From IMG/VR virus record IMGVR_UViG_2713896897_000010, positions 1 through 32,599 of that record: a stretch of DNA of 32,599 nt. The stretch is one strand, 5' to 3'. Within the stretch, counting starts at the first letter, position 1. Each line of letters begins with the position of its first letter. The notes beneath the pieces were generated by a model. It had not been told where the DNA came from. It did not search any database and worked only from the letters and a program-made list of their open reading frames with translations. The translations under genes were made by a program, and so were the position numbers. Shown here piece after piece: positions 1 to 32,599 of this stretch. This stretch comes from a virus. Lineage: Duplodnaviria; Heunggongvirae; Uroviricota; Caudoviricetes.

Positions 1-8478: not shown

Positions 8479-9017
8479 TTTACCCAACAAATACAGGCAA
8501 AAGCGGGGAACACCTTCGTCTCACCACGCTGGAAAGTGTCTGGATTCAGGGAAAACTGCGCATGTGGGGGCGCTGGTCGTATATTGGCGGCGGTAAGATG
8601 GGAAATATGTTTAACCAGTTGCTGGCATCCAAAAAATTGACGAAAACAGCCGTCAATGAAGCCCTGCGCAGGATGAAAAAAGCGGGAATAGAGAAGCCGG
8701 AGCTGGAAGCATTTTTACGTGAGATGATCAACGGGAAGCAAAAGAGCTGGCTGGCGCATTGTACTGATGCAGAGGCGTTATGTATTGATCGGGTTATAAG
8801 TGAGGTGCTGACAGAACATCCGGGATTGATTAGCGTCCTTCGACAACGGTATGAGGGACGGGGGATGAGTAAGCTGAAAATGGCACAACAGTTAAATGAG
8901 TATCGCCCTGGCTGGAGCTTGAAAACTTGCAGAAATCGCATTGACGCATGGTTGAGTGTTGCTGAGCACATTCTGTATATACCAATGAAATTAGCGTTAT
9001 GCGGAGAAAGCCAATAA
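8475..9017 (+). CDS. Late-gene antiterminator Q-like protein
   Basis: 180-aa ORF immediately upstream of promoter-like element, three intrinsic terminators and the lysis cassette; assignment by synteny. Confidence 0.5.
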   Translation: MIYPTNTGKSGEHLRLTTLESVWIQGKLRMWGRWSYIGGGKMGNMFNQLLASKKLTKTAVNEALRRMKKAGIEKPELEAFLREMINGKQKSWLAHCTDAEALCIDRVISEVLTEHPGLISVLRQRYEGRGMSKLKMAQQLNEYRPGWSLKTCRNRIDAWLSVAEHILYIPMKLALCGESQ

Positions 9018-9025
9018 AAAAGTTA

Positions 9026-9054
9026 TTGCATTTTTGCCAATAAACTGATTCAAT
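9026..9054 (+). promoter_or_regulatory. Candidate late promoter (PR'-like): TTGCAT-17 nt-TTCAAT
   Basis: -35-like TTGCAT at 9026-9031, 17-nt spacer, weak -10 at 9049-9054; location just downstream of Q-like gene. Confidence 0.3.
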
Positions 9055-9114
9055 TCAGCTACGCTTCGCAAAGCTGTATCGCGAGGCGAACCAAGTGCAA
9101 TTGAACTTTAATAG

Positions 9115-9140
9115 AACCCGCCACCGAGCGGGTTTTGTTG
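9115..9140 (+). terminator. Intrinsic terminator (tR'-like) 1
   Basis: ACCCGC-caccga-GCGGGT hairpin followed by TTTTGTTGTTT. Confidence 0.55.
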
Positions 9141-9366
9141 TTTCTGACGGATAGAAAAATGAAATAGCTAAATAAAAAGAATTCATTGGATGCCATATTT
9201 TGGCAACGTGACGACAGCGTTAATCTGGTCGGGCTCCCATGGCGACGTAGTGAAGGAGAGGAAGCGTAAAGCATCACTGAGTTACGGTTGGCACCCGGTT
9301 TAACGCGTAAGTAGCCTGATAAAGAGATAGTGCACCGCGGCACTAACAGCGGCAACGATTAACTGA

Positions 9367-9390
9367 CCTCGGCATTTGCCGGGGTTTTTT
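9367..9390 (+). terminator. Intrinsic terminator 2
   Basis: CCTCGGC-attt-GCCGGGG hairpin (one G-U) followed by TTTTTT. Confidence 0.6.
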
Positions 9391-9442
9391 ATTTAAGGCC
9401 GCAGACAGGCCCATTTAGTGCAACGCCTTTCCCCGTTTCCGC

Positions 9443-9466
9443 TCCCGGAATATTCGGGGATTTTTT
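9443..9466 (+). terminator. Intrinsic terminator 3
   Basis: tCCCgGAAT/ATTCgGGGa near-palindromic hairpin with one mismatch, followed by TTTTTT. Confidence 0.45.
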
Positions 9467-9490
9467 ATTCCCTCAATTTGCACCCGCGAT

Positions 9491-9850
9491 ATGTGCGAGG
9501 TGAGAGATGATGAAATGCCTCATAACCCAAATACCTGGCCGGACTGGCTGAAGTTGTTTCAGAGCTGGTGGCGTGGAGATACACCGCTGGGTGCAGTGAT
9601 TATGTCGATCGTTATGGCTGGTTTGCGCATCGCCTATTTTGGCGGTGGTGGGGGCTGGAAACGAAAAACGCTTGAGATTTTGCTCTGTGGTGCTCTGACG
9701 TTGACTTTTGCATCCGCGCTTGAGTATGTCGGATGGCCTAAATCACTTTCTGTTGCCATTGGTGGTGGGGTGGGGCTGATTGGTGTTGATGCTATTCGTG
9801 GTGCGGCAATGAGGGTCATCGGTAACAAGTTTGGTGCCCATAAGGAGTAA
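9491..9850 (+). CDS. Holin (class I, three predicted TM segments); alternative Met start at 9515
   Basis: 119-aa Gly-rich hydrophobic protein directly upstream of endolysin; two in-frame Met codons 8 codons apart. Confidence 0.75.
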   Translation: MCEVRDDEMPHNPNTWPDWLKLFQSWWRGDTPLGAVIMSIVMAGLRIAYFGGGGGWKRKTLEILLCGALTLTFASALEYVGWPKSLSVAIGGGVGLIGVDAIRGAAMRVIGNKFGAHKE

Positions 9851-9853
9851 TTA

Positions 9854-10330
9854 ATGCAGACACTGAATTCCCAGCGTAAAGCTTTCCTTGATATGGTGGC
9901 ATGGTCAGAAGGAACGGATAACGGACGGCAGAAAACCAGAAATCACGGTTATGATGTTATTGTCGGTGGCGAACTGTTCACTGATTACTCCGATCACCCC
10001 CGCAAACTTGTCACGCTAAATCCGAAACTCAAATCAACAGCCGCCGGACGTTACCAGCTTCTTTCACGCTGGTGGGATGCCTACCGCAAGCAACTTGGCC
10101 TGAAAGATTTTTCTCCAGAAAGTCAGGATGCTGTAGCGCTGCAGCAGATTAAAGAGCGTGGCGCATTACCGATGATTGACCGCGGCGATATTCGTCAGGC
10201 AATCGACCGTTGCAGCAATATCTGGGCTTCGTTGCCGGGCGCTGGTTACGGTCAGTATGAACATAGAATCGGTGACCTGATTGCCCGATTTAAAGAAGCT
10301 GGTGGGGTGGTAAATGAAGCTGAGATATAA
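9854..10330 (+). CDS. R: Endolysin, lambda R-like lytic transglycosylase
   Basis: NSQRKAFLDMVAWSEGTDNGRQKTRNHGYDVIVGGELFTDYSDHPRKLV... near-identical to lambda R as I recall it. Confidence 0.9.
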   Translation: MQTLNSQRKAFLDMVAWSEGTDNGRQKTRNHGYDVIVGGELFTDYSDHPRKLVTLNPKLKSTAAGRYQLLSRWWDAYRKQLGLKDFSPESQDAVALQQIKERGALPMIDRGDIRQAIDRCSNIWASLPGAGYGQYEHRIGDLIARFKEAGGVVNEAEI

Positions 10331-10706
10331 GCTGGTTATTGTTGCCTTCTTTGTTACCGTCATCGGTTCTTTTATCTGGTATGCCGGGCATTACTACAGC
10401 AAATATCAACACGAAAAGGAGCGCGCTGATGAGGCTGTACGAAATGCTGAATCAGCAACAGCCATTACCCGTAACGTCCTGCAATCACTGCAAATCATCA
10501 ACACAGTTATAGAGGCTAACCAGCATGCAAAACAGCAGATCGCACTGGAGTCACAGAGAATCCAGAAAGATATCAAAGTGGCTGTTGCGGATGATGATTG
10601 CGCTGTTCGTATCGTTCCTTCTGGCGCAGTTAAGCGGTTGCACGAATACGCGAACGGTATACGTGTCGGTGCCGGTGGTTCCGTTACCAGCCAGTCTGAC
10701 GGCTGA
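10314..10706 (+). CDS. i-spanin (Rz-like), N-terminal TM anchor
   Basis: 130-aa ORF overlapping end of R, N-terminal hydrophobic segment, embedded o-spanin frame. Confidence 0.7.
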   Translation: MKLRYKLVIVAFFVTVIGSFIWYAGHYYSKYQHEKERADEAVRNAESATAITRNVLQSLQIINTVIEANQHAKQQIALESQRIQKDIKVAVADDDCAVRIVPSGAVKRLHEYANGIRVGAGGSVTSQSDG

Positions 10707-10869
10707 AACACCCCAGCCAGATTTACCCGACCCGTTTACGTGGGGGGCAAGCCTTAACCTGAATGTTGCATTGTTGTCAGCGTTAGCACAGTGCAACAGG
10801 GATAAGGCTGATATCAGGACTTTTGAGAAAAACAGGGCAGCACAAACCAATGGCACGATTAAACGTTGA
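10591..10869 (+). CDS. o-spanin (Rz1-like) lipoprotein, overlapping Rz in +1 frame and extending beyond it; start uncertain (possibly TTG at 10585)
   Basis: MMIALFVSFLLAQLSGC lipobox (L-S-G-C), Pro-rich mature region. Confidence 0.6.
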   Translation: MMIALFVSFLLAQLSGCTNTRTVYVSVPVVPLPASLTAETPQPDLPDPFTWGASLNLNVALLSALAQCNRDKADIRTFEKNRAAQTNGTIKR

Positions 10870-11154
10870 AGTTATCCCACCAGACAGCGAAACGATGAAC
10901 GGGATTTTTTGCAGTGATTGAATGTAAATATGCGCATTAGCCGATGACGCCAAAAGTTATCGATGAAATGCAACGCGAAGCAGCGCGTCTTGTACGGCGA
11001 GCGACAAATACAAAGGTTACGTTCGTTCTGGACTGACATTACAGAAGCTCCTTTGATAGGGGGCTTCGATAATGTCAAAGCTCGTTATCTGCACCCGCCG
11101 CGCACCCTGCGCACTGGCCGATAGCGGGCTTTTTTATTAATAAAGCGAGGCTGT

Positions 11155-11934
11155 ATGAGCGAGAAATTGAAGATCGTCTATCGCCCGTTACAAGAGCTGT
11201 CTCTGTATGCACACAATGCCAGGACACACAGCCCTGAGCAGGTGACGCAACTGGTAGAAAGCATTAAGCAATTTGGCTGGACTAATCCGGTGCTGATTGA
11301 TGAAAAGGGCGAAGTTATTGCGGGTCACGGTCGCGTTATGGCGGCTGAAGTGCTCAAAATGGATTTCGTTCCGGTCATCGTTCTGTCTGGTCTGACGGAT
11401 GATCAGAAAAAGGCGTACCGTCTGGCAGATAATCGCCTGCCGATGAATGCTGGCTGGGATGAAGATCTGTTACGGATGGAGCTGTCGGACCTAATTAATG
11501 CTGATTTTGATGTCTCCCTGACAGGCTTCAGCCCGACAGAAATTGATGAACTGTTGACGGATATTTTGCCTGGTACAGGAAATGAGGAGGAGCCGTATAC
11601 GACGAAAATTGATACGCCTGTTTATGAGCCGTCAGGCGATAAACCGGATATCTGTGAACTGTACGACGATACGAAAACTCAGGAGCTGATCAGCCGGATA
11701 CGTTCGGTGTCCCTTGATCCTGATATTGAGAAATTCCTTCTGTGCGCGGCAGAACGTCACACGGTGTTTAATTTCAGCAGAATCGCGGACTATTACGCTC
11801 ACGCCCCCGCTGAAATTCAGAGCTTTTTTGAGGAATCGGCTCTGGTGATCATTGATTATCAGCAGGCAATTGAAAATGGGTTTGTCAGGATGACGCAGCG
11901 CATGGTGGAGATCATGCATGGCGAGGAGGAGTAA
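11155..11934 (+). CDS. ParB/Srx-like nuclease-domain protein
   Basis: N-terminal KIVYRPLQELSLYAHNARTHSPEQVTQLVESIKQFGWTNPVLIDEKGEVIAGHGRVMAA resembles ParB N-terminal (ParBc) domain. Confidence 0.65.
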   Translation: MSEKLKIVYRPLQELSLYAHNARTHSPEQVTQLVESIKQFGWTNPVLIDEKGEVIAGHGRVMAAEVLKMDFVPVIVLSGLTDDQKKAYRLADNRLPMNAGWDEDLLRMELSDLINADFDVSLTGFSPTEIDELLTDILPGTGNEEEPYTTKIDTPVYEPSGDKPDICELYDDTKTQELISRIRSVSLDPDIEKFLLCAAERHTVFNFSRIADYYAHAPAEIQSFFEESALVIIDYQQAIENGFVRMTQRMVEIMHGEEE

Positions 11935-11935
11935 T

Positions 11936-12868
11936 ATGCGTGATGATTTTTGCGCCTTTATTCTGACTCACGGGCGACCGGACAAAGTTCTGACTTACCG
12001 GACGTTGCGTCGTGCTGGCTATACCGGGAAAATTTTTATCGTTGTTGATGATGAAGATAAAACCCGGCATCAGTACGTAGCAGAATTTGGTGAACAGGTG
12101 CTGGTGTTTTCCAAAGCCGATATCGCCAGTCGTTTTGACGAAGCCGACAACTTTGGCGATCGACGTTCAATCTTTTATGCCAGGAATGCCTGTCTGGGCC
12201 TGGCAAAAAAGGTTGGGTGTAAATACTACATCCAGCTTGATGACGACTATCACGAGTTTCAGTTTCGGGTAGATCGCAACTATGACCAGGCTTATTTTCC
12301 GATAAGGAAACTGGACTCGATCCTTTCTGAAATGCTGGCGTATTACGAATCAATTCCTGCGCTTTCCATCGCTATGGCGCAGGGGGGGGACTTTCTTGGT
12401 GATAATGGTGGTCATTCTGCATGGGTGAAACGCAAAGCAATGAACAGCTTTATTTGTTCTGTTGACCGACCATTCTCATTTATGGGGCGTATTAACGAGG
12501 ATGTGAATACATACACGAATCTCGGTCGTCGTGGTGAATTGTTTTTGACGATTGGCGCTGTCCAGTTAGGGCAGAAGCAAACGCAGAAAAACAGCGGCGG
12601 AATGACCGAACTGTATCTGGATTCCGGCACCTACGTTAAAAGTTTTTACTCCGTCATGTATGCGCCGTCGTGCGTAAAAATCTCACTGATGGGCGCCAGC
12701 CATAAACGCATTCACCATCAGGTCACCTGGAACAACGCTGCAGTAAAAATCCTTCACGAAAAATACAGGAAGAAGACACCCTGCATATCAATGGGGGTGA
12801 TAAATGATTCCGTATTCGAAAGTCGAGTCTCTGGCAGCGTGCCGGATGACTGCACAACAAATCGCTGA
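11936..12868 (+). CDS. GT-A-fold (GT2-like) nucleotide-sugar glycosyltransferase-like protein, no obvious TM segment
   Basis: ATG with GGAGGAG upstream; FILTHGRPDKVLTYRTLRRAGYTGKIFIVVDDEDK resembles GT2 N-terminal motifs; YYIQLDDDYHEF is a DXD-type motif. Confidence 0.45.
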   Translation: MRDDFCAFILTHGRPDKVLTYRTLRRAGYTGKIFIVVDDEDKTRHQYVAEFGEQVLVFSKADIASRFDEADNFGDRRSIFYARNACLGLAKKVGCKYYIQLDDDYHEFQFRVDRNYDQAYFPIRKLDSILSEMLAYYESIPALSIAMAQGGDFLGDNGGHSAWVKRKAMNSFICSVDRPFSFMGRINEDVNTYTNLGRRGELFLTIGAVQLGQKQTQKNSGGMTELYLDSGTYVKSFYSVMYAPSCVKISLMGASHKRIHHQVTWNNAAVKILHEKYRKKTPCISMGVINDSVFESRVSGSVPDDCTTNR

Positions 12869-13055
12869 CGTTCTGGATGTTGATCTGAACAGACTGAAAG
12901 AAAATCGGGAAGCAATGACAAATTTTTATGCGTCCATCCGTAAGGGCAGAGCGAAAGGTGAAGCCGAGCTACGGGCGGCATTGTTTAAGCTTGCCAGAAA
13001 AGGGGATGCCTTTGCTCTGCGTGCATTACTCAGGGTGGATAAAAATCAGGACTAA
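12804..13055 (+). CDS. Hypothetical small helix-turn-helix-like protein upstream of small terminase
   Basis: 83-aa ORF; overlaps 3' end of previous gene so true start may be internal (Met near 12846). Confidence 0.4.
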   Translation: MIPYSKVESLAACRMTAQQIADVLDVDLNRLKENREAMTNFYASIRKGRAKGEAELRAALFKLARKGDAFALRALLRVDKNQD

Positions 13056-13058
13056 CTG

Positions 13059-14126
13059 ATGAGCAGACCGGACTGGGGGGCGTTGCAGCAGGAATATATT
13101 GCTGAATACACCCGCTCCGGTGTATCTCCGGTGGCGTGGTGTGAAGCAAAGGGACTGAATTACGCAACAGCCCGTCGTTACATCAAGAAACCTCCGAAAA
13201 ATGCGCAGACAGAAGTGCGCAAAACTGCGCAGACTGCGCAAAAGCAAAACGGAAAATCTCAGAAAAAAAAGACTGTATCCGATGCACTCCTGATTGAGGA
13301 GGACACGGAAGAAATTTCGTTCTGCCCCGATGAATTCGGTATTTCTGACCAGCAGGCAAAATTCGCCATGTTGGTTGCTCAGGGGAAAAAGCCGACAGAG
13401 GCATACCGCCTGGCTGGTTACGAGGGGCAAGGTGCGACAGCAAACAGCAATGCCAGTCGTATGCTTAGAAATGCCAGGGTTTTTCGTGCCATCAGCTACT
13501 TTCGCAATCATTACCAGAAACGCTATACCGCAGACCTGGATTTACTGGTGAGTCAGTTGATGGCCATCGTGCAGGCTGATCCCAATCAGCTTGCGCAATT
13601 TCGCCGTGTTAACTGTCGCTATTGCTGGGGGGATAATCACCTCTATCAGTGGCGCGATATAGCAGAATTTGACAGGGCTGCCGCGCAGGCATCCAAAGAT
13701 GGTAAACCAGAACCTGAATATGGTGGCCTCGGTTTCGTTGATAGCGCCATACCAAATCCAGACTGTCCGAAATGCGGTGGAGAAGGTACAGGTCAGCTTT
13801 ATATGGCTGATACCACTTTGCTTGATGGAAATGCGCGGCAATTGTATGCAGGAGCAAAGCTCGGAAAATTCGGCGTTGAGATCCTGCTGGAGAATAAAGC
13901 TGCCGCCCGGCGTGAATTATTGCGTTTGCTTTCCGCTGGCGGGGCATTATGTGCAGATAAGCGACTACAGGAACTGGAAATTGAACGGCGCAGAATGGAA
14001 AACCAGAAACTGCGCAAAGAGATCGAAACGGTGGAGGGTAATGAACATCCCCAGCCTGTGGCGATCAATATTAATGTGGTTGATGCCAGAGTGAGGAGTG
14101 ATGAAGATGATCTCTCCGACGCTTAA
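13059..14126 (+). CDS. Terminase small subunit (Terminase_2/P27-like core with N-terminal HTH and C-terminal Cys-rich region)
   Basis: DQQAKFAMLVAQGKKPTEAYRLAGYEGQGATANSNASRMLRNARVFRAISYF matches small-terminase core pattern; directly upstream of terL. Confidence 0.7.
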   Translation: MSRPDWGALQQEYIAEYTRSGVSPVAWCEAKGLNYATARRYIKKPPKNAQTEVRKTAQTAQKQNGKSQKKKTVSDALLIEEDTEEISFCPDEFGISDQQAKFAMLVAQGKKPTEAYRLAGYEGQGATANSNASRMLRNARVFRAISYFRNHYQKRYTADLDLLVSQLMAIVQADPNQLAQFRRVNCRYCWGDNHLYQWRDIAEFDRAAAQASKDGKPEPEYGGLGFVDSAIPNPDCPKCGGEGTGQLYMADTTLLDGNARQLYAGAKLGKFGVEILLENKAAARRELLRLLSAGGALCADKRLQELEIERRRMENQKLRKEIETVEGNEHPQPVAININVVDARVRSDEDDLSDA

Positions 14127-16416
14127 TGTGCCTCAGGCGCGATTTCTTTCTATGCCTCATAAATTTAAAGCCTATGTTGCTGGTTTTGGTTGCCTGAGGG
14201 GAAGTACGCCTGTGGTTACAGAGAATGGGATTCTACCCATTCAGGAAATAACTCGACCAATGCGCGTTTTATCTTGGTCGGATGAGAATAATCGATTTGA
14301 GCTTTCGCTAAGTGGTGGTGCGTACCCAAAAGGTGTGGCGAATCTATACCGAGTAGTGACGCAGCGAGGAGAATTTGTAGCAAGCGGACATCACTGCGTT
14401 TTTTGCGCTGACGGTAGCTATCGATCTGTGGATAGTCTGGACGAATCGGTGAAGGTATTTGCATCTTCGCAAAACTTTCTTCTGACCAGTTTGGCCGCCG
14501 TCCCGAAATCGTTGCACGCAGGTGATCCACGTTTGAATCAAAAACTCGCAGATTACTTGGGTTGTTATGCAGATGAAGCCCGTCGATATGGTCAACAACT
14601 TCTGATGGCAGCAGATAACGCCCCAGCTTCTTTTCAGCGATCAAACGATGTTCAAACATCATGCCTGTTCTGCGCATATATGGATGGTCAGCAGGCGCTG
14701 GAACAACGGCATATCCATCCAGATCAACAATTCGACCACCACGAAAGCTGGGGTTCAACTCACCCTTTCTGGCTCCACGGGGGAGCCGGTTGGCGTTGTG
14801 AATTCGGAGAATATTTTGAACGTGCTTTTCTGTGCAACCAACTTCCGCTGCGATCTCTGCCGACGTACGGTGACCATCAGCAAGAGCGAGGATTCTGTCC
14901 TTCGCACTTTCTCGAGGGGCAGGCTTCTGGCGTTGTTTCAGCGTTAACCCATAACGAGATATGCAACGATAAACATGACTGCGGTCACAACCTGCCAGAG
15001 AAGCAACTTCTGAAACGGTACGTTCTGGATGTGTTAAATCACAAATTAAATGGTCAAGAGGCGTCAAAGCCAAACTCCTTAATCGAAACCTGCAACATAT
15101 TGAGTGTAAAACTGTTGCAGGAGGCCGAGCCATATTATGACCTCCAGGTATTGGATAATAACTGCTACGTAACTGCTGATGGGACGATTCATCACAATAG
15201 CGGTAAAACATGGGTTGGGTGTGGTGGCATATGTAAGGGGATTTGGGAGCATCCGGGTATCAATCAGGGATATTTTGCGCCTACATATCCACAAATTCGC
15301 GATATTTTTTATCCTACAGTTGAAGAAGTTGCTGCCGACTGGGGGCTAAATGTAAAAATTAACGAGGGAAATAAAGAAGTTCATTTTTATTACGGACGTC
15401 AGTATCGGGGAACCACTATCTGCAGATCGATGGAGAAGCCGCAAACGATCGTCGGTTTCAAAATTGGTAATGCGCTGGTGGATGAACTGGACATTTTGCC
15501 GAAGGAAAAAGCCAGAACAGCGTGGCGCAAGATAATTGCGCGTATGCGTTATAAGGTTGATGGACTTCGCAACGGTATTGACGTTACAACCACGCCGGAA
15601 GGATTCAAATTTGTCTATGAGCAGTTTGTTAAAGCCGTACGTGAAAAAACAGAGCTGGCCTCACTGTATGGTCTGGTGCAGGCATCTACTTTCGATAATG
15701 AAAAGAATCTGCCAGCAGATTACATTCCCTCGCTCCTTGAGTCATATCCTCCAGAGCTGATTAAAGCCTATCTTCGAGGACAGTTTACTAACTTGACAAG
15801 TGGTACTGTTTACCATCAGTTTGACCGAAAACTGAATAATTGCGAAGAAGAGGAACAGCCAGGTGAGCCGATATATATCGGGATGGATTTTAACGTCGGA
15901 AAAATGGCTGGAGTCGTTCATGTGTTACGTTTTGGGCTTCCATGCGCAGTAACTGAAATCATTAACGCTTACGATACACCAGATATGATCCGTATTATTA
16001 AAGAGCGCTTCTGGTTATATGACGGGAATGATTATCGGAAAGTAAGGGAAATTTATATTTATCCTGATGCATCCGGGGATTCCAGAAAATCAAATAACGC
16101 AAGTGCGACGGATATTGCTCAGCTTAAACAGGCTGGTTTTAACGTTGTTGTAAACAGTTCGAATCCGCCAGTAAAAGATCGCGTTAACTCAATGAATGCA
16201 ATGTTCTGCAATGCCAATGGTGAGCGTCGCTATAAAGTTAATGTGAAGCGTTGTCCGGTATATGCCGAATCTCTGGAGCAACAGGTCTGGGATGACAAGG
16301 GTGAGCCTGATAAAAAATCTGGCAACGATCACCCGAATGATGCCGGAGGTTATTTTATTGTTAAGCAATTCCCTATTGTCAAACCGACCGGAAGAGTTAC
16401 ATCACTTCGGATTTAA
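14098..16416 (+). CDS. Terminase large subunit precursor containing an intein in the Walker A P-loop
   Basis: Exteins AYVAGFG | SGKTWVGCGG reconstitute a Walker A motif (GFGSGKT); Walker B-like IVGFKIGNALVDELD; 772-aa precursor, about 436 aa after splicing. Confidence 0.85.
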   Translation: MMKMISPTLNVPQARFLSMPHKFKAYVAGFGCLRGSTPVVTENGILPIQEITRPMRVLSWSDENNRFELSLSGGAYPKGVANLYRVVTQRGEFVASGHHCVFCADGSYRSVDSLDESVKVFASSQNFLLTSLAAVPKSLHAGDPRLNQKLADYLGCYADEARRYGQQLLMAADNAPASFQRSNDVQTSCLFCAYMDGQQALEQRHIHPDQQFDHHESWGSTHPFWLHGGAGWRCEFGEYFERAFLCNQLPLRSLPTYGDHQQERGFCPSHFLEGQASGVVSALTHNEICNDKHDCGHNLPEKQLLKRYVLDVLNHKLNGQEASKPNSLIETCNILSVKLLQEAEPYYDLQVLDNNCYVTADGTIHHNSGKTWVGCGGICKGIWEHPGINQGYFAPTYPQIRDIFYPTVEEVAADWGLNVKINEGNKEVHFYYGRQYRGTTICRSMEKPQTIVGFKIGNALVDELDILPKEKARTAWRKIIARMRYKVDGLRNGIDVTTTPEGFKFVYEQFVKAVREKTELASLYGLVQASTFDNEKNLPADYIPSLLESYPPELIKAYLRGQFTNLTSGTVYHQFDRKLNNCEEEEQPGEPIYIGMDFNVGKMAGVVHVLRFGLPCAVTEIINAYDTPDMIRIIKERFWLYDGNDYRKVREIYIYPDASGDSRKSNNASATDIAQLKQAGFNVVVNSSNPPVKDRVNSMNAMFCNANGERRYKVNVKRCPVYAESLEQQVWDDKGEPDKKSGNDHPNDAGGYFIVKQFPIVKPTGRVTSLRI
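14191..15198 (+). mobile_element. Intein (336 aa) inserted in the terminase P-loop
   Basis: Begins with Cys (CLRGSTPVVTENGILPIQEI, block A-like), block B-like GEFVASGHHCVF..DGSYRSVDSL, C-terminal YYDLQVLDNNCYVTADGTIHHN followed by +1 Ser. Confidence 0.8.
14216..15133 (-). CDS. HNH (HNH_3-type) endonuclease with two N-terminal HTH motifs, encoded antisense inside the intein
   Basis: Minus-strand translation gives ...RGGRIVDLDGYAVV...EVVDHIDGLHLHNNPSNLRVFDSNVDHL (verified by hand at nt 14521-14600); GGAGG 7 nt upstream of ATG at 15133; ORF tool start is 15211. Confidence 0.7.
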   Translation of the reverse strand: MARPPATVLHSICCRFRLRSLALTPLDHLICDLTHPERTVSEVASLAGCDRSHVYRCISRYGLTLKQRQKPAPRESAKDRILALADGHRTSAEIAAEVGCTEKHVQNILRIHNANRLPRGARKGELNPSFRGGRIVDLDGYAVVPAPADHPYMRRTGMMFEHRLIAEKKLGRYLLPSEVVDHIDGLHLHNNPSNLRVFDSNVDHLRATISGRRPNWSEESFAKMQIPSPIRPDYPQIDSYRQRKKRSDVRLLQILLAASLLGIDSPHLLGTHHHLAKAQIDYSHPTKIKRALVELFPEWVESHSL

Positions 16417-16418
16417 TT

Positions 16419-17825
16419 ATGGCTGATATATCAACACCCAACCTCGACTATAACGATATGCTGGAGGCGTGGGATATTAACGACGCACTGATGGGTGGCA
16501 CGCTTGAAATGCGCAGGCAGGGGAAAAATTATCTCCCTAAATGGCCTAATGAAGATGAAGACACATATAAAAAACGCTTGTCTGTGGCTACGCTACTTCC
16601 TGTGTATGAAGAAAGTATTAAGCAAAATATTGGGCGCATATTTGCAGAGCCGACAGTGCTGAGTGAAGAGACGCCGGAAAAAATCAGGGAATATGCAGAA
16701 AATATCGACATGGAGGGGAGTCGACTGGATGTATGGGCGCAGCAATTTTTCTGTCTAGCGCTTCAGTATGGCGTGGCGCATGCGCTGGTGGATTATCCTC
16801 GAACAGATATGAAAGGGATTCGGACAAAAGCTGATGAAAATGCGGTTGGTAGTCGCCCATACGTTACGATGCTGAATCCCCGTCAGGTTATTGGGTGGAA
16901 ATCGAAAGTTGAAAAAGGAAAAGTTGTTCTCACAGATTTGCGTATAAAAGAAGTCATCATTATCGATGGTGATGATTTCGGGCAGAAGAAGGTGGAGCAG
17001 ATCCGCCATATCATGTCCCGTCGCGTTGAAATTTATCGACGCAGCGAAGGTACTAATGGTGAATCTGTCTGGACGCTTCACGAGTCATGGGAAACCAGCC
17101 GTGATGATATTCCCTTGGTAACGCTTTACACGAAGAAAATCGGGTTTATGCGCGGTACACCGCCATTGCTTAATCTTGGCTTGCTGAATATCAAGCACTG
17201 GAAAAGCCAGAGCGAGCAGGACAATATTCTGCATGTTGCTCGGGTTCCATTGCTGGTGGCTTACGGACTGGACAGGAACGAAGAACTGACGGTAGGAGCA
17301 TCGACCGCGACGATTTTTGATGACAGGGCAAAAAATGGCCTTGAATATGTTGAGCATAGCGGTGCCGCGATAGAGTCTGGCGAAATATCTCTGGAGAAAC
17401 TGGAAAATCAGATGCGTCATGCCGGCGCTAAACTTCTTCGGGCTGAAAATACATCCACTAAATCTGTGGATCAGACCAATGAAGAACGGATGCAGGAAAA
17501 CTCGCCGCTTTATACAATGGCGAACTCCCTCGAAGATGCCCTCGATAATATTCTCCAGATAATGGCGGAATGGATCGGAGAGAGTTGCGGCGGCAATGTG
17601 GATGTGCGCACTGAGCTGGATGTATCTGCCCAGGTGTTTGACTCATCCTCCGCGCTGGCTGTTCAGTCATTGCGTCAGGGTGGTGATATACGTCAGATTG
17701 ATGCGGTTCGGGTGTTGCAGGCGTTGAAATTTATCGATCAGGATTCCCGTCCAGAGGAAGTGATCGATGAATTAAAAAATCAGGGCGTAACGCTGATGGG
17801 AATCAATGATGCAAACAGTGAATGA
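16419..17825 (+). CDS. Portal protein (putative)
   Basis: 468-aa ORF directly downstream of terL and upstream of a Mu F-like head morphogenesis gene; assignment by synteny and size. Confidence 0.6.
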   Translation: MADISTPNLDYNDMLEAWDINDALMGGTLEMRRQGKNYLPKWPNEDEDTYKKRLSVATLLPVYEESIKQNIGRIFAEPTVLSEETPEKIREYAENIDMEGSRLDVWAQQFFCLALQYGVAHALVDYPRTDMKGIRTKADENAVGSRPYVTMLNPRQVIGWKSKVEKGKVVLTDLRIKEVIIIDGDDFGQKKVEQIRHIMSRRVEIYRRSEGTNGESVWTLHESWETSRDDIPLVTLYTKKIGFMRGTPPLLNLGLLNIKHWKSQSEQDNILHVARVPLLVAYGLDRNEELTVGASTATIFDDRAKNGLEYVEHSGAAIESGEISLEKLENQMRHAGAKLLRAENTSTKSVDQTNEERMQENSPLYTMANSLEDALDNILQIMAEWIGESCGGNVDVRTELDVSAQVFDSSSALAVQSLRQGGDIRQIDAVRVLQALKFIDQDSRPEEVIDELKNQGVTLMGINDANSE

Positions 17826-18921
17826 ACGGCTGCGTGATGAATCGATTGCCCATGCTATCTGGATATCTCGCTATAGCACAGGTGTAGCGGCCAGAATGGT
17901 GAAAACGCTGAACGACAGCGACGCAGAGCTTACAGCTCGTTTGCTGGTGGCTCTGGATAATCTTGGGCCGGGGAGTTTCACCGTTACGCGTCTGGAATCA
18001 CTTCTGGTGAGTGTGAGGGAAGTTAACCGCACTGCTATTAACAGTATGTTTGCTCGTCTCTCAGGAGAGTTAAACGAGCTGGCGATATATGAGGCTAGCT
18101 ATCAGTTAAGTCTGTTTGACTCTTTGCTTCCTGATTTTGTGGCGGATATTCATCCTCTGATTGGTATCTCACCTGACACCCTTTATGCCGCTGCAATGGC
18201 GCGTCCATTTCAGGGAAGACTACTCAACGAATGGGCCTCAGACCTTGAAGCAGATCGGCTCAGGCGTATTACAAATACGGTACGTCAGGGTTTTTTGCTG
18301 GGTGATACCAATGAGCAGATCGCAAGAAAAATTCGTGGGCATGTCAGCAAGGGATTTCAGGATGGTGCATTGCAGATGAGTCGAGCTAATGCGGGCAGTA
18401 TTGCAAAAACAGCGGTTGGGCATCTTGCTGCTACTGCCCGTGAGAGTTTCGCCATGGCAAACAATGATTTGATAAAGGGCAAACAATGGTTATCCACACT
18501 TGATAATCGTACTACACCACAGTGTCGAATCAGGGATCGCCTCAAATATACGCTGGATAATAAACCTATTGGTCACAAAGTACCTTATTTACAGGGGCCG
18601 GGAAAAATTCATTTCTGCTGCCGTTCAACAGAAACGTTTATTCTGAAATCTGCGAAGGAACTGGGGATTGATGTTCGGGATGTTTCTCCTGCCGAGAGGG
18701 CAAGTATGGATGGGGTTGTAGCCGGAGATACGACTTACAAGGAATGGTTTTTGCGCCAGTCTTATGCCAGGCAAAAACAAATAGTGGGAGAAACACGGGC
18801 AAAACTGATTCGTGATGGAGGTATGTCACCAGATGAATTTTACACCGATAAAGGTGAATGGTTGACGCTGGGACAACTCCGTGAGCGTGATGCTCAGGCA
18901 TTCAGAAAAGCCGGGATTTAA
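17806..18921 (+). CDS. Head morphogenesis protein (Mu F-like / SPP1 gp7-like)
   Basis: 371-aa ORF after portal; pattern typical of minor head proteins. Confidence 0.6.
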   Translation: MMQTVNERLRDESIAHAIWISRYSTGVAARMVKTLNDSDAELTARLLVALDNLGPGSFTVTRLESLLVSVREVNRTAINSMFARLSGELNELAIYEASYQLSLFDSLLPDFVADIHPLIGISPDTLYAAAMARPFQGRLLNEWASDLEADRLRRITNTVRQGFLLGDTNEQIARKIRGHVSKGFQDGALQMSRANAGSIAKTAVGHLAATARESFAMANNDLIKGKQWLSTLDNRTTPQCRIRDRLKYTLDNKPIGHKVPYLQGPGKIHFCCRSTETFILKSAKELGIDVRDVSPAERASMDGVVAGDTTYKEWFLRQSYARQKQIVGETRAKLIRDGGMSPDEFYTDKGEWLTLGQLRERDAQAFRKAGI

Positions 18922-18940
18922 ATTAATTATTTATTACAAC

Positions 18941-18966
18941 AGGCTACCTTCGGGTGGCCTTTTTTA
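18941..18966 (+). terminator. Intrinsic terminator after head morphogenesis gene
   Basis: AGGCTACC-ttcg-GGTGGCCT hairpin followed by TTTTTT. Confidence 0.6.
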
Positions 18967-19025
18967 TTGCTGCAATCTGGATAGTGAGCAGTGTAACAGT
19001 CGGAAGACTTAAATCAGGTATTAAT

Positions 19026-19790
19026 ATGAAACTGAAAACAGTAGAGATTAACGGAAAAAAATACGCAGAAATCGATACTGCTGGTCTGCCAGTTTATGTG
19101 CATGATGATGGTAAAGAAATCGGCTTCGATGCACCGCTGGCAGCCAGAAAAATTACAGAACTTAATGGCGAGGCGAAAAATCATCGTCTGGCTAAAGAGG
19201 CCGCAGAGGAAAAACTTGCCAGGTTCGCTGCCATCGATGACCCGAAAAAGGCGATTGAGGCGCTGGAAATGCTGTCCAAAATTGACCAGAAAAAACTGAT
19301 TGAGGCGGGACAGGTTGACCAGGTTAAAGCAGAAATTACGAAAAATTTTCAGCAGCAATTAGACGAAGAAAAGCAACGCTCTCAGATGCTGGAGAAGCAG
19401 CTTTACGATTCCATGATTGGCGGTAGTTTTGCTGGTTCAAAATATATTGCCGATAAAATTGCGATCCCGGCAGATTTATTACAGGCCCGCTTCGGACAGT
19501 CATTCAAAGTGGAAGAAGGGAAGATCGTTGCTTATGACGCTTCCGGCAACAAAATTTACTCCCGCACGAAGCCAGGCGAACTGGCGCAGTTTGATGAGGC
19601 GCTGGAGTTCCTCGTCGAAAATTACCCTCAGAAAGACTACATCCTGAAAGCCAGTGGCAACAATGGTGGCGGCTCCCGTCCGACACAGCATGATATTGGT
19701 CAGAAAATGATGAAGCGATCAGCTTTTGATGCACTGGATGTTGCAGGTAAGCAAAACGCACTGAAAGACGGTATCACTATCGTTGACTAA
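19026..19790 (+). CDS. Scaffolding protein (putative, coiled-coil rich)
   Basis: ATG at 19026 downstream of terminator; K/E/A-rich helical protein immediately upstream of major capsid gene. Confidence 0.55.
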   Translation: MKLKTVEINGKKYAEIDTAGLPVYVHDDGKEIGFDAPLAARKITELNGEAKNHRLAKEAAEEKLARFAAIDDPKKAIEALEMLSKIDQKKLIEAGQVDQVKAEITKNFQQQLDEEKQRSQMLEKQLYDSMIGGSFAGSKYIADKIAIPADLLQARFGQSFKVEEGKIVAYDASGNKIYSRTKPGELAQFDEALEFLVENYPQKDYILKASGNNGGGSRPTQHDIGQKMMKRSAFDALDVAGKQNALKDGITIVD

Positions 19791-19889
19791 CACATTTTGC
19801 CAGTTCCTGGATGGGGACTGGCGTCAGGGCTGGATAGCTCACTACTCAATTCATTTACAATTACGCAAAATTTTAAGGAATATTTAATT

Positions 19890-21029
19890 ATGGCTGGAAA
19901 TACCCTGACCGGGTTGAGCCCGACTATTTACACCGCCCTGGATGTTGTATCCCGTGAGCAGGTAGGTTTTATTCCTGCGGTAGCAAAAAACGCAAAAGCT
20001 GACGCTGCAGCAAAAGATCAAACAGTAACCGCGCCAGTTGCGCCTGATGCGAAAACTGAAGATATCGTACCGGGCCCGTCAGCTCCGAATACTGGAGATC
20101 AAAATATTGGCACTGTTGATGTAAAAATTACTAAATCTAAAATGGCGCCAGTTAAATGGAATGGTGAAGAACAACTGGCGCTTGGTCCTTCCGGGACTTA
20201 CAACACCATTCTGGCTGATCAGTTCAAGCAAGCTTTTCGAGCACTTGCAAACGAGGTTGAGGCTGATCTTGGCGCACTGTATTTCGGTGCTTCTCGTGCT
20301 GTTGGGACCGCGGGGACAACGCCGTTTGGTGTTAAAGATGATCTTTCTGATGCGGCTCTGGCTCGTCAGATTCTGGAGGATAACGGGGCACCGACAACCG
20401 ATTTACAGATGGTACTTGGCTCCACCGCTATTGCTAATTTGCGCGGAAAACAGTCCGTATTGTTTAAAGTGAATGAATCTGGCACTGAGCAGCTACTGCG
20501 CGAGGGTGTGTTGGGGCGCCTGGAGGGATTCAGTATTCACAGTTCGGCAGGTGTAAAACGAGTACCAAAAGCCACTGCAACTGGTTATCTTGTGAATGGT
20601 GAGAAGAAAGAAGGTGATGTTCTTATTTCCATTGATACTGGTTCGGGGAATATTTCGGCAGGGCAGATTGTTACTTTCGATGGCGATCCTAATCAGTATG
20701 TTGTGGCTGCTGCAACCAGTAATCTGATTACCCTTGCTGCACCAGGTCTACGTCAGGATCTGGCTGATGATACTGCAATCACGGTTGTCGGCTCATTTAC
20801 TGCAAATATGGCGTTCGATCGCAACGCATTTCTGTTGGCATCCCGTACCCCGGCAATGCCGGAGGGCGGCGATAGCGCTGATGATGTAATGAATGTTACG
20901 GACCCAATCTCGGGAATTACATTTCAGATTGCACTGTATCGTCAGTATCGTCAGGTACGTTATGAAGTTGGGCTGGCATGGGGCGTTTCGTCAGTGAAAC
21001 CTGCGCATAGCTGCCTGATTATTGGATAA
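19890..21029 (+). CDS. Major capsid protein
   Basis: ATG at 19890 with AAGGAA 9 nt upstream; 379-aa protein between scaffold and head-tail joining genes; followed by strong terminator. Confidence 0.65.
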   Translation: MAGNTLTGLSPTIYTALDVVSREQVGFIPAVAKNAKADAAAKDQTVTAPVAPDAKTEDIVPGPSAPNTGDQNIGTVDVKITKSKMAPVKWNGEEQLALGPSGTYNTILADQFKQAFRALANEVEADLGALYFGASRAVGTAGTTPFGVKDDLSDAALARQILEDNGAPTTDLQMVLGSTAIANLRGKQSVLFKVNESGTEQLLREGVLGRLEGFSIHSSAGVKRVPKATATGYLVNGEKKEGDVLISIDTGSGNISAGQIVTFDGDPNQYVVAAATSNLITLAAPGLRQDLADDTAITVVGSFTANMAFDRNAFLLASRTPAMPEGGDSADDVMNVTDPISGITFQIALYRQYRQVRYEVGLAWGVSSVKPAHSCLIIG

Positions 21030-21032
21030 AAT

Positions 21033-21058
21033 CAAAAAGGGGCTTCGGTCCCTTTTTT
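21033..21058 (+). terminator. Intrinsic terminator after capsid gene
   Basis: aaaaGGGGC-ttcg-GTCCCtttttt. Confidence 0.6.
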
Positions 21059-21070
21059 AATGGAGGGTAT

Positions 21071-21295
21071 ATGGCTGGATTGACTAAAGATCAAAGAGCA
21101 CAGCGTGATGCCGCGCAAAAAAATGCAGTGTCGGAGCGGAAGGCGGCGCAAACCAGGGAACCACAAAAAACACCGATTAAGTTGGTAGTTATGATGACCG
21201 AGAATCAGATATTCCCCGGTGCCCCAACAATCGCTAATGTTCATCCTGATGAAGTTGACAATTGGAAGGCGCTGGGCTGGAAAACACAGGAGTAG
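21071..21295 (+). CDS. Hypothetical small head-associated protein
   Basis: 74-aa ORF with GGAGGG upstream, between capsid and head-tail connector genes. Confidence 0.45.
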   Translation: MAGLTKDQRAQRDAAQKNAVSERKAAQTREPQKTPIKLVVMMTENQIFPGAPTIANVHPDEVDNWKALGWKTQE

Positions 21296-21298
21296 CGC

Positions 21299-21694
21299 AT
21301 GATCACTTACGTTACCTGTGATGATGTTGATAATACGCTTGGGAAAAACTGGGCGAATGAGGATGTTAAAAATAAAGCGGTTTTAATGGCCAATGCCTGG
21401 TTGAATAACTTTAGTCTGAAGGTTGATCCATCCAGTATTCCTGACGAGGTAAAGCTCGCAGGAGCATATGCTGCCAGAGTCGCTTCTGTAGGTAAGTTAT
21501 TTCAGCAGAAAAATGATTCTGGTGTTGTTATAAATAAAACTGTGTCGGCTGATGGGGTTAGTGTATCGAAATCATTTGCTGAATTATCAGCAAACAGCAC
21601 TGCATTGCTTGAGCCCGATTTACAGCTTGCGCTGGCGCTGCTGAAACCGTACGGACTGAGTCACTCACAAGTCAGGGTTGTGAGGGGGGGATGA
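21299..21694 (+). CDS. Head-tail connector / DNA-packaging protein (putative)
   Basis: Position and size (131 aa) in head-tail joining cluster. Confidence 0.5.
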   Translation: MITYVTCDDVDNTLGKNWANEDVKNKAVLMANAWLNNFSLKVDPSSIPDEVKLAGAYAARVASVGKLFQQKNDSGVVINKTVSADGVSVSKSFAELSANSTALLEPDLQLALALLKPYGLSHSQVRVVRGG

Positions 21695-22077
21695 TGGGGA
21701 TTCGTGATGAGATTCAGGATGAGGTTGCCGCTGCTTTTGATGGTGATTTAGCTGACGCGGTGAATAATTTTTCTGGTTCTTACGTTACGCACCAGGGGTG
21801 GGAGCCTGTGACGGAGACAGGCCGCGAACTTACAACAACATATACCGGACGAGGTGTGTTGGCACGCTATAAGCTTGGCAGAGTTGATGGAATTAATATT
21901 TTGCACGGCGACCTTAAGTTAACTGCTCTGGCCTGTGAGGTTACGGATAAACCTGCTATCGGACATATTATTGAGACTTATGATCCTGTATCAAGGCAGT
22001 TACAACGATACGAGATAATTACAGTACATGTAGATCCTTCCGCATCGGTTTATTCTATCCAGTTAAGGAGAAAGTAA
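21691..22077 (+). CDS. Head closure / head-tail adaptor protein (putative)
   Basis: 128-aa ORF, translationally coupled (start overlaps upstream stop). Confidence 0.5.
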   Translation: MMGIRDEIQDEVAAAFDGDLADAVNNFSGSYVTHQGWEPVTETGRELTTTYTGRGVLARYKLGRVDGINILHGDLKLTALACEVTDKPAIGHIIETYDPVSRQLQRYEIITVHVDPSASVYSIQLRRK

Positions 22078-22458
22078 ATGGCAAAGGCATGGGATCTGGA
22101 ACCGTCAATATTTGTTGGGATGATTGAGGAAGATGTGGGACTGAAAATTCGCTACATCGCTATTCAGATTCTTACAGCTATTGATATTGCCGCTCCGGTT
22201 GATACCGGGCGTTTCAGAAATAATAATCTGGTATCGTTACAGCACCCAGATTTTAGTATATCTGATAATGTGGATCCGAATGGCACGATTGCACTTCAAC
22301 GTGGAATCGGGGTTATTTCAAAAGCGGCGAGTTACGGAATCATCTACATCCAGAATAACCTGCCTTATGCCGAATCTATTGAGGATGGACATTCTCAACA
22401 AGCGCCAACAGGTGTGTATGCTAATGCTTTTAATGGTGTTTCGCAGATTTATAAATGA
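22078..22458 (+). CDS. Tail-neck protein (HK97 gp10-like, putative)
   Basis: 126-aa ORF in conserved head-tail joining position. Confidence 0.45.
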   Translation: MAKAWDLEPSIFVGMIEEDVGLKIRYIAIQILTAIDIAAPVDTGRFRNNNLVSLQHPDFSISDNVDPNGTIALQRGIGVISKAASYGIIYIQNNLPYAESIEDGHSQQAPTGVYANAFNGVSQIYK

Positions 22459-22847
22459 CTTTTACTGAAATCAGAAATGCTGTTATTTCCAGAATGACGG
22501 CACAGACGGTTATTGATGGAAAAGATGTATTATATCCAAACGGGCCAACATTCGATCCGTCAGGTAAGTTAATCTGGGCGCGGTTAAGTGATATCCCCGG
22601 TCTGGCTGGGACTAATGAAATTGGTGCGGGTCCGGTTGTTTATCGCACGGGGATAATTATTATTCAGTTATTTGTTCCCGCAGGCTCTGGCTCAAAACTT
22701 ATTACTGAGACGGCGGATAAATTGCGAGAATTGTTTGAATTTCAGGATGATGATCGTCTCAGCTACCAGGCTGTTTCCTCAATAGCCGTTGGTGAAAAGA
22801 ATGGCTGGTTCCAGCTTAATCTTCAAATTCCATATCGAGCGCTCTAG
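22455..22847 (+). CDS. Tail completion/terminator protein (putative)
   Basis: 130-aa ORF immediately upstream of major tail gene, overlapping start. Confidence 0.45.
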   Translation: MTFTEIRNAVISRMTAQTVIDGKDVLYPNGPTFDPSGKLIWARLSDIPGLAGTNEIGAGPVVYRTGIIIIQLFVPAGSGSKLITETADKLRELFEFQDDDRLSYQAVSSIAVGEKNGWFQLNLQIPYRAL

Positions 22848-22873
22848 CGCAATTAATGACATAGGAGGCTCCT

Positions 22874-23836
22874 GTGAGTTCAGGTGCAAAGGTTATCTCG
22901 GCATTTATCCGGGAGACAATTGCAGGCACCACGCCAGCTAGTGGTGACTGGAGTTTATTAAAGCGCACAAGCTGGGGAGTAAAACCAACCCAGAATAAAG
23001 GCGAAAATAATGAGATCGGTGGTTCTCGTATGGCTCAGGGGACGACGCCTGGCACTGTGGATGTCGGCGGTGATGTTGGTACCAAATTTCGCTGGGGCCA
23101 ACATGATGATTTCCTTGCATCCTGTTTCGGCGCGGAATGGTCAGGAGATTCTCTGACTATGGGGAATGAGCGAATAACATTTTCTCTGGCAACATATGCG
23201 TCAGATGTAGGAATTGCCTCTGTCGTCAGGGGGGCACAGGTTGGATCGTGGAAAATGCAGATTCCTAACGACGGTGATATTACTGCGACAGTCACTTTTG
23301 CCGGGCTGGACTGGGAATCAAAGGCCGATGATACAAATTTTATCAAAGGCGAGCCTGTAGATAGTGCAGGAAAGTTACGTTATTCGTTTAAGGAAGTTTC
23401 AGCAGTAAGTCTGAATGGTGTTGCCGGAGGTAACGGTTTTTGTATCGACAGCTTTGATATCCAGTTCGATAACAAACTTCAGACCCAGCGTTGTGTCGGG
23501 ACTGGTTCTCCTTATGCAGGAGCAAATATTCCGACTACTTTTACACCGTCCGGTACGGTGACGCTTTCATGGTCTAAAGCCGCGTGGGAAATCTGGAGTA
23601 AAACATTAACTGGAGAAACAGTTCCGTTCAGCTTCACGCTTTCGAATGGAGAGGGGGCATATACTTTCAGTTTCCCGAAGGTTCAGATATCAGGTGAATG
23701 GCCTGACGGCGGTAATACCGATATTATCCAGGTCCAGTTGAGTATTACCGCTGCTGACGAAGCGCCAACTATCACCAGAAAAAAAGCTTCCCCGGCTGCA
23801 GTGATTGCAAAAGCCAGTGCTGAGTCGATTAGTTGA
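22874..23836 (+). CDS. Major tail (tube) protein
   Basis: 320-aa ORF with GGAGG upstream, directly upstream of G/GT chaperone pair. Confidence 0.6.
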   Translation: MSSGAKVISAFIRETIAGTTPASGDWSLLKRTSWGVKPTQNKGENNEIGGSRMAQGTTPGTVDVGGDVGTKFRWGQHDDFLASCFGAEWSGDSLTMGNERITFSLATYASDVGIASVVRGAQVGSWKMQIPNDGDITATVTFAGLDWESKADDTNFIKGEPVDSAGKLRYSFKEVSAVSLNGVAGGNGFCIDSFDIQFDNKLQTQRCVGTGSPYAGANIPTTFTPSGTVTLSWSKAAWEIWSKTLTGETVPFSFTLSNGEGAYTFSFPKVQISGEWPDGGNTDIIQVQLSITAADEAPTITRKKASPAAVIAKASAESIS

Positions 23837-23896
23837 TTTTCCGTTATTCCCCCTGTGGTATTGCGCTACAGGGTGGTGTTTTGAATGAGGTTATAG

Positions 23897-24448
23897 ATGT
23901 TTATTCTTGAACAGAAAACTATCATCGGTGGAGAACGCTGGTTTACGCCAATGAAGGACTTAGAACCTATTGCTGGGTTACAACTGTTGGTGGCAAGCAG
24001 TGATAATGATCAGTATCGCTCCCGTAATGCATTAATCCGTCGCCACATTGAGAAAATGGATGCCAGTTTGCATGTCGGAACGAAGGCGTTTGATATTGCA
24101 AAGGTCGTCGAGGTGGACTCTGTTGATGATTTACTCATTGATAACGCCGCTCGTTATCTGCTGAAAGACTGGAAAGGGGTTGGAGAGCTGATAGATGGTG
24201 TTGAGGTCGCGCTGGAATATACACCAGAAAGAGGTGCTGAGCTGCTCAAGCAGAATCCAGAGTTGTACTGGCAAATCCTTGCAGAAGCCGCCAGAATCGC
24301 CCAGGGAAAAGAGCAGCAAAAGCAGGATACGATAAAAAAGCCATTGCCGCCCAGCGGTGGATATCGGAGTTCGGGGGAGAAAAGGGTGAAAAGGCAAGGT
24401 GGAAACGAGAAAAGCTCAGGTTGCCGCCGCTCCCGGAGCCAGAAATAG
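23897..24448 (+). CDS. Tail assembly chaperone (G-like)
   Basis: Position before tape measure; contains A_AAA_AAG slippery heptamer at 24334-24340. Confidence 0.65.
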   Translation: MFILEQKTIIGGERWFTPMKDLEPIAGLQLLVASSDNDQYRSRNALIRRHIEKMDASLHVGTKAFDIAKVVEVDSVDDLLIDNAARYLLKDWKGVGELIDGVEVALEYTPERGAELLKQNPELYWQILAEAARIAQGKEQQKQDTIKKPLPPSGGYRSSGEKRVKRQGGNEKSSGCRRSRSQK

Positions 24449-24654
24449 ACCCGGTTATTAGGGAATTGTTGTACGCCTATTCGGTGATATCCCGTGCCAG
24501 GCGTTATGCTGGAATGGCTGGGGTGCCTTTGCCTTTATCTCTGTCAGAGATAAATGAATATTTAGCCACTCATCCGGTATTGATTGAGCGCGATGAATTT
24601 GAAGCAGTGATCTTTGCACTGGATGACCAGTATTTTCAGGAGCAGTGTGTGTAG
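23897..24654 (+). CDS. Tail assembly chaperone frameshift product (GT-like), -1 frameshift at 24334-24340
   Basis: -1 frame after the slippery site reads ...AIAAQRW...LRLPPLPEPEIDPVIREL... continuous with ORF 24421-24654. Confidence 0.6.
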
Positions 24655-24774
24655 TTGTTAATTACGTACACTCTGTTACAGCGATGTGATAGTGTCTTTA
24701 ATTAAATCGATGATGCTCCTGGAGAAAAGCATTGCGTGGCCTCGTAATCGCTATATCTACTATTATGTCGCCTG

Positions 24775-24798
24775 AAACCCACTTCGGTGGGTTTTTTT
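24775..24798 (+). terminator. Terminator-like hairpin between GT and tape-measure gene
   Basis: aaaCCCAC-ttcg-GTGGGttttttt. Confidence 0.5.
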
Positions 24799-24818
24799 GT
24801 TGTCAGGAGTTTTAATAA

Positions 24819-27050
24819 ATGGCAGAGCAGACCTCACGTCTTGCAATAATTATTGATAGCTCTGGAGCGAAAAATAATGCTGATAATCTGACCTCATCAT
24901 TAGTCAAAATGACGCAGGCCGGGGAAACTGCTGCAAATAGCGCAGGGAAAGTGACTAAGGCAACAGAAGACGAGAAGAACGCGCTCGCAAAATTAAAAGC
25001 AGCTATTGATCCAGTTGGTGCCGCAATTGATACTGTCGGTCGACGCTATTCTGAATTAAAGAAATATTTCGATAAAGGGCTTATTGATAAAGAAGAATAT
25101 GAATTTCTTGCCCGTAAACTTAATGAAACCACAGAGGAATTGAGCGGGGTTGCGCAAGCGCAGAGAGAGGCCGAGAAGGCCGGAAAACTTGCTGCCGCCC
25201 AGCAGGAAGCGCAGGCTCAGGCCTTTCAAAGAATGCTGGACAAGATCGACCCTCTGGCTGCGGCGCTAAGAAATCTTGATCAACAGCAGGATGAACTTAA
25301 TGCTGCACTTTTTTCCGGGAAAATAAATGGCTCTCAGTTTGATAATTACAGCCGAAAAATACAGGAAACGCGGCGAGAGCTAACAGGAGAGGCTCAGGCA
25401 GAACGAGAAGCAGCAAAAGCGCATAATGAACAAGTTGCTGCTTTGCAACGTCTGATTGCTCAACTCGATCCTGTTGGAACAGCTTTTAACCGCCTGACAG
25501 AGCAGCAAAAGCAACTCAGCGAAGCAAAAGCCAAGGGGATGCTTTCTCCTGAAATGTATGAGGAGCTTTCAGGAAAACTCCATGCTATGCGGAGTGAGCT
25601 TGAGGCTACTCAATCGCAACTCAGCAAAACCGGAATGTCAGCAAAACAAACAGCTTTTGCTATGCGCATGTTGCCTGCACAAATGACGGATATTGTTGTT
25701 GGGTTGTCCACTGGTCAGTCGCCATTTATGGTGTTAATGCAGCAGGGCGGCCAGCTAAAAGATATGTTCGGTGGGATTGGCCCGGCGATCAAAGGTGTTG
25801 GTTCTTATGTGCTGGGATTAATTAATCCTTTTACCCTGGCCGCAGCAGCCGTTGGCGCCTTGGGGCTAGCTTACTATAAAGGTTCTCAGGAGCAGGACGA
25901 ATTTAATAAATCTCTTATTCTTACCGGAAATCAGTTGGGGACAACCAGCGGGCAATTAGCCGATATAGCTCAACGTGCCGGGGATGCTGCTGATTCGACA
26001 ACTGGCGCTGCGGCGGCAGTATTAAACCAGCTTGTGCGTTCGGGAAAGGTCGCGAGCAGTTCGCTGGAGCAGGTGACGACAGCGATAGTAAAAACGAGCG
26101 AATTAACTGGAATATCGACCGATCAACTGGTTAATAATTTCAATGAAATTGCAAAGGATCCTGTCAGTGCCATATCAAAACTTAATGATCAGTACCATTT
26201 TCTGACACTGGCGACTTATAACCAGATTAAGGCGCTACAGGATGAAGGGAACCAGCAGGAGGCGGCTAGGGTAGCTTCTGACGTTTATTCTCAGGCTTTA
26301 CAGCAGCGTACATCAGAAATCCAGCAAAATCTTGGGCTTCTTGAAAAAGCCTGGGATGGTTTAGCTGGTACAGCGAAAAAAGCTTGGGATGCAATGCTTG
26401 ATGTTGGTCGTGTGTCTGGTGGAAATGAGCGTATCACTCAAATCCGCAAGGAGCTTGATTGGATTGATAACGCTGTCGGTGGAAAAACTGTTTTTGCCTC
26501 ACGTCGAAAAGAGCTTGAGCAAGAGTTAAACATTCTTCAGCTAACTATGGCGGCTCAGGCAGATATTACTGGGGCCATTTCTACAGCAAGTAAAGCTGAG
26601 CAAGAACGAATTCAGACTCAACAGGAGGCCGATCGTGTTAACCAACAGTATCTGACTAATGCAGAAAAAAGAAGTAAAGCAATCAGGCAGCAGAAGAAGT
26701 TTTTGGATGCAGGGGCTATTAGTGAAGAGCAATATAATAATATTTCTCGCATTAATGAATTATATAAAGATCCAAAATCACCAAAAACACGGAATTATTC
26801 AGATGATGCCGCCCAACGAATGATTGACCATCTGAATCAACAGAATGCGTTACTAAGTTCACAAGCTGAATTGACAGTTAAATTAAGTTCCTCTGAGCAG
26901 GAACTGGTTAAGTGGCGCCAGCAAATAGTCGATCTTGAATCTCGTCCGACATCAAAATTAACTAAGGATCAGAAATCGCTTCTCTTACACCGGGAAGAAA
27001 TAACCGCGTTGATGGAGAAAAATGTTGCGATTGAAAAAATAACAGGCTAA
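24819..27050 (+). CDS. Tail tape measure protein, N-terminal 743-aa part
   Basis: Long coiled-coil-rich ORF between GT and gpM; CAGGAG SD upstream. Confidence 0.8.
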
Positions 27051-27088
27051 TCAAGGAGTCAGCCGAAATAGCCGCATGGCGTAGTTCA

Positions 27089-32599: not shown

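Follow-up and report, generated by a model that had tools for sequence, protein, structure and literature searches.

Gene content of the locus

The window, by which we mean the whole 32,599-nucleotide stretch of viral DNA analyzed, carries a ParB-like gene followed on the same strand by a predicted glycosyltransferase (GT) gene (Table 1). Both open reading frames (ORFs) are real as placed in the table, and since each gene has thousands of homolog clusters, they are not chance ORFs. The pair belongs to the late operon of a Rac-like lambdoid prophage, in the order Rz/Rz1, pair, terminase, and so occupies the place given in the original prediction, between lysis and packaging, with lysozyme and Rz/Rz1 on one side and TerS on the other. 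The suggestion that this slot holds accessory cargo was likewise borne out, as relatives with a homologous TerS either have LT-IIa toxin genes there (e.g., Rac-SA53) or have no such cargo. A sequence scan from Q to the terminase genes found no sigma-70-like promoter, as would be expected if late expression depends on Q, and a search found neither a promoter nor a terminator dedicated to the pair.

The 83-aa ORF after the pair is partly similar to a terminase small subunit. Its homologs, 85 to 206 aa long (median, 163), are the commonest genes directly 3' of the pair; a member of this family (cluster 2) is present at 77 of 166 loci, usually at position +1. We considered this protein as a third member of the module and rejected it, as it acts like an ordinary TerS; its median identity is 31%, versus 49.5% for the GT and 37.6% for the partner. 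The TerL of the window contains an intein, and an HNH gene lies antisense within it.

TABLE 1 Features of the locus, with positions in the window
Feature	Position	Strand	Basis or remark
Lysozyme	9854-10330		Lysis side of the pair
Rz/Rz1	10314-10869		Lysis side of the pair
ParB/Srx-like partner (ynaK in E. coli, PGAP name), 259 aa	11155-11934	+	Pfam ParB_N, phrog_620, fold
Partner N-domain, ParB-CTPase fold, ~aa 1-140	11155-11574	+	phrog_498, PADLOC MTase_II, conservation
Partner C-domain, GT-specific, ~aa 145-245	11587-11889	+	Conservation across 126 partners
ParB/GT gene junction	11920-11938	+	Ribosome-binding site, stop, and start read from sequence
Predicted TAGT-family GT-A glycosyltransferase, 310 aa	11936-12868	+	Pfam PF20691, phrog_842, model, alignments
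83-aa ORF, part-like phrog_309 terminase small subunit	12804-13055	+	phrog_309 at 8e-22
Terminase genes, preceded by the pair	13059-16416	+	Pfam and PHROG matches
TerS	13059-14126	+	Terminase_2 at 3.6e-7; phrog_51 at 1.6e-73
TerL, intein-bearing	14098-16416	+	Terminase_6N and Terminase_6C

A glycosyltransferase of the TAGT family

On sequence grounds, the second protein is clearly a TAGT-family enzyme. Pfam TAGT (PF20691) matched it with an E value of 1.8e-35 (123.2 bits against a cutoff of 27.5; residues 8 to 222, profile positions 4 to 205 of 205) and also matched its homologs, and phrog_842 matched it at 1.5e-99; NCBIfam has no model for it. The three motifs quoted in the original prediction, THGRP (with R14), IVVDDED, and YIQLDDDYHEF (with D102 to D104), are all present and, with E188-D189, form the predicted active site. 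In alignments of homologs, R14, D102 to D104, and D189 are invariant, E188 is nearly so, and the residue after the ED is an invariant Val (NEDVN). These motifs had been read as GT2-like; the GT-A part of that reading stands, and the generic GT2-like identity gives way to clear membership in TAGT. Because this family is linked to DNA base glycosylation, the function, earlier held not to be predictable from sequence, would be more predictable than that.

We prefer the ATG at 11936 as the GT start and reject 11918, since the former has a GAGGAGG Shine-Dalgarno sequence and yields an N terminus (MRDDFCAFIL) common to homologs. The GAGGAGG lies within the end of the ParB gene, whose TAA stop occupies 11932 to 11934, and the GT ATG follows 1 nt past the stop, a layout that suggests translational coupling of the two genes. 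At the other end, the final ~22 aa of the GT, an enterobacterial extension, overlap the next ORF.

The structure models of the partner and the GT are of moderate quality (mean pLDDT, 65 to 70). The GT model (pTM, 0.70; pLDDT, ~90 in the N-terminal half) has a GT-A fold with the R...DDD...ED constellation of TAGT enzymes, the outcome on which the original prediction had made its assignment depend. Its fold matches in the PDB were mostly GT-A proteins (GalS1, SpsA, ColGalT1, SunS, and glycogenin), along with related-fold nucleotidyltransferases such as ADP-glucose pyrophosphorylase, and it matched models of viral TAGT proteins at 6e-23 (TM, 0.65 to 0.71); the GT profile found only chance-level matches among PDB sequences. 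The protein is basic (computed pI, 8.7) and, as had been supposed, soluble and not GtrB-like: it has no membrane segment (maximum Kyte-Doolittle hydropathy of 1.08 over a 19-residue window) and no GtrA or GtrC neighbors, its neighbors being the ParB-like gene and terminase genes.

The ParB-like partner

The ParB/Srx-type N-terminal domain proposed for the first gene was recovered by profile and structure searches. Pfam ParB_N matched residues 23 to 88 at 2.5e-5 (24.7 bits, just below the cutoff of 26.3), PHROG 620 ("ParB-like partition protein") matched at 1e-86, and the N-domain model resembled PadC, Noc, ParB-CDP, and KorB (Foldseek probability, 1.0; E values, 2e-6 to 1e-5). The partner model has a pLDDT of 73 to 93 over aa 1 to 90 and a low one, from <50 to ~70, in the C-terminal domain, the alignment used for modeling being shallow. 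The box-II GxxR (G57, R60) and box-III Asn of the ParB/Srx fold are kept, and D92/N93 is conserved; in a set of 126 diverse partners, conservation is at least 95% for G57 and N93 and at least 80% for R60. The N-domain was also matched by phrog_498, "DNA methyltransferase" (2.1e-49; profile positions 31 to 171 of 633), and, over partner residues 11 to 144, by PADLOC MTase_II (1e-36; profile positions 14 to 151 of 436). These fusion profiles cover only the N-terminal ~140 aa, and the C-terminal N6/N4 methyltransferase domain is absent from the partner. Among the PADLOC defense models, the ParB-like N terminus of this Type II methyltransferase model was all that the partner matched, and the GT matched none.

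The features of a canonical partition ParB were not found: TIGR00180 scored 32.6 bits against a cutoff of 58.45, Pfam detected no helix-turn-helix (HTH) or parS-binding domain in the partner, and there was no ParA among the subset of window ORFs that was scanned. The protein is acidic (computed pI, 4.5). "ParB-like nuclease," the label used in the original prediction, is a name only, as nothing here indicates nuclease activity. The NTP specificity of ParB-fold proteins is not predictable from sequence (Kaljevic et al., PMC12704722), and we found no functional data on ynaK in the literature.

The best-conserved portion of the partner across the 126 proteins is its C-terminal domain, with the motif YT-KI--P-YEP ... 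FL--AA-RH-VF ... SALVIID; Y148, T149, and Y157, in a segment that is disordered in the model, are among the most conserved residues. In the phage collection, this domain is confined to records that also carry the GT. With it, 1,188 representative clusters can be defined; most are proteins ~250 to 300 aa long that carry the domain C-terminally. Pfam returned nothing above its cutoff for the domain (the sole match, Phage_Gene47, scored 13.2 bits against a 27-bit cutoff), and a PDB sequence search found no relative.

Pairing and distribution

In the neighborhood survey that had been proposed as a check, the two genes co-occurred in every testable locus. The partner lies upstream of the GT on the same strand in 78/78 close, 70/70 diverse viral, and 68/68 genome loci, and in all 138 testable diverse loci from bacterial and archaeal viruses; the ParB-like gene and the GT gene are an obligate pair. 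Stop and start usually overlap in homologs, by 4 to 14 nt. No ParB-GT fusion protein was evident among the best 150 representatives, and longer apparent "fusions" look like assembly or frameshift artifacts. In Vibrio jumbo phages, a 139-aa ORF directly upstream of the GT corresponds to the partner C-terminal domain alone. Opposite charge recurs across the homolog sets, with a median pI of 4.6 for partners (none above 7) and 8.9 for GTs (93% above 7).

In at least 97 of 119 loci, with TerL of four types, a terminase or portal gene is found no more than five genes downstream of the pair. The order is cos-ParB-GT-TerS-TerL in phage c5, and in Nocardia phage NTR1, where TerS is unannotated, the ParB-like gene abuts TerL. 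In a minority of loci, the pair sits among DnaB, beta-clamp, primase, or SSB genes. No conserved third gene was found beside the pair other than terminase genes. Variant loci also carry another TAGT, a sugar epimerase, or a radical-SAM enzyme, additions typical of glycan-building DNA hypermodification clusters; the radical-SAM enzyme, which lies beside or within the pair at 9 loci, gave matches only to generic radical-SAM/SPASM-type models, far below their cutoffs.

The full pair, with ynaK as the ParB-like gene, is present in 889 of 5,426 complete E. coli genomes (~16%). Carriers include phages of Proteobacteria, Firmicutes, Actinobacteria, and Bacteroidota, as well as viruses of haloarchaea. 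GT identity is 40 to 48% among an E. coli prophage, a Nocardia phage, Lactobacillus phages, and a haloarchaeal virus, which points to an acceptor that is universal, such as DNA. Some Lactobacillus phages hold decayed GT copies and the pair is missing from relatives with a homologous TerS, so any benefit is conditional.

Proposed function and alternatives

Profile scans of the window found no TET/JBP protein or hydroxymethylase, and annotation together with a Pfam scan of the unannotated ORFs revealed no hydroxymethyl-pyrimidine source in the complete 31.8-kb phage c5. Neither enzyme was recurrent among 148 neighbor representatives in the 25 of 74 families listed, though rare single cases may exist. 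This TAGT thus showed no TET/JBP (5mYOX) or hydroxymethylase linkage, and no 5mYOX was found next to the partner, whose adjoining gene is the TAGT in every testable locus.

The reading that we favor, with moderate confidence, is a late, ParB-assisted DNA glycosyltransferase to which we assign neither acceptor nor sugar. The two proteins would make up a two-component DNA-glycosylation module, expressed late. The basic GT-A enzyme would accept a nucleotide sugar as donor in its R...DDD...ED active site, the partner N-domain would serve as an NTP-binding switch or clamp of the kind fused to phage DNA methyltransferases, and the C-terminal domain would dock or activate the GT. On the model of ParB-dependent thymine dioxygenases, the partner would enable the GT to work on double-stranded phage DNA shortly before packaging or while it proceeds, and progeny genomes would carry sugar-modified bases that host nucleases recognize differently. 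We infer complex formation, DNA as the acceptor, the timing, and an anti-restriction benefit. The analysis established the family, the fold, the obligate pairing, and the late-operon place by the terminase genes; the absence of a recognizable hydroxymethyl-pyrimidine source from the sequences searched counts against this reading. Direct contact of the partner with DNA is unproven, and its strong acidity and the lack of a detected HTH domain count against it.

It is possible, and we suggest it tentatively, that the partner brings the TAGT onto ordinary double-stranded DNA or activates it there, such that a canonical unmodified base or native DNA position is glycosylated with no hydroxymethyl precursor. 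We know of no glycosylation of canonical DNA bases; if true, this would be a previously unrecognized kind of DNA modification, encoded in ~16% of complete E. coli genomes.

GTs without a neighboring base-modification enzyme have been judged "less likely" to be DNA modifiers (Pyle et al.), a judgment that counts against the reading that we favor. The sugar could instead go onto a protein, either the ParB-like partner, as substrate or carrier, or a packaging or virion protein, although we think this unlikely. The invariant Tyr and Thr of the exposed YT-KI--P-YEP loop would be candidate sites, as Y148, T149, and Y157 combine high conservation with disorder in the model, and an acidic partner with a basic GT suggests a tight enzyme-substrate or enzyme-partner pair. 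The fold neighbors of the GT include the self-glucosylating glycogenin and peptide S-glycosyltransferases, the pair adjoins virion and packaging genes, and GREB1, an animal TAGT-domain protein, has been reported to glycosylate protein as an O-GlcNAc transferase. However, the N-domain is of the ParB type associated with DNA methyltransferases, which is hard to explain in a mere substrate, and a minority of loci lie in replication rather than virion modules. Moreover, an acceptor would have to be shared by viruses as far apart as E. coli phages and haloarchaeal viruses; the terminases and capsids at these loci are of unrelated types, so a conserved acceptor could only be the partner itself.

Slightly less probable is a conventional TAGT role, in which the GT would act on 5hmC or 5hmU (or on a first sugar attached to them) supplied by an unrecognized, elsewhere-encoded, or host enzyme. 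All characterized relatives do use acceptors derived from hydroxymethyl-pyrimidines (PMC13216743; PMC8256090), and thousands of contigs have divergent 5mYOX-like proteins that lack a Pfam TET/JBP annotation (PNAS 2026, PMC13229309). Many small ORFs without annotated function also flank the pair. Yet the searches of the window, of phage c5, and for recurrent neighbors revealed no such enzyme, and no third gene besides those for terminase is conserved with the pair. Nor, to our knowledge, do E. coli and the other hosts of the pair make 5hmC or 5hmU.

We consider it improbable that the target is something other than phage DNA, i.e., a second messenger, host DNA, RNA, or a cell component glycosylated for anti-defense or superinfection exclusion, with the ParB/Srx protein as an NTP-dependent enzyme or regulator. 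ParB/Srx folds do include the kinases SerK and SbnI as well as Srx, all seen as fold matches, related phages do without the pair, and the slot carries morons in relatives, such as the LT-IIa toxin of Rac-SA53. However, a late-operon place without its own promoter argues against lysogen-expressed exclusion, the GT has no PADLOC match, no membrane segment or export signal was found, and a setting among packaging or replication genes, constant from phylum to phylum, points to phage DNA. The receptor-modification and defense roles entertained in the original prediction are disfavored, there being no transmembrane segment, no Gtr partners, no PADLOC match for the GT, and a genomic context that is always one of DNA packaging or replication.

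We give hardly any weight to a packaging or partition accessory (the ParB-like protein as nuclease, pac-site factor, or segregation protein, and the GT as an unrelated passenger), which the names "ParB-like nuclease/partition protein" and a position directly upstream of TerS or TerL, abutting TerL in NTR1, would favor, because strict co-occurrence, overlapping frames, and a GT-specific C-terminal domain mark one functional unit, no ParA or HTH domain was found in the scans described above, phages that have a homologous TerS but not the pair still package their DNA, and the Vibrio phage ORF upstream of the GT holds the C-terminal domain alone.

Significance

Solitary TAGTs, which have no known acceptor, are found in 288 of 753 GT-encoding phage genomes (PMC13216743), and ParB-fold proteins as activators of DNA-modifying enzymes have been flagged as a loose end (PMC13229309). 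The locus described here links the two themes. For a large share of the TAGTs classed as solitary, it reveals a companion, a dedicated ParB-like protein with which the GT makes up an obligate unit of two genes; the unit stands at the head of the packaging operon and comes with no oxidase. Rac-like E. coli prophages are a tractable setting in which to ask whether phages can glycosylate DNA when no hydroxymethyl group is available and how ParB-fold partners serve DNA-modifying enzymes. The answers bear on evasion of restriction and other defenses, on how phage DNA behaves when it is sequenced or cloned, and on potential new DNA-labeling enzymes. If the sugar goes onto the partner instead, the pair would be a new ParB-fold glycoprotein system.

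Comparison with known systems

The TAGT family was reportedly first defined by Iyer et al. in 2013, who are said to have discussed links to ParB. DNA is the substrate of TAGT relatives, characterized or predicted: glucosyl-hmC for the T2/T6 enzyme, and 5hmC for phage GT-A enzymes that have the R...DDD...ED motif in common with the base-J enzyme JGT (PMC13216743; bioRxiv 10.1101/2023.12.21.572611). The phage GTs associated with TET/JBP (5mYOX) proteins (Burke 2021, Pyle 2023/2024) share with ours PF20691, the GT-A fold, and R...DDD...ED, and they are likewise phage-encoded, often with ParB-like genes close by. Unlike them, the present GT has no C5-methyltransferase, 5mYOX, or thymidylate-synthase-like hydroxymethylase, and its obligate partner with a private C-terminal domain is a feature that they lack. 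After the ED, its family has an invariant Val, whereas Tyr or Phe is quoted for the 5hmC enzymes.

The T2/T6 beta-glucosyl-HMC-alpha-glucosyltransferase carries the same Pfam and PHROG family label as our GT, but the GT had no match in T-even phages at an E value of ≤1e-5 (Aeromonas phage 65 matched at 23% identity), and the relationship is only distant. The T-even enzyme extends glucose on hmC in DNA in which all C is replaced by hmC. Such machinery is absent here; neither an alpha- or beta-GT nor a dCMP hydroxymethylase was found in the window.

For the partner, an experimental precedent is a ParB-like protein required as activator of a phage 5mYOX on double-stranded DNA (5mYOX176/ParB176; PMC13229309). 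Both systems consist of a DNA-modifying enzyme (predicted in our case) and a small ParB-CTPase-fold protein, both phage-encoded and often near terminase genes, and the architecture of our partner is compatible with the NBD-plus-CTD layout, without a recognizable DNA-binding domain, of ParB176. They differ in that our enzyme is a predicted glycosyltransferase, with no oxidase found beside it, whereas 5mYOX176 is a thymine dioxygenase (PNAS 2026, PMC13229309). Phage fusions of ParB to N6/N4 DNA methyltransferases (phrog_498; MTase_II), which are enriched in prophage regions (Kaljevic 2025, PMC12704722), have an N-terminal ~140 aa clearly homologous to that of the partner, but here the catalytic protein is a separate polypeptide and a predicted GT, and the ParB-like protein ends in a different, GT-specific domain. 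With the canonical ParB/Spo0J/Noc/KorB clamps, it shares the N-domain fold, the GxxR arginine, and the box-III Asn; unlike them, it is acidic and has no detected HTH or parS-binding domain and no ParA. In the literature, we found only passing mentions of co-occurrence and no characterized pair of a ParB and a glycosyltransferase. ParB-dependent 5mYOX enzymes and solitary TAGTs are each already known, and the present pair is a variant that combines such kinds.

A glycosyltransferase and a ParB-like partner form one unit

The ParB-like gene (hereafter the partner) and the soluble, GT-A-like glycosyltransferase gene (GT) of the original prediction are both present. The GT most likely starts at ATG 11936, which follows a GAGGAGG site, lies 1 base past the ParB stop, and agrees with homolog N termini. 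We sampled three sets of 80 loci each (close viral, diverse viral, and genome), the last from a collection with one genome per species. Where the sequence reaches at least 800 nt 5' of the GT, a same-strand homolog of the partner lies upstream in 78/78 close viral, 70/70 diverse viral, and 68/68 genome loci, decisively against the alternative that the two genes never co-occur. Their stop and start codons nearly always overlap, and only three real exceptions to direct adjacency were seen, with a radical-SAM gene (one) or a second TAGT (two) between them. Conversely, tblastn with the partner C-terminal domain returned 28 phage records, all 28 of which carry the GT. The pI is acidic throughout for the partners (median, 4.6) and basic for the GTs (median, 8.9). 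The two genes are one unit.

All three quoted GT2-like motifs occur in the GT, and no membrane segment was found in its product; the expected generic GT2-like assignment gives way to membership of Pfam TAGT (PF20691; 123 bits against a cutoff of 27.5). The GT also matches PHROG 842 (1.5e-99). Its AlphaFold model (pTM, 0.70) is confident in the N-terminal half and matches viral TAGT models (E=6e-23; TM, 0.65 to 0.71) and PDB structures that are mostly GT-A glycosyltransferases, bearing out the proposed fold, along with nucleotidyltransferases of related fold. R14, D102-D104, and D189 are invariant in homologs and E188 is nearly so; these residues make up the same R...DDD...ED constellation that is known from phage 5hmC glycosyltransferases and trypanosome JGT (bioRxiv 10.1101/2023.12.21.572611).

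The partner N-terminal domain is of ParB/Srx type (phrog_620, 1e-86; Pfam ParB_N, 2.5e-5, slightly below cutoff), and its model matches PadC, Noc, CDP-bound ParB, and KorB. Residues 1 to ~140 show homology to the N-terminal module found in phage ParB-DNA-methyltransferase fusions (phrog_498, 2e-49; PADLOC MTase_II, 1e-36), and diverse homologs conserve G57 and R60 (the GxxR motif) as well as N93. Residues ~145 to 245 form a separate domain for which no Pfam family above cutoff and no PDB relative was found. Conservation in the protein is highest here, with ~13 positions at least 95% conserved compared with 3 in the N-terminal domain (126 sequences; median 36% identity to the window protein). 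This domain defines 1,188 clusters in a library of 1.84 billion proteins; most members have ~250 to 300 aa and carry it C-terminally. In ~190-kb Vibrio jumbo phages such as pv27, a 139-aa ORF directly 5' of the GT is the C-terminal domain alone. Identity as a partition ParB was rejected: TIGR00180 scored far under its cutoff, no HTH domain was found, and there was no ParA among the ORFs scanned.

Position and distribution of the pair

TerS, TerL, and portal genes lie 3' of the pair in at least 97 of the 119 loci with enough sequence, and the nearby terminases belong to several types unrelated to one another (Terminase_6N, T7-like, TerL_ATPase/HK97-like, and GpA/lambda-like). The order is cos, ParB, GT, TerS, TerL in Lactobacillus phage c5 and ParB, GT, TerL in Nocardia phage NTR1; the archaeal virus HHTV-2 also carries the pair. 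A minority of loci place it among replication genes; in the ~190-kb Vibrio phages these are helicase, primase, and exonuclease genes, away from the terminase. No sigma-70-like promoter was found in the window between the Q and terminase genes, so late transcription of the pair is expected.

The pair is accessory cargo. It occurs in full in 889 of 5,426 complete E. coli genomes, where PGAP labels the genes ynaK and "GREB1-related protein," and decayed GT copies occur in some Lactobacillus phages. Phages with a homologous TerS carry LT-IIa toxin genes in the same slot or lack such cargo. In the Rac-type Escherichia phage Rac-SA53, heat-labile enterotoxin IIa A and B genes replace the pair, which marks the lysis-terminase site as a cargo hotspot.

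Directly ahead of the real Terminase_2-type TerS, an 83-aa ORF resembles the central portion of phrog_309 terminase small subunits and may be what is left of a TerS that moved along with the pair. It is overlapped by a GT C-terminal extension of ~22 aa specific to enterobacterial copies.

Features of the window and of related loci. L-numbers are handles of other phage loci, with locus coordinates.
Feature	Position (strand)	Remark
Split integrase	1-1236 (-)	Phage_integrase 1-930; Arm-DNA-binding domain 946-1236
recE/DUF551 to DUF1367	5490-7590	
ParB partner	11155-11934 (+)	259 aa
GT	11936-12868 (+)	310 aa
TerS-like ORF	12804-13055 (+)	83 aa
TerL	14098-16416 (+)	
TerL intein	~14191-15207	
HNH ORF	14216-15211 (-)	Antisense to TerL
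MuF-like gene (predicted)	17806-18921 (+)	
Tail-end ORF	31001-32503 (-)	500 aa
Enterotoxin IIa genes, Rac-SA53	L254:3192-4332	
C-terminal domain ORF and GT, pv27	L252:8459-9888	
Module variants (radical-SAM, epimerase/dehydratase, tandem TAGT paralogs)	L111:936-1901; L226:7860-8816; L235:7864-8835; L104:7876-8853; L194; L236	

The prophage and its TerL intein

A Rac-like lambdoid prophage makes up the window. The integrase, RecT, and RecE-like exonuclease genes are on the minus strand; the plus strand has DUF1367, Q antiterminator, holin, lysozyme, Rz/Rz1, the pair, and then TerS, TerL, portal, and head and tail genes. Close relatives (DNA 93% identical) comprise induced E. coli phages plus one Salmonella phage; the Rac hallmarks RalR, RacC, Kil, and TrkG were found in one close relative studied in detail. 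No repressor, cro, or O/P-type replication genes were seen between recE/DUF551 and DUF1367, where relative vB_EcoS-683R6 has them; given also the split integrase, this copy may be defective. The MuF-like gene is predicted, from annotations of counterparts in relatives, to serve head morphogenesis, and by the same token may include a toxin-like domain: the vB_EcoS-683R6 counterpart is annotated "NAD+--asparagine ADP-ribosyltransferase," and genes at this position in related loci match Phage_Mu_F or PHROG "Bxa ADP-ribosyl transferase." The tail-end ORF had no Pfam match at E<=0.01.

TerL is 772 aa long compared with ~433 aa in relatives, with a 339-aa intein-like insertion inside its Walker A motif (AGFG/CLRGS...HHN/SGKTW, slashes at the junctions). 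On the opposite strand, a 331-aa HTH and HNH_3 endonuclease gene spans nearly the entire intein, while the sense frame is still open. The arrangement recurs at this site in Pectobacterium phage Ymer and relatives, with a 48% identical antisense HNH protein; their intein has conserved splicing blocks and a poorly conserved, yet open, central sense-strand part. This intein's homing endonuclease appears to be an antisense gene. Of 5,426 complete E. coli genomes, only that of strain MEI003 has the insertion, and PGAP calls its TerL a pseudogene.

Proposed function and comparison with known systems

The best-supported reading, to which we give about even weight, is a ParB-assisted DNA glycosyltransferase: the GT would add a sugar to phage DNA late in infection, and the partner would assist it. 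The GT and the partner C-terminal domain are highly conserved across a range spanning E. coli prophages and haloarchaeal viruses, which implies a universal acceptor, be it DNA or the partner. Among the alternatives, we consider it unlikely that the sugar goes onto the partner or packaging proteins.

Known TAGT chemistry requires 5hmC, 5hmU, or a sugar already on these bases. No TET/JBP dioxygenase, C5-methyltransferase, or thymidylate-synthase-like hydroxymethylase was found in the window or in the complete 31.8-kb phage c5 genome (by annotation and Pfam scan of unknown ORFs), and none was recurrent among 148 neighbor-gene cluster representatives. That a hidden hydroxymethyl source supplies the acceptor seems to us quite unlikely. 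Pair loci occasionally add a second TAGT, an NAD-dependent sugar epimerase/dehydratase, or a radical-SAM enzyme. The last (~320 aa, with no specific family match) lies between ParB and GT or just 3' of the GT in 9 loci. Some other target is decidedly improbable, and a purely packaging or partition role is very improbable.

Both families are already known, and ParB-GT co-occurrence is mentioned in passing in the literature; we found no paper characterizing the pair or recognizing its obligate, oxidase-free nature, its placement near terminase genes, or the C-terminal domain private to it. The T2/T6 beta-glucosyl-HMC-alpha-glucosyltransferase belongs to TAGT, and "solitary" TAGTs of unknown function occur in 288 of 753 GT-encoding phage genomes (PMC13216743). 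[quoted passage not shown]

What the first reader, a model, noticed from the sequence alone, without database searches (positions are those of the whole stretch)
14191..15211. Terminase P-loop intein with an HNH endonuclease gene encoded on the opposite strand inside it
The terL frame carries a canonical intein (Cys start right after GFG, HHN end followed by Ser, exteins reconstituting GFGSGKT). The forward-strand middle of the intein (about 210 aa, rich in H/Q/C/W) shows no LAGLIDADG or HNH motif. The reverse strand of the same segment is open for 331 codons and encodes two HTH motifs plus a clear HNH_3 motif (VVDHIDGLHLHNNPSNLRVFDSNVDHL), with GGAGG 7 nt upstream of an internal ATG at 15133. 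The antisense ORF (14216-15211) is almost exactly coextensive with the intein (14191-15198). A homing endonuclease is normally an in-frame domain of the intein; an antisense, separately translated one, with the sense frame kept open as a linker, is an arrangement I am not aware of having been described.
Basis: partly seen in the sequence, partly recalled or inferred. Interest (0 to 1): 0.9.

Follow-up and report, generated by a model that had tools for sequence, protein, structure and literature searches.

The report
Terminase intein carrying an antisense HNH gene
A self-splicing protein insert (intein) in a prophage DNA-packaging gene carries its mobility nuclease as a separate gene on the opposite DNA strand; this rare layout has been described before, but here with a new nuclease type, in a large phage family, and with about 64 codons under selection on both strands.

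Summary
Window 14191-15198 is an exact 1008-bp (336-codon) in-frame insertion in the Walker-A codons of terL (GFG|C...HHN|SGKT). It is absent from 787 of 788 E. coli genomes that carry this terL. Its two ends match solved mini-inteins by profile. Its middle has no recognisable domain in the terL frame. The opposite strand (14216-15133) encodes an HTH-HTH-HNH_3 endonuclease with its own Shine-Dalgarno sequence.

The layout is not unique to this window. In 95 of 96 related loci the HNH gene lies antisense inside a 700-800 aa terL ORF, always in the same phase, including in viable lytic Pectobacterium phages. Codon-position conservation shows forward-only coding at the intein ends and reverse-only coding in the HNH core. 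About 64 codons (14239-14430) are constrained on both strands. No sense-frame stop occurs in 78 unique elements, against 7.8 expected per element.

The most likely mechanism is a splicing-competent intein whose homing is driven by a separately translated antisense HNH. Antisense LAGLIDADG and VSR-like nucleases in inteins, including TerL inteins, are already reported (Gorbalenya 1998; Gosselin et al. 2025 preprint). This is a new variant: HNH type, Gram-negative and metagenomic phages, and overlap with the splicing domain.

The parts
14098..16416 (+). terL precursor ORF (772 aa from GTG 14098). ATG 14107 corresponds to the start annotated in intein-less alleles. The mature TerL would be 433-436 aa after removal of 336 residues.
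   Evidence: ORF. (Terminase_6N 1e-30, Terminase_6C 4.7e-10). (intein-less allele annotated as a 1302-nt CDS).
14098..14190 (+). N-extein, ending ...AYVAGFG (first half of the Walker A motif).
   Evidence: alignment to the empty allele.
14191..15198 (+). Intein, 336 codons: Cys1 ... His335-Asn336, followed by Ser+1.
   Evidence: exact 1008-bp insertion relative to 787 E. coli genomes. (HINT homology).
14191..14445 (+). N-terminal splicing (HINT) region, aa 1-85. It includes Cys1 and the block-B His68 (S65-G-H-H68).
   Evidence: invariant C1, H67, H68. (aligned to DnaB mini-inteins). (beta strands, pLDDT 55-70, weak model).
14446..15090 (+). Sense-frame linker, aa 86-300. It is kept stop-free, but its amino acids are not conserved and it has no domain.
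   Evidence: no family hits. (poor conservation, indels). (sense codon position 2 is the relaxed one). (0 stops against 7.8 expected). (pLDDT 20-45).
15091..15198 (+). C-terminal splicing (HINT) region, aa 301-336 (...YYDLQVLDNNCYVTADGTIHHN).
   Evidence: forward-only coding signature 0.78/0.77/0.41..
15199..16416 (+). C-extein, starting SGKTWVGC (second half of Walker A), through the stop codon.
14216..15133 (-). HNH homing-endonuclease gene (305 aa from ATG 15133; stop codon at 14216-14218). It lies entirely inside the intein, on the opposite strand.
   Evidence: HNH_3, HTH families, PHROG 10730 2e-47. (351 homolog clusters, named 'HNH endonuclease' by NCBI). (AlphaFold2 pLDDT 81.7). (I-HmuI is the best nuclease match).
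15141..15145 (-). Shine-Dalgarno GGAGG, 7 nt upstream of ATG 15133.
15065..15080 (-). Alternative start: AAGGAG (15075-15080), a 7-nt spacer, then TTG (15065-15067). This is the position where about 90% of homologs have their initiator Met, and it would give a 283-aa protein.
   Evidence: column M23 nearly invariant. (SD plus start conserved at +128/131 nt from the intein C-end across the family). (residues 1-18 disordered).
14951..15019 (-). First helix-turn-helix of the HNH protein. It is specific to the enterobacterial/Acinetobacter clade and to free-standing relatives.
   Evidence: HTH_29. (helices 25-61). (aligned in the free-standing relative L022).
14801..14893 (-). Second helix-turn-helix of the HNH protein, present in the whole family.
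   Evidence: HTH_28/HTH_23..
14519..14599 (-). HNH catalytic motif VVDHIDGLHLHNNPSNLRVFDSNVDHL.
   Evidence: HNH_3. (D, H, D, HN, NLR, N and HL invariant in 72 of 72 unique relatives).
14222..14419 (-). C-terminal helical domain of the HNH protein (residues ~239-304), encoded opposite the intein's N-terminal splicing domain.
   Evidence: helices, pLDDT 79-91. (matches only PHROG 10730). (absent from the free-standing relative and from the distant intein clade).
14239..14430 (.). Dual-coding zone of about 64 codons, where both strands are under purifying selection and no codon position is relaxed.
   Evidence: pairwise nucleotide identity about 0.74/0.68/0.69 at the three positions, against 0.38-0.41 at the relaxed position elsewhere.

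Best explanation
This is a class-1 intein inserted between Gly and Ser of the TerL Walker-A motif. Its homing endonuclease is not an in-frame domain. It is a separate gene on the opposite strand.

**Sense strand**
- terL is translated straight through the element.
- The first ~85 and last ~36 intein residues form the HINT splicing domain.
- The ~215 residues between them are an unstructured linker that only has to stay free of stop codons.
- Splicing removes all 336 residues and rebuilds GFGSGKT.

**Antisense strand**
- A 283-305 aa protein is translated from its own Shine-Dalgarno sequence and start codon.
- Its layout is HTH-HTH-HNH_3 core plus a C-terminal helical domain.
- It most likely nicks or cuts intein-less terL alleles at the P-loop codons when two related phages or prophages meet in one cell.
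- Recombinational repair then copies the intein together with the HNH gene into the cut allele.

**Phase of the two frames**
- Position 1 faces position 1, and each wobble position faces the other gene's position 2.
- The HNH gene therefore dictates the linker sequence.
- Where the HNH C-terminal domain overlaps the HINT N-domain, about 64 codons serve both proteins.

**Status of the steps**
- Shown here: the anatomy, the homologies, selection on each frame, family-wide conservation and patchy distribution.
- Inferred: actual splicing, transcription and translation of the HNH gene, its target site, and homing.
For: **Insertion**
- It is exact and in-frame, and absent from 787 of 788 E. coli genomes and from 10 phage records that carry the same terL.

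**HINT domain**
- A profile of the family's N- and C-terminal regions matches solved mini-inteins end to end: 4o1r 8e-13, 1mi8 4e-12, Spl DnaX 2e-8, gp41-1 and PI-MtuI.
- 26 of 28 members hit Pfam Intein_splicing.
- Cys1, His68, His335-Asn336 and Ser/Thr+1 are conserved.

**Splicing must work**
- The same architecture sits in the single terL gene of eight Pectobacterium phage genomes and of Pseudoalteromonas phage PHS3, all isolated phages. The Ymer-genus phages are described as infective in PMC11445585.

**HNH is a real, selected gene**
- It passes the Pfam HNH_3 and HTH thresholds and hits 13 HNH PHROG families.
- It has 351 homolog clusters.
- The catalytic motif is invariant in 72 of 72 unique relatives.
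- Reverse-frame position identities in the core are 0.64/0.70/0.38.
- A conserved SD plus ATG is present, with the SD's G conserved at a sense-frame wobble site.

**Obligate coupling**
- In 95 of 96 loci found with the HNH protein, the opposite strand carries a 700-800 aa ORF covering 100% of the match. The phase is identical in all 78 unique elements where junctions were mapped, nearly all with ...G|C...HN|SGK[ST] junctions.

**Sense frame kept open by selection**
- 0 stops occur in 78 unique elements, against 7.8 expected per element after synonymous resampling. Only 0.04% of resamplings were stop-free.

**Mobility**
- The element is found in TerL families whose exteins are only 21-30% identical while the HNH proteins stay about 53% identical.
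- There are local discordances: HNH 0.91 vs extein 0.79, and HNH 0.83 vs extein 0.88.
- A 99-100% identical block holding terL and the intein lies within otherwise 81-96% identical prophages.
Against: - No promoter for the antisense gene was found. The sigma-70 consensus scan gave no hits in 13900-15700 on either strand, and no conserved -10/-35 element appears at wobble sites upstream of the start.
- The window's own intein scores below Pfam's gathering cut-off (18.9 vs 35.8 bits).
- The AlphaFold2 model of the intein is of low confidence (pLDDT 38.9, shallow alignment).
- HNH identity correlates with extein identity (r = 0.755). Much of the spread within lineages may therefore be vertical, and recent homing is not demonstrated.
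- The +1 Ser codon pattern gives no clean co-conversion signal (AGY in 51 of 78, TCN in 23).
- No expression, splicing or cleavage data exist.
Confidence: 0.8

Rival explanations
1. The antisense HNH ORF is an unexpressed relic. The element behaves as a mini-intein with an oversized linker, inherited vertically with terL.
For: - No antisense promoter was detected.
- HNH and extein identities are correlated (r = 0.755).
- Long antisense ORFs can arise by chance in this window (28325-29053).
Against: - The reverse frame shows a classical coding signature, 0.64/0.70/0.38.
- The catalytic motif is invariant in 72 of 72 unique relatives spanning about 45-98% identity.
- The SD and start are conserved.
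- The sense-frame amino acids of the linker are unconstrained, so the nucleotide conservation there can only come from the reverse frame.
- The element occurs in TerL families that are only 21-30% identical.
Confidence: 0.07
2. A free-standing HNH gene simply landed in terL and inactivated it. The gene is then a pseudogene, as the RefSeq annotation has it, or a 'fractured' gene with split-intein halves.
For: - PGAP annotates the MEI003 copy as HNH endonuclease plus a terL pseudogene 'missing N-terminus'.
- The GenBank record of PHS3 annotates a truncated terL.
- Gene callers yielded only 4 sense-frame protein clusters against 351 antisense ones.
Against: - The sense frame is uninterrupted in 78 of 78 unique elements, although 7.8 stops per element are expected.
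- HINT homology and the splice-junction residues are conserved.
- The element sits in the only terL of isolated, infective phages.
- The one truncated sense product examined (P0121) is a deletion remnant of a defective prophage and not a split intein.
Confidence: 0.04
3. The HNH is a terminase-associated packaging nuclease, like the HNH proteins needed for cos cleavage in HK97-like phages, or an anti-competitor nuclease. On this view it is not a homing enzyme.
For: - It sits inside the packaging gene.
- HNH genes next to terminase genes are common (abstract of PMC3592412).
- In a lysogen, an antisense gene could be expressed while the late genes are silent.
Against: - 787 E. coli prophages and 10 phages with about 95%-identical terL flanks lack it, so it is dispensable for packaging.
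- It occurs in unrelated TerL families but always at the same P-loop codon boundary. That fits target-site recognition and not a partnership with one terminase type.
- Its closest structural relative among nucleases is the intron homing enzyme I-HmuI.
- An exclusion role is compatible with homing and cannot be ruled out as an added effect.
Confidence: 0.07
4. The insertion is a group I or group II intron carrying an antisense endonuclease gene, and the open sense frame is incidental.
For: Antisense endonuclease genes in group I introns are known (from my own knowledge of the Didymium intron literature; not checked here).
Against: - Rfam gave no match at E <= 1 on either strand of 13800-15600.
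- The length is a multiple of three, and the sense frame is open in 78 of 78 unique elements.
- The ends show a forward-frame coding signature and HINT homology.
Confidence: 0.01

Closest known systems
Inteins with a homing endonuclease encoded on the antisense strand. Examples are the Synechocystis DnaX and Chloroflexus SpoVR-like inteins (Gorbalenya 1998; Gogarten 2002) and actinophage inteins with antisense LAGLIDADG or VSR-like endonucleases (Gosselin, Arsenault & Gogarten, bioRxiv 10.1101/2025.01.02.630785).
   Same: - A separate endonuclease ORF lies on the opposite strand inside an intein.
- The extein/intein frame is kept open.
- The sense-frame middle has no recognisable fold.
- Hosts include the terminase large subunit.
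- The proposed origin is invasion of an intein by a free-standing endonuclease gene.
   Different: - The endonuclease here is HNH_3 with HTH modules. That preprint lists HNH only as an in-frame domain.
- The hosts are Gram-negative phages, prophages and metagenomic viruses, not actinophages.
- The antisense ORF extends about 64-75 codons into the N-terminal splicing domain under two-strand constraint. [quoted passage not shown]
- A 2026 preprint (10.64898/2026.09.14.751524) describes the DnaX endonuclease as a '+2 ORF', so the strand in that case is reported inconsistently.
Mycobacteriophage TerL P-loop inteins (Kelley et al. 2016, PMC5050341).
   Same: An intein in the Walker-A/P-loop of the TerL ATPase. 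Splicing is required for terminase function. Distribution among related phages is patchy.
   Different: - Those carry in-frame endonuclease domains that were shown to cleave intein-less terL.
- Their insertion points (TerL1-a between Lys and Thr; TerL1-b one residue away) differ from the Gly|Ser boundary used here.
'Fractured genes': split inteins with a free-standing endonuclease gene between the halves (Dassa et al. 2009, PMC2677866).
   Same: A free-standing-type endonuclease gene is lodged at the endonuclease-insertion region of an intein in phage-like genes, including a terminase. This supports the 'splicing domain first, endonuclease invades later' model.
   Different: - There the host gene is broken into two ORFs that must trans-splice. 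Here it is one continuous ORF in 78 of 78 unique elements.
- Their endonucleases are GIY-YIG or Vsr-like, not HNH.
ShiLan-type 'hidden' out-of-frame HNH insertions in phage methylase genes (Arsenault et al. 2025, PMC11855218).
   Same: - An HNH gene overlaps a host gene whose own frame stays stop-free.
- The HNH cores are homologous: 44% identity over 82 residues to the ShiLan gp65 region.
   Different: - The ShiLan HNH is on the same strand in another frame, and that insertion has no detectable splicing domain.
- Here the HNH is antisense and is flanked by a bona fide HINT domain.
I-HmuI, the HNH homing endonuclease of a group I intron in Bacillus phage SPO1 (PDB 1u3e).
   Different: - I-HmuI is encoded in an intron, on the sense strand, and is not overlapped by another coding frame.
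- The domain order differs, and the similarity scores are modest.

Membership tests
Intein (class 1, HINT-domain protein-splicing element) | In-frame insertion in a conserved host motif, absent from close homologs. | tested here: met
   A 1008-bp insertion (336 codons) lies between G and S of GFG|SGKT. 787 of 788 E. coli genomes and 10 phage records have the uninterrupted allele.
Intein (class 1, HINT-domain protein-splicing element) | N-terminal nucleophile (Cys/Ser/Thr at position 1) and block-B His. | tested here: met
   Cys1 is invariant in 28 of 28 diverse members. H67 and H68 are invariant. The residue three positions before His68 is Ser in the window and varies (S/T/A/N) in relatives.
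Intein (class 1, HINT-domain protein-splicing element) | C-terminal His-Asn followed by a Ser/Thr/Cys +1 extein nucleophile. | tested here: met
   HHN|S in the window. HN|S or HN|T in all mapped relatives.
Intein (class 1, HINT-domain protein-splicing element) | HINT fold or homology of the joined N- and C-terminal regions. | tested here: met
   The profile hits solved mini-inteins end to end (4o1r 8e-13, 1mi8 4e-12). 26 of 28 members hit Pfam Intein_splicing, best 2.9e-12. Caveats: the window sequence alone scores below the Pfam cut-off (18.9 vs 35.8 bits), and the AlphaFold2 model is low-confidence.
Intein (class 1, HINT-domain protein-splicing element) | Protein splicing actually occurs. 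| not testable with these tools
   Indirect only: the same architecture is in the sole terL of isolated infective phages.
HNH homing endonuclease (HNH_3 / I-HmuI-like) | HNH catalytic motif with conserved His/Asn residues. | tested here: met
   Pfam HNH_3 scores 27.7 bits, above the 24.8 cut-off. DH..D...HN...NLR....N..HL is invariant in 72 of 72 unique relatives.
HNH homing endonuclease (HNH_3 / I-HmuI-like) | Appended sequence-specific DNA-binding modules. | tested here: met
   Two HTH modules pass Pfam cut-offs. Structural matches include the bipartite HTH domains of Mos1/Tc3 transposases and other HTH proteins.
HNH homing endonuclease (HNH_3 / I-HmuI-like) | Resides in a mobile intervening sequence with patchy distribution at one conserved target site. 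| tested here: met
   The Gly|Ser P-loop boundary is the same in TerL families only 21-30% identical. 1 of 788 E. coli genomes with this terL is occupied.
HNH homing endonuclease (HNH_3 / I-HmuI-like) | Cleaves or nicks the element-free allele and promotes homing. | not testable with these tools
   No biochemical or genetic data. Elevated flank divergence (21 mismatches in 15199-15398 against 6 in the next 300 nt) and a near-identical mosaic block are only suggestive.
Intein with antisense-encoded homing endonuclease (Gorbalenya 1998; Gosselin et al. 2025) | Endonuclease ORF on the opposite strand within the intein, with the sense frame uninterrupted. | tested here: met
Intein with antisense-encoded homing endonuclease (Gorbalenya 1998; Gosselin et al. 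2025) | Endonuclease of the LAGLIDADG or VSR-like/EDxHD type, as in all described cases. | tested here: not met
   The antisense protein is HNH_3. There was no LAGLIDADG or Vsr hit in either frame. Hence this is a new variant and not another member.
Intein with antisense-encoded homing endonuclease (Gorbalenya 1998; Gosselin et al. 2025) | Secondary ORF lies between the splicing blocks, outside the splicing domain. | tested here: not met
   The HNH C-terminal domain (14222-14419) is encoded opposite HINT residues ~11-77. Both frames are constrained over 14239-14430. A distant sub-clade (L016-L021) does keep the HNH outside the N-domain.
Split intein / 'fractured gene' (Dassa et al. 2009) | Host gene divided into two separately translated ORFs carrying the intein halves. 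| tested here: not met
   A single continuous sense ORF is present in 78 of 78 unique elements.
Group I/II intron with endonuclease gene | Conserved ribozyme secondary structure, with removal at the RNA level. | tested here: not met
   No Rfam match at E <= 1. The ends show a forward coding signature and HINT homology.

The most novel reading that the evidence does not exclude
The C-terminal helical domain of the HNH enzyme (residues ~239-304) may have been created by overprinting. On this reading the HNH reading frame extended into the antisense strand of the pre-existing HINT N-terminal domain, and the new peptide became a functional, probably DNA-binding, module. About 64 codons now encode two folded protein segments on opposite strands, in a phase where no substitution is silent in both.

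Support:
- The domain matches only its own PHROG family.
- It is absent from a free-standing relative with the same HTH-HTH-HNH layout.
- It is absent from a distant intein-borne clade whose HNH stops before the HINT N-domain.
- It is nevertheless confidently predicted as helical, and it is under selection.

A further possibility that is not excluded: in lysogens the antisense gene is expressed while terL is silent, and the enzyme then cuts the terL of incoming intein-less relatives. That would combine homing with exclusion of competitors.
Probability: 0.3. Interest if true: 0.75.

Novelty: new variant of a known kind. Interest (0 to 1): 0.55.

Why it matters
**Intein evolution.** The 'splicing domain first, endonuclease invades later' model predicts intermediates in which a free-standing endonuclease gene sits inside an intein without being fused to it. 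Only a few such cases are documented, mostly in actinophages. This family adds a different nuclease class (HNH). It is widespread: 293 viral contigs, 16 loci among species-representative genomes (one genome per species), and 351 protein clusters. It is also present in cultivable phages such as the Pectobacterium Ymer genus, where splicing, antisense expression and homing could be tested directly.

**Overlapping genes.** The element is an unusually clean natural example of antisense overlapping genes. Three regimes lie side by side in one kilobase: sense-only coding, antisense-only coding with a stop-free constraint on the sense strand, and true two-strand coding. That makes it useful for testing models of overlapping-gene evolution and possible domain birth by overprinting.

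**Annotation.** Current pipelines mis-annotate these loci. They call terL a pseudogene or truncate it, and call only the HNH gene. As a result, intact prophages and phages appear to lack a functional large terminase.

Tried and rejected
1. **AlphaFold2 of the sense-frame intein.** Only four database homologs were allowed into the alignment, and the model had mean pLDDT 38.9. I used it only as weak support and did no fold search on it.
2. **Promoter search for the antisense gene.** The sigma-70 consensus scan found nothing. Family-wide conservation at sense wobble sites upstream of the start showed only the SD. The promoter remains unknown.
4. **Co-conversion from the +1 Ser codon.** E. coli empty sites have TCG and the window has AGC. 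Across the family AGY occurs in 51 of 78 and TCN in 23 of 78, so there is no clean signal.
5. **Truncated sense-frame proteins as split-intein halves.** P0121 turned out to be a deletion remnant fused to a tail-tube gene. P0124 was not examined. I rejected the idea on the P0121 result.
6. **Intron hypothesis.** Rfam gave no hits.
7. **Intein-versus-extein identity as proof of recent horizontal transfer.** No pair combined >=85% HNH identity with <60% extein identity. The correlation is r = 0.755, with only moderate discordances.
8. **Literature search for an antisense HNH in an intein.** Nothing turned up beyond the Gogarten-lab papers. The library lacks most subscription journals, so absence is not proof.

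Full report
**1. What is in the sequence**

The window is a Rac-like prophage. It carries an integrase, RecT, a ParB-like gene, a glycosyltransferase, terS, terL, a portal-region gene (DUF4055), and tape-measure and minor tail genes. The near-identical copy in E. coli MEI003 lies next to trkG.

The forward ORF 14098-16416 (772 aa) is a large terminase subunit, matching Terminase_6N at 1e-30 and Terminase_6C at 4.7e-10.

A megablast of 13900-15500 against 5,426 complete E. coli genomes found 788 genomes with this terL. In 787 of them the match is 593 bp in two pieces, which is the query minus exactly 1008 bp. Only strain MEI003 holds the full stretch, at 99.4% identity. Ten phage records also have only the short allele.

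Aligning the two alleles places the insertion at 14191-15198, between GGT (Gly) and AGC (Ser). The empty allele reads ...GCT GGT TTT GGC|TCG GGC AAA ACA..., which is AGFG|SGKT, the Walker A motif. The insert begins with Cys and ends His-His-Asn, and the next residue is Ser.

**2. The reverse strand**

ORF 14216-15211 (331 codons) translates to a protein that passes Pfam's gathering scores for HNH_3, HTH_29, HTH_28 and HTH_23. It matches PHROG 10730 'HNH endonuclease' at 2e-47, plus a dozen other HNH PHROG families.

GGAGG lies 7 nt upstream of ATG 15133. A second plausible start is TTG 15067, preceded by AAGGAG at the same spacing. It coincides with the initiator Met of about 90% of homologs.

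The sense translation of the insert hits nothing except a weak Intein_splicing match.

All elements of the observation are therefore confirmed. A control shows that length alone is not evidence: a 242-codon antisense ORF opposite the minor tail gene (28325-29053) has no family hit.

**3. It is an intein**

I joined the first 100 and last 45 residues of 28 diverse family members and searched the resulting profile against solved structures. It matched mini-inteins over their whole length:
- DnaB 4o1r, 8e-13
- Ssp DnaB 1mi8, 4e-12
- Spl DnaX, 2e-8
- Pho RadA, gp41-1 and PI-MtuI

26 of the 28 members hit Pfam Intein_splicing, best 2.9e-12. Cys1, the block-B His, His-Asn and the +1 Ser/Thr are conserved. 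Rfam finds no intron or other RNA family.

The AlphaFold2 model of the intein had only a five-sequence alignment and is of low confidence (pLDDT 38.9). It does show beta strands at residues 1-85 and 301-323 and nothing confident in between.

**4. The arrangement is a conserved family trait**

tblastn first showed both halves co-located on opposite strands in eight Pectobacterium phage genomes (seven named Pectobacterium phages plus 'Dickeya phage Setonix') and in Pseudoalteromonas phage PHS3. In these phages terL is a single 708-771-codon open frame with GFG|C...HHN|TGKS or GAG|C...HHN|SGKS junctions. A ~240-aa HNH ORF lies antisense inside it. These are isolated phages. The Ymer-genus paper describes them as infective and never mentions an intein.

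Searching with the HNH alignment gave 16 loci in species-representative genomes and 293 in viral contigs, of which the best 80 were kept.
- In 95 of these 96 loci the strand opposite the HNH carries a 700-800 aa ORF covering the whole match.
- Nearly all have ...G|C...HN|SGK[ST] junctions.
- All 78 unique elements use the same relative phase.

The exception, L022, is a free-standing HTH-HTH-HNH gene next to a TIR-pentapeptide gene.

The big protein database holds 351 clusters of the antisense protein, several named 'HNH endonuclease' by NCBI. It holds only 4 clusters of the sense-frame intein. RefSeq annotates the MEI003 terL as a pseudogene.

**5. Which frame is selected where**

I measured mean pairwise nucleotide identity by codon position over 72 unique elements (refined).

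| Region (window coordinates) | Frame used for positions | Pos 1 | Pos 2 | Pos 3 | Reading |
|---|---|---|---|---|---|
| Intein codons 1-20 (14191-14250) | sense | 0.61 | 0.70 | 0.38 | Ordinary sense coding |
| HNH core (14461-14900) | reverse | 0.64 | 0.70 | 0.38 | Antisense coding; sense position 2 is the relaxed site, so the linker's amino acids are not selected |
| C-terminal splicing region (15121-15198) | sense | 0.78 | 0.77 | 0.41 | Sense coding |
| Overlap zone (measured over 14251-14430) | sense | 0.74 | 0.68 | 0.69 | No position relaxed; both proteins under purifying selection |

Finer 8-codon windows place the overlap zone at 14239-14430.

In this phase, position 1 faces position 1 and each wobble position faces the other gene's position 2. 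No substitution can be silent in both genes. This follows directly from the coordinates.

The sense frame is kept open by selection. There are no stops in any of 78 unique elements. Resampling synonymous codons of the antisense gene, even with the family's own codon usage, gives 7.8 sense stops per element. Only 0.04% of resamplings are stop-free.

The HNH catalytic motif is invariant in 72 of 72. The G of the SD is conserved at a sense wobble site.

**6. The antisense protein**

AlphaFold2 with a 42-sequence alignment gives pLDDT 81.7. The model contains two three-helix HTH modules, a beta-beta-alpha HNH core, and a C-terminal helical domain at residues 239-304 with pLDDT 79-91.

The C-terminal domain is encoded opposite HINT residues ~11-77.
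- It matches only PHROG 10730.
- It is missing from the free-standing relative L022, where the alignment covers residues 28-215.
- It is missing from the distant intein-borne clade L016-L021, whose HNH ends before the HINT N-domain.

This leaves open the possibility that the domain arose by overprinting.

**7. Mobility**

The same Gly|Ser boundary is occupied in TerL families whose C-exteins are only 21-30% identical, while the HNH proteins remain about 53% identical. Within enterobacteria there are discordances. The window and the Enterobacter locus L007 share 0.91 HNH identity but 0.79 extein identity. The window and L027 share 0.83 and 0.88.

Between the window and MEI003, 13794-16650 is 99-100% identical, within prophages that are otherwise 81-96% identical.

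Against an empty allele, there are 21 mismatches in the first 200 nt of the C-extein and 6 in the next 300 nt.

These patterns fit homing with co-conversion, but ordinary phage mosaicism could also produce them. Overall, HNH and extein identities correlate (r = 0.755). Recent homing is therefore inferred and not shown.

**8. Comparison with what is known**

The bioRxiv preprint 10.1101/2025.01.02.630785 states that antisense LAGLIDADG endonucleases in inteins were reported by Gorbalenya (1998) and Gogarten et al. (2002). [quoted passage not shown] It argues for invasion of inteins by free-standing endonuclease genes.

Two related papers from the same group describe an out-of-frame HNH in a methylase without a splicing domain (PMC11855218) and the cyanobacterial DnaX intein's out-of-frame endonuclease. 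The HNH core here is 44% identical over 82 residues to the ShiLan element. Dassa et al. (2009) described the split-gene counterpart. Kelley et al. (2016) described TerL P-loop inteins with in-frame endonucleases.

Four things are new here:
- an HNH-type antisense endonuclease;
- a large family outside actinophages;
- extension of the antisense gene into the splicing domain with two-strand constraint;
- a quantitative demonstration of the three selection regimes.

**9. Verdict**

- **Finding:** the finding is real and well supported.
- **Mechanism:** a splicing intein with a separately translated antisense HNH homing endonuclease. Confidence is 0.8. The architecture is near certain, while expression, splicing and homing are inferred.
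- **Novelty:** a new variant of a known but rare kind.
- **Interest:** moderate (0.55). The overprinting reading would raise it if confirmed.

Noticed in passing
window 28325-29053 (-) versus 28349-29047 (+): A 242-codon ORF lies antisense to, and almost coextensive with, a minor tail protein gene (phrog_18, 1.8e-148). The antisense ORF has no family hit and is in the codon-aligned phase. It is most likely a chance ORF, and it serves as a negative control for the HNH case.
   Followed up: partly
window 11155-12868 (+): A ParB-like nuclease/partition-type gene (phrog_620, 1e-86) is followed by a TET-associated glycosyltransferase that resembles glucosyl-HMC glucosyltransferase (Pfam TAGT 1.9e-35; phrog_842 1.6e-99). 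The pair sits just upstream of terS and may be a DNA hypermodification module in this Rac-like prophage.
   Followed up: no
window 13794-16650 versus L001 (E. coli MEI003, NZ_CP071263.1): The 3' end of terS plus the whole terL with its intein is 99-100% identical between the two prophages, while the neighbouring regions are 81-96% identical. This is a mosaic block that carries the element. The 9 differences inside the intein cluster in 14774-15110.
   Followed up: partly
window 15199-15398 versus L002 (empty allele, E. coli C8): There are 21 mismatches in the first 200 nt of the C-extein and only 6 in the following 300 nt. The flanking codons also differ (GGC to GGT; TCG GGC to AGC GGT). This may be a co-conversion tract or a target-site immunity variant.
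   Followed up: partly
L001 3317-5604; L004 2541-4519: Public annotation handles these loci poorly. PGAP calls the HNH gene and marks terL as a pseudogene 'missing N-terminus'. The PHS3 GenBank record truncates terL. The protein database holds 351 antisense-frame clusters against 4 sense-frame ones.
   Followed up: yes
L103 3001-3730 (NCBI GCA_001052035.1 contig JWDQ01000126.1): This is a defective prophage in which a deletion joins the middle of a related intein/HNH element directly to a tail-tube gene. The terL C-terminus and the head genes are gone.
   Followed up: partly
L016-L021 (for example L017 2831-3769): A distant sub-clade of TerL P-loop inteins (GGRG|C...NHN|SGKS) carries a homologous but shorter antisense HNH (195-227 aa). 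Its HNH stops 50-80 codons before the intein N-terminus and lacks the C-terminal helical domain.
   Followed up: partly
L083 2876-3547: A shortened element: a 224-aa intein whose antisense ORF is only 170 codons and lacks the HTH region. It may be a decaying endonuclease on the way to a mini-intein.
   Followed up: no
L022 2767-3702 (Calditrichia MAG): A free-standing HTH-HTH-HNH_3 gene is homologous to the antisense protein over residues 28-215. It is not inside a terminase gene and lies next to a pentapeptide-repeat/TIR-domain gene.
   Followed up: partly
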